Of a stretch of 64,000 bases of DNA, positions 1-64,000 are shown piece by piece. The stretch is from a virus (taxonomy: Duplodnaviria; Caudoviricetes). Under the pieces are notes generated by a model that saw only the letters and a program-made list of their open reading frames with translations, did no database searches and was not told the origin of the DNA. Position 1 is the first letter of the stretch. Each line of letters begins with the position of its first letter. The translations under genes and the position numbers were made by a program. The stretch spans positions 55,121-119,120 of the IMG/VR virus record IMGVR_UViG_3300017911_002159. One strand, 5' to 3'.

Positions 1-30
1 AGAAGAGTAACTGTTGCTAACTTGATGTAA
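1..30 (+). CDS. 23: major capsid protein gp23, 3' end (partial)
   Basis: Frame 1 reads RRVTVANLM*, the typical C-terminus of T4-like gp23; followed by a terminator and, downstream, gene 3. Confidence 0.8.
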   Translation, partial: RRVTVANLM

Positions 31-56
31 ACGAAACTGCACAAATACATTATGAT

Positions 57-83
57 AAAAGGGGGCTTCGGCCCCCTTTTTTT
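57..83 (+). terminator. intrinsic terminator
   Basis: AAAAGGGGGC-TTCG-GCCCCCTTTTTTT. Confidence 0.9.
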
Positions 84-84
84 A

Positions 85-92
85 TATAAATA
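85..92 (+). promoter_or_regulatory. T4-type late promoter
   Basis: TATAAATA 25 nt upstream of ATG 117; gp55 encoded in window. Confidence 0.85.
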
Positions 93-116
93 GTCATAGA
101 TAATGCTGGAGGTCTT

Positions 117-1502
117 ATGTCTTACTCGAAAAATTTTATTAGAGAATTTAGTATATCACTTCCCGGTGGCAGCAGCGGTTCAAAGGCCCCCGGTACTATT
201 TTTGGATTTGGTCAAAATATTGACATAGCTGGTCCTGCAGCATTTGTCTCAAAAAAAGCAACACAAGCTGCAATTGATACAGCTACCTCAAGAGAAAACT
301 TACTTAAGTTAGGTGCTGCTGCCTTAGTTGCTGGGGGAGCTTTAGGTTTAAGTGCAGGTCTTGGTGGTAGACTTGCAAACTTAGGAAGAAAGAAAGAAAT
401 TGAAGAAGATAGAGCATCTTCTCAGCAAGGTTACGAGGCACAAATAAATCAAGCTATTGCAGCGGCAGACCCAAGTGATTTGGATCCTGCACAAAATGCA
501 GCAAGAATTGCAGGGCCAGAGGGTCAGAAAGCAGTAGACGATGCTCTTAGATATGCAAATCCTGATACAACGAAGGGTGAGCAAGGTTTAAATCCTGTAT
601 CTAGGGCTGCTATTTCACAAGCCACAGGAATTAATATAGGCAAATTACCTAGAGCAGGAACTTTAGGCGGTGGAGATTCGGGAAATCCTCCTGCAGGTGT
701 TGCCGTTGCTACAAGGGCTGCTGCTAGAGCAGCCGCAGATGCTAGAGATGCATACAACGATCCCTCTACAGGCTATAAAAAAACAATTGATCAAACAATA
801 GCTAATATTAGAGGAACAAGATTCAATCCAACAGGTGGTGGTGGAACTAATCCAAGCATAGATTCTGACAGTCCTACTGTTAGAACCGTAGGTAATGCTA
901 TTTTAAATTCACCTATTGGTAAAGAGGGTGTAAGACAAGCTAAAATTGCACAAATTGGCACTCGAACAGGGGCTAAATCTCCAGATACTTTCATGGCTAC
1001 AAGACAAAATACTGGTGTCGATAGAGAAGTTTTAGACCCTTCATCATCTAATCTAAGAAATATAGCTTCTGCAGGTGCAAAAGTATTTGGGTCAAATGTT
1101 TCATTGCCTTCAGGTGATGAAGCTGCTTCAGCTATTCAATCGTTTAATCCAGCAGAATTGATGGGTCAAGGTGCAAGTGTACTCTCTGGAGTTTCGAAAT
1201 CAGCACAACCGTATATTAAGGCATATGGTGGTAATCCACTTAATTTAATTGGATTAGGAAGTAACTTTAGACCTTCTGTTGGTGATATAGCTGCTATGAG
1301 AGGCGAGTTAAGATCTAATTTAGCTCCAATTGCTAAATCTATTAACAGATCCATTGGTGATGCTGGCGGACAGTCAGGTCTTAACCCTGCTTTCGATTAT
1401 ATCAGAACTACTAAACCTGAAGATATTGCAAATGCAAGCCAACAATTCGGTGCAAATCCAACAAGATTTGCCAGAGCACAAAGAAATCTCGGAGCAAAAT
1501 AA
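117..1502 (+). CDS. Gly/Ala-rich putative head-internal protein with leader MSYSKNFIRE and glycine-zipper segment
   Basis: 461 aa, GGAGG RBS, late promoter, LGAAALVAGGALGLSAGLGG followed by RLANLGRKKE. Confidence 0.6.
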   Translation: MSYSKNFIREFSISLPGGSSGSKAPGTIFGFGQNIDIAGPAAFVSKKATQAAIDTATSRENLLKLGAAALVAGGALGLSAGLGGRLANLGRKKEIEEDRASSQQGYEAQINQAIAAADPSDLDPAQNAARIAGPEGQKAVDDALRYANPDTTKGEQGLNPVSRAAISQATGINIGKLPRAGTLGGGDSGNPPAGVAVATRAAARAAADARDAYNDPSTGYKKTIDQTIANIRGTRFNPTGGGGTNPSIDSDSPTVRTVGNAILNSPIGKEGVRQAKIAQIGTRTGAKSPDTFMATRQNTGVDREVLDPSSSNLRNIASAGAKVFGSNVSLPSGDEAASAIQSFNPAELMGQGASVLSGVSKSAQPYIKAYGGNPLNLIGLGSNFRPSVGDIAAMRGELRSNLAPIAKSINRSIGDAGGQSGLNPAFDYIRTTKPEDIANASQQFGANPTRFARAQRNLGAK

Positions 1503-1840
1503 TGAGTTATTCTAGAAGTTTAATTAGAGAAGTTACGGTTACAGCCACAAAAACCCAAGGCCCAACAATTGGACAAACTGGAACCACAGATGTTCCAGCT
1601 AGTCCTCTAGATGCTGATAAATTTAATGTAAGTGGTTTAGGTGCTGCTGGAGCAGATGCTCTAACAAAGACAGTAAGAAACATCGGTTCCGATTTGTTTG
1701 GTACAGGTGGCATTTTTACAAAACCAAAAAATATTGCAATTGCTGCTGCTGTCCCGTTGTCAATTGGAGCATTGAGTTCGGTTGGTAGAAGAATTGGTAA
1801 TATTGGTCGTAGAAGAGAAGAAGACAGAAGGTTCAGATAA
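1502..1840 (+). CDS. putative head-internal protein with leader MSYSRSLIRE and C-terminal hydrophobic/basic segment
   Basis: Coupled TAATG start; C-terminus resembles a segment of the 117 protein. Confidence 0.6.
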   Translation: MSYSRSLIREVTVTATKTQGPTIGQTGTTDVPASPLDADKFNVSGLGAAGADALTKTVRNIGSDLFGTGGIFTKPKNIAIAAAVPLSIGALSSVGRRIGNIGRRREEDRRFR

Positions 1841-2166
1841 TGTATAGCCGTAAACTTCTCAAAGAATTACAAGAAGCTGGTAAAGATGATCTTTACTACA
1901 GACAAGTAGATTTTGACCCCTATGCACCAAGATACACTGTTCCACAGTTAGCAACAACCGCAGGTGGTATAGCAGGAACAACCCTTGGTTCTCAGCTAGG
2001 TATGAGATTGGGCCAGTCTACAGGTATTCCCGGTGCTGGACTTGCAGGGTTAGGTATTGGTGGTGCTCTTGGCGGTGCCTTAGGTTCTATTGGTGCTTAC
2101 CAACTAGCAAAGGCTGCAAGACCTAAAAAGAAGAAGCAAAAGAAACTGATACAGTATTATAGATAA
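1840..2166 (+). CDS. glycine-zipper protein with leader MYSRKLLKE
   Basis: GxxxG repeats (GAGLAGLGIGGALGGALGSIG) then RPKKKKQKK. Confidence 0.65.
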   Translation: MYSRKLLKELQEAGKDDLYYRQVDFDPYAPRYTVPQLATTAGGIAGTTLGSQLGMRLGQSTGIPGAGLAGLGIGGALGGALGSIGAYQLAKAARPKKKKQKKLIQYYR

Positions 2167-2702
2167 TGTCAATTTCAGAATCACAACCAGCATCTTTAAA
2201 CTATATTCAACCGAATAATTTTACTTTTCGGATTAAAAGACTTCCTGACTTAAATTTCACAATTCAGTCCTGTAATGTTCCCGGCATTTCTGTTGGTAGA
2301 GTTGATCAGCCTAACCCTGTTCAGGGTGCACCTTTACAGGGCGACAGAATGTTTTTTGCAGATCTTTCGGTTGCTTTTCTTGTAGATGAAAACTTAAAAA
2401 ACTACCGTGAGATTTTTACTTGGATGAGCAGAATCACAAACCAAAGTTGGCATCCCGGTTCTTATCATTACAAAACTTTAAGAGATGCACAGCCGGGTGA
2501 TGATGTTGGTTTATTCTCTGATATCACAATGAATATCTTGACTTCTGCAAAAAATCCTAATATAAGATTAAAGTTTACTGATGCTTTTCCTATTCAGTTG
2601 TCTGATTTAATCTTTGACTCTCAATCAGATCCTTCTGCATTTGCAAAAGCACAAGTAGTATTTACTTATAAGGATTATGATTTTGAAGTCGTTGGTGGTT
2701 AA
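2166..2702 (+). CDS. 3: tail completion / tube terminator protein gp3
   Basis: NYIQPNNFTF..R.P..F..Q..VPGI..G, GD..F.DL.V.FLVDENL.NY.EI..W; synteny before uvsY. Confidence 0.85.
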   Translation: MSISESQPASLNYIQPNNFTFRIKRLPDLNFTIQSCNVPGISVGRVDQPNPVQGAPLQGDRMFFADLSVAFLVDENLKNYREIFTWMSRITNQSWHPGSYHYKTLRDAQPGDDVGLFSDITMNILTSAKNPNIRLKFTDAFPIQLSDLIFDSQSDPSAFAKAQVVFTYKDYDFEVVGG

Positions 2703-3136
2703 TGAAGATAGATGACATTTATGATTTGTGGAGAGAAGACAGTTATTTTGAACGTGATGAACTGACAGAAGAAACTCTTAAAATCCCACAACTACATTCT
2801 AAGTATCTCAGAATTTTATCTGGTGAAAGAATCAGACTTAAAATGTTAGAGTCTGAAAGCAAAAAACTCTACAAAAATAAGCATGAGTACTATCGGGGTG
2901 ATCTTGACGAAGATACTCTGAAGGAAAAGGGTTGGGAACAAAACCCCCTTAAAATCCTTAGACAAGATTTGGATATGTATATCCAACAGGACCAAGACAT
3001 GTCAGAAATTTCATCGAAGATTGAAATGCAAAAAGAGAAAGTGTCTATTTTGGAGTCTATTTTACAACAAATAAATAATAGAGGGTATCAGATCAAATCT
3101 ATTATTGATTGGGAAAAATTTAAAGCTGGTGTATGA
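2702..3136 (+). CDS. uvsY: recombination mediator UvsY
   Basis: KIPQLHSKYL, INNRGYQIKSIIDWEKFKAG. Confidence 0.92.
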   Translation: MKIDDIYDLWREDSYFERDELTEETLKIPQLHSKYLRILSGERIRLKMLESESKKLYKNKHEYYRGDLDEDTLKEKGWEQNPLKILRQDLDMYIQQDQDMSEISSKIEMQKEKVSILESILQQINNRGYQIKSIIDWEKFKAGV

Positions 3137-4557
3137 TTAATATTGAAAAGATAAACGATGTATATATTAGAATAGATTGTGAAGAAGACGTTGCTTACGA
3201 GCTAAGTGACAAGTTTACCTTTGATGTTCCCGGTGCAAAATTTTCTCCAGCTTACAAGAAAAAGCTTTGGGACGGTAAAATACGTTTATTCAACATAAGA
3301 AAAAGAACTATTTACGCTGGATTAGTAGAAACAGTAAAAAGTTTTTTTGACGAGAAAGAATATGAATATAACGTAGGTTTTGATTACGATTCTTCAAAAA
3401 TTGATTTTGAATCTCTTATCAAAGAAATAAATCTACCAGATAATATTCAACCCAGAGACTACCAAAGAAAAGCTGTAGAACATGCAGTGTCAAAGTCCAG
3501 AGGACTTTTGCTGTCTCCGACAGCATCTGGTAAGTCACTTATCATCTATATTCTTACTAGATTTTATGAGAGTAAAACTCTTATAATTGTTCCTACTACT
3601 TCTCTCGTTTATCAGATGAGAGATGATTTTGTTTCTTATGGATATGACATAGATAAGATTCACTGTATCATGGCAGGACAAGATAAGGTTACTGATAAGC
3701 CTATCGTTATATCAACTTGGCAATCTATCCATAAGTCTAATAAAGATTTCTATGATCCTTACAAAGTCATTATAGGCGATGAAGCTCACTTGTTCAAGGC
3801 AAAATCTTTAACAACGATCATGGAAAAAACTGTTTCGGTCCCTTACAAGTTTGGGTTTACCGGAACACTGGATGGATCTCAGACCAACAAGCTTGTTTTA
3901 GAAGGACTTTTTGGGTCTGTCTTTAGGGTGACAACGACAAAGGAGTTGATGGATTCAAACTACCTAGCCAATGTTGGTGTCAAGTGTATAACACTCAACC
4001 ACCCCAAAGAAGCTAGAAACCTTGTCAAAGGTTCTACGTATCAACAAGAGATCGATTATCTTTGCATCAACCCACAAAGAAATAATTTTATAAAAAATCT
4101 TGCATTATCTTGTAATGGTAATACACTGGTTCTGTTTCAGATGGTCGAGAAGCAAGGGAAGCTGCTTTACGATCTTATTAAAGAAAATGGTAGGGATGTT
4201 TTTTATGTTGATGGCAACACAAAGGCTGAAGACCGTGAGAGTGTTAGGAAGTATGCAGAGGAGAATCAAAATGTGATTATTATCGCCTCCTATGGCGTTT
4301 TTAGTACGGGAGTAAACATCAAAAATTTGCATAACGTGATTTTTGCCTCTCCCTCAAAATCAAGAATCAGAAACCTACAATCTATCGGTAGGGGTCTGAG
4401 ACGGTCTTCGGAAAAGGATAAGGCGGTTGTCTACGATATTTCAGATGATTTAAGACAGAGAAACAAAGACAACTACACACTTCAACATTTCAAAGAGAGA
4501 TTGAGAATTTATTCTGAAGAAAAATTTAAATTTAAAGTGTATGAGTATAAATTATGA
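3133..4557 (+). CDS. uvsW: SF2 helicase UvsW
   Basis: WDGKIRLF, PRDYQ, SPTASGKS, DEAH, LQSIGRGLR. Confidence 0.95.
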   Translation: MINIEKINDVYIRIDCEEDVAYELSDKFTFDVPGAKFSPAYKKKLWDGKIRLFNIRKRTIYAGLVETVKSFFDEKEYEYNVGFDYDSSKIDFESLIKEINLPDNIQPRDYQRKAVEHAVSKSRGLLLSPTASGKSLIIYILTRFYESKTLIIVPTTSLVYQMRDDFVSYGYDIDKIHCIMAGQDKVTDKPIVISTWQSIHKSNKDFYDPYKVIIGDEAHLFKAKSLTTIMEKTVSVPYKFGFTGTLDGSQTNKLVLEGLFGSVFRVTTTKELMDSNYLANVGVKCITLNHPKEARNLVKGSTYQQEIDYLCINPQRNNFIKNLALSCNGNTLVLFQMVEKQGKLLYDLIKENGRDVFYVDGNTKAEDRESVRKYAEENQNVIIIASYGVFSTGVNIKNLHNVIFASPSKSRIRNLQSIGRGLRRSSEKDKAVVYDISDDLRQRNKDNYTLQHFKERLRIYSEEKFKFKVYEYKL

Positions 4558-5045
4558 CAAAAAAGAAAAAGTCGGTAAATTATATCGACAACAAAACATT
4601 TTACAGAAGATTGGTCGAATATCAGGAAGAGTGTAGAAACGCAGAGGACATGCCTATAATTCCTAATGACATTGCTATTTGTATTAGTGACATTGCAAAT
4701 CGTCTTGCCACCAAACCAAATTTTTCTGGATACATTTTTAAAGAGGATATGATTGGTGACGGCATTGAAAATGCATTGGATGCTGTGTTAAAGTTCAATC
4801 CTGAAAAATCTGAAAATCCATTTGCTTATTTCACACAAATAATCTGGTATGCTTTTCTCAGAAAAATCGAGAAGGAAAAAAAGCTTCTTCTAATCAAGAA
4901 AAAATACTATGATCATAAGTACATCAATCAGGAGCTTGTGGACTACTCACTCTCGGACAAGACCAAGATTCCTTACTCAGACACTTATGTTCAAAACGAC
5001 TACATGGATGATCTAGAAAAAAGGCACGACGAAAAGAATGGCTAA
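4554..5045 (+). CDS. 55: late transcription sigma factor gp55
   Basis: YIDNK.F, PNFSGY.FKEDMIGDGIEN, NPFAYFTQIIWYAFLRKI.KEK. Confidence 0.95.
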   Translation: MTKKKKSVNYIDNKTFYRRLVEYQEECRNAEDMPIIPNDIAICISDIANRLATKPNFSGYIFKEDMIGDGIENALDAVLKFNPEKSENPFAYFTQIIWYAFLRKIEKEKKLLLIKKKYYDHKYINQELVDYSLSDKTKIPYSDTYVQNDYMDDLEKRHDEKNG

Positions 5046-6087
5046 AATTGCCTTGATAGCTGATACACACTATGGTGTCAGAAATGATAACGTGAATTAT
5101 TATGAACACTTTTCTAAGTTTTTTGATAACATTTTTTTCCCGTACCTCAAAGAACACAAGATTCAAAAGGTTGTTCATTTAGGTGATGTTGTAGATAGAA
5201 GAAAGTACATCAACTTTCTCACAGCACATCATCTTAGAAAATCTTTTCTAGAGCCGTTGGAAGATCTAGGTATCGAGACTGACATCATCGTTGGTAACCA
5301 CGATACCTACTATAAAAATACAAACGAAATAAATGCAATTGATGAGGTTGTTAGAAGATACTCAAACGTAAACTTCTACAAAGATCCTATTGAAGTTGAT
5401 TTGCTGGGTATCCCGACACTTTATCTTCCTTGGATCTGTAACCAGAATCGTAAAAGTAGTATCGACCTTATCAAGACCACTGATGCCAAACTCTGCATAG
5501 GTCATCTAGAAATCGAAGGCTTTTTGATGCAGCCGGGGCAGGTCAATAAGGAAGGCATAAATCCTTCGATGTTCGACAAATTCAACAAAACACTGTCTGG
5601 TCATTTTCACTTAAGATCTTCAAATAAAAACATTTACTATCTTGGTTGTCCCTACCAGATGAACTGGTCAGACTATGGCTTGGTAAAAGGATTTCATATC
5701 CTAGACTCAGAGACACAAGATCTAGAGTTCGTAAAAAATCCTTATGATATGTACACAAGGATAACTATCGACTCACCATTCAAAGCTGAAAAGTATCTTA
5801 ACAAGCAATCTATAAAAGATCACTACGTCAAAATTGTAATTAAAGAAAATATTGACGGAATTGTTCTTGATGATTTTGTTTCTAAAGTTGAGGCTCTATC
5901 ACCGTATGAGGTTAAGATCGTTGATGAGACTATGGTTCATCAACGTGAAACCATCGATATCGAACACCTTGAGGATACGCAGCAAATTATATCTAACTAC
6001 ATAAAATCAATTGACACTTCAGTAGATGATGATAAGCTCACTGACAAAATTCTTGACTTATATCATAGAGCTATGAATGCTGAGTAA
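5038..6087 (+). CDS. 47: recombination nuclease gp47 (Mre11-like)
   Basis: DTHYG, HLGDVVDRRK, GNHD, SGHFH. Confidence 0.95.
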   Translation: MAKIALIADTHYGVRNDNVNYYEHFSKFFDNIFFPYLKEHKIQKVVHLGDVVDRRKYINFLTAHHLRKSFLEPLEDLGIETDIIVGNHDTYYKNTNEINAIDEVVRRYSNVNFYKDPIEVDLLGIPTLYLPWICNQNRKSSIDLIKTTDAKLCIGHLEIEGFLMQPGQVNKEGINPSMFDKFNKTLSGHFHLRSSNKNIYYLGCPYQMNWSDYGLVKGFHILDSETQDLEFVKNPYDMYTRITIDSPFKAEKYLNKQSIKDHYVKIVIKENIDGIVLDDFVSKVEALSPYEVKIVDETMVHQRETIDIEHLEDTQQIISNYIKSIDTSVDDDKLTDKILDLYHRAMNAE

Positions 6088-7802
6088 TGCATATTGAATT
6101 TAAAAATGTTAGATGGAAAAATTTTCTCAGTACAGGCAACGTTTACACAAATGTTGATCTGAACAAACACAAAACACGTCTGATTATTGGCAGCAATGGC
6201 TCTGGCAAATCTACAATTTTAGATGCCTTAACCTTTTGCTTATACAACAAACCTTTTAGAAAAATTAACAAGCCTCAGTTGATAAACTCTATCAACAAAA
6301 AAGATTGTTCTGTGGAAGTTGAGTTTGATACGGGCGGTCATAAATACAAAGTATCAAGAGGAATAAAGCCCAACTTCTTTAACATCGAGAGGGATGGGAA
6401 ACTTCTTGATCAAGACGCTGCCACAAAAGATTTTCAAAACATTCTAGAAAGAAACATTCTAAAGCTTAACTACAAGTCGTTTTGCCAAGTTGTTGTGGTT
6501 GGATCTGCTTCCTTTGTTCCTTTTATGCAGCTTACTGCAGCCTCTCGTAGAGAGGTTATCGAGGACATTCTAGATATTAAGATATTCTCTAGAATGAGTT
6601 CACTCGTAAAGGATGATGTTACATCTTTGAAAAATGCTATCACTGATAATGTCTCAAAAAGAAATTTTCAGGAAGAAAAGATTAACATGTTCAAAGAGTC
6701 TCAGAAAAAATTAGAACGAAACACTGAAGAACTTATAGAGAAACACAACAAAAAGATTGATGAAGTCGGCACAAAAATTAAAGAAATTCAAGAGCAAGTA
6801 GATATTTTAGTCGATGAAGTTTCTGGTTCTGCAGATATTGAGAAAGAGAATGCTGATCTTCAAAAAAATCATAGAGAAATCGAGAAACTTGAAACTTCTT
6901 TAAACGTAAAGATAAACAACTTAGAAAAGATTATAAACTTCTACGATAACAATGAAGACTGTCCTACCTGTCGGCAAACAATTGAGGACAGCTTTAAACT
7001 TAAAGAACAGAGCAATAGTAGAAAAAAGTCTGAAGAGTGTAAAGAAGCACTTAAATCTTTGTCACAGAAGAATGAAAAGGTTCAGGAAAGAATATCTTCT
7101 ATTGCTAGTCGTTTAAAAGAAATCTCACGTAAAAATTCTGAGATATCTGAAAAGAATAATCAAATTTCTTTTTACAACAACAATATCAAAGAAATTGTTA
7201 GTGAGGTTCAAAGACTTCAAGAAGATAAAAATGTCATCAGAAATGATGCAAAGCTTGCTGAGCTAGAGAAAGAATATAAAGATCTAAGATCACAATATTC
7301 TTCTTTGAAAGATGAGGCAAAGGTTCTTGAGGTAGCTGTTTCTTTATTGAAGGACTCGGGTATCAAGTCTTCAATAATAAAACAATATATTCCTGTGGTG
7401 AACAATCTTATTAATCAGTATTTGCAGTCTATGGACTTTTTTGTAAAATTTGAACTGGATGAAAATTTTGCAGAAACAATACTGTCTCGTCACAGAGATA
7501 TTTTTAGCTATGAATCTTTTTCCGAAGGTGAGAAGTTCAGAATTGATCTGGCTCTTCTGTTCACTTGGAGAAAGATAGCTAAGCTGAAAAATAGTGTATC
7601 GACCAATATCCTAATTATGGATGAAGTTTTTGATTCGTCTCTTGACTCTAGTGGGACGGACGATTTTATGAAACTGATTAACGATACCGACGAAATGTCA
7701 AACATTCTGATCATCTCACATAAGGGTGATCAGTTACATGATGCTTTTGATAATGTTATGAAATTTGAAAAGATGAAAGGATTTAGTAGGGTGGCTGCAT
7801 GA
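6087..7802 (+). CDS. 46: recombination ATPase gp46 (Rad50-like)
   Basis: GSNGSGKS, coiled coil with CPTC hook, FSEGEK signature, DEVFD. Confidence 0.95.
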   Translation: MHIEFKNVRWKNFLSTGNVYTNVDLNKHKTRLIIGSNGSGKSTILDALTFCLYNKPFRKINKPQLINSINKKDCSVEVEFDTGGHKYKVSRGIKPNFFNIERDGKLLDQDAATKDFQNILERNILKLNYKSFCQVVVVGSASFVPFMQLTAASRREVIEDILDIKIFSRMSSLVKDDVTSLKNAITDNVSKRNFQEEKINMFKESQKKLERNTEELIEKHNKKIDEVGTKIKEIQEQVDILVDEVSGSADIEKENADLQKNHREIEKLETSLNVKINNLEKIINFYDNNEDCPTCRQTIEDSFKLKEQSNSRKKSEECKEALKSLSQKNEKVQERISSIASRLKEISRKNSEISEKNNQISFYNNNIKEIVSEVQRLQEDKNVIRNDAKLAELEKEYKDLRSQYSSLKDEAKVLEVAVSLLKDSGIKSSIIKQYIPVVNNLINQYLQSMDFFVKFELDENFAETILSRHRDIFSYESFSEGEKFRIDLALLFTWRKIAKLKNSVSTNILIMDEVFDSSLDSSGTDDFMKLINDTDEMSNILIISHKGDQLHDAFDNVMKFEKMKGFSRVAA

Positions 7803-8293
7803 AATTAGAAATTGTCGATAGAAAACATCCTTTGTTGACTACAAAGCTTGATCCGTTTGATTTTAACAACCCGATTCATGATCCTAAAGAATTAGCTATT
7901 GAGATGGTTAATGTTATCAGAAAATATAAACTGGTGGCATTATCTGCTAATGAAGTTGGCATAAACACAAGATTGATAGTTTTGGATACAGATCCAATCT
8001 ACGCCATGTTCAATCCGATGATTACAAACACTTTTGGCGAAGAGGTCTATCTGGAAGAAACAGATATCTCTAGGTCTGATATTGTTTGTAAAGTCAAAAG
8101 ACCTTCTTCGGTTAGGGTAAGATTTCAAGATATTGAATCTGCATTTAATGCACAAAAGTTTGCTGGGCTTACAGCAAGAAATCTTTTACATCATTTAGAC
8201 AATATCGACGGAGTAGTTTTTTACAACAAGGCCACAGCCTTCCATCGACAAAAAGCTCTTAAGAACATGAAAAAACTATCAGGTGTAAAATGA
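7799..8293 (+). CDS. def: peptide deformylase-like protein, catalytic motifs degenerate
   Basis: PDF layout (LSANEVG, MFNP.I, KVKRP..V.V.F, AR..LH.LD...G) but EGCLS->ETDIS and HExDH->HHLDN. Confidence 0.75.
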   Translation: MKLEIVDRKHPLLTTKLDPFDFNNPIHDPKELAIEMVNVIRKYKLVALSANEVGINTRLIVLDTDPIYAMFNPMITNTFGEEVYLEETDISRSDIVCKVKRPSSVRVRFQDIESAFNAQKFAGLTARNLLHHLDNIDGVVFYNKATAFHRQKALKNMKKLSGVK

Positions 8294-8586
8294 CAGAGTT
8301 TAAGTTTGATGAAGATAAGATTCTTGATGAAGTTTATCATTATCTTTCTTCGACCTATAGCCAACACTATACGTCTAATAAGTCGAACATTCAGGCAGTC
8401 GATATCTGGAATTCGTTAGGAACTCTAGAAAGCACAGCACGTGATAATGCCTTAAAATATTTGCTTAGATACGGAAAAAAAGATGGTAAGAACAGAAAAG
8501 ATTTGCTAAAAGCAATTCATTATATTGTGCTTATGATTTACACTTTGAATGAGGAAGAACAAGATGTTACTACACCCCAAATCTGA
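8290..8586 (+). CDS. DUF3310-like phage protein
   Basis: TYSQHY, NALKYLLRYGKKDGKNRKDLLKAIHY. Confidence 0.75.
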   Translation: MTEFKFDEDKILDEVYHYLSSTYSQHYTSNKSNIQAVDIWNSLGTLESTARDNALKYLLRYGKKDGKNRKDLLKAIHYIVLMIYTLNEEEQDVTTPQI

Positions 8587-9070
8587 ATTTACTAATTCTA
8601 AAATTACAGAGATTCAGGAAGAAGATTCACAACCTAATGCCGTAGATATTCGTCTCGATGAGGTAAAACGAATTGATTCTTCGGTTTTCAGCTTAGACGA
8701 AGATGGTGGAAAGACACACCGTATTCTGACTGATATGCCTGTTCAGGATGATGGTTACTTTGTTCTTCCGCCCGGTTCATATCAAGTACAAATGAAGAAT
8801 CAAATCACTGTTGGTGAAAATGAATCTGGCGTTGTGATCAGTAGATCAACTTTGATTCGAAATGGTATATATTTGGTTTCTGGCCTGTATGATACAGGAT
8901 ACGAAGGTCCAATGGTTGCTCTTTTGGTTGTCACTGCTGGGGCAGCTAAAATTCAGAAAGGGGCCAGAGTTGGACAGTATCTGATTTTAGAGTCTGAAGG
9001 TATTGGAACTTACATGGGTTCATATGGAAATGTAAAAATTAATATTAGTGAGGAAAAAAATGAAGACTGA
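8564..9070 (+). CDS. dCTP deaminase / trimeric dUTPase family
   Basis: QPNAVDIRL, SRSTLIRNG, GLYDTGYEG, RVGQ; start moved to ATG 8564 behind GAGGA. Confidence 0.8.
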   Translation: MLLHPKSEFTNSKITEIQEEDSQPNAVDIRLDEVKRIDSSVFSLDEDGGKTHRILTDMPVQDDGYFVLPPGSYQVQMKNQITVGENESGVVISRSTLIRNGIYLVSGLYDTGYEGPMVALLVVTAGAAKIQKGARVGQYLILESEGIGTYMGSYGNVKINISEEKNED

Positions 9071-9908
9071 AATTGCAATTGAAGAATTACAAAAGAGAAA
9101 ACTGTTTGTAGCTTGTCCCATGTATGGTGGCTCTTGCCACGGTATGTTTGCCAGATCGACTGCTGATCTGGCTGCGGTTTGTGCCAAATATAATATTGAA
9201 GTAAGATTTTACTATCTTTTTAACGAATCTTTGATCACCCGTGCACGAAATTATTGTGTTGACGAATTCCTTAGATCAGGGTTTACTCATCTAATGTTCA
9301 TAGATTCTGATATTGGGTTTGATCCTAAAGACGTATTGGCACTCATGGCTCTTCAGGATGAAGAATCGCCATACGACATTATTGCGGGACCGTATCCGAA
9401 GAAGAACATCTCTTGGGAAAAGATCAAGATGGCTGTTGATCAGGGTGTAGCAGACGATAATCCAAATGCACTTGAGGCATTTGTTGGTGATTACGTCTTC
9501 AATCCTGTTGCAGGTCAGAAGTCCGTACCAGTTAATGAGCCTGTAGAAGTTGGTGAAGCCGGTACTGGCTTTATGATGATTCGTCGGGAAACTCTGGAAA
9601 AGTACGAAGAGACTTACCCCGAGTATCGTTATAAGCCTGACCATGTTCGGACTGCCCACTTTGATGGCTCCCGTGAAATCATGGCGTTCTTTGACTGTAT
9701 CATTGATCCAGAATCAAAACGTTATCTCTCCGAAGACTACATGTTTTGCTACAATGTAAGAAAGGCTGGCATGAAGGTTTGGTTGTGTCCTTGGATGGAA
9801 CTCAAACACTGCGGCACTTACATTTTTGGTGGTTCTTTGGGTGCCTTAGCTCAAATCGGTGCCGTAGCTACCGCCGATATGGGACAACTCAAAAATATGA
9901 AACGCTGA
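9060..9908 (+). CDS. GT-A fold glycosyltransferase-like protein
   Basis: ACPMYGG, ESLITRARN, LMFIDSD (DxD), GTGFMMI, LSEDY. Confidence 0.7.
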   Translation: MKTEIAIEELQKRKLFVACPMYGGSCHGMFARSTADLAAVCAKYNIEVRFYYLFNESLITRARNYCVDEFLRSGFTHLMFIDSDIGFDPKDVLALMALQDEESPYDIIAGPYPKKNISWEKIKMAVDQGVADDNPNALEAFVGDYVFNPVAGQKSVPVNEPVEVGEAGTGFMMIRRETLEKYEETYPEYRYKPDHVRTAHFDGSREIMAFFDCIIDPESKRYLSEDYMFCYNVRKAGMKVWLCPWMELKHCGTYIFGGSLGALAQIGAVATADMGQLKNMKR

Positions 9909-10576
9909 TGAAAATATCAAAAAATACAATTGATCTGTTGAAGAATTTTTCGACAATCAATCCTTCGTTATACGTGGAGTCTGGATCAACAATCCAGACT
10001 TCATCTCCTTACAAAAACATTTTTGCTTCTGCAGAGGTTGAAGAGGAGTTTGATCAACCTTTTGGTATCTATGAGTTAAGTAGATTTCTAAACATCATCT
10101 CTGTGATGCCAGACCCAAGTTTTGAGTTTCATGAGAAGTATGTACGGATTGTTTCCGGAAGACAAAGTGTCAAGTACCAGTATGCTTCTAAGGAAATGAT
10201 TTTAAATCAATCCGTAGATACCTCTGTAATCGATAGCTATGAGGGTGATGTTACCTTTAGCATGGCAAGTGCTGATCTAGTCTCTTTGAGAAAAGGTGCC
10301 TCTATCCTTGCAAAGCCAGAACTGCAGTTCGAATTTGCTAACAATGAAATCATAGCAAGGTCTATCGATTTAGAGAACAAGACCGTAGATGACTTCTCTA
10401 TTGTCATTTGTGAAACTTCTCAACACGTGTCCCTAGACCCTATTCCGTTCTCTATGGAGACCCTGAAGTTAATCGATGGAGACTACACAGTTTCCTTGGG
10501 TGACAACTCCTTCGGCGTTTTTAAGAACGTAGACATCCCTGTATATTATGCAATTACCACGAAAGCTTCGGTATGA
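9908..10576 (+). CDS. 45: sliding clamp gp45
   Basis: MKISKNTIDLLKNFSTINPS, FGIYELSRFL; start at coupled TGATG. Confidence 0.9.
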   Translation: MKISKNTIDLLKNFSTINPSLYVESGSTIQTSSPYKNIFASAEVEEEFDQPFGIYELSRFLNIISVMPDPSFEFHEKYVRIVSGRQSVKYQYASKEMILNQSVDTSVIDSYEGDVTFSMASADLVSLRKGASILAKPELQFEFANNEIIARSIDLENKTVDDFSIVICETSQHVSLDPIPFSMETLKLIDGDYTVSLGDNSFGVFKNVDIPVYYAITTKASV

Positions 10577-11508
10577 TTGATCAGTTCGTTTGGGTTGAAA
10601 AGTATCGACCCAAAAGATTGTCAGATGTGATTTTGCCTGAAAAAATCAAAGAGAAACTTCAAAAGCTACTTGATAGCAATGATATTCCGAATCTGATTTT
10701 TTCAGGTAGTTCTGGTTGTGGCAAAACAACAGTTGCCAAGGCGATGCTTGAAGAGCTTGGCTGTGACTACATGATGATCAATGGATCTATGGAAAGAAAC
10801 ATTGATACACTTCGGGTGAAGATCAAGGAATTTGCCTCCTCTGTGTCACTTTCCGGTGGCAGGAAGTACGTGATTATTGATGAGGCAGACTATCTGAATC
10901 TTCACTCGACTCAACCCGCCCTAAGAAACTTTATGGAAGAGTATTCTAGGAACTGTGGGTTTATCCTTACGTGTAACTACGTAAACCGAATCCTCGAACC
11001 ACTACGGTCTCGATGTTCTTCAATTGATTTTGCAATTCCTAAAGATGAAAAACAGGATATCATTGTTCAGTTTTTCAAGAGTGCTAAGTCAATTCTTGAT
11101 CAGGAAAATGTTAAGTACGAACAGAAAACACTGGCGATGGTTCTGGAAAAACATTTTCCAGATTTTAGAAAGACCCTTAACGAACTTCAGTATCATTCCT
11201 CAACAGGTGAGCTTAAAGCTGACTCTGTTAGATCTTACACAGAAAACTACAAAAAGCTTTTTGGTTTACTAAAAACTAAAAACTTTACAGAGATGAGGCA
11301 ATGGGTCACAGAGAATAATGACATTCACGCTGAGACCCTTTTTGACACCATCTTTTCTTTGTCAGATGAGTATATCGAAAGTTCGTCTGTGCCTCAGTTG
11401 GTTCTTATTCTTGCTGATTATCAGTACAAACAGGCGTTTGTATCTAACGTAGAAATCAACATAGTAGCATGTTTAACGGAAATCATGGCGGGTGTGGTGT
11501 TTAAATGA
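10573..11508 (+). CDS. 44: clamp loader large subunit gp44
   Basis: WVEKYRP, GSSGCGKT, DEAD, LRSRC. Confidence 0.95.
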   Translation: MIDQFVWVEKYRPKRLSDVILPEKIKEKLQKLLDSNDIPNLIFSGSSGCGKTTVAKAMLEELGCDYMMINGSMERNIDTLRVKIKEFASSVSLSGGRKYVIIDEADYLNLHSTQPALRNFMEEYSRNCGFILTCNYVNRILEPLRSRCSSIDFAIPKDEKQDIIVQFFKSAKSILDQENVKYEQKTLAMVLEKHFPDFRKTLNELQYHSSTGELKADSVRSYTENYKKLFGLLKTKNFTEMRQWVTENNDIHAETLFDTIFSLSDEYIESSSVPQLVLILADYQYKQAFVSNVEINIVACLTEIMAGVVFK

Positions 11509-11870
11509 CCATATTTGACGTGATTAAAAACATATCTGCAAGCAAAGATACCGTAAATTTTGAGGAAGATGACTACAACACACACGTAGTCAATAAGTCT
11601 TTCTCACTTTTTGTAGATACTATTCTTTATGCCAATGAAATGAATATGAGGCCTGACCTGTCAGCTAACAAAAATTACGCCTTCATGTTCAATTCTGTAC
11701 GGAAAAGAAAGAGGTTCAGTAAATGGCCTAAAAATAAGGCAACTAAAGACGAGGAGTTGGTTTCCAAAATATATAAATATAATCAGCACAAAACAAAACA
11801 GGTGATGAAATTGCTAAAAGAAGATGATCTACAAGTGCTGAGAGATCTTTATGAAGAGGGTGGAGAATGA
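11505..11870 (+). CDS. 62: clamp loader small subunit gp62
   Basis: DTILYANEMN, VRKRKRFSKW; synteny. Confidence 0.9.
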   Translation: MTIFDVIKNISASKDTVNFEEDDYNTHVVNKSFSLFVDTILYANEMNMRPDLSANKNYAFMFNSVRKRKRFSKWPKNKATKDEELVSKIYKYNQHKTKQVMKLLKEDDLQVLRDLYEEGGE

Positions 11871-12274
11871 AACCAGAGATTACTGATACATTTATCGAAG
11901 TTGAATTGAGCAGTGAAGACGATTTCCGGAAAATTCGGGAAACACTTACACGGATCGGGGTTTCATCTAGAAAAGAAAAGAAGCTATTTCAAAGCTGTCA
12001 TATTCTCCATAAGCAGGGTAAATACTACATCGTTCATTTCAAGCAGATGTTTGCTTTAGATGGCAAACCGTCTCACATGGATGACAACGATCAGGGTAGA
12101 CTCAATACCATTGCTAACCTGTTAGAAGAATGGAAACTTCTTAAAGTCAAATCTCCTGAAAAAACAAAAGAACCTGTCTCATCGATGAGCCAAATTAAAG
12201 TTGTGCCTTATCGAGAAAAAGAAGAATGGGAGTTAGTTCCCAAATATAATATAGGTTCAAAAAAGATGCCTTGA
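11867..12274 (+). CDS. regA: translational repressor RegA
   Basis: DDFRKIRETLTRIGV, QSCHILHKQGKYYIVHFK, WELVPKYNIG. Confidence 0.95.
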   Translation: MKPEITDTFIEVELSSEDDFRKIRETLTRIGVSSRKEKKLFQSCHILHKQGKYYIVHFKQMFALDGKPSHMDDNDQGRLNTIANLLEEWKLLKVKSPEKTKEPVSSMSQIKVVPYREKEEWELVPKYNIGSKKMP

Positions 12275-12292
12275 TCTCTAATTACATTTATG

Positions 12293-12300
12293 TATAAATA
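12293..12300 (+). promoter_or_regulatory. T4-type late promoter
   Basis: TATAAATA upstream of the hsp20 leader. Confidence 0.75.
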
Positions 12301-12359
12301 GAACCGTTGGATGCCGAAAGGGTTCAGCGGTTCTTTTTTGCTGTATAAGGAGAAAGCAC
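12301..12359 (+). promoter_or_regulatory. ROSE-like RNA thermometer 5'UTR
   Basis: Hairpin 12301-12333, then CUUUUUU(G)CU-GUAUA-AGGAGAAAG with UUGCU opposite the SD. Confidence 0.65.
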
Positions 12360-12785
12360 ATGAACAAAATTTATTTTGATTCGCCGTTTTTTATTGGGTT
12401 GGACCAAACACTCCAGACCTTAGAAAATTTAGCCTCACAACAACAAAATTATCCACCTTATAACATTATTGAAATGGAATCTGAGAGTTTTATCCTTCAG
12501 TTTGCTGTTTCAGGATTTGATCTAGAAGAGTTGGAAGTTGTTCATGACGGCACGGCTGCTAATAGAATCTTGACTGTAAAAGGTGAGAAAAAGAGAGAAG
12601 GCAGTGAAATCGACTACAACTACCTGCATCGTGGCATTTCGATGAAAAACTTCGAAAAGAAGTTTACCTTAGGTGAGTTTGTAGAAGTGGAAACGGTGAA
12701 GTTAAGACAAGGAATTCTAGAGATCAAGCTTGTCAAAAATATACCTGAAGAACAGAGACCTAAAGTGTTTAAGATAGAGTCTTAG
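12360..12785 (+). CDS. small heat shock protein (IbpA/Hsp20)
   Basis: NYPPYNI, AVSGF, YLHRGIS..F.K.FTL, GILEI.L..IPEE.RP. Confidence 0.93.
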   Translation: MNKIYFDSPFFIGLDQTLQTLENLASQQQNYPPYNIIEMESESFILQFAVSGFDLEELEVVHDGTAANRILTVKGEKKREGSEIDYNYLHRGISMKNFEKKFTLGEFVEVETVKLRQGILEIKLVKNIPEEQRPKVFKIES

Positions 12786-12790
12786 TCTTC

Positions 12791-12814
12791 AAGCCCCCGA
12801 AAGGGGGCTTTTTT
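12791..12814 (+). terminator. intrinsic terminator
   Basis: AAGCCCCC-GAAA-GGGGGCTTTTTT. Confidence 0.9.
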
Positions 12815-12858
12815 GTTTCCACCCATCGTGGTATACTTCATTGAAACTAGGAGATTTT

Positions 12859-15384
12859 ATGAAGTTTTACACTCGTTGTGACATGAAGAATGGCTTCTTC
12901 CACGTAAGAGGTTACAAAGACGGAAAACAATTCACAGAAAATCATAGAGCACACCCGTATCTGTTTGAGATAGACAGAAAAGACTCCGACACACCGTACA
13001 GAACTTTAGACGGCAGAAAAGTCTTCAAAAGAAGTTTTAACTCATACAATGAAATTTTCGCCACTAGAGAAGAGATCATCAACACAGCCAACCGTGAATG
13101 CTTCGGCATGGAACTTTCCATGTATCCGTTTCTTTACGACAACTACCGTGGCGAAATTGAGTATGATCCGGACGTTATACGAGTAGCAAACATCGATATC
13201 GAAGTTGCTGCCGATGACGGATTTCCAGATGTAAATGAAGCTCTAAAGCCTATTACAGCCATCACAATGCACTGTCAGGGTACGTACCATGTTTATGGTA
13301 TTGGTGATTACAAGCCCCACAGAGATGATGTCGTCTACCAAAATTTTGAATCTGAATATGATTTGATTGATAAATTTATTGACGACTGGAGAGAAATTAA
13401 TCCAGACGTGATAACAGGCTGGAACGTAGAAGGCTTTGACGTACCTTACATTATTAACCGGTTTGAAAGAATTGTAGGCTCCGTAAAAACCCAGCTTCTT
13501 TCTCCTTGGGGAATAATATCAACAAAACATGTAACAGTGAAGGGGAAGTTTGGCCAAGAATATGAGCAAAATGTTAAGTTTATTCTTGGAGTATCTGTTT
13601 TAGATTATCTGGCACTTTACAAAAAATTTACTTATAAAGCTCAAGAAAATTACCGACTGGATACCATTGCTTTTGTAGAGCTTGGTGATCGAAAGCTTGA
13701 TTACTCAGATCATGGATCTTTGTTAGAACTTTACCGAAACGACTATCAAAAATTCATAGAATACAACATCAAAGATGTTGAGATTGTGCAAAGGCTTGAA
13801 GAGAAACTTGGTATGCTTGAGCTAATATATGCTCTTGCCTTTGATGCCAAAGTGAACTTCCAAGATGCTTTGACTTCGGTAAAAATGTGGGACGTTATCA
13901 TCCACAATTATCTTATGGATAAGAAAATTGTAGTTCCAGCAAAACCTTTAGCTGTCTCTAAATCAGAAAAGATCAAAGGGGGATATGTCAAGGAACCTAT
14001 TCCGGGCATGTACAATTGGGTCTGTTCCTTCGATCTGAACTCACTGTATCCACACCTGATTATGCAGTACAATATTTCACCAGACACTTATAAGGGACAT
14101 TTGGGTGTAAATGTAACTGTTGACTCTATTCTTGGTGGTCAGCTCAACAAAGACGACATACAAGAAAGTTTAGATAAGAGCAATTGTTCTTTGACTGCTT
14201 CTGGATTTATGTTCACCAAAAATAAGAGAGGGTTTCTTCCTGAACTTATGGACAAAATGTACAAAGATAGAAAAATGTACAAGTCCAAGATGATTGAGGT
14301 GAAGAAAGAATTCGAGAAGACTGGAGACCTGAAGCTCAAAAAAGAGATATCCCGCCTCGATAATATGCAAATGGCCAAAAAGATTCAGCTTAATTCAGCA
14401 TATGGAGCTTTGGCCAATGAGTGGTTTCGGTGGTTTAACAACAACTATGCAGAATCGATTACTCTCTCTGGACAACTGTCAATTCGGTGGATTGAAAATA
14501 AGTTAAATACATACTTGAACAACATACTTGGAACTGAGGGAGAAGACTTCATTGTTGCGGCTGATACTGACTCTGTTTATGTTGTTCTTGATAAATTGGT
14601 TGAATTTTCTTTCTCGAATTTATCTGAGACACCAAAGGAAAAAATCGTTACCTTCTTGGATAAAGTCTGCTCTCAAAAGATCGAGCCTTTTATCGAAAAC
14701 TCTTATGAAGAGTTGGCTGAATACGTTAGAGCATATGATCAAAAAATGTTCATGAAGCGGGAATGCATTGCCGACAAAGGAATATGGACCGCTAAGAAAA
14801 GATATATCCTTAACGTTTATGATAACGAAGGTGTGAGATACAAAGAGCCAGAACTCAAGATAATGGGCATCGAAGCTATCAAGTCTTCTACGCCGACAAT
14901 CTGCCGAGACTACATCAAAGAAACTTTGAAGCTAATCATGACTTCTGATGAAGAAACTGTGATCCGACACATCACACATCTTAAAAGAAAGTTCAAAGAA
15001 AATAGTTTTGATGATGTTGCATTCCCAAGAAGTGCCAATAATATCAAAAAATATAATGACTCTGCATCCGTCTACAAAAAAGGGACGCCTATCCAAGTCA
15101 GGGGTTCTCTTCTTTATAATAAAATAATTAAAGACATGGGTCTCGATAAGAAATATCAGTATATCAAAGACGGAGACAAGATTAAGTTTTGTTATCTGAA
15201 AATGCCTAACCCCCTGAAAGATAACGTAATTTCTTGTGCATCGGGCATGCCAAGAGAAGTTGATTTAGACCAGTATATCGACTATAACAAACAATTCGAG
15301 AAGGGTTATCTTGAACCAGTTAAAACAATTCTCAACTCTATCGGTTGGGAGCATGAAAAGAGAAACACACTTCCGTTTTTATAG
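12859..15384 (+). CDS. 43: family B DNA polymerase gp43
   Basis: DIEV exo I, GWNVEGFD, FDLNSLYP, KIQLNSAYG, DTDS, KKRY; start at ATG 12859 behind AGGAG. Confidence 0.97.
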   Translation: MKFYTRCDMKNGFFHVRGYKDGKQFTENHRAHPYLFEIDRKDSDTPYRTLDGRKVFKRSFNSYNEIFATREEIINTANRECFGMELSMYPFLYDNYRGEIEYDPDVIRVANIDIEVAADDGFPDVNEALKPITAITMHCQGTYHVYGIGDYKPHRDDVVYQNFESEYDLIDKFIDDWREINPDVITGWNVEGFDVPYIINRFERIVGSVKTQLLSPWGIISTKHVTVKGKFGQEYEQNVKFILGVSVLDYLALYKKFTYKAQENYRLDTIAFVELGDRKLDYSDHGSLLELYRNDYQKFIEYNIKDVEIVQRLEEKLGMLELIYALAFDAKVNFQDALTSVKMWDVIIHNYLMDKKIVVPAKPLAVSKSEKIKGGYVKEPIPGMYNWVCSFDLNSLYPHLIMQYNISPDTYKGHLGVNVTVDSILGGQLNKDDIQESLDKSNCSLTASGFMFTKNKRGFLPELMDKMYKDRKMYKSKMIEVKKEFEKTGDLKLKKEISRLDNMQMAKKIQLNSAYGALANEWFRWFNNNYAESITLSGQLSIRWIENKLNTYLNNILGTEGEDFIVAADTDSVYVVLDKLVEFSFSNLSETPKEKIVTFLDKVCSQKIEPFIENSYEELAEYVRAYDQKMFMKRECIADKGIWTAKKRYILNVYDNEGVRYKEPELKIMGIEAIKSSTPTICRDYIKETLKLIMTSDEETVIRHITHLKRKFKENSFDDVAFPRSANNIKKYNDSASVYKKGTPIQVRGSLLYNKIIKDMGLDKKYQYIKDGDKIKFCYLKMPNPLKDNVISCASGMPREVDLDQYIDYNKQFEKGYLEPVKTILNSIGWEHEKRNTLPFL

Positions 15385-15393
15385 GAGTTTCAA

Positions 15394-16419
15394 ATGAGTG
15401 ATTTTTTTAGAAACCTTGCTGAAGAAGTTAAGGATATCGATACCAACATTTTGGCAGATGGTGAGAACGCTGCTGAGTTTTCGGGTTACATCGATACAGG
15501 CTGTTACATGCTTAATGCTGTCTTATCAGGTAGCATTTATGGGGGTGTTCCAAACAACAAGGTGACTGCCTTTGCTGGCGATCCTGCCACCGGCAAAACC
15601 TTCTTTGTGTTGTCTGCGGTAAGACAGTTCTTGGATTCAAACCCTAAATCTGGTGTCGTTTACTATGACACAGAGGCTGCGGTTACCAAGCAGATGATGG
15701 AAGACAGAGGCATTGACGTAAACCGAGTCATCTTAGCAGAGCCAGAGACTATCGAGTCTTTCCGTACCCACTCCCTTAAGTTTCTGGACAAGTACATGGC
15801 TTCTGGAAGCAAAGAAGATGAAATGCCACCAATGATGATGGTGCTTGATTCTTTGGGAATGATGTCTACCAACAAAGAGATGCAAGATTCTCATGATGGC
15901 AAAGATGTCCGAGACATGACGAAGGCACAAGTCATCAAAGGAACTTTCAGAACTCTGACCCTAAAGCTTGCCCGTGCTAAAGTTCCCCTTCTTATCACAA
16001 ACCATGTATATCAGGTTGTAGGTTCTTATGTTCCTACAAAAGATATGGGTGGCGGTAGTGGTCTTAAGTTTGCTGCGTCAACCATTGCTTATCTTTCGAA
16101 GAAGAAAGTTAAGGAAGGCACAGACGTTACAGGCAACATCATCAAGGTCACGATGAACAAGTCAAGACTCAGTAAAGAAAACTCTGTAGCCGAGGTTCTG
16201 CTGGACTACAAAAAGGGTCTGAGCAAGTGGTACGGTATGTTAGAGTTTGCTGAGAAGCACGGGATTGTTGAGAAGTCTGGTGCAAGATATAAGTTCCCTC
16301 AGGAAATTGCATCTGTGTTTGCTAAACATGTGTATGAAAGTCCAGAGCAGTATTTTACAGATGAAATCATGGAACAAATCGAAGAAAAAGTTAAACTAGA
16401 GTATAGCTACGGACAATGA
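15394..16419 (+). CDS. uvsX: RecA-like recombinase UvsX
   Basis: GDPATGKT, YYDTE, LDSLG, DMTKAQ, GGGSGLKFAAS. Confidence 0.95.
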   Translation: MSDFFRNLAEEVKDIDTNILADGENAAEFSGYIDTGCYMLNAVLSGSIYGGVPNNKVTAFAGDPATGKTFFVLSAVRQFLDSNPKSGVVYYDTEAAVTKQMMEDRGIDVNRVILAEPETIESFRTHSLKFLDKYMASGSKEDEMPPMMMVLDSLGMMSTNKEMQDSHDGKDVRDMTKAQVIKGTFRTLTLKLARAKVPLLITNHVYQVVGSYVPTKDMGGGSGLKFAASTIAYLSKKKVKEGTDVTGNIIKVTMNKSRLSKENSVAEVLLDYKKGLSKWYGMLEFAEKHGIVEKSGARYKFPQEIASVFAKHVYESPEQYFTDEIMEQIEEKVKLEYSYGQ

Positions 16420-17783
16420 TCGAAGATCTGATCCTATCAAACCTTGCCTTGAATGAAAAATATTCACGTAAGGTGTTGCCGTTTATTGACACTGCTTATT
16501 TTCATTCAAAGCATCACAAGATTGCCTTTGATCTTATAAGCAAACATATCGACAAGTATAATGAGCTTCCTTCCAGAAGCTCATTGCTTGTGGACTTAGA
16601 GTCAGTCGATAAACTCTCACATCAAGACTACAAAGAAGCAGAAAGTTTTGTCAAAACACTTTCTGTTAATGAAGCAGACCTCGACTGGCTTACCGATACA
16701 ACAGAAAAGTTTTGTCAGGACAAGGCTATCTACAATGCATTGATGAAATCAATCGAGATTGTGGATGATACGGAAGGAAAGTTATCAAAAGGATCTATCC
16801 CAAAGATTCTTACAGATGCTTTGTCTGTGTCTTTTGATACATCTATCGGTCACGATTTTTTCGATGACTATGCAGATCGGTATGATTTTTACCATAAAAA
16901 GGAAGAAAGAATTCCTTTTGATTTGGAATACATGAACCTGATCACGTCAGGCGGTCTTCCTAAAAAATCACTGAACATTGCAATTGCAGGAACAGGTGTC
17001 GGTAAGTCATTGTTCATGTGTCATTGTGCTGCTTCAAACCTGATCAATGGCCACAATGTCTTATATGTTACTTTGGAGATGGCTGAAGAAAAGATTGCAG
17101 AAAGAATAGATGCAAACCTCCTAGACATTCCTTTGGAGACTTTAACTGAGGTTTCTAAAGACAAATACGTGTCAAGGATGGAGAGGATAAAAACTAAAAC
17201 AGTAGGTAAGCTTATTGTTAAGGAGTATCCAACAGCTTCTGCAAATGCCAATCACTTTAGAAACTTGCTAAATGAACTAAAGATCAAAAAGAACTTTGTT
17301 CCAGACATCATCTACATTGACTATCTGAACATATGCTCTTCATCAAGAATCAAACATGGCTCTAATGTAAACTCTTATTCTTATATCAAGAGTATTGCTG
17401 AAGAACTTCGTGGTCTGGCTGTAGAGCATAATTTACCGATATTGAGCGCTACTCAAACAACAAGATCAGGATTTACCAGTTCTGATATTGGGCTTGAAGA
17501 CACGTCTGAATCTTTTGGTCTTCCAGCAACAGCAGACTTCATGTTTGCATTGATCAAAACTGATGAATTAGAAGAATTAGATCAGATTGTAGTCAAGCAG
17601 CTTAAGAACAGATACAATGATCCATCTAAATATAAAAGATTTGTTGTCGGAATAGACAGATCTAAGATGAGACTTTACGATGTGAACAATGAAGCACAAG
17701 AAGACGTTATCGATGGTCCAGTTTTCGATAAGACAAATGTAGCTGAAAAGTTTAACATGGATAAATTTAAGGACTTTATGTAG
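16416..17783 (+). CDS. 41: replicative helicase gp41
   Basis: AGTGVGKS, TLEMAEE, IDYLNI, SESFGLPATAD, QLKNRY. Confidence 0.95.
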   Translation: MIEDLILSNLALNEKYSRKVLPFIDTAYFHSKHHKIAFDLISKHIDKYNELPSRSSLLVDLESVDKLSHQDYKEAESFVKTLSVNEADLDWLTDTTEKFCQDKAIYNALMKSIEIVDDTEGKLSKGSIPKILTDALSVSFDTSIGHDFFDDYADRYDFYHKKEERIPFDLEYMNLITSGGLPKKSLNIAIAGTGVGKSLFMCHCAASNLINGHNVLYVTLEMAEEKIAERIDANLLDIPLETLTEVSKDKYVSRMERIKTKTVGKLIVKEYPTASANANHFRNLLNELKIKKNFVPDIIYIDYLNICSSSRIKHGSNVNSYSYIKSIAEELRGLAVEHNLPILSATQTTRSGFTSSDIGLEDTSESFGLPATADFMFALIKTDELEELDQIVVKQLKNRYNDPSKYKRFVVGIDRSKMRLYDVNNEAQEDVIDGPVFDKTNVAEKFNMDKFKDFM

Positions 17784-18457
17784 TGAGCCATTCGGTAAAT
17801 ATTATAGGAATCACAAATCCAACTATGATGGATGGGAGCGGAAAAAGAATAACAGCTTCCGACTACCTTTCATACGTTGCTAGAATTTCTAATCCTCAAA
17901 ATGAAAAAAATTTTGAAACAGCTACAGGTTTAATTAAGTATTTGATCAAACATGAGCACTGGTCTCCTTTTGAGATGATCAATATTGTCATGGAGATCAA
18001 GACTACAAGAGATATTGCTCGTCAGATCCTTAGACACAGATCTTTTTCTTTTCAAGAATTCTCACAACGATATGCAGACGCTTCTCAGTTAGGAATGGTG
18101 GAGCGTGAAACACGAATGCAAGATCCTAAGAATAGACAAAGTTCTATTACAACTACTGATAATGACTTGTCCAGAACTTGGACTATGAAACAACAACAAC
18201 TTATGCATGAGACTCAGCTTGCTTATAAGTGGGCTTTAGAAAACGGGATTGCCAAAGAACAGGCTAGAGTAGTCCTTCCAGAAGGTCTTCAGATGTCTCG
18301 AATGCATATGAACGGAACATTACGATCTTGGATGCATTACGTAAAACTTCGTTGTGGGAACGGTACACAAAGTGAACATCAGCAAGTAGCTCGACTCTGC
18401 AAAGATGTACTTGCTAGACATGTTCCCGCAGTTAAAGAATGGTTGGATGAAATTTAG
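17783..18457 (+). CDS. thyX: flavin-dependent thymidylate synthase
   Basis: HWSPFE, RHRSFSFQEFSQRY, EQAR.VLP. Confidence 0.95.
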   Translation: MSHSVNIIGITNPTMMDGSGKRITASDYLSYVARISNPQNEKNFETATGLIKYLIKHEHWSPFEMINIVMEIKTTRDIARQILRHRSFSFQEFSQRYADASQLGMVERETRMQDPKNRQSSITTTDNDLSRTWTMKQQQLMHETQLAYKWALENGIAKEQARVVLPEGLQMSRMHMNGTLRSWMHYVKLRCGNGTQSEHQQVARLCKDVLARHVPAVKEWLDEI

Positions 18458-18668
18458 AACAGAAAGATCAGAACAACATAATGCTTGGTTAGTGGTTCAA
18501 AATTCAAATGGTTTGATTGTCGTTGGGTTTGATAAGGCTAAATATGCTAACAGGACCAAGAACTTCCTAAATAGTGGAGGGGCTTTCGATGGTGATTGTC
18601 CATCCTTCTTTTGTAGGGAAGTTGAAATATTCGACGGGGATCTAAATGTCGGTAAACAAGAATCTTAG
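18447..18668 (+). CDS. hypothetical protein
   Basis: Overlapping ATG; LNSGGAFDG..PSFF motif. Confidence 0.55.
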   Translation: MKFRTERSEQHNAWLVVQNSNGLIVVGFDKAKYANRTKNFLNSGGAFDGDCPSFFCREVEIFDGDLNVGKQES

Positions 18669-19404
18669 TAAGTTAGCATTAAACGTTGATACAAACGGAG
18701 ACGTGACTAATGACGGTCTTGCCGTTGCATATTCCTCTAATGGTTATACCACTTCTACGTTTGTCTCGAACACATACTTTCAGAACAACAACAATCCCAA
18801 TGCCGTAACAAATGGTTACTTCCAAGCAACCTACACGGCTTCAGATGTTCTTACAAAAATTAAAACTGTCGATGGAGCCGGATCTGGTTTAGACGCTGAT
18901 CTTTTAGATGGTTCCAACTCATCTTTCTTCTTAGATGCTTCAAACATTAATGCTGGTACTTTAGCTTCAGGTAGATTGTCCGGTACATACGCTATTAATA
19001 TTTCTGGTGACGCTGACACTGTAGATGGTATTGAGGCAACTTCTTTAGTTTCTAACAACTCTCTGAATACCAGACTTGGTGGGTTTGTATCTAATAACTA
19101 CATTGACAATCAGCTTAGTACTAGAATCGGCATTAGGGCTACCAATACCTACGTCCAAGCTACGTTCACTTCAAACAACTATATTGATACTTTAAATGTT
19201 GTATCGAACAACTATTTTCAGGACAATGCTGGTGGTGGAGCTACTGGTGGAGGTTCTGACGAAATATTTTTCGAAAACGAACAAACTGTTACAACAAACT
19301 ATTCAATTACTTCGGGGAAGAATGCAATGTCGGCTGGACCCATATCTATTAACAGTGGTGTTACTGTAACAGTACCATCCGGATCAGAATGGACTATTGT
19401 ATAA
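18646..19404 (+). CDS. tail fibre-related protein
   Basis: DGAGSGLDADLLDG motif, SNNYFQ-type repeats, C-terminal FFENEQTV..NAMSAGPI..VPSGSEWTIV. Confidence 0.75.
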   Translation: MSVNKNLSKLALNVDTNGDVTNDGLAVAYSSNGYTTSTFVSNTYFQNNNNPNAVTNGYFQATYTASDVLTKIKTVDGAGSGLDADLLDGSNSSFFLDASNINAGTLASGRLSGTYAINISGDADTVDGIEATSLVSNNSLNTRLGGFVSNNYIDNQLSTRIGIRATNTYVQATFTSNNYIDTLNVVSNNYFQDNAGGGATGGGSDEIFFENEQTVTTNYSITSGKNAMSAGPISINSGVTVTVPSGSEWTIV

Positions 19405-19916
19405 TGAGCAAATTGAGACTTTACGGAACAACATCCGGTTACAAAGATTTAGTAGTACCTGCAGTATCTGATAACGCTGAAGTAAACATTGGCAACTTTG
19501 CTGCTAACTCATACCTACAAGATGCTTTAGGAAGCGCTGGGGTTCCTTCCGGAACAAAACAAATTTTTGTACAATCAGCAGCACCTACAGGATGGACTAA
19601 AGACACAACACATAATGACAAAGCTATGAGAGTGGTATCAGGATCTGTAAGCTCCGGAGGTTCCGATGCCTTCACAACTACGTTTGGCTCTGGCAAAACA
19701 ACAGCAGCACATACGCTTACTACTGATGAAATGCCTGCCCACACACACTCTTATAGTGCAGGGGTATCTACTACTAGAGGTAGTGGAGGTACATTTACCA
19801 GCTCTCAGCCCTCTGGTCAAACGACAGGTTCTACCGGCGGCGGAGGATCACACTCTCATAACCTTTCTGGTTTTGATCTACAATATGTAGATGTAATTAT
19901 AGCAACTAAGGATTAA
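19404..19916 (+). CDS. short tail fibre / collar-like protein
   Basis: FVQSAAPTGWTK, HTLTTDEMPAHTH, HSH triplets; coupled start. Confidence 0.75.
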   Translation: MSKLRLYGTTSGYKDLVVPAVSDNAEVNIGNFAANSYLQDALGSAGVPSGTKQIFVQSAAPTGWTKDTTHNDKAMRVVSGSVSSGGSDAFTTTFGSGKTTAAHTLTTDEMPAHTHSYSAGVSTTRGSGGTFTSSQPSGQTTGSTGGGGSHSHNLSGFDLQYVDVIIATKD

Positions 19917-19918
19917 TT

Positions 19919-20164
19919 ATGAAACTTTCTATCATTCCTGAAGACAACTCTATTGTAAAAAATGGAAATGGTTTGCTCTTCTCTAACAATCTAAACGATT
20001 ACCTTTCTACCAACATTCCTTCCGATGTTCATGCATTACAATGGAATGAAAACTCTGGAGAAATTGAATATGTAGAACAAGGAAGAGAAAATGAAACAAT
20101 TTCAGCTCTGCCTGATTGGGCAACAGAGTGCTCCGACCTGCATACAACCACCATTGCCTCCTAA
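19919..20164 (+). CDS. tail-fibre-associated small protein
   Basis: VHALQW...GEIEY; position in fibre cassette. Confidence 0.55.
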   Translation: MKLSIIPEDNSIVKNGNGLLFSNNLNDYLSTNIPSDVHALQWNENSGEIEYVEQGRENETISALPDWATECSDLHTTTIAS

Positions 20165-20190
20165 GATAACGCTTAATAAAAATATATATT

Positions 20191-20520
20191 ATGAAATTTG
20201 AATCTAAACAAAATTGTCCGTTAAATAATTTTGAACCTTGTAAGCAGTTAGAATGTGCTTGGTTTATTCAGCTAAGAGGGAACAATCCAAACACTGGTGA
20301 GGAAGTTGATGAGTGGGGTTGTGCTATTGCTTGGCAACCTATACTTGCCATTGAGGGAGCACAACAAATGAGACAAACTGGTGCTGCGGTAGAAAGCTTG
20401 AGAAATGAGTCGGTAAAAGCTAATCAACAGAACTTAATGGCTTTATATGACATAGCATCAGTCAATCCTCCTGCAAAAATATTAATTAATGATGATAGTG
20501 AAAATTTAAATGAAGATTGA
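20191..20520 (+). CDS. Cys-rich tail-fibre-associated protein
   Basis: CP..C..CAW..G.NPNTGE.VDEWGCAI.W. Confidence 0.6.
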   Translation: MKFESKQNCPLNNFEPCKQLECAWFIQLRGNNPNTGEEVDEWGCAIAWQPILAIEGAQQMRQTGAAVESLRNESVKANQQNLMALYDIASVNPPAKILINDDSENLNED

Positions 20521-20611
20521 ATTTAGAATAGAAAAAGCATTATTAGATGTTGCTCCTTTTCTGGGTGGTATAGAAGATTCGCCCACAGTAAAAAAAGATA
20601 TGATTAACTAA
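20510..20611 (+). pseudogene. 33-aa ORF, possible remnant of a 21531-like gene
   Basis: MKIEFRIEKALLDVAP resembles MNIIEFSIDERLFGVMP. Confidence 0.3.
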
Positions 20612-20612
20612 G

Positions 20613-20620
20613 TATAAATA
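20613..20620 (+). promoter_or_regulatory. T4-type late promoter
   Basis: TATAAATA. Confidence 0.8.
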
Positions 20621-20652
20621 GCTAAAAGGTATCTACGTAAAAGAGGAACAAC

Positions 20653-21516
20653 ATGAGTGTTTTAAAAGTTTCAGCTATTAAGAACAATAGCGCTTCATCA
20701 AACAACTTGGTGCTGAACACTGATGGTTCTCTTACTTTGGGGACCGGCGGTGACTTGGTTGCTAACAACTCCTTAAACACAAGACTTGGTGGATTTACTT
20801 CTAACAACTCCTTAAACACAAGACTTGGTGGATTTGTTTCTAACAACTTCTTCCAAGACAATCAGCCATCCTCTTTTGGTGTTGTTAGTGCTACTGTTGT
20901 AAATGGCAGTGCATCTGGAACTTATACAGTTCCAGCAGGTATCAATTATATAGCCGGTGTTGTTGTAGGTGGAGGTGGTGGAGGCGGTGCAAACATAGAT
21001 AACTCTAATGCTCCCGGCGGCGGCGACGGTGGCGGAGGAGGTATTTGTGGATTTGGGTTTGGAGTAACACCCGGAGCAACATACAATTATTCTATTGGCG
21101 CTGGAGGCAACAGGGCTACTTATGGAAACAATTTTACTAACGCAGGCTCAGGTGGCACATCTAATTTTAGTGGAAACACGTTTAGAGGCAATGGCGGGTC
21201 AGCAGGAGGGAATAGTACTTCTAACGTCCAGACTAACGCTGCAGCACTAGGTGGCAATGGTTCAGGTGGTACAATAAACGTTACTGGCACAACTGGTACT
21301 GCTTTACATGGGGGACGAATTCATAAAGGAATAGTTCATGGTGTATTGGGTGCCTTGGGAGGCACTACAGTTGACAAAAATGGAACTATATTATCTAATG
21401 CATCGAATATCGGCAGTGCTGGAGTGGGTCAGGGCGGTAGTGGAAGTTCTGGTGGGTTCTCTGAAGATGGTAGCGCAGGTAGCGCAGGGTCATTAATAGT
21501 ATATGAATTTAGTTAA
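20653..21516 (+). CDS. glycine-rich tail fibre / adhesin-like protein
   Basis: GGGGGGG/GGxGG runs, YTVPAGI..VGGGG, GSLIVYEF C-terminus. Confidence 0.75.
   Translation: MSVLKVSAIKNNSASSNNLVLNTDGSLTLGTGGDLVANNSLNTRLGGFTSNNSLNTRLGGFVSNNFFQDNQPSSFGVVSATVVNGSASGTYTVPAGINYIAGVVVGGGGGGGANIDNSNAPGGGDGGGGGICGFGFGVTPGATYNYSIGAGGNRATYGNNFTNAGSGGTSNFSGNTFRGNGGSAGGNSTSNVQTNAAALGGNGSGGTINVTGTTGTALHGGRIHKGIVHGVLGALGGTTVDKNGTILSNASNIGSAGVGQGGSGSSGGFSEDGSAGSAGSLIVYEFS
20762..20848 (+). repeat. 39-nt tandem repeat (about 2.2 copies)
   Basis: CTAACAACTCCTTAAACACAAGACTTGGTGGATTT(AC/GT)TT encoding NNSLNTRLGGF(T/V)S. Confidence 0.9.
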
Positions 21517-21530
21517 ATATTAAAAGGTAC

Positions 21531-22289
21531 ATGATGAACATTATTGAATTTAGTATTGATGAGAGATTGTTTGGCGTAATGCCAGAGCCTGTACCATCAA
21601 AAAAGATGGTTCCGTCTTGGTATAAAAAAATGAGTCCTTTTATAGACCAAGAAAAAAAGTTTGCTCGTGTCCTGTCTTTAGAAGATCAACAATTGCAAAA
21701 CAATTCCACTATGAAGGCCTGTATTCCAATTAGAGATTCTATAGTTTCTGGTTACACATTAACACTTCCAGTTGATGTTATGGTAAATCGTGTAAAAAAA
21801 GAAACGCCTTCCGGTCTTCAAGATGAATTATTATTCAGTTGGGGGCTTGGCGGTGATTCAGGATTTGATAATGCTGTTGAAGGACATTCAATTAATCAAA
21901 TAAAAAACTCTCCGTTGGAGCAAGCTGCTGTTGGAGAAGGTTTATATAAATTTAATAACCCTTGGCGAATAAAGACGCCTCCCGGATATTCATGCTATTT
22001 TTACTCACCACCGTATCATAATCTTCCATATGAAGTCTTACCGGCCATAGTAGACACTGATGGAATCCACGAAGTAAATTTTCCATTTATTTGGAAAACT
22101 AAGGATGAGGCTGTAAAGTTAAAAAAAGGCCTACCAATGATTCAACTTTACCCCTTCAAGAGAGAAGAGTGGAAATCAGAAATAAAATCTCATTCTTCAT
22201 TAGAAACATTAAAAGACAAATCCAATTTTCTTTCATACTTAGGTAATTGGTATAGAGATTTTGTTCATAAAAAGAAAAGATTTGATTGA
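21531..22289 (+). CDS. conserved phage hypothetical protein
   Basis: P.WYK, TMKACIP.RD...GY, KF.NPW.IKTPPGYS, IVDTD, QL.PFKRE.W. Confidence 0.7.
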   Translation: MMNIIEFSIDERLFGVMPEPVPSKKMVPSWYKKMSPFIDQEKKFARVLSLEDQQLQNNSTMKACIPIRDSIVSGYTLTLPVDVMVNRVKKETPSGLQDELLFSWGLGGDSGFDNAVEGHSINQIKNSPLEQAAVGEGLYKFNNPWRIKTPPGYSCYFYSPPYHNLPYEVLPAIVDTDGIHEVNFPFIWKTKDEAVKLKKGLPMIQLYPFKREEWKSEIKSHSSLETLKDKSNFLSYLGNWYRDFVHKKKRFD

Positions 22290-22322
22290 TAAATATGGTA
22301 AAGAATTTTTACAGGAAAAGTC

Positions 22323-22724
22323 ATGCCTTACTTATTAATTAGAACTGATTTAAATACCATTGATGAAAAATCAGAAACATCTCAGACGCCTAGGGTAGAT
22401 CAAACAGAATTAGAAGTAAGTAATGATATTTACAATTCAGTAAATATAAATGATTGGTTTTTTGCCAACAATTATCACGTAGAGGCTCGTCACTTACAAT
22501 TTGAGGATGGAGTGTTCCGTCAAAAAACTGCTGATGAAGTAATGTTTGATATTAGAGTATCAAGAAGAGAATTGTTAAGTGGTAGCGATTGGACTATCTT
22601 ACCTGATTCTCCTTTAACTACTTCTAAAAAAACAGAATGGCAAACTTACAGACAGCAACTTAGGGATCTTCCTACAAGCAACACAAATCCATTTGATATT
22701 GATTTCCCTGCTGAACCAAGTTAA
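22323..22724 (+). CDS. tail fibre assembly chaperone
   Basis: R..LL..SDWT.LPDSPL...W..YRQ.LRDLP...P.EP. Confidence 0.8.
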   Translation: MPYLLIRTDLNTIDEKSETSQTPRVDQTELEVSNDIYNSVNINDWFFANNYHVEARHLQFEDGVFRQKTADEVMFDIRVSRRELLSGSDWTILPDSPLTTSKKTEWQTYRQQLRDLPTSNTNPFDIDFPAEPS

Positions 22725-22761
22725 TAAATAATAAACAGTATAAAATTAAGTTGGGGTACAA

Positions 22762-23559
22762 ATGGCTACTACAATATCTGGATCTACTGGAATAAACACG
22801 CAGGACATTGTATCCGATGATGCTATTACTGCCAATGGTACTATTACGGCTAACAACTTAGTTGTTGATGATGGCGGCGGTGTTGGTCCTACGGTAGACA
22901 TTAAAGGCGGCGGAACGTCTACAGATGCTCCAGCAGATAATGAGCAAACATTATACTTAAGAACAAGAAACGGTACAGTAGGTCTTTCTACTGGTATTGG
23001 TTTCTGGGGTACTTTTGAAACTGGTTCTGATACAAACGCCAGAAGAGCCGCCGATATGAGAGCTGGGTTCAACAATGGAGACGGTGCTTGGGGCAATGAG
23101 TACATGACCTTCAACGTTGGTATCAACGATGGAGCTAATACCAACGATTCTGCAGCAATGACGACAGAACGTCTTAGAATTACTAAGACGGCTATAACAG
23201 CAAACGTTGATATTGAAGATACAGTAGGTAATGTAAGAACACCTCGGTATACACAACTAACTGGAGCCTCAAACACCAATCTTACCAATGAAGGTGTTTA
23301 CGTGGTAGATGGTTCCTCGACATTTTCTCAAATAATTATCGGTACAGGTGCAACCCTAACTGCTGGCACCATTATGACAATTTATAATAACAGATCAACA
23401 TCAGTAACTATCTCTAGAGGATCAATCCCTAACATGAGAAAAGCTGCAGATGGTGACTACACTAACTATGCTACACTCACATTAGGTAGAAACTCTGTTA
23501 CGACAGTTACGATGTTTTTTAATGGCTTGATTGTCCTTACTGGTACGGATATTACATAA
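22762..23559 (+). CDS. tail fibre-like protein
   Basis: Thr/Gly-rich, TERLRIT, GNVRTP, AGTIMTIYN; AATAAATA upstream. Confidence 0.65.
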   Translation: MATTISGSTGINTQDIVSDDAITANGTITANNLVVDDGGGVGPTVDIKGGGTSTDAPADNEQTLYLRTRNGTVGLSTGIGFWGTFETGSDTNARRAADMRAGFNNGDGAWGNEYMTFNVGINDGANTNDSAAMTTERLRITKTAITANVDIEDTVGNVRTPRYTQLTGASNTNLTNEGVYVVDGSSTFSQIIIGTGATLTAGTIMTIYNNRSTSVTISRGSIPNMRKAADGDYTNYATLTLGRNSVTTVTMFFNGLIVLTGTDIT

Positions 23560-24263
23560 TGAGTTCTATTCTTCTTGCTGCTACTAATGTATTCGGCGGT
23601 GGTGCAGTGACATCTTTCACTCACGTTGCTGCTTCATACGAGAGAACTACAGGCTCTACAACAACAAAAACATTTACACCTCCTGCAGGTGCACAGTCTG
23701 GCGATCTTCTGATATTGGCATCCTTTGTAGATGACGGAGCTCGTACAATATCAACACCGCCTTCTGGTTGGACTGAGATTGGCAATAATACTTCTGGGAG
23801 CGAGTACCCAGAGGGATATTCTTATTATCAGATTTACAATGGTACAGATTCGTCGTGGACAGCAACATGGTCTGGGGCCGAACACAGTGCGGGTGTCGTA
23901 GTAGCCTTTAGGCCAGACAATGCAATCACGACAGTAACAACAGAACAATTCCAAGAGTCTGATGGCCCATCATCTCTATCTGATACGATTAGCTCTGTGA
24001 CTGATACAAATGCTCCGGGTGGTAGAATCTATATGTATTTCCTTCTTGGAAGACCATTGAGTTCTTCAATTCAAAATCCTACACCTTCATTCTCTCCAAG
24101 CTCTGGTTGGACACACGTAGACGGTGATCCTCTGTTTGCAGACGACTATATGGACTATGCTTATAAGTTAGATTCTGCTGGTGATTCATTTGTATCCACG
24201 ACCATCAGTACTAATGATACGGGCCGACAGGCACAACACTTTTTCATTGTAAATGCAGTATAA
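23559..24263 (+). CDS. Ser/Thr-rich virion-associated protein
   Basis: P.G.QSGDLLI, PSGWT motifs; coupled to fibre gene. Confidence 0.55.
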   Translation: MSSILLAATNVFGGGAVTSFTHVAASYERTTGSTTTKTFTPPAGAQSGDLLILASFVDDGARTISTPPSGWTEIGNNTSGSEYPEGYSYYQIYNGTDSSWTATWSGAEHSAGVVVAFRPDNAITTVTTEQFQESDGPSSLSDTISSVTDTNAPGGRIYMYFLLGRPLSSSIQNPTPSFSPSSGWTHVDGDPLFADDYMDYAYKLDSAGDSFVSTTISTNDTGRQAQHFFIVNAV

Positions 24264-24283
24264 CTTTATCCTAAGGAAATTAA

Positions 24284-24694
24284 ATGTTTGGCTTGATACA
24301 GAGGATAGGATTCCTCGCTTTTTTATTAGTCCCTTCTTTTGCTCAGGCCGAAGAGATTCAGCCTGAGTTTTTTATTCATGACTTAACAAATGCTACAGCA
24401 TTGTTTAAAGCAGCAGACATGGGATGTGGAACCGTAGATGAAGATGTTTACAAATTTTTAATCAGAGGTTCTGCTGACTATCTGATGGAGACTGGTGCCT
24501 CAAGAATTCTTGCTGCACAGATGTTAAATGCTTTGGCAATTGAAATTGTTCAAAGTACAGAAAGATACATTAATTATCACGGTTGTGATAAATTTAACTC
24601 AGTTATGTTTGAGTTCAAAGACGATTACAAGATACTTAATGACGTTTTTGAAATATATAACATTTCGTTTGACAGTGAAGAAATACAGTTGTAA
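24284..24694 (+). CDS. exported hypothetical protein
   Basis: Signal peptide ending AQA. Confidence 0.6.
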   Translation: MFGLIQRIGFLAFLLVPSFAQAEEIQPEFFIHDLTNATALFKAADMGCGTVDEDVYKFLIRGSADYLMETGASRILAAQMLNALAIEIVQSTERYINYHGCDKFNSVMFEFKDDYKILNDVFEIYNISFDSEEIQL

Positions 24695-24704
24695 ATAAAT
24701 AGTT

Positions 24705-24954
24705 GTGTTCTTGTTGAGGATTCGACAAAAGCTATGCAGGACAGGAGTGCAAATCTCCTCACCTCCACCACAAGCATATTAAGGTATGTTTCTGATGGGG
24801 GTGACTTAGGATCGACTGGTAGTAAGTAGCTTATCTGAGAGAGCAAAAAAAATAGTTGCTAATAACTATGACAAACCTTCCGTAGCTCTTGCAGCATAAC
24901 GGGTTGGGCTTGATTCGGGGAGCCTAGAAACAGAAGGGGGATAACTTATCCCCC
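24705..24954 (+). ncRNA. ssrA: circularly permuted (two-piece) tmRNA, tag ANNYDKPSVALAA
   Basis: T-arm and CACCTCC-A-CCA (24760-24770) precede GGGGGTG (24797-24803) with G3:U70; tag ORF 24858-24899; ends approximate. Confidence 0.9.
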
Positions 24955-24970
24955 ACTCGATCTTCTCTTC

Positions 24971-24978
24971 CATAAATA
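24971..24978 (+). promoter_or_regulatory. late promoter variant
   Basis: CATAAATA upstream of AGGAGG RBS. Confidence 0.65.
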
Positions 24979-25006
24979 GTAAGATAATTTTTTTTAGGAG
25001 GTAATA

Positions 25007-25654
25007 ATGAAAAAACTTCTTTTAGGGATGACTGCTTTGGTTGCAGTTTCCTCTACTGCTATGGCTCAAGAGGCGGCTGCTCCTGCACCTTCTCTGACCA
25101 ATGCTTATGTCGGTGTTTCGACAAGCCTTGAAGGTACTGCTGACTGGACTCTGGGTTCGGAAATCAACCTTTCTGGTCTGAATGGTTACGGTGAACTCAA
25201 GTACAAGGACCGTGTTGATGCTGCTGGTGACCCTGCAGACGACTATGTTGTTACTCTGGGTTCCAAGCTTTCTGTAGCTGGTCTGGGTCTGAAGACTGGT
25301 GTTAGCTACGAATGGGGTTCCACTTCCGGTGCTGATCTTATCGGTCGTGGTGACGGTAACACTTGGGGTGACCTGACTTCTAACACAGAATTCTCTGTTT
25401 CTCCCGGTGTCATCGGTGGCGAGTTTGTCTGGCTTGGTGCTACGATGAATCTTGCTTCTGATGGTGAGATCGATCTTGGCTGGGGCGGTGCAAACTACGG
25501 CTTTGGCTACAAGCATGACCTCAACGAAAGAGCTTCAATTTCTGCAAGCTACGGTTGGAATGTATCTGTTGTTGACGATGGTGACGATGCTACTGTAAAT
25601 GATTGGGTAACTGAATCTACTGGTCTGAAACTTGGTGTAGGGTTCAAGTTCTAA
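25007..25654 (+). CDS. outer-membrane beta-barrel protein (porin-like)
   Basis: Sec signal MKKLLLG..AMA, alternating amphipathic strands, C-terminal GVGFKF. Confidence 0.8.
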   Translation: MKKLLLGMTALVAVSSTAMAQEAAAPAPSLTNAYVGVSTSLEGTADWTLGSEINLSGLNGYGELKYKDRVDAAGDPADDYVVTLGSKLSVAGLGLKTGVSYEWGSTSGADLIGRGDGNTWGDLTSNTEFSVSPGVIGGEFVWLGATMNLASDGEIDLGWGGANYGFGYKHDLNERASISASYGWNVSVVDDGDDATVNDWVTESTGLKLGVGFKF

Positions 25655-25656
25655 AA

Positions 25657-26001
25657 ATGAAATATGCTTTGTTTGGCCTGTTGGCCGTGACTTTATCCGG
25701 TTGTGTAGTCACTTCTCGTAATTCTGAGGGTGACTACACTTCTCTCTCTATCCTCTCTGATAACCTTATTAGAGGTGATATCTGTAACACCTTCTCTTTG
25801 ACTGAAGAGCATGCTCTTTTGCATGAGTTGGATAATGAGGATGGTGAAATTCAAATCAAAGAAAGTCTTATAGAAAAATACGGTCGATTAGCAGTCATTG
25901 ATTGCTATGGTAAGATCGTTGACTTCCATAACTCTAGATCGATGCATGTGATTCAAGAGATGAAGGAAGTGCAAGACTTATCGGAAGTCACTCCACTTTA
26001 A
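25657..26001 (+). CDS. lipoprotein
   Basis: Lipobox LSGC. Confidence 0.7.
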   Translation: MKYALFGLLAVTLSGCVVTSRNSEGDYTSLSILSDNLIRGDICNTFSLTEEHALLHELDNEDGEIQIKESLIEKYGRLAVIDCYGKIVDFHNSRSMHVIQEMKEVQDLSEVTPL

Positions 26002-26006
26002 TTCCT

Positions 26007-26044
26007 AAATAGTAGCAGAAGAAATTTTGCTACTATTTTTTTTT
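26007..26044 (+). terminator. intrinsic terminator overlapping a CCTAAATA late-promoter variant
   Basis: AAATAGTAGCAGAA-GAAA-TTTTGCTACTATTT plus T run. Confidence 0.65.
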
Positions 26045-26054
26045 GGAGTTTTAA

Positions 26055-27146
26055 ATGGCACAGAAAGGTGTTTTAGGCGGTCTTAGACTCGTAAAAATGG
26101 GAAGTCAGTGGGCGCAGCCTACTGGTATGTATGACGCCGGTGTTAGAAACAACGGTATTTTCCCAGCAGACCCAGATCCTGCAGCAAATGCAGGTAAATC
26201 TATCGATTGGTTAGACTACGAATCTTTCCTAGACCCAATCACAGGTAAAAGAATTTCTAGAAAAGAGGCATACGAGCAAGAACTTCTTGCTTTTGGTGAT
26301 GGTCTTTATGTAGATCAGAAAACCAAAACAGCATTAGATCTTTTTTCCAAGTCAGATGTTTTTAAGAAAAGATTTACTTTCACCACAAGATGGGGTGTAA
26401 GACCAACAATCACGAACATCTTGGCTGGCGGTATCGATGATTCGTATCATGCAACTGGCGAAGCCGTTGATATTCAGCATAACTTCGGAACAAATCTTTC
26501 TGGAGAAGCAACCAAAGATCTTCAGGATGTTATTATTCAAGCTCTTGCTTCTGGTTTCAGAGGTATCGGCTTCGGCCCTACCCAATTCCATTTTGACACC
26601 AGACCCGGAAGAGGTGGTTTTTTAGGTTACGTATATCAAAACTGGCCAAAGAAGATCACTCCTATGTTCGTGATGCAGTCTATTTTAAGAGATAGAATTG
26701 CAGACGTAGAACTTTCTGAAGATGAAATTAAACGAATTGCTAGAGATACACCTTTAACAGATACTGATTCTGGCCGTTCTGGTAAGAGTAAAGCACAGAT
26801 GTCAGAGGCAGACATCGAAAAATACATTAAACCGCTTTATGGTAAAGAAACAGAAGTTGTTAGAGTAAACACTGTAGGCAGAGATGTGGCTGTGATCTCT
26901 GTTGTTTTAGGTGTTCTTTTTGCCGGTATCTACGGTGCTCAAAGATTTTTTAGATCGAGAGCAAAAAAGAAAGAGACACAAAGACTCTTGCAAGATAGAA
27001 AAAGAAGAGTTATTATTTCTAAATTCAGAAATGAAAACAAAAGGGCAATTGCTAAAGCAAAGAATGATCCTGAACTTGCTGCACAGTTAGAGGATCAGCT
27101 TAAGTCTCAGTTTGCCCTTTATGACGTACCTTTTGAAGAACAATAA
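26055..27146 (+). CDS. peptidase M15-family Zn peptidase with C-terminal membrane anchor
   Basis: SYHATGEAVDI, GFRGIG....FHFDTR; TM VAVISVVLGVLFAGIYGA then basic tail. Confidence 0.75.
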   Translation: MAQKGVLGGLRLVKMGSQWAQPTGMYDAGVRNNGIFPADPDPAANAGKSIDWLDYESFLDPITGKRISRKEAYEQELLAFGDGLYVDQKTKTALDLFSKSDVFKKRFTFTTRWGVRPTITNILAGGIDDSYHATGEAVDIQHNFGTNLSGEATKDLQDVIIQALASGFRGIGFGPTQFHFDTRPGRGGFLGYVYQNWPKKITPMFVMQSILRDRIADVELSEDEIKRIARDTPLTDTDSGRSGKSKAQMSEADIEKYIKPLYGKETEVVRVNTVGRDVAVISVVLGVLFAGIYGAQRFFRSRAKKKETQRLLQDRKRRVIISKFRNENKRAIAKAKNDPELAAQLEDQLKSQFALYDVPFEEQ

Positions 27147-27159
27147 TTAGGGAATTATA

Positions 27160-27294
27160 ATGGCTAAAGTGGATTTGACGAAGAGTACAAGCAAACAGCA
27201 TGTAAGAACTTCTATTGGTAAATCAGCAAACTCTAGACCTAACAACAAACAAAAACGTAGAGCTTGGAAAGCTTACAGAGGACAAGGAAAATAA
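27160..27294 (+). CDS. small basic protein (not in ORF track)
   Basis: MAKVDLTKSTSKQHVRTSIGKSANSRPNNKQKRRAWKAYRGQGK*, AGGGA RBS. Confidence 0.7.
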   Translation: MAKVDLTKSTSKQHVRTSIGKSANSRPNNKQKRRAWKAYRGQGK

Positions 27295-27295
27295 A

Positions 27296-27532
27296 ATGGC
27301 TAAAAAAGAAAAAGTATTATCGTCGGCATCAAGAACCTCTTCGGCACCTATTCAGGCAGCAAAGCCTGCAGCACCAGCATCAAAGCCAGTTGCACAAGAT
27401 ACTTCTAACAAGTATAAAGAAGCTCTGGAAGCCATTGTTAAGGCTTCTGAGAAGGTTGCAAGTGCTACAGGTAACAGAAACTTCAGAATCGAACTCAATC
27501 AGGCAATTTCGGCAGCTAAGGCTCTTCTGTGA
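27296..27532 (+). CDS. Ala/Lys-rich hypothetical protein
   Basis: ATG 27296 behind AAGGA, after the 27160 ORF. Confidence 0.6.
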   Translation: MAKKEKVLSSASRTSSAPIQAAKPAAPASKPVAQDTSNKYKEALEAIVKASEKVASATGNRNFRIELNQAISAAKALL

Positions 27533-27909
27533 ATGATGAACAAGCAATAAAGTCAATCAAACTCACTTCTGGTGAGGAGATTGTCGGTGTTGTGCATGAG
27601 ATTTCTGAGTCTTATGTAGAAGTCCAAAGTCCTTTTGTTGTTAGTAAGACAATGGGATCTTCCTTTATGTTGTTGCCTTGGATGATTACGTCTGAAATCA
27701 ATCAGATTCACTCCATCAACATATTAAATGTATCTTCTGTAGCTGAATCATCTTCCGATTTTCTTAGAGCTTACATAAAAGTTATTAAAGAAAATGCAGA
27801 AGACGAAGACCAAGAATTCGAGGTCAAGTCTTTAGATGAGTTTGATGAAGAAATGGAAGAAGAAGAGGAGGAGTTAGATATGACTCCTCCTGATACTACC
27901 GTCCACTAG
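27529..27909 (+). CDS. Sm-like-fold T4-like hypothetical with acidic tail
   Basis: IKLTSGEEIVG, L.PW, ends DTTVH. Confidence 0.65.
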   Translation: MNDEQAIKSIKLTSGEEIVGVVHEISESYVEVQSPFVVSKTMGSSFMLLPWMITSEINQIHSINILNVSSVAESSSDFLRAYIKVIKENAEDEDQEFEVKSLDEFDEEMEEEEEELDMTPPDTTVH

Positions 27910-28253
27910 TATCTAACACGGCCTAGTGCATCGAATCCTAAACGTGGCAGACTATAAGAAAATTTCGGTGCAGGAATATCTGCTCTAGTAAGTGGTTTGC
28001 CCATATTAGAGAATGCTCTCACACCCGGAGAAATTTCAGGATACTGTCTTGCTGGCTGTGCAGGTTTGAAGGCAGCATTTCTTGGAGGATTTGGACCAGA
28101 CAGCCCACTTCCGATTTTAGGATGACTTGCACCAGTAATATCATCAGGAGTGAATCCCGGAGGCAGTTCTTCTTCTGCCATAACTGCTGGTCTTAAAGCA
28201 GCAAGACCAAATTCCATCAAAGTCTCTTTTCCTAAAAGAAGTTTTTTACTCAT
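27906..28253 (-). CDS. Pro-rich putative head-internal protein (leader ...KETLME)
   Basis: Last gene of coupled minus-strand late cluster. Confidence 0.55.
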   Translation of the reverse strand: MSKKLLLGKETLMEFGLAALRPAVMAEEELPPGFTPDDITGASHPKIGSGLSGPNPPRNAAFKPAQPARQYPEISPGVRAFSNMGKPLTRADIPAPKFSYSLPRLGFDALGRVRY

Positions 28254-28714
28254 GCTTCGCCAATCCTTGTTTTTGCTACACTAACTCCGGAAAGTGGTTT
28301 ATTGCTTGCTACAGCTAAACCTAATCCTCGTCCCTTATTTATTCCGATTTGAAGTCTGTTAAGAATATTTGATTGCAGACTTCTTCTTTCGTTGTTTCTC
28401 ATTTGCCGACCAACGGTATCCACAAGACTTTTTTCGGGATCTAACGTAGTATTTCTAGATCTGTTCAAAACAGAAGCAACAGGACCAACCAGAGCTAAAG
28501 ATGCTAAACCTGCTGCACCAGTTGCTAAAAGACCCTTGTTGCTTTTAGCTAAACCCAAAAGACCGCCTTGTCTTGTGTTAGGTCCGTAGTTGTAACCAGA
28601 AGCTTGTCTTGCCACGTCAACCGGAGGAGTGTTGATGACAGGCTTACCCATAATCATGTTTGTTACAGGGTTTTCGTTTAGAACTTCTTCTTTAAGCTGC
28701 TGGTATGTTTTCAT
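28250..28714 (-). CDS. putative head-internal protein, leader MKTYQQLKEEVLNE, TM segment
   Basis: Close match to T4 CTS MKTYQEFIAE; GLLATGAAGLASLALVGPVASVLNRSR. Confidence 0.65.
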   Translation of the reverse strand: MKTYQQLKEEVLNENPVTNMIMGKPVINTPPVDVARQASGYNYGPNTRQGGLLGLAKSNKGLLATGAAGLASLALVGPVASVLNRSRNTTLDPEKSLVDTVGRQMRNNERRSLQSNILNRLQIGINKGRGLGLAVASNKPLSGVSVAKTRIGEA

Positions 28715-29436
28715 TAGAGAACATCCTTATACAATCTCTCAAACTCTTCATCGGTGAGTCTGTTACGAATAGCTGAAATATTTACATTTTCATCTTCGAT
28801 AGCATCTAACAGAATAGTACGAGCCATCGTTTCATCACCAGCATCTAAGGCATCACCAATCTCATCAGCAATCCTTCTATTTCTAAGAACTTTCATAATT
28901 CTTGGTGTTGCTCTTCTCATAGCTTCGACAGAACCAGCAAAAACAGCTATAAGAATTAATACAATAGTTACATTTACTTTCAGCCAAGCCTGTTGTCCTT
29001 CCGGTAAAGGCAAACTTTCAATTGCTTTATCATATGCACCTTTTAATGCACTTAATGCACCTAAGACAGCAGAAAATGCTAAAGAAAAAGCAGTTGCTGC
29101 TGCAGTAGCCCTAGCTCTAGCAAACTTCCAAACCTCAGCAACAAGTGATACTAATCCTCCCCCTGCTAAGGCTAATAATCCTTTTTGAGTAAGGTCTATG
29201 CCAATTCTACCCTGTAGACGTGAGCCACGGGGTGTTAACGAACCGGGTTTGTCTGCTTTGTAAGGCTCATTTCTTGTATAAGATAGTTTTCTTTTATCAA
29301 GAGCACTTAAAACATTACCTCTAGGAGGTCTTCCTTTAAATCCTGTTATATATGCACGGGGAGATTGGAAGGCAAGATTTCTTGGAGGTCTTCTTTGCTC
29401 CATCATTTCTCTTAACACATCTTTTGAGTATGACAT
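28714..29436 (-). CDS. multi-TM protein with leader MSYSKDVLRE
   Basis: Three hydrophobic segments separated by basic patches. Confidence 0.6.
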   Translation of the reverse strand: MSYSKDVLREMMEQRRPPRNLAFQSPRAYITGFKGRPPRGNVLSALDKRKLSYTRNEPYKADKPGSLTPRGSRLQGRIGIDLTQKGLLALAGGGLVSLVAEVWKFARARATAAATAFSLAFSAVLGALSALKGAYDKAIESLPLPEGQQAWLKVNVTIVLILIAVFAGSVEAMRRATPRIMKVLRNRRIADEIGDALDAGDETMARTILLDAIEDENVNISAIRNRLTDEEFERLYKDVL

Positions 29437-30191
29437 CAGTACTGCCCTCTGTTTAATCTATTGGCATTTCTTCTTTTAATAGCTTGATAATAGTCATAGT
29501 TATATGGTCTTAGGGGGCCAGCTTTATCAAGTATACTTTTTAATCCTTTTAATCCAGTCATAACTAGATTTACAGGACTCTCTGTTATAGGTCTTGGCTT
29601 TGGAATAGGGAAACTGACTGGTACAGTTCTGGTAGGCTTTAGTCTGTCTAATGGGTTCTTATCTGGTCTATTTGATGGAGCATATACACCAATAGATGGG
29701 TCGGGATTGTTTGGATCTGGGCCATCACCGACACCAAAATAGTTTATACCTTGTATAGTTCTAGTAATTGGTTTGGTAGCAGGAGGATCCATATAGATTT
29801 TATCACCGCTTCTATAATACGTTATTGGTCGTGGCTTTACTTTACTAGCAAGATAAGCACCACTAATGCTTGTGCCATCACCAATGTCTACTAGATTATC
29901 ATCATTAAACTGTTGTTCCGAAAGAGTCATTGCACCTAATTTCATTATCTGTTCGTTAAATCTTACAGAGTCCACAAAATCATCTGGAGATGCTGTAAAT
30001 TCAAAATCATTTTTTACGTAGTCGTTAAAGAATCTACCAGCAGAGTCTGCATTAATAAAATCATTGTAAACATCTTCAGGCACGTTGATGTAAGTGTAGT
30101 TTTTGCCAGAACCAGCAAATCTTACATTCATCTTTTTAGTCTTTTTGTTGTACGTGACCTTAGTGATGGCCGAAGAATCGAGTCTAGGCAT
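29436..30191 (-). CDS. KTSC-domain protein with Pro-rich extension
   Basis: SSAI..V.Y......V.F..G..Y.Y..VP..VY..F..A.S.G.FFN..VK. Confidence 0.8.
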   Translation of the reverse strand: MPRLDSSAITKVTYNKKTKKMNVRFAGSGKNYTYINVPEDVYNDFINADSAGRFFNDYVKNDFEFTASPDDFVDSVRFNEQIMKLGAMTLSEQQFNDDNLVDIGDGTSISGAYLASKVKPRPITYYRSGDKIYMDPPATKPITRTIQGINYFGVGDGPDPNNPDPSIGVYAPSNRPDKNPLDRLKPTRTVPVSFPIPKPRPITESPVNLVMTGLKGLKSILDKAGPLRPYNYDYYQAIKRRNANRLNRGQY

Positions 30192-30670
30192 TAGATAAAT
30201 CTATTTTTCTTTTTTCTTTTGCCGCCCTCAGAAGGAAGCTTTGTTGTACCAGTGGCAAAATATCTTGCTGTACGACCACCAAGACCGACACCTTTTCTAA
30301 TACCGTAACCAGTGCCTTTGATTAGACCATAGGTTAGACCTGCAGTACCGCCAGCAAGACCACCCATCGTGACATAATTTGGATTTCCTGTTAAAGCTTG
30401 AGCACCAAGACCCATTAAACTACCAAGTGCAGCACCGCCAAGAGTACCGGCAGCGGCTCCACCAAATGCACCTAAAGGAGCTGCTGTAGCACCACCATAG
30501 TATCGACCAACATTAAGGCCAATTCGACCAGTTGTTGTTTCTGGTGTGTCCATTTGTTCTGGCGAAACCATTACGTCAGATCCAAGTCTTGTAGAAAATG
30601 GATTGATAGTGCTGCCCTTTTTCTTTTTCTTTCCTCTAGCTTCTTGAATGGCCATTCTTGAGTAAGACAT
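30191..30670 (-). CDS. glycine-zipper protein with leader MSYSRMAIQE
   Basis: GAFGGAAAGTLGGAALGSLMGLG and GGLAGGTAGLTYG; poly-Lys at both ends. Confidence 0.65.
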   Translation of the reverse strand: MSYSRMAIQEARGKKKKKGSTINPFSTRLGSDVMVSPEQMDTPETTTGRIGLNVGRYYGGATAAPLGAFGGAAAGTLGGAALGSLMGLGAQALTGNPNYVTMGGLAGGTAGLTYGLIKGTGYGIRKGVGLGGRTARYFATGTTKLPSEGGKRKKKNRFI

Positions 30671-30671
30671 T

Positions 30672-31094
30672 TTAATATCTCCCGTCTCTTTCTAACTCCG
30701 CTGCAATAGCATTAGCATAATCGATATCTGCTGCTCTAGAACCAGCTATAGCAGAGCCAAGTCTTGATCCTGCCGCTGCACCAAGCACGCCAAGACCTAC
30801 CTGTGCCAGACCTGTAACTTTTCCTTTAGTAAAGGCATCTTGACCACCAACACTTGCACCGTATTTGCCGCCAGCCATTATACCTAAAGCAGTTCCAGCT
30901 AAGGCACCGATACCACGACCAACAAGTCTTCTTCTATCAGACTTTCTTTTTTGGTCTGTTACTTGTGGATCGATATCAACAAACTTTCTTTTAAAAGCTA
31001 CCTGTGGAGCAGAAGATTCATAGACACGATGATGTCTTTGTTGTTTTGTGGGCGAAAAAGCTTCTTTGATAGCTTCATTACATGCTTGACACAT
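30672..31094 (-). CDS. glycine-zipper protein with leader MCQACNEAIKE
   Basis: RRRLVGRGIGALAGTALGIMAGG, GLGVLGAAAGSRLG; AAGGAG RBS. Confidence 0.65.
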   Translation of the reverse strand: MCQACNEAIKEAFSPTKQQRHHRVYESSAPQVAFKRKFVDIDPQVTDQKRKSDRRRLVGRGIGALAGTALGIMAGGKYGASVGGQDAFTKGKVTGLAQVGLGVLGAAAGSRLGSAIAGSRAADIDYANAIAAELERDGRY

Positions 31095-31115
31095 ATATAT
31101 CTCCTTGAATTTCTA

Positions 31116-31583
31116 CTATTTAGGTGGATTGGCAGTATTCTGAACGTTTCTTATGGCTTGAGCAGGTGTGCTGATTTTAAAACGATTCAAACCAGCTTGA
31201 ATTAAAGCACTTGCATCAGAAGGAGAGAAAGAAGCTCCTTCAACACCTTGCCTAGATGCAGCAAAGTTAGCCAAACCTCTTGCTTGTTCAGCCCCTGTAT
31301 AAACCTTAGCAGCACCTAATCTTGCAGGAGAAGACGTTTGGTAAGGCGGCTCTTGAGGTTTCTTACCAAAAAGACCAAACAGTTCGTAAAGTCCTTGTTC
31401 GATGAGTTGTTCTTTTTTCATTGGAAGTCCTTTATGTTTTGTTGAAGCATATTTTTCGATATCTTTTAGAGTCATAGAATCAGCAGCTTTTTTTACGTCT
31501 GCTGATACGTCTTTCACTTCACCTCTTTTGTAGGCGAGTACAAGACCAAAAAACTTTTGTTGTTGTTTTGATACTGCTGGCAT
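31116..31583 (-). CDS. DUF3008-like N-domain plus extension
   Basis: MPAVSKQQQKF.G...AYKRGE...SMT.K...YASTKHKGLP.K; LIE/LYE sites at the junction. Confidence 0.65.
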   Translation of the reverse strand: MPAVSKQQQKFFGLVLAYKRGEVKDVSADVKKAADSMTLKDIEKYASTKHKGLPMKKEQLIEQGLYELFGLFGKKPQEPPYQTSSPARLGAAKVYTGAEQARGLANFAASRQGVEGASFSPSDASALIQAGLNRFKISTPAQAIRNVQNTANPPK

Positions 31584-32144
31584 TTAAATTACCTCGAATA
31601 AGTTTCTACCGAATGATCTAACAACATCACCGTCTTGAGAGATCATAATTCTTTGCATGTCTCTAAGCTTGGTGTCTGTAAGGTGTCTTCTTCTCATACC
31701 TTGTGCTAAGAAGATATGAACTTCTATTGGATCGTCACCTTCAACTTCTTGAACGGCAACCATTCTGTTTCTGCCTTCATGGTTCATGACTTCTGCAGGT
31801 TGATCACCCTCTTCATCAACCCTTACGATTAAGAAAGGAGCACCGATAGCTTCTCCGTCCCTTAGTTCGTTAGCAATAGAGGAAGCAGATCTAGCAAAGA
31901 AGTTTCTTCTTTCGGCAAGTTCTAAGAAAACAGATGGTTTCATAAGAGTTCTGACGCCAAGATAATCGACTTCTTGGTTATCAGGTACAGCACCCATTCC
32001 TCTGACATTATCGATAACGACTTCTTTAAGAGCTTTAAGACCTTCATTCATGATGGCAGCTTTTTTGATGTAAGGAACACTTCTTGTTCTAAAGTCTGTG
32101 CTACGTCTGCCGTATGGATTGATAGGGTTTCTTTTAAATCTCAT
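31584..32144 (-). CDS. ParB/Srx-like domain protein
   Basis: IGAPFLIV....V..HEGRNRM. Confidence 0.5.
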   Translation of the reverse strand: MRFKRNPINPYGRRSTDFRTRSVPYIKKAAIMNEGLKALKEVVIDNVRGMGAVPDNQEVDYLGVRTLMKPSVFLELAERRNFFARSASSIANELRDGEAIGAPFLIVRVDEEGDQPAEVMNHEGRNRMVAVQEVEGDDPIEVHIFLAQGMRRRHLTDTKLRDMQRIMISQDGDVVRSFGRNLFEVI

Positions 32145-32146
32145 GC

Positions 32147-32293
32147 TTATCTCTTTCTCATGGTTATGAGTCCGAGTCCTCTGTTAGGATTACGTGACTT
32201 AATAGGAATTCTGAGAGGATTAGGATTAGCAAGAGGATTGGTGACTGCTTCTCTCAGAGCTTTGTAGCCTATTTCCATAAGTCTTCTGGACAT
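32147..32293 (-). CDS. 48-aa basic peptide with leader MSRRLMEIGYKALRE (not in ORF track)
   Basis: Coupled TAATG start; leader nearly identical to upstream gene. Confidence 0.7.
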   Translation of the reverse strand: MSRRLMEIGYKALREAVTNPLANPNPLRIPIKSRNPNRGLGLITMRKR

Positions 32294-32697
32294 TATCTTG
32301 GTCCTTTTTTTGCATTAGATTTAAAGATGCCTTGAGCAATAAATGGATCTTGTCTCCTTGGGATGTCACCCTCAATATCTAATTCTCTTCTTGCAGAATC
32401 AAACTCATCTTTGTAAACACCCCGCTGACCTTGAAGTTCACTATATGCATTTTGCCTCATTCTTTCATATGCTTGATTTTCTAATTTGGGGGGAAAATTG
32501 TAGTCAGGATACTTTTTAGTCAGGTCTGCAGCGGGTTTAGTAACACTTTTAACCACTTCATCCCCCGGATTACCTGTCATAAAAGTATTCATATTACGGG
32601 CAAATCCATCTTTTGACACAGCAGTAGGAGATCTCATGTGCATTTGCTCTCTTTCTCTCAGAGCTTTGTATCCCATTTCCATCAATTCTCTAGACAT
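32293..32697 (-). CDS. putative head-internal protein, leader MSRELMEMGYKALRE
   Basis: First gene after minus-strand late promoter. Confidence 0.6.
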   Translation of the reverse strand: MSRELMEMGYKALREREQMHMRSPTAVSKDGFARNMNTFMTGNPGDEVVKSVTKPAADLTKKYPDYNFPPKLENQAYERMRQNAYSELQGQRGVYKDEFDSARRELDIEGDIPRRQDPFIAQGIFKSNAKKGPR

Positions 32698-32727
32698 GTC
32701 CCATTCCTTTGTGTTATAAGTTACCCC

Positions 32728-32735
32728 TATTTATT
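32728..32735 (-). promoter_or_regulatory. late promoter variant
   Basis: AATAAATA on minus strand ~30 nt before ATG 32697; second variant CCTAAATA at 31117-31124. Confidence 0.6.
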
Positions 32736-32755
32736 TTAAAAAGGATTAGAAGAGA

Positions 32756-33241
32756 ATGGTTTTAAGTCCGTTAAAGGAAGACAAAGATGTAAGATGGATT
32801 GATCCTGATACAGGAGCAGCGGCATGCACTTACAACACTTGTCGTCAAAAGTTTGAGCAAGTGACCCTGACCCATACTTACACCTTTAATACACATAAAG
32901 ATGACATCGATGGTCCTACAAAAGATCTAGAGTTTTACTTTCATGTTTGTCAAAGCTGTAATAGAAAGCTTATTTCACAAACAGACACAATCAAGACTAA
33001 AGAAAACTATAGAGACTTCAAACATCCTAAGACCAGAGAAGAGCTACCGTCTTTTGATAAGGATAGAACAGCTATCCAAAAGATTCAGAAGAAGATGTTT
33101 GATGAGTATGACCCTAAAGAAGTAGAAGATGATGGATTCATCACAGTTCATCCTAATCAACACTATGTTGATAGAGATATTGAATCCCCTCTATTGACCA
33201 ATGAACAATATGATAAGATCAAGAGACTAGAGAATGGTTGA
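32756..33241 (+). CDS. hypothetical protein, possible Zn finger
   Basis: CTYNTC and CQSC pairs. Confidence 0.6.
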   Translation: MVLSPLKEDKDVRWIDPDTGAAACTYNTCRQKFEQVTLTHTYTFNTHKDDIDGPTKDLEFYFHVCQSCNRKLISQTDTIKTKENYRDFKHPKTREELPSFDKDRTAIQKIQKKMFDEYDPKEVEDDGFITVHPNQHYVDRDIESPLLTNEQYDKIKRLENG

Positions 33242-33374
33242 AGCCTTAATTGCTATCCCAACTATCATATTCTTTATCTTCACGATTATACTAGCATGGA
33301 CAGTCATAGGTTTACTCATATGGTATGTCTTAGATAGACTGATTAATCTTTATAAAAAAAGGGGGCAAGATTAG
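33234..33374 (+). CDS. small membrane protein
   Basis: MVEALIAIPTIIFFIFTIILAWTVIGLLIWYVLDRLINLYKKRGQD*. Confidence 0.45.
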   Translation: MVEALIAIPTIIFFIFTIILAWTVIGLLIWYVLDRLINLYKKRGQD

Positions 33375-33381
33375 CCCCCTT
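33354..33381. terminator. terminator between convergent genes
   Basis: AAAAAAAGGGGGC-AAGATTA-GCCCCCTT. Confidence 0.65.
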
Positions 33382-33589
33382 ATCCATGTAGTGTAACAAA
33401 ACCACGAAACTTGTCTTTAGACGTATCCCATTCTTGTATCATACTGCGTGTTTTATCTTCACCAGCAAAGTCTACAGACTCTCTAGTGTTTTCATCTATC
33501 CATGCTTGAGCAGCTTTTCTAGACGTAAAGCCTACTACCTGTTCTTCACAACCAGAATAGTCAGTCCAGTTAGCAATGTAGATCTTCAT
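33380..33589 (-). CDS. hypothetical protein
   Basis: MKIYIANW.. with AGGAG RBS. Confidence 0.6.
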   Translation of the reverse strand: MKIYIANWTDYSGCEEQVVGFTSRKAAQAWIDENTRESVDFAGEDKTRSMIQEWDTSKDKFRGFVTLHG

Positions 33590-33600
33590 AACAACAACTC

Positions 33601-33717
33601 CTATTGTAACCAAGCAGGTCCGAAGGCAACAGAGATAAAGGAAAACACTAGAGCCATAAACATAACACCAACAGGTAACACCATAAACTGTAGAAAGTAA
33701 CTCCACCAACTTCTCAT
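33601..33717 (-). CDS. small membrane peptide
   Basis: MRSWWSYFLQFMVLPVGVMFMALVFSF.., AAGGA RBS. Confidence 0.5.
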   Translation of the reverse strand: MRSWWSYFLQFMVLPVGVMFMALVFSFISVAFGPAWLQ

Positions 33718-33751
33718 CTCAAAACATCCTTTCTTTAACCTCATAGAGAAT

Positions 33752-33780
33752 AGTATACAAGCTCCTACAAGACATGTCAA
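33752..33780 (-). promoter_or_regulatory. sigma70-type early promoter
   Basis: TTGACA-N17-TATACT. Confidence 0.8.
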
Positions 33781-34190
33781 GAATAAAACAATAAACACCT
33801 CGACAGTCCCTTAAACCCCCGTCAGCAAGGCTTAGAAGGCGTTTAAACAGGGTACAGTGTCAGGTAGTGTTACAATTAAAAAAACGTTTCTTTTTAAAAC
33901 AAGAAAACGAAAGGATGTACTATCTTTGAATTAGAATGGTACACCTGTACTATAGAATGATAACATCTATAGTCAGTGCTTAAGAGAAATGTCTTTGTAA
34001 GTTCAGCCCGCAAAATATTTCAAATTTTATTTAATATTTACGTTGAGCTATGCACTCAGTGCATGTCAATAGTTATTTTTGCATAGCATGCTAAGTTTGC
34101 ATAGCTGCCATAACAATAAAGTGGCTTATCAAATGATTCCATATATGAGAGACTATAAGAGTAAGTTAACCGATGATATTGGAGTTCATC

Positions 34191-34490
34191 ATGTCTTATA
34201 CGTTTAGCATTCTCAAATCTGACGATTCTTTTTGCAGCGTCACGATTCCCTCAAATTCGAGACAATATGCAGAAGAAATTTTTGCTGAGACTGTCTCAAA
34301 TCCGAAATTTAAATCGGAACAATTTGATACAAAGTTTACGAGACTTGCTGGTGAAAATCTAAAATCCGAAGAATACCGAGACGCCATTGGTAAAGCTTGG
34401 GTCATGACTCGGAAGCAGCAGGACGAAATCGATCAAATTTTAGATGAAGATTGGGATGTGGATCCTATGTGTCCAAGCAATTTTTACTAA
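34191..34490 (+). CDS. hypothetical protein isolated in non-coding region
   Basis: GGAG RBS; hairpin GGGGAGC-TTCG-GCTCCCC at 34501-34518. Confidence 0.6.
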   Translation: MSYTFSILKSDDSFCSVTIPSNSRQYAEEIFAETVSNPKFKSEQFDTKFTRLAGENLKSEEYRDAIGKAWVMTRKQQDEIDQILDEDWDVDPMCPSNFY

Positions 34491-34898
34491 AATTTTAGCC
34501 GGGGAGCTTCGGCTCCCCACTATTTAAAATTTGATCTACCCGGACGATGGGGGCAGCACTCGGATTTTTTTCCGCAGTGTTAGAGTCAGAAACCAAACCT
34601 GCCATATTTTTAAGTACCCCAAATTTTAGACAAATATATTCAGTATTGTATGGATAGGGTATGATAGATAAAGTTTAAAACAAGTCTTATGGTACAAGTG
34701 TACTATACATAAAATTTTAGACAATGTTTAGAGTACAATTGTACCATGTACAACTATGTCTGTATTGCATACCAGTCATGCATAAGGGGGGGATGCAAAT
34801 TAGATTTTGTGGCATGGGGTTTGCATGCTAGAATTATGCCCCAAATAAAAATTTCGATTTTTACCTTAATTGAAAACTCCGCCCAAAAAAACAAAAAT

Positions 34899-35036
34899 AA
34901 ATTTTAGAGAAATACCTTTTTGATTTAGTTTAACTTCCCTAGGCAAAAAATGCGGCAGTATAAAATTTTAGAAAAAACCCTTTTTAAATTATCTTAACTT
35001 CCCTAGACCCAAAAAATCGGGCCGCTAAAATTTTAG
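34899..35036. repeat. ~64-bp imperfect tandem repeat with AAATTTTAG and TTAACTTCCCTAG
   Basis: AAATTTTAG at 34899, 34963, 35028 (also 34490, 34621, 34712); TTAACTTCCCTAG at 34930, 34994. Confidence 0.8.
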
Positions 35037-35250
35037 GTTTTACCCTCGACATTCCAAAAATGCATGGCAGATATGCAGGGGCAAAAATGTTCTTGCAACA
35101 TGTCTTATCTTGTGGCACTATAGGACCATGAAAAGCGAGAACAGCAACGGAAACGGAAGCGCTTTCTTTCTTGTTCTTATGCGTGGCAAGCAGTCACCAT
35201 ATAGAGAAAGACAAGCAAACGGATTTTCTAAAATTGTTTTCGATTTTCTA

Positions 35251-35279
35251 TTGACTTCAAAAATGCTTTGGTTTAATAT
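35251..35279 (+). promoter_or_regulatory. sigma70-type early promoter
   Basis: TTGACT-N17-TAATAT. Confidence 0.7.
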
Positions 35280-35338
35280 CAGGGCAAGCTTAGGAAAGCG
35301 GCAACGTTTCGGCCTAGGCAAGCGGAAGAAAAAAAGAC

Positions 35339-35367
35339 TTGACTTCAAATATGGTTTAGTTTAGTAT
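35339..35367 (+). promoter_or_regulatory. sigma70-type early promoter, near-copy of 35251
   Basis: TTGACT-N17-TAGTAT. Confidence 0.7.
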
Positions 35368-35376
35368 CTTCCTACA

Positions 35377-35655
35377 GTAAGCGGCAGGTGCACACCTGTT
35401 TTACAAAAGCGTGTTTTGCAACGTAATGGATTTTGTGTAGTGTGCAAATAGATTCCTTAGGGATGCACAAAATCGGGCTTCTAGTAGTGGGATGGCAACC
35501 ATGAAAGAATGCTCAAACCGCCGTGGCCGGGTAAATTGTCAGAGGGCTGAAGAACGTGAAGGTGGGCAGTCAGAATCCCTAAGGATCGGTAAAAAATCTT
35601 CAAGCTTTGCTTGAACCGGTTTGTTGCGGGGCTTCTCACTACTGTCCCGCAACCA
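35377..35655 (+). ncRNA. putative structured ncRNA with two long-range pairings
   Basis: No credible ORF, GC-elevated, multiple stems; 35454-64/35575-85 and 35483-92/35634-43 complementary. Confidence 0.6.
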
Positions 35656-35794
35656 TGACCCCTTGTGTTGTTTTTGGCGATAGCGAAAACTTTGTATCAA
35701 ATTTGATCTTCTCCTCCCATATAATGTAATTTGGTACGACTCCAAACTGTTTTCGTTATCACCTAAACCAACACTAGATAAAGGTTTAGAAAAA

Positions 35795-36076
35795 ATGACT
35801 GAGTTGAACGAATACGGTTACCCGCTGCATGACTTGTCTGTCAGCCTTGAAATGCAACGATGCATCAACAGATTGTTTGCTGCACTGAATGACGTGAATT
35901 CAGGGGATCGACTCGAATATGCTGTTGCACTGAAGCTTGACCGATATGGTGACGCACTTCGTGAAATTCGACGTGCTGAAGATAATGTAAAATACTTTCG
36001 GCAGATTGTTGAGGCCAAAATCAAAAACACTGAACAACTGCAACTTGACCGTGAACGTGAAAAAGTTGTTGACTAA
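35795..36076 (+). CDS. early hypothetical protein
   Basis: ORF with AAGG RBS. Confidence 0.6.
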   Translation: MTELNEYGYPLHDLSVSLEMQRCINRLFAALNDVNSGDRLEYAVALKLDRYGDALREIRRAEDNVKYFRQIVEAKIKNTEQLQLDREREKVVD

Positions 36077-36097
36077 CGAAATATGGTTTGGTAAGAT
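36069..36097 (+). promoter_or_regulatory. sigma70-type early promoter
   Basis: TTGACT-N17-TAAGAT; spacer shares AAATATGGTTT with 35339. Confidence 0.7.
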
Positions 36098-36120
36098 AAG
36101 TTATCAAATGAGGTGATGAA

Positions 36121-36303
36121 ATGACTGATCAAATCGACAACACTTCCCGACTCAAGCATATCGACGAATTGCTTGATCACCTTGACGAACAAATTCTAAA
36201 TCTGGACTTGCCCAAATACATGAAGCGCCGTCTTAGCGGTCAAGTCTATGCACTCTATAACAAGCTTGAACAAGCTGTTGATGACTTCACTCCAATGCAC
36301 TGA
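36121..36303 (+). CDS. early hypothetical protein
   Basis: GAGGTG RBS. Confidence 0.6.
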   Translation: MTDQIDNTSRLKHIDELLDHLDEQILNLDLPKYMKRRLSGQVYALYNKLEQAVDDFTPMH

Positions 36304-36309
36304 GGTGAA

Positions 36310-36594
36310 ATGATGTACTCTTTACAAAAAGGTTCTGAAGGATACGTAGCCGCCTACGCTATCAATGTAAAACGTCTTAAGAATTCATGGCACGGCAATC
36401 CACAGTTTGAGATTGGTTTTGCATTCAAGAAAGATGCAACACTTTCAAAATTTACTGCAAAGACAGAAGCAAATTCAATGCTTGCTTACAAAATCTGTCC
36501 CCATTGGACTGAGGGCAAGCAATATGCCTTAACACTGACTAAGCCACGCAAAAACCTTTACATCAAAGAAATGACTGAGGTGCAAAATGTTTAA
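36310..36594 (+). CDS. early hypothetical protein
   Basis: GAGGTG RBS; RLKNS..GNP.F motif. Confidence 0.6.
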   Translation: MMYSLQKGSEGYVAAYAINVKRLKNSWHGNPQFEIGFAFKKDATLSKFTAKTEANSMLAYKICPHWTEGKQYALTLTKPRKNLYIKEMTEVQNV

Positions 36595-37207
36595 CAAGCA
36601 TCAACCCCATATCGGCAAATTTGCCGCTGAGTCACCCGAAAACACTGTCAGAGTGTTTCTCTTTGTAGTTGCCACTATCCAGCAACAATTCCACACTGTT
36701 GCTGCAATTGTCAAAGACGCTGAAGAATATGGTTTAGAATCAAAACACCTTTGGGGTCACAAGGCCAAGTCGATGGAGTACGTAATCGAAAACAAACAAT
36801 CTCTTTACGATGCAATCTTTGATCCAAATATGGATTTAGAAGATAAGCTTCTTTCGGTTGCAGAGGTTCCGGGTATCGGACTTGTAAAGGCCGGGTTTGT
36901 TCTGCAACTCTGTATCGGTGAAGTCGGTTGTCTGGATGTTCACAATCTACGCCGCTTTGGTCTGGATGCTCAGACTTTCAAACTTGGTAAAGTCAAATAT
37001 CTTACTGCAAGGAAAAAAGCAACACTCTATCTTGAAACATGTATTGACTGCGGTAATTGTGAAACACTGTGGAATGAATGGTGCCAACTTATTGCGGACA
37101 AGTATCCTAAACGCTGGAATGATGCAAATCACGTATCTGCAACTCATGCAGAAATTATCACTGGATCAATCCCGTTTATTATGGGGGAAGTAATCTATGC
37201 AGCCTGA
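36587..37207 (+). CDS. helix-hairpin-helix DNA glycosylase-like protein
   Basis: VPGIGLVKAGF followed by VGCLDVH. Confidence 0.6.
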   Translation: MFNKHQPHIGKFAAESPENTVRVFLFVVATIQQQFHTVAAIVKDAEEYGLESKHLWGHKAKSMEYVIENKQSLYDAIFDPNMDLEDKLLSVAEVPGIGLVKAGFVLQLCIGEVGCLDVHNLRRFGLDAQTFKLGKVKYLTARKKATLYLETCIDCGNCETLWNEWCQLIADKYPKRWNDANHVSATHAEIITGSIPFIMGEVIYAA

Positions 37208-37421
37208 TATTGATAAACGACATGGCGGACCGTGGGACCGGGGCAAAGCTGACTCTTACTATAGCCGTTCACCAAAACCACATTATTACAATGTAAATCG
37301 TGACGCTGAAAAGATTTACGAAAAAGTAGAAATGTCAGATATGTCAGACAATGAAATATCTGAATACTATGCAGGTTATGAATACAACGAAATGACTGGT
37401 GACCGAAAAGACTGGGGCTGA
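37197..37421 (+). CDS. conserved phage hypothetical protein
   Basis: RHGGPWDRGKADSYY.R...PHYY, Y.AGY, KDWG. Confidence 0.7.
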   Translation: MQPDIDKRHGGPWDRGKADSYYSRSPKPHYYNVNRDAEKIYEKVEMSDMSDNEISEYYAGYEYNEMTGDRKDWG

Positions 37422-37423
37422 AA

Positions 37424-37834
37424 ATGAATTATGAATATATGACTGATGATCAAATCGATGCACAAGTTGTTATGCTTCATAAAATGACAGATGAGCACCG
37501 TGAACAAAAACACACACAAGCACAAATCCCGATGAGTGTAGTGCAAGACGTTGTAAGGATTGTAAAGGCTGACTTTCCACAAGAACCTTATGACGATATG
37601 GAAGATAGACGCCTTGCAATGGCCTTGTGGGACTTTCAATGCATGAAATACGGTGACCATATCGGAGAAGGTGCTTACCGGGTTGTGTTGCCATACATCG
37701 AGAACAAACTGGATTCACTCGAAATTGCTAGAGAACATGAAGACTTGTTCGACAAAGACCGTCGATTGAAAGCATTCATTCAATCATATCATATTGCAAT
37801 GTTTCTGCGTGCAATGGATTACTTGGTGGAGTAA
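37424..37834 (+). CDS. early hypothetical protein
   Basis: ORF in co-directional run. Confidence 0.6.
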   Translation: MNYEYMTDDQIDAQVVMLHKMTDEHREQKHTQAQIPMSVVQDVVRIVKADFPQEPYDDMEDRRLAMALWDFQCMKYGDHIGEGAYRVVLPYIENKLDSLEIAREHEDLFDKDRRLKAFIQSYHIAMFLRAMDYLVE

Positions 37835-37839
37835 AGAAA

Positions 37840-38235
37840 ATGGGTACTCGTTCTTTTATCGGAATTGAAAACGAAGACAACTCAGTAAAATACGTTTACT
37901 GCCATTGGGATGGCTATCCTTCCCACAACGGCAAAATTCTAAATGAACACTATACTGACCGAAAGTCAGTCAATAAGCTTCTTGAAGGCGGCGATATGTC
38001 TGTACTAAAAGAAGATATTACTAATGTTGAATACTATAACCAAATGAGGGGACAGGATCCAGACAATGATGCCGCAATTGTGGATAACATGGAAGTTTTT
38101 CTGGAAGACATAAAAAATTCTTGGTGTGAATGGGTTTACATCCTGAATAAAGATAATAAGTGGATGGTCTCATCTGATTCAGACTGGTCAGACATGAAAC
38201 CACTGAATGAAGTTTTGAGTGAAGATGACTCTTGA
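37840..38235 (+). CDS. conserved phage hypothetical protein
   Basis: MGTRS.IG....VYCHWDGYP...G..L..HY. Confidence 0.7.
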   Translation: MGTRSFIGIENEDNSVKYVYCHWDGYPSHNGKILNEHYTDRKSVNKLLEGGDMSVLKEDITNVEYYNQMRGQDPDNDAAIVDNMEVFLEDIKNSWCEWVYILNKDNKWMVSSDSDWSDMKPLNEVLSEDDS

Positions 38236-38259
38236 CTTTTGGAATCGAAAGAATATAAT
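38232..38259 (+). promoter_or_regulatory. sigma70-type promoter
   Basis: TTGACT-N16-TATAAT. Confidence 0.7.
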
Positions 38260-38279
38260 TGACTGTGAAGGAAATGAAT

Positions 38280-38498
38280 ATGAATGAAAGTGAATATCCA
38301 ATATCCTTTGGACAGAAGATGGATGCAGTCTTAGCAACCATGATTCTTGAAGGTTCCTATGATGAAGCTACTGAAGATGATCACGTGACTTCTCTTCAAT
38401 ATCTTATTGATACTGGAGTTGTTTGGCATCTTCAGGGTTCTTATCAACGAATGGCGCAGCATGCCATTGAAAATGGCATTTGCTCTAAATCTAACTAA
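38280..38498 (+). CDS. conserved phage hypothetical protein
   Basis: QYLIDTG.VW.LQGSY.R.A..IE.G; start uncertain. Confidence 0.6.
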   Translation: MNESEYPISFGQKMDAVLATMILEGSYDEATEDDHVTSLQYLIDTGVVWHLQGSYQRMAQHAIENGICSKSN

Positions 38499-38572
38499 AA
38501 CACCTTGACTAAGACAAACATGTTGTGATATTGTTTGTCTATTGAATAGCCAATCTACATCATGAAGGAAAT

Positions 38573-39565
38573 ATGAAAATGGCTCACGAAATCGAAATCA
38601 TCGACGGCAAAGCACAGATGGCATATGCTGGTGAAGTGCCTTGGCATGGTCTAGGTACTCAGGTATCACCTGATTCCTCACCACAAGATATGCTGGAAGC
38701 AGCAGGTCTTAATTGGGATGTTGTCAAACAGCCCTTGTGGTACGGTAAAGGTAACAACCGTCAAGTTATCGACAACAAAGCAGCATTGGTGCGGGAAACC
38801 GATAATCAACTAATGTCTATTGTCGGTAACAACTGGCATCCTATCCAAAACTCAGAAGCTTTCGAGCTATTCACTGAGATGTGTACTAACGGTGACATGG
38901 AAATGAATACCGCTGGCTCTCTCAAGAATGGTCAGATTGTTTGGGGTCTGGCTAAGGTCAAAAAGTCTTTTGCTCTTAAGACCCAAAAAGGTGAAGATGT
39001 AGTAGATTCATATCTGCTGTTTTCTAATCCACATGAGTTTGGCAAGTCTGCAGACGTAAAGTTCAGCCCTATCCGGGTCGTCTGCAACAATACTCTGACT
39101 GCAGCCTTGTCAAATGGCAAGTCTTCTGTTAGGGTTACTCATCGGACTGCTTTTGACCCTGAACACGTCAAGAACCTGCTTGGGATCGCTGACATGAAGC
39201 TTGATACTTATCAAGAAGCTGCAGAGTTCCTTGTATCAAAGCGGTTCAAGCCTGACGATCTGGTCCAATACTTCAACCAAGTCTTTCCTGTATCAAATCA
39301 GGCTAAGGCTATGAAGGTAGCGGATTCAGTTATTGAGAGCCTTTCCTACACTGCAAGGAAAGCTGTCAACGTCATGGATGAGCAGCCCGGTGCCGAGCTA
39401 GGTGAAGGAACGTGGTGGCAAGCTTTCAATGCCGTTACCTTCCTTACCGACCATGAACTTGGCCGTTCTGCAGATGCTCGACTGCAGTCTGCTTGGTACG
39501 GACCTAACAACGCTGTTAAGTCCAATGCTCTCAAGCTGGCGACCGAGTTTGCAAATGCCTCCTGA
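38573..39565 (+). CDS. DUF932 family protein
   Basis: MAYAGEVPWHGLG, TAGSL..G, PIRVVCNNTL, WQAFNAVT..DH. Confidence 0.85.
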   Translation: MKMAHEIEIIDGKAQMAYAGEVPWHGLGTQVSPDSSPQDMLEAAGLNWDVVKQPLWYGKGNNRQVIDNKAALVRETDNQLMSIVGNNWHPIQNSEAFELFTEMCTNGDMEMNTAGSLKNGQIVWGLAKVKKSFALKTQKGEDVVDSYLLFSNPHEFGKSADVKFSPIRVVCNNTLTAALSNGKSSVRVTHRTAFDPEHVKNLLGIADMKLDTYQEAAEFLVSKRFKPDDLVQYFNQVFPVSNQAKAMKVADSVIESLSYTARKAVNVMDEQPGAELGEGTWWQAFNAVTFLTDHELGRSADARLQSAWYGPNNAVKSNALKLATEFANAS

Positions 39566-39583
39566 GGTATTCCTCCCGAAACT

Positions 39584-39609
39584 TGGGGTGCTTCGGCACC
39601 CCATTTTTT
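39584..39609 (+). terminator. intrinsic terminator
   Basis: TGGGGTGC-TTCG-GCACCCCATTTTTT. Confidence 0.9.
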
Positions 39610-39625
39610 CCCTCTTAGAAATTGA

Positions 39626-39654
39626 TTGACAACTTAAGTTCCTTATGGTACTAT
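39626..39654 (+). promoter_or_regulatory. sigma70-type promoter
   Basis: TTGACA-N17-TACTAT. Confidence 0.7.
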
Positions 39655-39679
39655 ACCATATGTTGAAAGGTGTTATATT

Positions 39680-39949
39680 ATGATTATGCTTAACAAAGAT
39701 GTTTACGACTACATCAAAAGTGCTGACAACGAAACTCTCAATGCAATCATTACACAAATCAATCGACGGCGTAGTGCTCTTCAAGAAGAGGCCACGGATA
39801 ACTTTGTCGTAGGTCAGGCTGTAGAGTTCACTCGTAAAGATGGTGATATTGTTCGGGGTTCTATCCAGAAGATCAACCGTAAGACAATCCATGTAAAGAC
39901 TGACTTTGTGACGTGGAAAGTATCGCCTAGCCTTCTTCGTGCAGCATGA
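39680..39949 (+). CDS. hypothetical protein (SH3-like C-half)
   Basis: VGQ.V.F....G.I.KINRKT..V....W.VSPSLL. Confidence 0.65.
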   Translation: MIMLNKDVYDYIKSADNETLNAIITQINRRRSALQEEATDNFVVGQAVEFTRKDGDIVRGSIQKINRKTIHVKTDFVTWKVSPSLLRAA

Positions 39950-40176
39950 TGAAATCAATTAATCTTGATACATCATTTGACGATGGTTTTTGTATCAAAG
40001 AAGAAATAGCTGTACTTGCCAGAATTTACATTCACGCAGCCTTAGACAAGGCTGATGGCAACAAGACAAAAGCTGCAAAGCTTTTGGGTCTTCCGTCATA
40101 TCAAACACTGAACAACTGGATGGAAAAATACAATGTACTATGCCCAAATTCATATGAAGTCAGATCATCAAAGTAA
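39946..40176 (+). CDS. Fis/NtrC-type helix-turn-helix protein
   Basis: ALDKADGNKTKAAKLLGL.S..TL..WM.KY. Confidence 0.75.
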   Translation: MMKSINLDTSFDDGFCIKEEIAVLARIYIHAALDKADGNKTKAAKLLGLPSYQTLNNWMEKYNVLCPNSYEVRSSK

Positions 40177-40378
40177 GTATTACCTAACCCCTATCTATAA
40201 GACGGTTAAGGAAACGATGAACTACTACTATAACAGACTTCGGCCAACTTTCTATGAAGATGTTTCTAAAATATATTTGTTCAAAATGAAACGTAGCCGT
40301 GGTCGGTACGGTCAGGTCATAGGTAAAGCACACAGTACACGGGATGCAGACTTTAAAATCTTGGAGAAATGGATGTGA
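40133..40378 (+). CDS. hypothetical protein
   Basis: ORF in run. Confidence 0.45.
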   Translation: MYYAQIHMKSDHQSKYYLTPIYKTVKETMNYYYNRLRPTFYEDVSKIYLFKMKRSRGRYGQVIGKAHSTRDADFKILEKWM

Positions 40379-40510
40379 ACTGTTCGTCATGTATGTGGTG
40401 CACAAAGCATGTGATCTTTGGCCTTCAATGTCAGAGATACCCAGCACCCGCCTCAACTACACTTGACTACTTTTGTGGTGAATATGTTGCTAGACAGAAA
40501 GTTAGATCAA

Positions 40511-40678
40511 ATGAAAGTAAATCAAAAAATGCTCGACTTCAACGCTGAAGAAATTCGGCGTGTAGAAACAGCTATCAAAGAGACACCAGAGAACAGCAAA
40601 TCAACTCTTGGGTATGCTATGCTTCAGGCACGTCTAAAGGCTTTGAAAGAAATTGAGGAAGAAGCTGATGTCACATAA
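40511..40678 (+). CDS. hypothetical protein
   Basis: ORF; start uncertain. Confidence 0.45.
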   Translation: MKVNQKMLDFNAEEIRRVETAIKETPENSKSTLGYAMLQARLKALKEIEEEADVT

Positions 40679-40850
40679 AGGAAACGACGAGACTTTTTCT
40701 CAAGCTAAGTATTACATCGAAAAGTTACGTAGAGAAGTTGATCAATGGTACGGACCTAAGAATGATGCTTACAAAATGAAACAGATTGACCTCGCAACCG
40801 CTGAAAAACTTTTACGGCAAGCTGAAAAAATGGAGAATAAATATGCTTAG
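40668..40850 (+). CDS. hypothetical protein
   Basis: GAGGA RBS, overlapping start. Confidence 0.5.
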   Translation: MSHKGNDETFSQAKYYIEKLRREVDQWYGPKNDAYKMKQIDLATAEKLLRQAEKMENKYA

Positions 40851-41052
40851 GTATTATGTACGTTGGACAGCGCCAGACCTTTCTACCACTGTTAGACGGT
40901 TTAATAAAGAATCTGATGCTGTAGAATTTGCTGAAGGCAAAGCCTTTGAGTTTCGAAGATACAGCCAGCAAGTAGACGTTTGGGATAGCCAGACTGGTAC
41001 ACTGACAGCAATCGCTGTTGATTCGCCTGATAATATGATTGAAGGAGCTTAA
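40843..41052 (+). CDS. hypothetical protein
   Basis: GGAG RBS, overlapping start. Confidence 0.55.
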   Translation: MLRYYVRWTAPDLSTTVRRFNKESDAVEFAEGKAFEFRRYSQQVDVWDSQTGTLTAIAVDSPDNMIEGA

Positions 41053-41054
41053 CA

Positions 41055-41369
41055 ATGGAACGGATGACAAGAACCCGTCGAGAGCAATTGATTGAAACTT
41101 ATGTAGAAACGGTAGTAGAACATATGGACTTGGGTGAGCTTATGCTCTATGCTCAAGAACAGATGGCAATGGGAATGGATCATTTAACTGACGAAGAGGT
41201 GTTAGAAGATATTACATCACTTCTTGCATGTGAGTATGATGATGATGAAATCCAAAAGCTGTACCGTTTCACCAAAGAAGAAAATGCAATCATTGATGAG
41301 ATCAATGCAAAAAAAATTGATAAACAGGTGATGGCTACAATTCGAGAAAACGGAGCAATGCCTCTATGA
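41055..41369 (+). CDS. acidic hypothetical protein
   Basis: AAGGAG RBS. Confidence 0.6.
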   Translation: MERMTRTRREQLIETYVETVVEHMDLGELMLYAQEQMAMGMDHLTDEEVLEDITSLLACEYDDDEIQKLYRFTKEENAIIDEINAKKIDKQVMATIRENGAMPL

Positions 41370-41587
41370 AGACCAAAGAAGTAAACCTGAAAGTTCGTCC
41401 CCTTGAACTGGATATGCTGATCGACGTGATCCGCTTCACCACAAACCTCAAGAACACTCTACCAGAGGGTTCTATGAAGGAGATGGATGACGAACCTATC
41501 TTCAACAGACCCGGTGAAGCACTTCTGGCTTATCTAGAAGAGATGAAACAGAAGGTCGAGACACAGCCTTCTTACACTATTCAATAA
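41366..41587 (+). CDS. hypothetical protein
   Basis: ATGA overlap. Confidence 0.55.
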   Translation: MKTKEVNLKVRPLELDMLIDVIRFTTNLKNTLPEGSMKEMDDEPIFNRPGEALLAYLEEMKQKVETQPSYTIQ

Positions 41588-41797
41588 TAAAAAAACTCAT
41601 GCTGCTACGAGGAACGCTAATGAAAATATGTTATAAGAAAACAAAGGAAGACAAGACAATGTTTGCTTTTGGCATGATCTGCGTTTTGATTATTGCTCTT
41701 TCAGTCCTCGTACTTTTATGGAGAGCATAGTTGACTTTCCCTGATCTTCTTTGTATACCATTTGTTATGGTATTAAGGAGAAGGAGATCAGGGAAAA

Positions 41798-41944
41798 ATG
41801 ATCAAACAAGAACTATCAGACTTTGAAGAGATGGTTCTAGAAGATATTCTAGAGGAGTTAGGACTTACTTCGATAGCATTTAGAGAAGATAGTAGAAACT
41901 ATCTTTATGCTGTTAGAAAATTCTGGGAAAGGAGACTAGAATGA
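41798..41944 (+). CDS. 48-aa hypothetical protein with hairpin-sequestered RBS
   Basis: MIKQELSDFEEMVLEDILEELG..FWERRLE*. Confidence 0.5.
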   Translation: MIKQELSDFEEMVLEDILEELGLTSIAFREDSRNYLYAVRKFWERRLE

Positions 41945-42187
41945 ATGTGTTTAACAACATTATTGTGTTTGTTATGTGGGTCGTTTCTGCCTACTTCATA
42001 GTAAATGTGTTAGACCTTGTTTTTTTCGGAAGGATGTAGTATCACTTAGTTGAAAGAGACGTAAATGTCTGTGAAAGGATAAATACTATGGATATGATCC
42101 GTCAAATCTATGGTTTCCTCATTTTTGTTGTGTTGGTTTACGGAGCTTGTCAGATACTGAAGTTTATCATATTCTAGTGGACAAGAA

Positions 42188-43291
42188 ATGACTCCAAAAC
42201 AAAGAGAAGTTTTTGAAAAATATCAAGAACTGGAATCTTTTGCTAAAGTTGCAGATGCTTTAAATATAAATAAATCAACTGCAAGAGAGCATTATCAGAA
42301 AGCCCTTAAGTATCAACAGACCGATCAGGGCATTAAAGATGCAATGTATGATACTGGCATTGCAGATATTGGCAAAGTACATTCGGGATGGCTCAAGACT
42401 GATGCTGCGAGTCTGTACTTTGTCAATCCAAGGGAAGAAGGTGGTGTTGATAACCTTATCGACACCTTCAAAGAGGCTCTTAAGGATTGTCCTACTTCTT
42501 TACCGACTGCCAAACCTGAAGGCACAGATGGAGATCTTCTGACTCGGTACATCCTGACCGATCTCCATTTTGGCATGAGAGCATGGGCAAAGGAAGCTGG
42601 AGAGGATTATGACCTCGATATTGCTAAGTCTAGGCTCAATTATGCCCTTTCTAACCTTGTTCAGAGCACTCCAGACAGTAAATATTGTGTAGTATTGAAT
42701 TTGGGTGATATGTTTCACTCAAATGATTACAAAAATATGACTCCACAAAGTGGACATATCCTTGATGCTGATGGCAGATTCAGTAAAGTCATTTATGAAA
42801 CGATACAATCTGTTGTTGCTGCTATCGAAACCTTAAAAAATAAACATGAAAATGTTCAATATGTTGGAATTTCGGGCAATCATGACCCTGATGCCAACCA
42901 ATTCCTGACAGTTGCCTTGATGATGAGGTATGCAGACGATCCAAGAGTGGAAGTTATCTGGAATCCAGCTAAAATGTGGTGCATGAATTTCGGAAGAAAC
43001 CTTTTAGCAGCACATCATGGCGATAAAGTTAAGCCTGAAAGACTTGCTATGCAGGTTGCAGATGATTTTTCCACAAAATGGGGTACTACGTACTGGAGAT
43101 ACTTGGATACAGGACATATTCACTCCGATTCAGCCAAAGATATTGGTGGAATTTTTTGGGAATCTCACAGAACTTTAGCAAGCAGAGATGCTTATGCTAC
43201 TGGTTCAGCCTATACGACTCGAAAAACACTAAAAGCTATCACGGTTCACCGTGAAAAAGGTGAAATTGTTAGAAATACAGTAGGTGTCTGA
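42188..43291 (+). CDS. HTH-fused calcineurin-like metallophosphoesterase
   Basis: N-terminal HTH (KVADALNINKSTAREH); DLHFG, GDMFH, GNHD, HHGD, GHIH. Confidence 0.8.
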   Translation: MTPKQREVFEKYQELESFAKVADALNINKSTAREHYQKALKYQQTDQGIKDAMYDTGIADIGKVHSGWLKTDAASLYFVNPREEGGVDNLIDTFKEALKDCPTSLPTAKPEGTDGDLLTRYILTDLHFGMRAWAKEAGEDYDLDIAKSRLNYALSNLVQSTPDSKYCVVLNLGDMFHSNDYKNMTPQSGHILDADGRFSKVIYETIQSVVAAIETLKNKHENVQYVGISGNHDPDANQFLTVALMMRYADDPRVEVIWNPAKMWCMNFGRNLLAAHHGDKVKPERLAMQVADDFSTKWGTTYWRYLDTGHIHSDSAKDIGGIFWESHRTLASRDAYATGSAYTTRKTLKAITVHREKGEIVRNTVGV

Positions 43292-43758
43292 TGAAATACT
43301 ACATTATCTGGGAAGAATCCGGTGTTAAGAAGAAGAAAACGTACTCTTCGAAACCGGGTGTTTCCTACTGGAAAAAGAAGATTGTTGGTCTTCTGGGTGA
43401 AAATGCAATTATTGAAGAAGGCGAAGAGAAAAATGAAGTGGAAACAGTAGAAAAGCCGAAAAAAGAGGCAAAAAAATCTACTGGCTTCAATAAAGTTGCT
43501 TCCGTTTCATCAGAAACCAAAAAATCCACAGAAAATCCAAAAAAGAACAAAGATTTCAATCAATCAAATTGGAATCCAGAAAAAAACAAGTACACAAGCC
43601 GAATGTATAACAGTTTTAATGACACTGTACGTGTTATTGAGCCTGATGATACCATTTCCCTGCAGGGAAATGATATTATTAAGAAACATGACAAAGAAAG
43701 GGGGATTTACACACTTACAGACGGAAGAAAGTTCACAGTTTCAGGATGGCCAGCATAG
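43291..43758 (+). CDS. hypothetical protein
   Basis: Coupled start. Confidence 0.6.
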   Translation: MKYYIIWEESGVKKKKTYSSKPGVSYWKKKIVGLLGENAIIEEGEEKNEVETVEKPKKEAKKSTGFNKVASVSSETKKSTENPKKNKDFNQSNWNPEKNKYTSRMYNSFNDTVRVIEPDDTISLQGNDIIKKHDKERGIYTLTDGRKFTVSGWPA

Positions 43759-43767
43759 GAGAAAGAC

Positions 43768-43953
43768 ATGGATTTCAAAAAATTAAGTATTACTCAGTTA
43801 AGAAGGATGAAAGAAGACTGCAAATACAATTTGATGAATGAAGAATTTAAAAACAAACGTCCTGTAGGTTTTTCTGCTTTATATGTTGACACACTTAAAA
43901 ATAATATGTTATCTATTGACCAAGAACTTAAATTACGAGGTGAAGATATTTGA
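43768..43953 (+). CDS. hypothetical protein
   Basis: AGGAG RBS. Confidence 0.55.
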   Translation: MDFKKLSITQLRRMKEDCKYNLMNEEFKNKRPVGFSALYVDTLKNNMLSIDQELKLRGEDI

Positions 43954-44297
43954 TCCAGAGTCGGCCTTGGGGTGGCTGGGAACTGCTCCACAAATCGGAC
44001 ACGTATGCAGTCAAAAGACTAGTCGTTAAGCCCCTTTGCAGACTCTCACTGCAGTATCATGAGCATAGGAAAGAGCACTGGTACTGCGTAGCGGGAAGGG
44101 GGATAGTTACTTTAGATAATGTTGAGCAAAATATTAGTGCTGGTGATTCAGTAACTGTCCCCCTCGGGTCAGTTCACCGTTTAGAAAATATTTCTTCTTC
44201 AGAACATTTGGTTGTAGTTGAAGTTCAAGAAGGTGTTTACCTAGAAGAAGATGACATCATTAGAGTTGAAGATGATTATGAAAGAATTTCATCATAA
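43950..44297 (+). CDS. cupin, mannose-6-phosphate isomerase type II domain
   Basis: RPWG, LSLQYH.HR.EHW, HRLEN, EVQ.G..L.EDDI.R.EDDY. Confidence 0.9.
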   Translation: MIQSRPWGGWELLHKSDTYAVKRLVVKPLCRLSLQYHEHRKEHWYCVAGRGIVTLDNVEQNISAGDSVTVPLGSVHRLENISSSEHLVVVEVQEGVYLEEDDIIRVEDDYERISS

Positions 44298-44742
44298 AAA
44301 GATTGCTGTTGTCTCTGGTGGCTTTGATCCACTGCATCCGGGGCATGTTTTCATGTTCCAAGAGGCAAAAAGGCATGGTGAACTTCTGATAGCTGGTGTA
44401 AACTCTGATGACTGGCTGAAAAGAAAGAAGGGTAAACCCTTCATGGAGTTTGGTGATAGACTTCAAATGGTTCAAACAAATCAGTTTGTTGATTTAGCTG
44501 TAGGTTTTGAGGATGATGATGACACGGCGATTGATCTCATTTATAAAGTCTCGAAAATATTCAGTTCTTCTTATATTGTTTTTTGCAATGGCGGAGACCG
44601 TGCTTTGGATAACACTCCCGAGTTTAACCATTTTGACGGTGATTCGAGGTTTCTTTTCGAATTCGGAGTAGGTGGCTCTTACAAGTATGCATCTTCTTCT
44701 GAACTTTTAGAAAATTGGAAATTAGCTCCCTTGGCGGAATAG
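44278..44742 (+). CDS. cytidylyltransferase-like (TagD/RfaE family)
   Basis: SGGFDPLHPGH, NSD.WL.RKKG, NGGDR, SSS. Confidence 0.88.
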   Translation: MKEFHHKKIAVVSGGFDPLHPGHVFMFQEAKRHGELLIAGVNSDDWLKRKKGKPFMEFGDRLQMVQTNQFVDLAVGFEDDDDTAIDLIYKVSKIFSSSYIVFCNGGDRALDNTPEFNHFDGDSRFLFEFGVGGSYKYASSSELLENWKLAPLAE

Positions 44743-44810
44743 GTAGACGCTGCAGACTTAAAATCTGTTTTCCTTTGGAAGTGCCGGTTCGAGTCCGGCA
44801 GGGAGTACCA
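44725..44810 (+). tRNA. tRNA-Leu(UAA)
   Basis: Cloverleaf GCTCCCT/AGGGAGT, anticodon loop CT-TAA-AA, long variable arm, TTCGAGT, encoded CCA. Confidence 0.95.
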
Positions 44811-44888
44811 TTTGGTTGTTTACGTCTTAGATCAAAATGAAATCGTTTTTCTGAAAAGGGCATTGAGGAAGAACAAAGGAGAGATAAA

Positions 44889-45110
44889 ATGAAGAGATAT
44901 TCTGTTAAAGAGTTTATCAAAGTAGTAGAGGAATCTGACATTGTTTATGGAATGTGTAGCCTAAACGCTGCTATGAATATAGAGAGCAGAATCCGAAAAA
45001 AGAGCTTGCTTAAGCAACTGGAGTCTGCTAGTGTAAATGTCGATGAGTTAGGGATTTTTGCTTCCTTTTCTACTGATGCAAAAGGCCGTAAAATTCTAAA
45101 ACTCGTTTAG
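44889..45110 (+). CDS. hypothetical protein
   Basis: AAGGAG RBS. Confidence 0.6.
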   Translation: MKRYSVKEFIKVVEESDIVYGMCSLNAAMNIESRIRKKSLLKQLESASVNVDELGIFASFSTDAKGRKILKLV

Positions 45111-45111
45111 T

Positions 45112-45220
45112 CAACTATGAGCCACGGTTTCCTTTCGATTCCTTTCGGTTAGCGTCGTCGTAGTTGTCTTAGGGGAGAAAGAGGGAAGTTGATGGTTGCG
45201 CAGCTTCCCTCTTTTCTTTT
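45112..45220 (+). ncRNA. putative sRNA with tandem UUCCUUUCG loop and terminator
   Basis: Stem 45112-20/45158-66; hairpin 45176-45217. Confidence 0.4.
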
Positions 45221-45256
45221 GTGGGTAATCCTTAATCCCACCTATACACTTTCTTA

Positions 45257-45333
45257 GGGCTTGTAGTTCAATTGGTCAGAACCCTCGGCTCATAACCGAG
45301 TTGTTACAGGTTCGAGTCCTGTCAGGCCCACCA
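45257..45333 (+). tRNA. tRNA with CAU anticodon, likely Ile2 (lysidine), possibly Met
   Basis: GGGCTTG/CAGGCCC stem, CT-CAT-AA, A73, CCA; G1:C72 argues against fMet. Confidence 0.9.
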
Positions 45334-45341
45334 TTTCTCTG

Positions 45342-45349
45342 CATAAATA
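45342..45349 (+). promoter_or_regulatory. late promoter variant
   Basis: CATAAATA. Confidence 0.65.
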
Positions 45350-45378
45350 GAATAGATAATTTTTTTGCAGAGGCCAAA

Positions 45379-47763
45379 ATGAAAAATTTTTCCAGTTTAA
45401 AAGAAGAAATTTGTTTAGAATGTAGTCTTACAGAAGCTACACAGGTTCCTACACCACCAATAGAGGGAGGTGTAGACGTAGAATCTTGGTTTAGATCATG
45501 CAAAATGCCTGAGTTTGGCACTCCTTTATTTTTAATTCTTTATTGGTATATGGCTTATGCTGGTGTTTATCTTGATCATGGAGAAGATTCTGAAAAAAGT
45601 TTTCCTGAGCAAAAAGAAGAGAGATTGAAATTTTTTTATGACATGGAAAGATTGGGCTGGTTAGATGAATATCCTCAAAGAAACCCTAATATTCAATGTA
45701 TTTCCAATGCTCTTGTAAAGGTTGTCAATACACCAATTAGTGCTTTTGACACTAATGAAGATCCTTTAAATAGGAGAACATATTCTTACGGTTCTTCTGT
45801 TGATTCTCCTATAGGAATTGATGTCAGTGCTCCAGCAGACTTTCAGGAGATATGGAAGGAACTTCCCGGTAATACCTTATTGATGAGAGAAGTTGAAAAA
45901 CAGGCTCGTCTTGATTCTAAAAGACATGAATCTATGACTCAACTTCCAAGACCTATGGTACAACGTATACGAGAAACTGATCCTTACAATCACCAAATAA
46001 CTTATGATAAACATTTTTTTAATCATATTCTTCAATCTATGGCAGATTCGGATGAAGTTTATGAAACAAATACTTTAAGAGATCCTGTCTTACAGTTAGC
46101 TATGATGGGTGATCCTAAGGGACCACAATATGCTAATATGCCAAAAATTAAATTTTCAAAAACAAGCTATGGCTCTGTTCATCTCCCGATTAGAGGTCAA
46201 TATGAACAAGGAGAACCAGATCGAATAACGTTAAATTATATCAGATATCTTTTTAATGATGGTCCAAATGGTGTACAAGGTTTAGCAAGAACATTAGCAC
46301 ACGAATTTAGACATAGAGCATTTAATATAATTTTTGATAATGATGAAATTTATAAAGAGATGCCACCAGAGCTTAAGCAAGGTGGTAAATGGTATGGTTC
46401 TTGGGGTGGAAACTATAATGGTGGTCCAGATATCAAGGGTGAAAATGGCGAAACTGTAGAACATGCTATGATTTATTGTCAAGATCAAGAAGATGTTTTA
46501 AATTCAAGAGCTGCTAGCTTTGTCACTTTCTTTAATCAAGACTTATATCCTCCTGCATATTGGAGAGATTTATATGCAAAGGTAAGTCAGGGTGTTGGTC
46601 GGTACTTAGCACAATTTGCTAAGGTGCCTACACGAAGACCTACTACTGGAATTCCACCGCATATTAAACTTCCCGATGCATCGCCAGAAGAAGTTAAAAG
46701 AAGAGCAGAAAAAAATGCAAAGGATATGGAAAAAAGACATCTTTTGCCAAAATTGCAATCAGATGCTGTTGTAAGAGAAATGTACAATAGATTGAATCTG
46801 TACGAATTTGGGTCGATCGATTATAACCCCAATAGAGCACAAACTATAGCAAGTATTATCAATAGACTTGATTCAGAAAGGGGTGCTATTGAAATATTCT
46901 TAATGTTTAGGTTTATTGCGTTAAAATTTTCTGGCGACAAGAAAGAAAAACAGTTAGTTCCTGCTCTCAAAAGATTATTGGGTGAGTGGGAACTTGAAGT
47001 CTCGATGAAAGGTAATTGGTACAAAGCAAAAATATACCCACAAAGAATGTTGAGAATTTCTAAAGCTGCTGGTGCTGATTTAGGTGATAACGAAGGTAGA
47101 CTTGAAGATTGTATTAAAAAATTTGATGAGTTGGAGAGAGAAATTAAGAAAAAGCATCCTGAGGGTTGGAAATATTTCTCTTACGATTATATCGAAAAAT
47201 ATTTAAGAAGAAATCCTGATTATGATCCCTTCAACCCTACTGGTGAGCCGACTCCTCCTGTAAATGCTCCTAAACCGGTAGCTCCGACACCGACAACACC
47301 GGTAACTCCTGCTACACCAGCCACACCAATTTCTTCTGGCAGAGGGACACCTGCTACTGCTCCGCCAGAAGAAAAGAAGAACCCTTGGGAAAATATTTTT
47401 ATTTCCAGTAGAAAAAGAAGAACAGGACCAAGACAACCATCTTCACCGACTACAATTGAAAGACCAGTAGACAAAAAGTTGATTGAAAAAATTCGTGACA
47501 TTATTGATAATATCAGAAAGGAAAAGCCTTATCTTGGCGATAGAGCACTTATAGCTGGTGCTGTTGTTGCTGTTGTTGCTGGCGGTTTCTTTGCTTTCAG
47601 AAAATATCTTTTTGATAGAAAGACACAAAGAGTTGCTTCTACGGTTCTACGTGACCCTAAGTCTAGAGATATGATACAAGATCTTAGAAAGCGTGAAAGA
47701 AGAAGAGTGCTTGAACTTTTAAAAGATAAAAACTTTAGAGAAAGAGTTTTAGCTGAAGTCTAA
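45379..47763 (+). CDS. zincin-like (HExxH) protein with CTS-like leader, Pro/Thr linker and C-terminal membrane anchor
   Basis: MKNFSSLKEE..SLTEA; TLAHEFRH; PTPTTPVTPATP; ALIAGAVVAVVAGGFFAF-RK; start moved out of the tRNA. Confidence 0.7.
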   Translation: MKNFSSLKEEICLECSLTEATQVPTPPIEGGVDVESWFRSCKMPEFGTPLFLILYWYMAYAGVYLDHGEDSEKSFPEQKEERLKFFYDMERLGWLDEYPQRNPNIQCISNALVKVVNTPISAFDTNEDPLNRRTYSYGSSVDSPIGIDVSAPADFQEIWKELPGNTLLMREVEKQARLDSKRHESMTQLPRPMVQRIRETDPYNHQITYDKHFFNHILQSMADSDEVYETNTLRDPVLQLAMMGDPKGPQYANMPKIKFSKTSYGSVHLPIRGQYEQGEPDRITLNYIRYLFNDGPNGVQGLARTLAHEFRHRAFNIIFDNDEIYKEMPPELKQGGKWYGSWGGNYNGGPDIKGENGETVEHAMIYCQDQEDVLNSRAASFVTFFNQDLYPPAYWRDLYAKVSQGVGRYLAQFAKVPTRRPTTGIPPHIKLPDASPEEVKRRAEKNAKDMEKRHLLPKLQSDAVVREMYNRLNLYEFGSIDYNPNRAQTIASIINRLDSERGAIEIFLMFRFIALKFSGDKKEKQLVPALKRLLGEWELEVSMKGNWYKAKIYPQRMLRISKAAGADLGDNEGRLEDCIKKFDELEREIKKKHPEGWKYFSYDYIEKYLRRNPDYDPFNPTGEPTPPVNAPKPVAPTPTTPVTPATPATPISSGRGTPATAPPEEKKNPWENIFISSRKRRTGPRQPSSPTTIERPVDKKLIEKIRDIIDNIRKEKPYLGDRALIAGAVVAVVAGGFFAFRKYLFDRKTQRVASTVLRDPKSRDMIQDLRKRERRRVLELLKDKNFRERVLAEV

Positions 47764-47766
47764 TAT

Positions 47767-48183
47767 ATGAATATGAAAATAGGGTTTACGTGTTCAACGT
47801 TTGATCTGCTACATGCTGGTCATATTATGATGTTGAGAGAAGCAAAGTCGGTCTGTGATCATTTGATAGTGGGATTGCAAGTAGATCCCACTATCGACAG
47901 ACCTAAAGAAAAGAATTTTCCCGTACAAAGTCTTGTTGAAAGATATGTGCAATTGTCATCGGTCGAGTATGTCGATGAAATCATACCATATCAGACAGAA
48001 AGAGACTTAGAAGATATTCTGCAGATGTATCCAATTGAAGTTAGAATATTAGGAGAAGAGTACCGGGAACAAGAGTTCACGGGCAAAGACATCTGCAGAG
48101 CCAGAGGTATAGAATTATATTTTAATAAGAGAGATCACAGATTTTCTACAACAGATTTGAGAAAAAGAGTCTGTGAGGTTTAA
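47767..48183 (+). CDS. glycerol-3-phosphate cytidylyltransferase-like
   Basis: STFDLLHAGH, ER..QL, VDEIIPY, R.H.FST. Confidence 0.9.
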   Translation: MNMKIGFTCSTFDLLHAGHIMMLREAKSVCDHLIVGLQVDPTIDRPKEKNFPVQSLVERYVQLSSVEYVDEIIPYQTERDLEDILQMYPIEVRILGEEYREQEFTGKDICRARGIELYFNKRDHRFSTTDLRKRVCEV

Positions 48184-48186
48184 AAG

Positions 48187-48212
48187 AAAAGGGAGCCGAA
48201 GCTCCCTTTTTT
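48187..48212. terminator. bidirectional terminator
   Basis: AAAAGGGAGC-CGAA-GCTCCCTTTTTT between convergent genes. Confidence 0.85.
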
Positions 48213-48216
48213 AATA

Positions 48217-48738
48217 CTATTCAGGTCTCTTCCTAAAAGGATTAAGGCCACCAAGACCAGAAATATCAAGGTTTGTAACTCTTTCCCTACCAGCAGCATA
48301 TGCATCGCCAGCAGCTTGACCCATAGCACCAACACCAGCACCGTATCTTGTTGCAAGGTTTTGAGCACCACGGAAAGTACGACCCATCATTCTTTCGCCT
48401 TCAGGTGCAGCAGCATATTCTGTGCCTTTAGGTGCAAATGCCAGAGGAGCAGCGGCAGCAGCCAGACCAGCACCGATGAGAAGTGCTTGTCTCAGACGAC
48501 GACGACGACGAGCCTTACGGCGGCCACCATCAGCTTCGTTCAGGTTGTCTTCATCGTCTTCCATGTCCATCTCATAAAGAGCTTCGTCCATCATCTGGGC
48601 TACAGCTTCTTCTTCTTCATCGGACATTTCATCCATCATTTCCTCTTCTTCACTTTCGTAAAGATGGCCGTAACGGATTTGCTGCATAGCTTCAGTAATT
48701 GCTTGGTAACCACGGTCACCACTTGTGTATCTTCTCAT
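48217..48738 (-). CDS. late protein: acidic pro-region, poly-Arg, hydrophobic segment
   Basis: AGGAG RBS; AITE/HLYE/ALYE/NLNE sites; RRKARRRRRLRQALLIGAGLAAAAAPLAFA. Confidence 0.7.
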   Translation of the reverse strand: MRRYTSGDRGYQAITEAMQQIRYGHLYESEEEEMMDEMSDEEEEAVAQMMDEALYEMDMEDDEDNLNEADGGRRKARRRRRLRQALLIGAGLAAAAAPLAFAPKGTEYAAAPEGERMMGRTFRGAQNLATRYGAGVGAMGQAAGDAYAAGRERVTNLDISGLGGLNPFRKRPE

Positions 48739-48783
48739 TTTTTTATTCTCCTATTGAAAAGTTAATTGCGCAATTAACAAGAG

Positions 48784-48791
48784 TATTTATA
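48784..48791 (-). promoter_or_regulatory. T4-type late promoter
   Basis: TATAAATA on minus strand. Confidence 0.8.
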
Positions 48792-48868
48792 CATATTGAT
48801 TCTAGAAAAATATCTTTACAAAAACATCTGTCTGTGCTTATTTAACAAAAAACAATATGGAGATATTT

Positions 48869-49315
48869 ATGATTTATATTTCTCACAGAGGTAATTTAGA
48901 CGGCAAAAACGTTTCTTTAGAGAACAAACCAGACTACGTAGAAGGTGCTTTAAGGGAAGGTTATGATGTTGAAGTTGATGTTTGGTTTCAGGATAACAAA
49001 TGGTATCTTGGACATGATGAAGCTACCTATAGAGTAGACTTCTCTTGGATCGATAAGCATCCACATCTTTGGCTTCATTGTAAAAACTTAGAAGCCTTGG
49101 CAAAACTTGCCGAAGAAGATGTTATCCATAACTATTTTTGGCACGAAACAGATAAAGTAACTTTGACATCTAACGCCTACATTTGGGCTTATCCAAACGT
49201 CAAAATAAATAGTGAATATGCAATCACTGTTTTGCCTGAACTCGATAATACTTTAGTTTCAGGTTTTGGTGGTATTTGTTCTGACGTTATAGAAAGCTAC
49301 AAAATTGGAAGTTAA
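48869..49315 (+). CDS. glycerophosphodiester phosphodiesterase-like protein
   Basis: ISHRGN, EN.P, DVEVDVW, LGHD, HCKN, GICSD. Confidence 0.8.
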   Translation: MIYISHRGNLDGKNVSLENKPDYVEGALREGYDVEVDVWFQDNKWYLGHDEATYRVDFSWIDKHPHLWLHCKNLEALAKLAEEDVIHNYFWHETDKVTLTSNAYIWAYPNVKINSEYAITVLPELDNTLVSGFGGICSDVIESYKIGS

Positions 49316-50657
49316 ATTAGTATTATTTGATCTTGATGGTGTTTTGATTGATGCAAAGGAAATTCATTTTGAGGCTCTTAATAAAGCTTTAGGGCCAGAG
49401 TTTGCTATTTCAAAACAAGTTCATCTAAATGTTTTTGATGGACTACCAACTTTGGCTAAACTTAAGTTATTAGCAAGAAAACACGGTTGGGACGAAAAAG
49501 AACAGAAAAAAATCTCAGAAGATAAACAAAAATACACTATCGAAATGATAGAGGATCTTGAGCCAAAAACTCATATTGTTGATCTTTTCAGATATCTCAA
49601 GAAAGAAAACTACAAAATTGGTGTGTGTACAAACTCAGTTAGAAAGACTGTTTTGACAGCACTTGCTAAAACTGGTTTGACACAATATGTCGATCTTGTT
49701 CTTTCTAACGAAGATGTACAAAATGCTAAACCACACCCCGAAATGTATTGGACAGCAATGTCTATGATGGGGGTTCTTCCTGAAAACACTTTAATCATTG
49801 AGGATTCGCCAAAAGGCATTTTGGCAGCTATCAGATCTAATGCAAAATATCTTAGAGTCACTGATCCTCATGAAGTAAATCTGTACAACATTCTTCCAGA
49901 GCTTAAAGGCAAACCAATGAAAAAAGTTTGGACCTCTAAAAAACTTAATGTCGTCATTCCTATGGCCGGTGCTGGGTCAAGGTTTGCAAATGCAGGCTAC
50001 ACTTTCCCAAAGCCTCTTATCGACGTTAATAATAAGCCGATGATCCACCACGTGGTGGATAACTTAGCCATCGATGCAAACTATATTTTTATTGTTCAAA
50101 AATCTCACCGACAAGAATATAATCTTGATACATTATTGAACATGATTGCTCCAAACTGCAAGATTATCGATGTAGATGGTCTAACAGAAGGGTCTGCATG
50201 CACAACTCTTCTTGCAAAAGAGTTTATTGATAATGATGATCCACTTTTCTTTGCAAACTCAGACCAACACGTTGTCTGGGATTCCATGAACTTCATGTAC
50301 GAAATGCAGGAAAAGAACTATGATGGCGGCATTGTGACTTTCAAAGCTACACATCCAAAGTGGTCGTTTGCAAAAGTAGATGAAAACAATATTGTGACAG
50401 AAGTAGCGGAAAAAAATCCTATTTCTGATAATGCAACAGTTGGTTTTTACTATTGGAAACATGGTTCTGATTATGTAAAATATGCTGAACAGATGATTGA
50501 TAAGGATATTAGAACTAATAATGAGTTTTATATCTGTCCTGTCTTCAATGAGGCTGTCGGTGATGGCAAGCTGATTAAGTCTTACAAAGCAGATGAAATG
50601 TGGGGCTTAGGCACACCAGAAGATCTTCAAAACTTTTTAATGAACTATAAGGGATAA
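49305..50657 (+). CDS. HAD phosphatase fused to sugar nucleotidyltransferase
   Basis: FDLDGVL, KPHP, IEDS; PMAGAGSRF..GY..PKPLI, LGTPEDL. Confidence 0.88.
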   Translation: MEVKLVLFDLDGVLIDAKEIHFEALNKALGPEFAISKQVHLNVFDGLPTLAKLKLLARKHGWDEKEQKKISEDKQKYTIEMIEDLEPKTHIVDLFRYLKKENYKIGVCTNSVRKTVLTALAKTGLTQYVDLVLSNEDVQNAKPHPEMYWTAMSMMGVLPENTLIIEDSPKGILAAIRSNAKYLRVTDPHEVNLYNILPELKGKPMKKVWTSKKLNVVIPMAGAGSRFANAGYTFPKPLIDVNNKPMIHHVVDNLAIDANYIFIVQKSHRQEYNLDTLLNMIAPNCKIIDVDGLTEGSACTTLLAKEFIDNDDPLFFANSDQHVVWDSMNFMYEMQEKNYDGGIVTFKATHPKWSFAKVDENNIVTEVAEKNPISDNATVGFYYWKHGSDYVKYAEQMIDKDIRTNNEFYICPVFNEAVGDGKLIKSYKADEMWGLGTPEDLQNFLMNYKG

Positions 50658-50659
50658 AA

Positions 50660-51337
50660 ATGGCTTTTATTCACGATGACCAACCACAATCGGTCTATGA
50701 CGCCTTCAATCATTTTATTTTTTCTTCTGATAGAAAGCTTTTTGGTAAACTAGCCTCAAAACTTGAGTTTATTGAAATGACGAAAGACATTCCGGGCGAT
50801 GTTGTAGAGTTAGGAGTGTTTAAAGGCTCTGGAATGATGGCATGGCTGAAAGCCTTGGCTACTATTTCTCTAAACCATAAAAATGTTGTTGGGTTTGACT
50901 TCTTTGATGCTGATAGCACCATTGAGTCTGTTCAAACATCTGATCAACAAGTCATGGAAAGTTTGTTTAAAGACAGAAACTTTGATCCTAAAGAAGGTTA
51001 TGATTTGGTTTTAGACGATATTCTTACTAATGCTGGTTTTGGCAACTATGAATTAGTAAAAGGAGACGTAACTGAGTCACTTGTTGACTATCTTGATGCA
51101 AATCCCGGCTTTAGAACTTCTATTGTAAACTTTGATTTGGACGTTGAAGAACCTACTGAAGCATGTTTGGAAGTAATTTGGGATAGAGTATGTCGGGGAG
51201 GCGTTCTAATCTTTGATGAATATGCAATCAAGCAGTGGACAGAAAGCAATGCAGTAGATCGGTTTATTGCAAAACACAATTTAACACTTAGACCAACAAA
51301 ATATTTTGCTCCATCTGCATTTGTGGTGAAAAATTAA
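50660..51337 (+). CDS. TylF/MycF-like O-methyltransferase fold protein
   Basis: PGDVVELGVFKG, GFDFF, VKGDV, D.D..EPT, GG.LIFDEY. Confidence 0.8.
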   Translation: MAFIHDDQPQSVYDAFNHFIFSSDRKLFGKLASKLEFIEMTKDIPGDVVELGVFKGSGMMAWLKALATISLNHKNVVGFDFFDADSTIESVQTSDQQVMESLFKDRNFDPKEGYDLVLDDILTNAGFGNYELVKGDVTESLVDYLDANPGFRTSIVNFDLDVEEPTEACLEVIWDRVCRGGVLIFDEYAIKQWTESNAVDRFIAKHNLTLRPTKYFAPSAFVVKN

Positions 51338-52200
51338 TGAAAATTGCTATTTGTATCAGTGGACAGCCAAGATTTGCTAATTTTGGGAACTATCATCAAA
51401 AGAAATTTGCAGATCTTCTTCCTTATGAAGTTGATTTCTACGTTCAATCTTGGTCCCAAGAGGGTGTTGAAGAGAATAGAGACAAACTTTTTGAGATTTG
51501 TGACCCAAAGGCGGTAAGAATCGATAATGGTTATGTTGCTTTAGAATATCCCGATCATTTTCATAAAAATAGGGGTTTATCTCAGCATTATGCTCACTAT
51601 CTGTGTATGCAGCAAATTAAAAACATTGATGATTATGATCTTATTCTAAGAACTCGTCATGATATTATGTTTAATACTGAATTTATGGATTATTGGGTAG
51701 ATTTGCTTCAATATGTAAACAAACATAAAGGAGTGTCTGGTGCTGGATACTACCCAGATTATTCTGATCACCCTCAGCTTTCTACTTTTACGAGTGGACC
51801 TTCTCATCGTGGTTATAGCAAATATCCTTCTTTTGACGATTGGACGATTGTTGCACATCGTGATCACTGGTCTAAGTTTAGGACTGACGAGACAAGATTT
51901 TTGGAGATTTTAGATGAAATGTTTCACAATGAGAGAACATTTCACACTTCAAGCACTTACGAAGTAGATGGTAAAAAGCATCCAGTCGTTATTCCGGAAC
52001 TTGTCTGGTACAACCTTACAAACTTAAATCTTGGAGACCCCTTTACAGTCGGTAAAGGGTTTGTTTACGCCGCTAGGCCAAGTCTAAAGAGTATTATCGA
52101 CAAACATTACACCCTATACACTCCAACTGACCTTAGAAATGCTTTGAAACGGGGTTGGCAGAATGGTTCAGCCGTTCTTCAATATAGCATCTTCTTGTGA
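51337..52200 (+). CDS. putative glycosyltransferase
   Basis: KIAICISGQPR, YDLILRTR.D. Confidence 0.6.
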   Translation: MKIAICISGQPRFANFGNYHQKKFADLLPYEVDFYVQSWSQEGVEENRDKLFEICDPKAVRIDNGYVALEYPDHFHKNRGLSQHYAHYLCMQQIKNIDDYDLILRTRHDIMFNTEFMDYWVDLLQYVNKHKGVSGAGYYPDYSDHPQLSTFTSGPSHRGYSKYPSFDDWTIVAHRDHWSKFRTDETRFLEILDEMFHNERTFHTSSTYEVDGKKHPVVIPELVWYNLTNLNLGDPFTVGKGFVYAARPSLKSIIDKHYTLYTPTDLRNALKRGWQNGSAVLQYSIFL

Positions 52201-52208
52201 TATAAATA
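52201..52208 (+). promoter_or_regulatory. T4-type late promoter
   Basis: TATAAATA. Confidence 0.85.
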
Positions 52209-52236
52209 GTCATGAATTCTTTTAAAAGAGGTAATC

Positions 52237-53223
52237 ATGATTTCCTACTCACAACTTACAGAAGAGTCTTACGTTAAGACGGCACTCGATTTTGAGTATC
52301 TTGCCGAAGAAACACAGCCGGTCAGAAAGGCAAAACGTAGTGAAGCTGAATTGACCAAAAGAAACGTGGCAAACAATAAAGCTAGAGAAGAAATTTCTAA
52401 GAATGAAGTTAAGATTGCTACAATTAAAAAGAACCAAGAGCAATACGTTGCTAGAATGGAAAGAGAGCGGGAAGAAATTTCTTCAGACAGATCCTTAGAA
52501 GCGGATCAAAGAAGAGCAAAAATTTTAAGACTCGAACAAATTATTGCTAGAGAAAAACAAAAGTCTGATTTGCAAATTAAAGAGCTTGAGCAGAGAAATC
52601 TGACACAAAGAGAAGAAATTAGACTCAGAACTGAACAGCAAAAACAAATTAATTTAGAGACTACAAAAAGACTTGAAGCAGAGCAGCAAAGAGAAATTAG
52701 AAAGGCTGAGCAATCCTTTGATGATCTGTTTCTAGATGCTGCAAAAGGGACTGTCAGAGGTGTCGGTCAAGCATCAGCTTATACAATCAAATCAATGTTT
52801 TCGTGGATTGCACAAAACCCTAGAGCAGCAGGTGGTGTGGGTGCTGCAATTGTTCTTGATCAAATAATCTTTAATAATGCTCTCATGAAAGCTATTCCTT
52901 TCATGCCCAAGAGTGGACTAATTCCGGGCTTCTTCAATTTCATTATTGGTAAAATTACCGGAGCTTTTAGTGCAATTACTACTGGTGGAATTTTAACAAT
53001 TCTTAGCGGTTTGATTACTCCAATTGCTATTTTAGCTGCATCTGGTGTTGGACTTTATGTGTCTTACCGACTTATTCGAATCTTTTTAGATCTTGGTGAA
53101 GCAAAGGCTATGCAAATTGCTAGAAAGCTTGAAACAGCTTCAGAGGAAGAAACAGAGGAAATTCTTCGTAAAGATCTTAAGTTAAATACACGTAATCTTA
53201 AAAAGCAAAGGGCGGCAGCATGA
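52237..53223 (+). CDS. coiled-coil plus multi-TM protein, leader MISYSQLTEE
   Basis: ~130-aa charged coiled coil, then long Gly-rich hydrophobic region. Confidence 0.65.
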   Translation: MISYSQLTEESYVKTALDFEYLAEETQPVRKAKRSEAELTKRNVANNKAREEISKNEVKIATIKKNQEQYVARMEREREEISSDRSLEADQRRAKILRLEQIIAREKQKSDLQIKELEQRNLTQREEIRLRTEQQKQINLETTKRLEAEQQREIRKAEQSFDDLFLDAAKGTVRGVGQASAYTIKSMFSWIAQNPRAAGGVGAAIVLDQIIFNNALMKAIPFMPKSGLIPGFFNFIIGKITGAFSAITTGGILTILSGLITPIAILAASGVGLYVSYRLIRIFLDLGEAKAMQIARKLETASEEETEEILRKDLKLNTRNLKKQRAAA

Positions 53224-53600
53224 AGACGTACAACAATATGCTCAACGAGATTGCACCTTTAGCTATCTCTCCAATGACTGCTTTTTTGGGTGTTGGTGCA
53301 TTAGCTGGTGCTTTTGTGGCTGTCAAAGAGCTTATTACAAGCACCATTAGAGGCGGCGTTAAGTTTATCATCAGAAACCCTATCCCTGTGGCTGTGGCAG
53401 CTTTAGCTTATGATCAGTATTTTCATCAGGGTAAGGGAAGAACAGCACTGTTTAAATATTTTCAGAAATCCTTCCCCGGCCAAGCTAAGATCTTTTATGA
53501 TGGTTTGGTAGATATTGTAGTGACAAAAGAAATTACTCCTGATAAGGTTGCTGACATGGTTACCAAAATTGCAGCCGAATTTGACAAAATGAAGGACTAA
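53220..53600 (+). CDS. membrane protein with leader MKTYNNMLNE
   Basis: CTS-like leader then AFLGVGALAGAFVAV. Confidence 0.65.
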   Translation: MKTYNNMLNEIAPLAISPMTAFLGVGALAGAFVAVKELITSTIRGGVKFIIRNPIPVAVAALAYDQYFHQGKGRTALFKYFQKSFPGQAKIFYDGLVDIVVTKEITPDKVADMVTKIAAEFDKMKD

Positions 53601-53601
53601 A

Positions 53602-54261
53602 ATGTTTGCGGTAAAAAACAAGTCTAACGAGACCTTAGTTTTTTACGATGTTCCAAAAAATGCAAGCACCACAATCAAGAAGCTTTTTATTGATCACCTT
53701 AATCTGAGTGATGAATACAGCTTCTTTGGTGAGGAATACATCGATCAAGAAACGGGTCAGAGAATAGACAATTCTGAAAAGTCTCAAGACTACAAGCAAA
53801 ATAAAGAAAATAAAAAAGATTTTCATGATTTTGCACAAAACACGTCCTTTCAGCAGTTTTCAGTTGAAGGTCCGTGTTACCGAATCTGTGTAGTAAGACA
53901 GCCTCTAGATCGTTTCATCTCCTGTTACAACCACTTAGTTCTAGTGAATAAGGAGATGGATTTTACTCCACATGAAATTCTAGATCACGTTGTATCAGGC
54001 AAACAGAGAAGCAACCACTTTTTGCCTCAAACTGTTTTTCTGGGCGAAAACAAAAGATACTACGATAAAATCTATAACGTTAAGCAGTTGGATATTCTTG
54101 AGAAAGAGCTTAATTCTTTCTTTGGGAATAAAAAGCCAATCGAAAAATACCAGACATCTGGTAGTTCTGTTGAGTTTCCTATCGATCTCGACAAAGATTT
54201 TATCGATAAGGTTCATGAGGTTTACGCCTCAGATTACAAGGCTTACGGAGAGTTTTTCTGA
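53602..54261 (+). CDS. sulfotransferase family protein
   Basis: VPKNASTT, VR.PLDRFISCY, HFLPQ, Y..DY. Confidence 0.8.
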   Translation: MFAVKNKSNETLVFYDVPKNASTTIKKLFIDHLNLSDEYSFFGEEYIDQETGQRIDNSEKSQDYKQNKENKKDFHDFAQNTSFQQFSVEGPCYRICVVRQPLDRFISCYNHLVLVNKEMDFTPHEILDHVVSGKQRSNHFLPQTVFLGENKRYYDKIYNVKQLDILEKELNSFFGNKKPIEKYQTSGSSVEFPIDLDKDFIDKVHEVYASDYKAYGEFF

Positions 54262-55184
54262 TGAACATTTGTTATGTAGCACACCGGTATTATCCTTATC
54301 CCGGTGGTACTGAATACTACGTGAAAAATCTTGCAGAGGAGACATTAGCTCAAGGTCATGATGTTACTGTTCTTGCTGCTCAAAATTATGGAGATCAGAA
54401 CGGAGTCCGAGTAACTGGTGATCTCAATATCTTGATCAATGAAAAATTTGATCTTGTTGTCGTTCATGGTTCCGGCGTTGCCATGCAGGATTCTGTCTTG
54501 TTAAATGCCAGACAAATTCCTTCTCCTATCATGTTTATGATTATTCGTCCGGAAGAATCTAAGCAAATTTTCCCTGCTATGGAAAACTCTGACTATATTG
54601 CTTGTTCTACACCTACGGATTGGCGGTTTGTTCAAAAGTATCGCCAAGATCACAAATCGGTTCAGGTCAATCATAGTATTAGTAGATTCGACAAGCCTCT
54701 TAATTCTGAGAAGCATAATCCCTACGGAGAGCCTTATGCTGTCTCTGTCGGCGGTTTTTGGTCCCACAAGGGCCATAAAGAGCTTTCTGAGGGCTGGACT
54801 AGCAAAAAGAAGCTTGTGATGACTGGTTATCATAAAGATCCACAATGGGTTCCTAAGTTGAAAGTGAACCAGCATGTCGAGTTTTTAGAGCACAAAGATC
54901 AGGTCTTAGAAAAAATTTCTGCAGCAGAAATTTTGATTCTTAACAGCATTTACGAGGGATTCGGACTGGTTCTGCTGGAAGCCATGTGGAATGGTGTTCC
55001 TTGGGCGTCCACACCGATTGCAGGTGCTGAGGTTCTTAAAGATCATGGGTTTGTCTATAACAACCTAGATGAACTCATGGACTACATTGATGCGGGTGAA
55101 TACATCAAAGGCGATAAAGAATTTATCGAGAATAATCATCTTACAGACACTACAGTCAAACAGATCGTAGGAGCAGTTCAGTGA
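54261..55184 (+). CDS. GT4 (GT-B) glycosyltransferase
   Basis: YYPYPGGTE, KG, EGFGLVLLEAM. Confidence 0.85.
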   Translation: MNICYVAHRYYPYPGGTEYYVKNLAEETLAQGHDVTVLAAQNYGDQNGVRVTGDLNILINEKFDLVVVHGSGVAMQDSVLLNARQIPSPIMFMIIRPEESKQIFPAMENSDYIACSTPTDWRFVQKYRQDHKSVQVNHSISRFDKPLNSEKHNPYGEPYAVSVGGFWSHKGHKELSEGWTSKKKLVMTGYHKDPQWVPKLKVNQHVEFLEHKDQVLEKISAAEILILNSIYEGFGLVLLEAMWNGVPWASTPIAGAEVLKDHGFVYNNLDELMDYIDAGEYIKGDKEFIENNHLTDTTVKQIVGAVQ

Positions 55185-55900
55185 AACTGATCATTTATTC
55201 TGATGATGAAAATGCAAGAAAACCTATTGCTGTTTCTGCTAAAAAATACAATTTTGAACTCTGTGTTGCATCTGGCAAATACAGATGGTACAAAGATCTT
55301 GAAACGAGGACAAGAAAGACTCTTGAACTCTTGGAAAAACTGAAGCCTGATGAATTAGTTGTTGTAACTGACGGCCATGACGTGTTTGTAAATGACGATG
55401 CTTCAGAATTTAAAAGAAGGTATTATGAGCACTATAATGAAAAAATTGTATTCCAGTCTGAGCACCAAAATTGGCCTGATCCAAGACTTGAAAAACAATG
55501 TCTTGAGAAGCATACTGATCCTCACGGCTATAGTTTTCTTTGTTTCGGGATGCATGCTGGCACTGCTGGCCAACTCGTAGAACTATATCGAAAGGGTCTT
55601 TGGATCGGTGAAGTTGATGATGAGCTAAAGCAAATCAATCCACATCTTCACTGGTCATTTGACGACCAACTATTTGCTGTAAAACAATATCTTCAAAGAG
55701 ATGATATTGTAATTGATGCTGACTGTCATCTTTGTCAGTCTATGCAAGCACCGGCTCTTCAAAGCGGTGATATCGAACTACATCCAGATCACATTATAAA
55801 TAAGACTAAGAATACAAGACCCGTGTTCATTCATGGTCATGGCAATGTCAATATTAAACAAATTTATGATTCGATTGTAGCAAGATATGGATACATCTAA
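55181..55900 (+). CDS. PLOD-type GT-A glycosyltransferase-like
   Basis: TDGHDV, FQSE..WP, DDQ, IHGHG. Confidence 0.7.
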   Translation: MKLIIYSDDENARKPIAVSAKKYNFELCVASGKYRWYKDLETRTRKTLELLEKLKPDELVVVTDGHDVFVNDDASEFKRRYYEHYNEKIVFQSEHQNWPDPRLEKQCLEKHTDPHGYSFLCFGMHAGTAGQLVELYRKGLWIGEVDDELKQINPHLHWSFDDQLFAVKQYLQRDDIVIDADCHLCQSMQAPALQSGDIELHPDHIINKTKNTRPVFIHGHGNVNIKQIYDSIVARYGYI

Positions 55901-56483
55901 AAAATTTTTTGTTTTCGGCCTTCAAAAATCAGGCACAAAATACTTAAAAAGGCTTGTTGAAGTTAACACAAATTTAAAATTTAAGACAAAGTATGTTTGG
56001 AAGCATACTATGAATCCTGTTGATTTTTTCGAGGATGATGTCCAAAAATTTTGGATTACTAAATCGCCATATAATTGGGCAAACTCTGTAATCAAAAGAC
56101 ACAGAGTAGATATTCTTACAAAATACAAAAAATATAATCTTAAAGAAGAAGATGGATTGGTTGTTCGTGGCATTAACGTAAAGAATCTAATTACGTTGTA
56201 CAACCATTACCACACTATGCTAATTAATACTGGTTTAGAAAACATTCGTTATGAAGAACTTCTTAAGAACAATTTAAGATTTTTCAAAGATTTGTACAAA
56301 AAAGATGTTTGTGAGGTTAAAATGCCTCCAATACAAGATGTTAGTAATTCTAAATTTTACATAGAAGAAGCAACAAGACTTGAATATTTGTCTGAACCCA
56401 GAAAAAACGATCCATTAGTTTTAGAAATCAATAAATACATAAACAAGGATCTTATCACTAGCTTGGGTTATAAAATAGCATAA
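55887..56483 (+). CDS. sulfotransferase-like protein
   Basis: GLQKSGT, WKH, K.PY.W..S, IRYEELL. Confidence 0.65.
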   Translation: MDTSKKFFVFGLQKSGTKYLKRLVEVNTNLKFKTKYVWKHTMNPVDFFEDDVQKFWITKSPYNWANSVIKRHRVDILTKYKKYNLKEEDGLVVRGINVKNLITLYNHYHTMLINTGLENIRYEELLKNNLRFFKDLYKKDVCEVKMPPIQDVSNSKFYIEEATRLEYLSEPRKNDPLVLEINKYINKDLITSLGYKIA

Positions 56484-57763
56484 TGGCTGAAAAAAAGAAA
56501 AGAAAGATCAATCCAAAGGTTAAGAAGGCTATTGAGGCAAGAACACTTCTTGGCGGTATTCCAGATGTGGTGAATCCTCACCCCGAATATAAAGTTAGGA
56601 TGGAAGCAGTATATCGTTCATCTATTGGTTCAGGAAACCAGAGAAGAGTTATTGCTTCTAGAAATGCCAGCAAAAACACTGCGGCCCTTAAGAGAGCTTC
56701 ACAGTTGGCTAAAATTGCTAACCCCACATCTAAAGAGAATAGTGAAGAAGCTGAAGGCAGAGCTATGGGCTTAGTAATGATGGACGTAGCAAAAGAGGTT
56801 GGTGTTAAAGACCCTCAGGCCATGACTGACTCAGAATATGAATATGTAATGAATGTTTCGATACAAAAGCAAGACTCTTTTAGAAACTACTATGATAAGA
56901 TGTTACGTGACATTTTAGATAGGCAGAACAACCGTGGCGATATCAAAGAATCTAAAAAAGAAGTTGAACAAGACCCTGACGTTGAGGACATGCCCGGTAC
57001 GCAGCCGAAGAAGTACTACAAAGACGTTGACAAAGAAGACAAAGAGGCAAGGGCAGAGAAGTTCAGGACAGGCTCTAAGTCTAAAGATGATGATGAAACC
57101 GCTTACGAACCAGCACCCGGCGATGAGGATGCTGAGACGAAACCAAGCAAGTATACAAAAGCTTATGACAAAAAGTTTAAAAAAGAATCCTTAGACATTA
57201 CGGAAGCATTTAACAAAGGTGTGAGAAAGAAGGCTAAGGAAACTGGCATTCCTTACTCCATTCTTATTCAGGTTTTCAAGAGGGGTAAAGCTGCTTGGAA
57301 GACTGGCCACAGACCCGGCACAACACCTGATCAATGGGCATTTGCTCGAATCAACTCTTTTGCAACTGGCGGTAAAACCAGAAGAACTGCTGATAAGGAT
57401 CTTTGGAAAAAGTATCAGGAATACAAAAAGAAGAAGAAAAAGAAAAAGACAAAGAGTGAAGAATATTTGGAAGAGGCCAAGTATCAGGGAAAAACTGTCA
57501 AGTTAGGAGACCCAACAAGAAATCCTTCAGGCAGTAAAAAGAAATTCAGAGTCTACGTTACTCATCCCCAAACAGGAAATGTTGTTAAAGTAGAATTTGG
57601 CGATCCAAATATGGAAATTCGCCGTGATAATCCCAAAAGACTTAAATCATTTAGAGCAAGACACGGTTGTGATGTCCTTACATATGAAGACGACCGACAC
57701 ACAGCTAAATACTGGTCATGTAAGATGTGGGAAAAAGGCAAGAAGGTATCGGATCTGGACTGA
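56483..57763 (+). CDS. multidomain late/virion protein with internal (I/L)xE junctions
   Basis: AAWKTGHRPG..PDQWAFARINSF; EAKYQGK..KKKF.VYV..V.FGDPNM..SFRARH.C..YWSC. Confidence 0.75.
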   Translation: MAEKKKRKINPKVKKAIEARTLLGGIPDVVNPHPEYKVRMEAVYRSSIGSGNQRRVIASRNASKNTAALKRASQLAKIANPTSKENSEEAEGRAMGLVMMDVAKEVGVKDPQAMTDSEYEYVMNVSIQKQDSFRNYYDKMLRDILDRQNNRGDIKESKKEVEQDPDVEDMPGTQPKKYYKDVDKEDKEARAEKFRTGSKSKDDDETAYEPAPGDEDAETKPSKYTKAYDKKFKKESLDITEAFNKGVRKKAKETGIPYSILIQVFKRGKAAWKTGHRPGTTPDQWAFARINSFATGGKTRRTADKDLWKKYQEYKKKKKKKKTKSEEYLEEAKYQGKTVKLGDPTRNPSGSKKKFRVYVTHPQTGNVVKVEFGDPNMEIRRDNPKRLKSFRARHGCDVLTYEDDRHTAKYWSCKMWEKGKKVSDLD

Positions 57764-57969
57764 TGAGAAAAAGAATCTACGAAGAGCCATTAACTGGTGG
57801 TCCTAGTGCACTTAAGACAGCAACAGATCTGGTTGCAACCGGTGATCCTGTCAAAAGGAGTGCCGGTCTTTTAGCCATTGGAGCTATGGCTTTGACACCT
57901 TTTGCTATTGAGTATGGAATTAGAAGAGCAAGAGAAGAAGCAGGCAGAGTTAAACGTAGCCTTGTCTAA
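57763..57969 (+). CDS. small membrane protein with leader MRKRIYEE
   Basis: Coupled TGATG; AGLLAIGAMALTPFAI then RRAR. Confidence 0.55.
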   Translation: MRKRIYEEPLTGGPSALKTATDLVATGDPVKRSAGLLAIGAMALTPFAIEYGIRRAREEAGRVKRSLV

Positions 57970-58009
57970 AATAATAAATAACAATAAGAATTCTTAATAG
58001 GAGAACAAA

Positions 58010-58516
58010 ATGGCTTTATGGGGCAACAAAGACGATAAAACGTCTACCGGTACAATCCAAGTATTTGCTAATGGACTTGTTACAGGTACCGGTACTAAGT
58101 TTGATACAGAGGCTAAAGTAGGGGACATTCTTAGACCTGATGCCGGTGCTGCAGCAAACGATCATATTATTATTTCTTATACATCTAACACTCACGTCAA
58201 CGTGATTGCAGCTAAGCCCGGAGATTCTGTTACGGCTATTGCTGCTGGTGCAGATTACTTCTTGAGCGAGCGACCAATCTTTCCTTCTCAAGCAGAGTCT
58301 GGTTCCTCTTCTGGTGTTCACGGTGACACAGAAAAGGTTTTTGGTGTTGATACAACTGAGATGGGTGTAACTGACACAAATGGACATGCTGGTTGGGTAA
58401 GACGAATTGCTAAGACAGACATGCACGGCAACAGCAGAGTAATTTACGAAACTTTAGTTGCTTCCTCATCCATCTCCGGCGATGCTGCCGATGATACGGA
58501 ATTCCCTGACTCCTAA
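58010..58516 (+). CDS. putative virion structural protein
   Basis: MALWG.KD, FGVD..E, HAGWV, ETLVA, D.ADD..FPD; AATAAATA upstream. Confidence 0.65.
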   Translation: MALWGNKDDKTSTGTIQVFANGLVTGTGTKFDTEAKVGDILRPDAGAAANDHIIISYTSNTHVNVIAAKPGDSVTAIAAGADYFLSERPIFPSQAESGSSSGVHGDTEKVFGVDTTEMGVTDTNGHAGWVRRIAKTDMHGNSRVIYETLVASSSISGDAADDTEFPDS

Positions 58517-58518
58517 GT

Positions 58519-58914
58519 ATGGATCTTAAAATTGATGAATCAAACGTGCTGCTTTATGCAGCACGTTTTTATGACAATCCAAGTTGTTTTGATACCGTTG
58601 AATTTTATGATGATCTCAAAAGAATTTCATACATAAAGAGACTCTTCAACAAGTATAAAGAAACTGGTGATATGAAGGATAGACTTGTCCTAAATCACCT
58701 TATAGTTCTCTACAACGTGTTTGGGAACTTTACCAACAAACTTCTTTTCTTAAAATTAGAAAAATATCTGGATATTTTGATGCCCTTTTTGTTGGTATTA
58801 CATAAGTGTCCAGAAGAAGTTAAAAACATTGGCGTGACCAACAAAACCTTTTTTACTTCCGACATAAATATGGATGAAACGGTCGTAGAAATATTGAGAA
58901 AAAAACATGGTTAA
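58519..58914 (+). CDS. conserved T4-like hypothetical protein
   Basis: YDNP.C...EF.DDLKR..YIKRL, RL.LNHLIVLYNVFG. Confidence 0.75.
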   Translation: MDLKIDESNVLLYAARFYDNPSCFDTVEFYDDLKRISYIKRLFNKYKETGDMKDRLVLNHLIVLYNVFGNFTNKLLFLKLEKYLDILMPFLLVLHKCPEEVKNIGVTNKTFFTSDINMDETVVEILRKKHG

Positions 58915-59191
58915 TGCTAAGGCAAATATCCGAAAATACTTTTTAAAAGAAGAAGCTCCAGCAAACGTTGCTGGTGGTGGACATGTTGCTGGAATCGGTG
59001 TCGGGCCTCAAGGAGAACCCGGCATTTCTGTTTCTCAACAATTTAGATATGCAAACAACGTAATGGATTTTCTAATTTCTAAGGATGAAGAAGAACAGGA
59101 AGATCCAATTCAGCTTAAAAGAAGTGACAAGTTTCATAATTCTACACTTCTTGATTCACAAAGAATTGCAATGAAACTCTTAAGAAGGTGA
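58907..59191 (+). CDS. T4-like hypothetical protein (..FLKEEAPAN..G)
   Basis: EEAPANVAGGGHVAG.G....EPG. Confidence 0.65.
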   Translation: MVNAKANIRKYFLKEEAPANVAGGGHVAGIGVGPQGEPGISVSQQFRYANNVMDFLISKDEEEQEDPIQLKRSDKFHNSTLLDSQRIAMKLLRR

Positions 59192-59195
59192 CGCC

Positions 59196-59690
59196 ATGAT
59201 TATGACATTGGTCGGAACACTTGGAGGTTCCCTAGTTAATTCTATTCCTACACTGATTGGGTTGGCAAAAAATTCACAAGATAATAAGGCTAAAGAACAA
59301 GAGCAAAAGTTAGAGCTAGAAAAACTTCGGATGCAACAGCAGATGCAATTCGAAGCTATGAAGATTGGAAAGCAAATTGACGCTACTATTGAGGATACTA
59401 GAGCAACTATTTCAGAGGGACAATCTCTTCGTGATCATGATCTTAAGCTTAACACTGGTGGCTTTCTCGGAGCATTCAAATCTGCTGTTAGACCTTTTAT
59501 CACCTATGTTTTCTTTCTTACCTTCATCGGGATAAAGGTGGTTGCCTTTTGGCATGCTCTAAATAGTGGAATGGATTTGACAATAGCTTTGCAGTTTATC
59601 TGGGATGAACAAACACAGGCTATATTTGGAGCCATAATGGGCTTCTGGTTTGGTGCAAGAACAATCGAAAAATTCTCTAAGAAGGCCTAA
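59196..59690 (+). CDS. holin-like membrane protein (3TM type)
   Basis: VRPFITY, IMGFWFGAR. Confidence 0.65.
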   Translation: MIMTLVGTLGGSLVNSIPTLIGLAKNSQDNKAKEQEQKLELEKLRMQQQMQFEAMKIGKQIDATIEDTRATISEGQSLRDHDLKLNTGGFLGAFKSAVRPFITYVFFLTFIGIKVVAFWHALNSGMDLTIALQFIWDEQTQAIFGAIMGFWFGARTIEKFSKKA

Positions 59691-59691
59691 G

Positions 59692-60057
59692 ATGGACGAT
59701 AATACCAAACTGGCAGTAATGGAAGGCCAGATCTCAAACTTCGACAAATATCTAGAAAAGATAGATACAACTTTAGAAAAGTTGACGGAAGTATCGACCT
59801 CTATGGAAAAGATGCTGGCTGTACATGAGCAAAGAATCATTGCTGGAGAGGCTGCTGATAAAGATCTCTCCAAAGCACAGCAAATGATTCATGATAGAGT
59901 AGACAGACTGAAAGCAGACACAAACACTAAATTAGACAAGATTGAAGACAAGCTTAATGAGATTGAAAAGTGGAGATGGCTTGCTGTAGGTGGAATTGCA
60001 CTGTTCATGTTTGTGGTATCTAACTCAGGTAACTTAATGTCATTCTTTATGAGTTGA
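59692..60057 (+). CDS. coiled-coil protein with C-terminal TM
   Basis: LAVHEQRI, IEKWRW..GG. Confidence 0.65.
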   Translation: MDDNTKLAVMEGQISNFDKYLEKIDTTLEKLTEVSTSMEKMLAVHEQRIIAGEAADKDLSKAQQMIHDRVDRLKADTNTKLDKIEDKLNEIEKWRWLAVGGIALFMFVVSNSGNLMSFFMS

Positions 60058-60097
60058 CTCTAATTCTATAGCCTGTATACTCCCCTGTGGAGGTTCC

Positions 60098-61117
60098 ATG
60101 AAAACAAATTTCCTTATTGAGTCTAAGTACATTAGTCTCTTATCCAACAGTCTTCTTCTCTTCAAAAACAAAGGTGAGAACACCTATAACTTTAGGTGTC
60201 CTATCTGTGGAGATTCCAAAAAAGATCCTTATAAAGCTAGAGGATACATTATACACAATGAAGGAACACATTTCTTCAAGTGTCATAATTGTTCTGCTTC
60301 TATGCATTTTGGATCTTTTCTAAAAGAGATTAATCCGGGTCTTTATGGTGAATTCAAACTAGAGTGTTTGTCTGACCAAGAACCAGAAGAGAAGCAAAGA
60401 TTCAAAACTGACATAACTAAGTTTGCAAAGAGACGTAGTGATAAATTTGCTCCTCTAAAGGAACTGAAAAAGATATCACAACTTCGTTATGATCATCCTG
60501 CAAAAGAATATGTTGTTAAACGTAAGATAGACAACAAACATCATCACCGATTGTACTACGTGTCAAAGTTCAAGGAGTGGATAAATAAACATGTTCCTGA
60601 AAAATTTGAAAATACAACCCATGATGAAGGTCGTCTCGTCATTCCTTTTTTCGATGAGAACGGCTATGTCTTTGCAGTACAGGGCAGAAGTCTCAAAAAG
60701 GACTCGAAAGTACGGTATATTTCGATAATGTTCCAAAACCTAGATAAAATCTATGGTTTAGAACGGCTGAATCCTAATAGGACTTTTTACATATGTGAGG
60801 GGCCGATTGACTCACTTTTTGTCCCCAATTGCATTGCAATGGCTGGAGCAGATACCTCGTCTAAATACTCCACCAACTCAAATGCTGTCTTCATTTACGA
60901 CAATGAACCAAGGAATCCTGAGATCGTCAGGAGGATGGAGAATTGTATTTCTGAAGACAAAAAACTTGTAATTTGGCCTGACTATATTCAGGAAAAAGAT
61001 ATGAATGATATGATTATAAACGGAATTGACGCCGTAGATTTAAAGTTTATAATCAAGAACTCAACTTATTCTGGACTGAAGGCAAAACTGGAGATGTCTA
61101 AATGGAAGAAAATTTAA
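60098..61117 (+). CDS. 61: DNA primase gp61
   Basis: CPICGDS..CHNC Zn finger, QGR, EGPIDS, DNEPRN, KD.ND. Confidence 0.95.
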   Translation: MKTNFLIESKYISLLSNSLLLFKNKGENTYNFRCPICGDSKKDPYKARGYIIHNEGTHFFKCHNCSASMHFGSFLKEINPGLYGEFKLECLSDQEPEEKQRFKTDITKFAKRRSDKFAPLKELKKISQLRYDHPAKEYVVKRKIDNKHHHRLYYVSKFKEWINKHVPEKFENTTHDEGRLVIPFFDENGYVFAVQGRSLKKDSKVRYISIMFQNLDKIYGLERLNPNRTFYICEGPIDSLFVPNCIAMAGADTSSKYSTNSNAVFIYDNEPRNPEIVRRMENCISEDKKLVIWPDYIQEKDMNDMIINGIDAVDLKFIIKNSTYSGLKAKLEMSKWKKI

Positions 61118-61296
61118 AACAGCATTTGGGGATGGTAGTCGAAGAAGACGGACAAATCCTTATTGCTTTCAGACCCGAAACAATTCAATTCATTTCGGAT
61201 ACGTTGAAGATCAAAGACGGCGATGTTGTTGTTATTGATGATGCATCTGATGCAGATAATGATAGTCCAATTATCATAATCAATAAGTTACAATAG
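61102..61296 (+). CDS. hypothetical protein
   Basis: GGAG RBS. Confidence 0.5.
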   Translation: MEENLKQHLGMVVEEDGQILIAFRPETIQFISDTLKIKDGDVVVIDDASDADNDSPIIIINKLQ

Positions 61297-61305
61297 GAGC
61301 CTTTG

Positions 61306-63219
61306 ATGAGCAATCAGTTGCCTACACTGTACCAGCAGTACATCCACCTTTCCCGTTATTCCCGTTGGTTGAACGACAAAGGCCGTCGAGAAACATGGGG
61401 CGAAACAGTTTCCAGATTTTTTGATTTCTTTGAAGATCATTTGTTTAAGAATAACGAATATACCTTAGAAAAAAAGCTTCGGGATGAACTTGAGACAGCA
61501 GTTCTGAATCTTGAAATCATGCCTTCTATGAGGGCTTTGATGACTGCTGGTGATGCTTTAAGAAAAGATAACATTGCTGGTTACAACTGCTCCTTTGTAA
61601 GCATCGACAAGACCTCTGCCTTTGATGAGATCATGTACATTCTGATGAATGGTACAGGTGTAGGTTTTTCTGTCGAACAAGAGTATGTCGAAAAGCTTCC
61701 TGTGATTGCAGAAGAGTTTCATCCAACAGAAACTACAATCGTAGTTCCAGACTCCAAGCAGGGTTGGGCTAAGTCTCTCAAAGAACTGTTAGGCATGCTT
61801 TACATCGGTCAGATTCCTTCTTGGGATATGTCTAAGGTAAGACCTGCAGGTGCTCCTCTGAAAACTTTTGGTGGTAGAGCATCTGGACCAGAGCCTTTAG
61901 ATGAGCTTTTCAGATTCTGTAGCCATGTTTTCCAAAATGCTGCAGGTAGAAAACTTACTTCTTTGGAATGTCATGATATTGTTTGTAAGATTGCTGAGAT
62001 CGTCGTTGTAGGTGGGGTTAGACGTTCTGCACTGATTTCTCTGTCTGATCTTTCTGATGACCGTATGAGGGCTGCTAAGTCTGGTCAGTGGTGGGTTGAT
62101 GAAGGTCAGAGAGCTTTGGCTAACAATTCTGCTGTCTACAAGCAGAAGCCTGACATCGGCATCTTTATGGATGAGTGGAAGTCTCTTTATGATTCCAAGT
62201 CTGGTGAAAGAGGAATCTTCAACCGTCAGTCTGCACAAAAAGTTGTAGAAAAAAATGGCAGAAGAGATCCAAGTTATGATTTTGGTACAAACCCATGTTC
62301 GGAGATTATTTTACGATCAAGAGAATTTTGTAACTTATCTGAAGTTGTAGTTCGTCCTACAGACACAGAAGAATCTCTTTCCCGTAAAGTTCGTCTTGCA
62401 ACCATTCTTGGCACTTTCCAGTCCACTCTTACAAACTTTAAATACATTACAAAGAACTGGAAAGATAACTGCGAGGAGGAAAGATTACTTGGTGTATCAC
62501 TCACAGGAATTATGGACTCAACTCTCACGAATGGTAAAGGTGAAGACTTGGAAGCCCGTCTTGACAAACTTCGTTTTGTTGCTGTCAACACTAATAAAAA
62601 GTTTGCCGAGAGTCTTGGAATTAATCAGTCTACTGCTATTACTTGTGTTAAGCCTTCTGGTACTGTGTCTCAGTTGGTTGATAGTGCATCTGGTATTCAT
62701 GCCCGTCATAATCCTTACTACATTCGTGCAGTACGTGGTGACAAGAAAGACCCGTTAACCAAGATGATGGTTGAAGCTGGCTTCCCGGTGGAAGATGATG
62801 TTATGAAACCAGATTCTACAGTTGTGTTCTCTTTCCCGATTAAGTGTTCTGATGATGCTGTTTTTAGAACTGATATGTCTGCTATCGAGCAGTTAGAGCT
62901 TTGGAAGACTTACCAGATTCATTGGTGTGAACACAAACCTTCTGTGACTATCTCTGTTAAAGAACATGAGTGGATGGAAGTCGGTGCTTGGGTATACGAA
63001 AACTTTGAACATATGTCTGGAGTTTCGTTCCTTCCATTCTCAGACCATGTTTATAAACAAGCACCATATCAAGATACAGATGAGGCAGGTTACAAAGAAT
63101 TGTTAGCCAAGATGCCAAAAGATGTAGATTGGGCTAAACTGTCTGACTATGAAAAGATTGACCACACTATTGCATCTCAGGAATTGGCATGTTCCGCTGG
63201 TGGTTGTGAAATAATCTGA
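61306..63219 (+). CDS. nrdJ: class II (B12-dependent) ribonucleotide reductase
   Basis: MPSMR, GYNCS, VGGVRRSALI, TNPCSEI, VKPSGT, C-terminal ACSAGGCE; no nrdB next to it. Confidence 0.9.
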   Translation: MSNQLPTLYQQYIHLSRYSRWLNDKGRRETWGETVSRFFDFFEDHLFKNNEYTLEKKLRDELETAVLNLEIMPSMRALMTAGDALRKDNIAGYNCSFVSIDKTSAFDEIMYILMNGTGVGFSVEQEYVEKLPVIAEEFHPTETTIVVPDSKQGWAKSLKELLGMLYIGQIPSWDMSKVRPAGAPLKTFGGRASGPEPLDELFRFCSHVFQNAAGRKLTSLECHDIVCKIAEIVVVGGVRRSALISLSDLSDDRMRAAKSGQWWVDEGQRALANNSAVYKQKPDIGIFMDEWKSLYDSKSGERGIFNRQSAQKVVEKNGRRDPSYDFGTNPCSEIILRSREFCNLSEVVVRPTDTEESLSRKVRLATILGTFQSTLTNFKYITKNWKDNCEEERLLGVSLTGIMDSTLTNGKGEDLEARLDKLRFVAVNTNKKFAESLGINQSTAITCVKPSGTVSQLVDSASGIHARHNPYYIRAVRGDKKDPLTKMMVEAGFPVEDDVMKPDSTVVFSFPIKCSDDAVFRTDMSAIEQLELWKTYQIHWCEHKPSVTISVKEHEWMEVGAWVYENFEHMSGVSFLPFSDHVYKQAPYQDTDEAGYKELLAKMPKDVDWAKLSDYEKIDHTIASQELACSAGGCEII

Positions 63220-63226
63220 GGATAAT

Positions 63227-63988
63227 ATGGCTGTTGTAGATAAGTGTCTTATCATTAGACGTGAAAAAAATGAGCGTAGCAAAGAGTATGCTAAAGTTTG
63301 TGCAGATTCTGTTGAGAGAAATAACATGCAATATGAGTATGTTAAAGCTATCGAGAATCTTGATGTGAATGAAGCTGCTGCTTCTGTCGGCATGAAAGTT
63401 GATTGGGAGATGGCAGAGATTTTACAGAACACCATAACTGATCACAAAGAGTGTCAGGAAATGGGGAATGCTTGTTGTACAGCCAGCCATATTAAGGCCT
63501 TTAGAAGAGTTGTAGAGATTGGTACCCCGTGTGCCATTCTCGAACATGATGCCTTTGTTATTAGGAACTTTAGAAATTTTGATGTTCCTGATGATTATGT
63601 TGTTCATCTTGGTCCTAGAATGAGGGACACTAAAACCTACGTTCCAAAATCTAGAGTGAGAAGACTTGTTGGTCTTGAACAAGCAATTGGAACACATGCT
63701 TATGCTCTAACACCAGAAACAGCATCAAACATGTTAAAGCATCTTGAAGACGTAGGTCTTGTCTACGGTATTGATCATTATCTGTTTTTGCATAATGAAT
63801 CTAGAGTTCCTATTTTAGCGGCAGATCCATATCCTGCTATCTGCTGGTCTAGAGAAAGTACAATGGATGACGTGGATGAAGAATCATCTGTGAGAAGAGG
63901 CGTTTGGGCAAATCATAATGATAAAAATGTAATCAGTATGACAACGCCCGGTCTTCTAGAGGGTCTGGGCTGTCCGATATATGTCTAG
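63227..63988 (+). CDS. GT25-like glycosyltransferase
   Basis: C..SH, ILEHDA, GTHAYALTP..A, ID. Confidence 0.75.
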   Translation: MAVVDKCLIIRREKNERSKEYAKVCADSVERNNMQYEYVKAIENLDVNEAAASVGMKVDWEMAEILQNTITDHKECQEMGNACCTASHIKAFRRVVEIGTPCAILEHDAFVIRNFRNFDVPDDYVVHLGPRMRDTKTYVPKSRVRRLVGLEQAIGTHAYALTPETASNMLKHLEDVGLVYGIDHYLFLHNESRVPILAADPYPAICWSRESTMDDVDEESSVRRGVWANHNDKNVISMTTPGLLEGLGCPIYV

Positions 63989-64000
63989 TGGTGGATCTGC

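What the first reader, a model, noticed from the sequence alone, without database searches (positions are those of the whole stretch)
35377..35655. ~280-nt early ncRNA candidate with two long-range loop pairings
Seen: starts ~10 nt after a sigma70 promoter, has no credible ORF and is GC-elevated. Stems: GGCAGGT/ACCTGTT; GATTTTGTGTA 35429-39/TGCACAAAATC 35464-74; CAAACCG 35514-20/CGGTTTG 35617-23; TTCAAGC/GCTTGAA; GTTGCGGGGC 35623-32/GTCCCGCAAC 35644-53. The loop TCCTTAGGGAT 35454-64 pairs perfectly with ATCCCTAAGGA 35575-85. AGTAGTGGGA 35483-92 pairs with the terminal loop TCTCACTACT 35634-43 (one GU). The region ends in ACCA. G-U pairs favour selection on RNA rather than DNA. I do not recognise the class. 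Inference: a compact tertiary-folded RNA such as a ribozyme, protein decoy or anti-defence RNA.
Basis: partly seen in the sequence, partly recalled or inferred. Interest (0 to 1): 0.82.

Follow-up and report, generated by a model that had tools for sequence, protein, structure and literature searches.

The report
Conserved structured early leader RNA
An uncultured marine T4-like phage carries a ~280-base untranslated, unusually well-conserved and folded RNA stretch at the head of its first early operon, followed by a long processing-type hairpin; it matches no known RNA family, but evidence for a special function is still thin.

Summary
No Rfam family matches.

Five close relatives from ENA, Logan and a marine metagenome (93-97% identical) carry the same element. 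It is the best-conserved stretch locally: 7.9% variable sites against 24.5% in the adjacent gene. The few changes inside six of the helices all keep the pairs, including one A-U to G-C swap in H2.

- The second loop pairing (35483-92 with 35634-43) is broken in four of seven relatives. It also cannot coexist with the full H6 stem.
- Nothing marks ACCA as a 3' end. There is no terminator, and conservation runs on.

Downstream lies a 108-nt hairpin (35666-35773) with clear pair-preserving variation, then the start of a 93-aa orphan gene.

My best reading is that this is the main structured domain of a long early 5' leader on the + strand. It is probably cut off at an RNase III-type hairpin. Whether it acts in cis or in trans is unknown. 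It is a candidate new RNA motif confined to one narrow phage clade. The scan noted it before only on this same genome.

The parts
35251..35279 (+). Upstream sigma70-like promoter P2 (TTGACT-17-TAATAT), reading into the same transcript
   Evidence: Conserved in L111, L088, L089 and L090. The scanner found no terminator between it and the element (its stem loop limit is 3-8 nt).
35339..35367 (+). Promoter P3 (TTGACT-17-TAGTAT); predicted start about 35374-35377
   Evidence: The -35 box is invariant; the -10 box is TAGTAT or TAGAAT in relatives.
35377..35655 (+). Structured, highly conserved untranslated RNA domain (the finding)
   Evidence: 93-97% identical in five relatives. Variable sites 7.9% against 24.5% in ORF93. 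No Rfam hit.
35383..35400 (+). H1: 5'-proximal hairpin (5 Watson-Crick pairs plus 2 G-U, loop GCAC)
   Evidence: Invariant in relatives, so uninformative.
35429..35474 (+). H2: 11-bp hairpin with a 24-nt loop
   Evidence: Compensatory A-U to G-C at 35430/35473 in L088, L089 and L090.
35454..35464 (+). PK1 5' arm, in the H2 loop and abutting the H2 3' strand
   Evidence: 11 of 11 Watson-Crick pairs with 35575-85. Duplex -17.1 kcal/mol. Invariant in all relatives.
35575..35585 (+). PK1 3' arm, inside the domain closed by H4
   Evidence: As for the 5' arm. 97% pair probability even in a nested ensemble.
35507..35564 (+). Invariant G-rich core
   Evidence: No substitution in five relatives.
35514..35520 (+). 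H4 5' strand
   Evidence: 7 bp with 35617-23. C35617 to U gives G-U in L088, L089, L090 and L093.
35617..35623 (+). H4 3' strand
   Evidence: As for the 5' strand.
35599..35615 (+). H5: 7-bp hairpin with a variable loop (UUU, UU or AAA)
   Evidence: Stem invariant, loop varies. Pair probability 0.9 or more for six of its seven pairs (0.54 for the outermost).
35623..35653 (+). H6: 10-bp GC-rich hairpin with a hypervariable C/U-rich loop (35633-43), followed by CA
   Evidence: Stem invariant in six of seven sequences; three disruptive changes in L093. The loop differs at four positions plus one inserted base between the two lineages.
35483..35492 (+). Upstream partner of the H6 loop ('PK2'); lineage-specific and probably not a conserved structural pair
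   Evidence: 10 bp in the window and L092, 9 bp in L111 (A35492U). Broken in L088, L089, L090 and L093.
35666..35773 (+). Long irregular hairpin: 22-pair lower stem, 12-pair upper stem, variable C/U-rich apex. Candidate RNase III site separating the leader domain from the mRNA.
   Evidence: MFE z = -4.9. Lower stem is 100% paired in six distinct sequences, with four wobble-type changes and joint deletion of one pair. Upper stem has one A-U to G-C swap.
35795..36076 (+). First early ORF (93 aa, orphan), preceded by AAAGG at 35781-85
   Evidence: Third-position bias in its substitutions.

Best explanation
The stretch is the main structured domain of a long untranslated 5' leader RNA, made from the + strand at the start of the phage's first early operon.

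Transcription starts at tandem sigma70-type promoters (35251-79 and 35339-67) and runs through the 280-nt domain without a detected terminator. It continues into a 108-nt hairpin (35666-35773) and then into a 93-aa orphan gene.

The domain folds as two parts. A 5' hairpin (H2) pairs through its loop over 10-11 bp with a single-stranded segment inside a 3' domain closed by H4. That 3' domain also carries H5 and H6. This makes an H-type pseudoknot with about 21 stacked base pairs.

Inferred, not shown: host RNase III cuts the long hairpin, as in the T7 early region. This would release a roughly 300-nt stable 5' RNA and a short-leadered mRNA. The released RNA, or the uncut leader, would then act on early gene expression or on a host factor. 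The C/U-rich, fast-changing loops of H6 and of the long hairpin are the likeliest contact surfaces.
For: SHOWN
- Helices far beyond chance, and asymmetric between strands.
- Promoters present and conserved.
- No terminator-like site detected on the + strand before ORF93 other than the palindromic H5 hairpin, which I discounted: weak 7-bp stem, broken T-run, conservation continuing past it.
- Homologues in L111, L088, L089, L090, L093 and L092.
- The domain has 7.9% variable sites against 24.5% in ORF93, with a 58-nt invariant core.
- Variable sites are depleted in the six core helices: 3 of 102 against 20 of 178, Fisher p = 0.01. All three keep pairing, one as an A-U to G-C swap and one as G-C to G-U.
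- The pseudoknotted model scores -76.8 kcal/mol plus about -17 for PK1, against a nested MFE of -85.9.
- The long hairpin has z = -4.9. All 22 lower-stem pairs are kept in six distinct sequences, through U-A to U-G, G-U to G-C or A-U, and A-U to G-U changes, plus loss of both partners of one pair. These work only for + strand RNA.

INFERRED
- RNase III cleavage. This rests on my own knowledge of the T7 layout (tandem A1-A3 promoters, the R0.3 site, then gene 0.3) and on RNase III needing about two turns of imperfect duplex.
Against:
- Only four distinct full-length sequences, all 93% identical or more, so covariation rests on single events. The shuffle controls are not significant.
- The helices were picked on the window's own sequence.
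- The nested MFE z-score is only -1.15.
- RNAalifold prefers a different nested fold, in which PK1 is an ordinary long-range helix and H2 and H4 do not form.
- H6 carries three disruptive changes in L093.
- No homologue in about 1 Mb from more distant relatives, by nhmmer or by a covariance model. The element is therefore young or fast-evolving outside this clade.
Confidence: 0.5

Rival explanations
1. It is a stand-alone, trans-acting early ncRNA, such as a protein decoy, anti-defence RNA, anti-SD-type regulator or ribozyme. Its 3' end would be made at or near the H6-CCA hairpin, so it would be independent of the downstream gene.
For: - Nucleotide-level conservation above that of the neighbouring gene.
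- A large pseudoknotted fold.
- Hypervariable C/U-rich loops displayed on stable stems, as in seed or target-recognition loops.
- CCA after H6 in all seven sequences.
Against: - No terminator or other 3'-end signal at 35655.
- Conservation and selected RNA structure continue straight into the leader hairpin.
- No known ribozyme or sRNA family matches, even at E up to 10.
- No match to the loop complements elsewhere in the window.
- No T-loop or acceptor-type end pairing; ARAGORN and Rfam tRNA/tmRNA models are silent here.
Confidence: 0.2
2. It is a cis-acting sensor or regulator of the early operon. This could be a new riboswitch-like aptamer, or a polymerase-modifying (put-like, antitermination) leader. 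The long hairpin would be its expression platform, next to the ribosome-binding site of ORF93.
For: - It sits directly between the promoters and the first gene.
- It has an invariant core plus a pseudoknot, as in many aptamers.
- The CCUU/AAGG pairing at the base of the long hairpin touches the AAAGG ribosome-binding site in the MFE fold.
- Related marine myophages are reported to use riboswitches (PMC9004378).
Against: - There is no terminator or anti-terminator alternative, and no clear SD sequestration.
- At 280 nt it is larger than most aptamers.
- No Rfam riboswitch hit.
- The regulated genes are orphans, so no ligand logic can be drawn.
Confidence: 0.13
3. The conserved stretch encodes a small basic protein. 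The frame is 35492-35614 (40 aa), or starts at ATG 35501. The RNA structure would be incidental, or would regulate this protein's translation.
For: - The frame is open in all relatives.
- 4 of 6 substitutions against L088 fall on third codon positions.
- The lineage-specific H6-loop pairing covers the start region 35483-92.
Against: - A 1-nt deletion in L088, L089 and L090 moves the stop and adds about 26 codons.
- ATG 35492 is TTG in L111.
- 19 consecutive codons show no synonymous change, while ORF93 has about 20 third-position changes per relative.
- No family hit, and gene callers called nothing here on the relatives.
Confidence: 0.07
4. It is a DNA-level element, such as an origin, a packaging or protein-binding site, or a cruciform. 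The inverted repeats would act as duplex DNA.
For: - It lies beside a 1.3-kb repeat-rich, nearly gene-free divergence region.
- The 11-bp PK1 arms are a perfect inverted repeat 110 bp apart.
Against: - The G-U pairs and all wobble-type substitutions fit only the + strand RNA.
- The motif is not enriched elsewhere in the window.
- The same 10-mer inverted pair at this spacing occurs by chance in 17 unrelated metagenome contigs.
Confidence: 0.05

Closest known systems
Phage T7 early leader: tandem promoters A1-A3 followed by RNase III site R0.3, ahead of gene 0.3 (own knowledge, Dunn and Studier 1983; not retrieved here)
   Same: - Tandem host-type promoters.
- A several-hundred-nt untranslated leader.
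- A long imperfect hairpin directly before the first early gene.
   Different: - No sequence relation.
- The leader here contains a large conserved pseudoknotted domain, more constrained than the gene it precedes.
- Cleavage is not shown.
- The phage is T4-like, where long early leaders are not the rule.
Large or medium structured ncRNAs of unknown function linked to phages (Rfam GOLLD, ROOL, HEARO, raiA and similar motifs)
   Same: - Defined so far only by conservation and predicted structure.
- Phage context.
- No known function.
   Different: - None of these models matches.
- This element is known from one narrow clade, with too little divergence for a covariation-proven structure.
Two-piece tmRNA and tRNA-like 3' ends
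   Same: - A GC-rich terminal hairpin followed by CCA.
- Pseudoknots.
- The same phage carries a permuted tmRNA at 24665-24946.
   Different: - No T-loop.
- The 5' and 3' ends do not pair into an acceptor stem.
- No tRNA, tmRNA or Y-RNA model hit.
- The base before CCA varies (A, or U in L093).
HK022 put RNA and other promoter-proximal antitermination leaders (own knowledge)
   Same: A structured RNA made immediately after early promoters and acting in cis on the transcribing polymerase would fit this position.
   Different: - put is about 70 nt, with two simple stem-loops.
- No sequence or structural likeness.
- No downstream terminators identified here.
C/U-rich anti-SD loop sRNAs (CcsR/'cuckoo', RsaE-type)
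   Same: Pyrimidine-rich loops on stable stems: the H6 loop and the apex of the long hairpin.
   Different: - The loops vary between 93-97% identical relatives: CUCCUCCC becomes CUUCUCAC.
- No family hit.
- Much larger scaffold.

Membership tests
Any Rfam 15 family | Covariance-model score at or above the gathering threshold | tested here: not met
   Whole window at gathering score: only tmRNA and two tRNAs, elsewhere. Region 35000-36000 at E up to 10: only noise. The mir-303 model hit on the minus strand merely traces the long hairpin.
tRNA-like / tmRNA | Acceptor stem formed by the 5' and 3' ends, a T-arm with a T-loop, and NCCA | tested here: not met
   ARAGORN finds nothing here, and there is no tRNA or tmRNA model hit. 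The 3' hairpin H6 is self-contained with an 11-12-nt non-T loop. CCA is conserved but the preceding base is not.
RNase III-processed phage early leader (T7 R0.3 type) | Tandem host-type early promoters upstream of the first early gene | tested here: met
   Promoters at 35251-79 and 35339-67, both conserved.
RNase III-processed phage early leader (T7 R0.3 type) | Imperfect duplex of about 20 bp or more between leader and coding region, maintained as RNA | tested here: met
   Hairpin 35666-35773: 22 + 12 pairs, z = -4.9, pair-preserving variation on the + strand.
RNase III-processed phage early leader (T7 R0.3 type) | Actual cleavage by host RNase III | not testable with these tools
   Needs an in vitro cleavage assay, or 5'/3'-end mapping in infected cells.
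H-type pseudoknot (H2 + PK1) | Hairpin-loop bases pair with a distal strand, with loop lengths able to span the stems | tested here: inconclusive
   Topology and loop lengths are feasible (L1 = 14 nt, L2 = 0, L3 = 101 nt), and the energy is competitive. H2 has one compensatory pair, but the PK1 arms never vary, so PK1 has no covariation evidence.
   Broken in L088, L089, L090 and L093. There is 0 nt between the pairing strand and the H6 3' strand, so the loop cannot span a 10-bp stem (geometry inferred from Pleij's pseudoknot rules, own knowledge).
Riboswitch | Conserved aptamer coupled to a terminator or an SD-sequestering expression platform | tested here: inconclusive
   No Rfam riboswitch hit, and no terminator-like site other than the discounted H5 palindrome. 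Only a weak 4-bp contact reaches the ribosome-binding site.
Protein-coding small ORF | Conserved frame and stop, with a synonymous-biased substitution pattern | tested here: not met
   The stop is shifted by a 1-nt deletion in three relatives. 19 codons carry no synonymous change.

The most novel reading that the evidence does not exclude
The roughly 300-nt pseudoknotted RNA is released from the early leader and is a new class of phage-encoded, trans-acting takeover RNA. Its invariant core would bind a host factor. Its fast-evolving C/U-rich loops would pair with purine-rich host or defence transcripts, giving lineage-specific targeting.
Probability: 0.18. Interest if true: 0.75.

Novelty: new variant of a known kind. 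Interest (0 to 1): 0.42.

Why it matters
Early untranslated RNAs of T4-like phages of marine bacteria are almost unexplored. This element is held more constant than the protein gene beside it and sits at the very first transcribed position of the early region. It is therefore a good candidate for a regulatory or host-takeover RNA. With more homologues it could become a new RNA family.

The adjacent hairpin is a cleaner and directly testable case of a phage RNA processing or regulatory structure.

If the stretch is only a leader, the result is ordinary but still useful. It corrects the 'double pseudoknot, ACCA-ended ncRNA' picture.

Tried and rejected
- **Rfam:** nothing at gathering score or at E up to 10.
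- **INPHARED phages, blastn:** no match.
- **IMG/VR, exact 33-mer of H6:** none.
- **Related loci through ORF93:** none. Through the 206-aa ORF and the DUF932 gene: 86 loci from distant relatives.
- **Those 86 loci, about 0.9-1.0 Mb:** no homologue by blastn or nhmmer, nor by covariance model R1.
- **HMMER of the ORF93 family against 1.8 billion representatives:** only its own cluster plus coiled-coil noise.
- **IMG/VR 18-mer scan:** three cyanophage-like contigs share only a 20-21-nt stretch in an hsp20-like 5' UTR, about chance level.
- **IMG/VR 19-mer of the core:** none.
- **GTDB genomes, two 20-21-mers:** none, so no sign of a host-derived copy.
- **tRNA-like reading of the ACCA end:** rejected (see the membership test).
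- **DNA-motif reading of the PK1 arms:** rejected.
- **Phage targets complementary to the two C/U-rich loops:** none in the window.
- **ORF-free-gap screen for analogous leaders in distant relatives:** uninformative.
- **Inverted-repeat scan:** missed the long hairpin because mismatches break the seeds.

Full report
**Context**

The window is the last 64 kb of a 119-kb IMG/VR virus record. It is a T4-like myovirus:
- It has UvsW, gp46-like and family-B polymerase genes. The polymerase is about 49% identical to those of cyanomyophages.
- It carries a permuted alpha-type tmRNA at 24665-24946 and two tRNAs.
- Marine pelagi- and methylo-myophages are reported to carry such two-piece tmRNAs (PMC9004378).

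The finding lies at the head of a rightward block of small orphan genes. It sits just after a repeat-rich, nearly gene-free region.

All the stated complementarities are present at the stated coordinates.
- In 279 nt there are three maximal helices of 10 bp or more with at most one G-U. A fourth has 11 bp with two G-U. None of 2000 dinucleotide shuffles reaches three (mean 0.13).
- The complementary strand keeps only one, because the G-U pairs become A-C.
- The promoter TTGACT-17-TAGTAT (35339-67) is found by the scanner. It shares its TTGACT -35 box with the three other sites of this pattern, all on the + strand between 35251 and 38259.
- GC and G-skew are mildly raised.
- Rfam gives nothing, at gathering score or at E up to 10.
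- Against this, the nested minimum free energy is unremarkable (z = -1.15).

**Homologues**

- The INPHARED phages and 86 IMG/VR loci from distant relatives (50-62% protein identity in neighbouring genes) contain no copy. This holds for blastn and nhmmer and for a covariance model run over about 1 Mb.
- The downstream 93-aa ORF has six homologues at 76-85% identity, all inside one 50% cluster.
- Their contigs, plus one marine metagenome contig found with a gapped PK1 pattern, give four full-length copies: L111, L088, L089 and L090. They also give two partial copies, L093 and L092. All are 91-97% identical to the window where they overlap (93-97% for the four full-length copies).

**Selection**

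| Stretch | Variable sites across the five full-length sequences |
|---|---|
| RNA domain | 7.9% |
| Interior of the downstream hairpin | 19% |
| ORF93 | 24.5% |

- ORF93 shows the third-position bias expected of a real gene.
- Positions 35507-35564 never change.
- The 40-aa frame inside the domain is not the constraint. Its stop is moved by a 1-nt deletion in three relatives, its first ATG is TTG in L111, and 19 consecutive codons lack any synonymous change.
- The constraint is therefore on nucleotides, not on a protein.

**Structure**

- In the six helices H1, H2, PK1, H4, H5 and H6, only 3 of 102 positions vary, against 20 of 178 elsewhere (Fisher p = 0.01).
- All three changes keep pairing. 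A35430G with T35473C turns an A-U pair of H2 into G-C. C35617T turns a G-C pair of H4 into G-U.
- PK1 is invariant, so it is neither proven nor disproven by covariation. It is the most stable element: -17.1 kcal/mol, and 97% probability even in a nested ensemble.
- H2 with PK1 forms a sterically sound H-type pseudoknot with a 14-nt L1, no L2 and a 101-nt L3.
- With H2, H4, H5 and H6 enforced, the energy is -76.8 kcal/mol plus the PK1 duplex. The nested optimum is -85.9.
- RNAalifold prefers a nested alternative that explains only one of the three changes.
- With four distinct sequences the formal shuffle controls are not significant. The fold is plausible but not established.

**What fails**

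The second loop pairing (35483-92 with the H6 loop) exists over 10 bp in the window and L092, and over 9 bp in L111.
- In L088, L089, L090 and L093 the loop differs at four positions plus one inserted base, while its partner is unchanged. Duplex energy drops from -13.9 to -4.1 kcal/mol.
- Ten of the eleven loop bases would have to pair, with no linker back to the H6 3' strand. That cannot coexist with the full 10-bp H6.
- One chance helix of this size is expected in about 13% of shuffles.
- The clustered change could also be a templated (quasi-palindrome) mutation, or diversifying selection on an exposed loop.

H6 itself carries three disruptive changes in L093, which also reads TCCA rather than ACCA.

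Nothing marks 35655 as an RNA end. The only terminator-like site the scanner reports on this strand is the palindromic H5 hairpin, which I discount, and conservation continues past that point.

**What follows the domain**

Positions 35666-35773 fold into a long irregular hairpin (z = -4.9).
- Its 22-pair lower stem is fully paired in six distinct sequences.
- The stem shows four one-sided changes: U-A to U-G, G-U to G-C, G-U to A-U and A-U to G-U.
- In L090, both partners of one pair (G35685 and C35754) are deleted together.
- The upper stem has one A-U to G-C swap and loses two U-G pairs.
- These changes make sense only for + strand RNA. This independently shows that the region is transcribed rightward and selected as RNA.
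- The C/U-rich apex (CUCCUCCC in the window) is not conserved.
- The hairpin ends 8 nt before AAAGG and 21 nt before the ATG of ORF93.

The hairpin shows a U-G to U-A change. No scanner-detected terminator separates this promoter from the domain.

**Interpretation**

The element is best read as the dominant structured domain of a leader running from about 35286 or 35375 to 35794. It is not a discrete ACCA-ended gene.

The layout is tandem host-type promoters, then a long leader, then a duplex of more than 20 bp, then the first early gene. This parallels the T7 early region, with its RNase III site R0.3 (own knowledge). I therefore infer processing at the long hairpin. That would liberate a 5' RNA of about 300 nt.

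Whether that RNA works in trans, or whether the leader works in cis, cannot be decided here. Candidate trans roles are a host-factor decoy or anti-SD-type pairing through the C/U-rich loops. Candidate cis roles are stability, antitermination or sensing.

My rough odds are:

| Reading | Odds |
|---|---|
| Leader domain, processed or not | 0.5 |
| Discrete trans-acting ncRNA | 0.2 |
| Riboswitch-like or antitermination element | 0.13 |
| Small protein | 0.07 |
| DNA-level element | 0.05 |

**Novelty and score**

The element belongs to no described RNA family, and no host copy was found. It is known from one narrow clade of uncultured marine phages, with too little divergence to prove the fold and no expression data.

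It is a reasonable candidate for a new RNA motif, and the neighbouring hairpin is solid. The more striking claims, the double pseudoknot and the tRNA-like end, do not hold. Interest: 0.42.

Noticed in passing
window 35666-35773: This long hairpin just 3' of the finding has much better comparative support than the finding itself. All 22 lower-stem pairs are kept in six sequences, including joint deletion of one pair. Its CUCCUCCC apex is not conserved between close relatives.
   Followed up: yes
window 35633-35643 and relatives L088:2476-2487: The H6 loop differs at four positions plus one inserted base between lineages that are otherwise 93% identical. The L088-type loop motif UCUCUUCUC reappears in the apex of the long hairpin of L111 and L092. 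This could be diversifying selection, or a templated (quasi-palindrome) mutation.
   Followed up: partly
L095:8331-8351, L096:2117-2137, L097:2869-2889: A 20-21-nt stretch covering the PK1 5' arm and the H2 3' strand (CCTTAGGGATGCACAAAA) occurs in the 5' UTR of an hsp20-like gene in three cyanophage-like IMG/VR contigs. One independent match is about what chance predicts for an 18-mer in this collection.
   Followed up: partly
window 24665-24946: Rfam finds a permuted (two-piece, alpha-type) tmRNA (92 and 62 bits), but ARAGORN does not report it.
   Followed up: partly
window 35288-35320: A small hairpin downstream of promoter P2 (GCUUAGG...CCUAGGC, with an inner GCAA-loop stem) shows a U-G to U-A change in L088, L089 and L090. 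The untranslated region upstream of the finding therefore also looks selected as + strand RNA.
   Followed up: partly
window 34112-34481: The 105-aa ORF 34173-34490 and its surroundings have no counterpart in relative L088. L088 is otherwise collinear from 32743 to 41685, so this is an indel in the repeat-rich divergence region.
   Followed up: no
window 35599-35615: H5 is a perfect palindromic hairpin. The scanner also scores it as a weak terminator on the minus strand, followed by GATTTTTTAC. No minus-strand gene reads into it.
   Followed up: no
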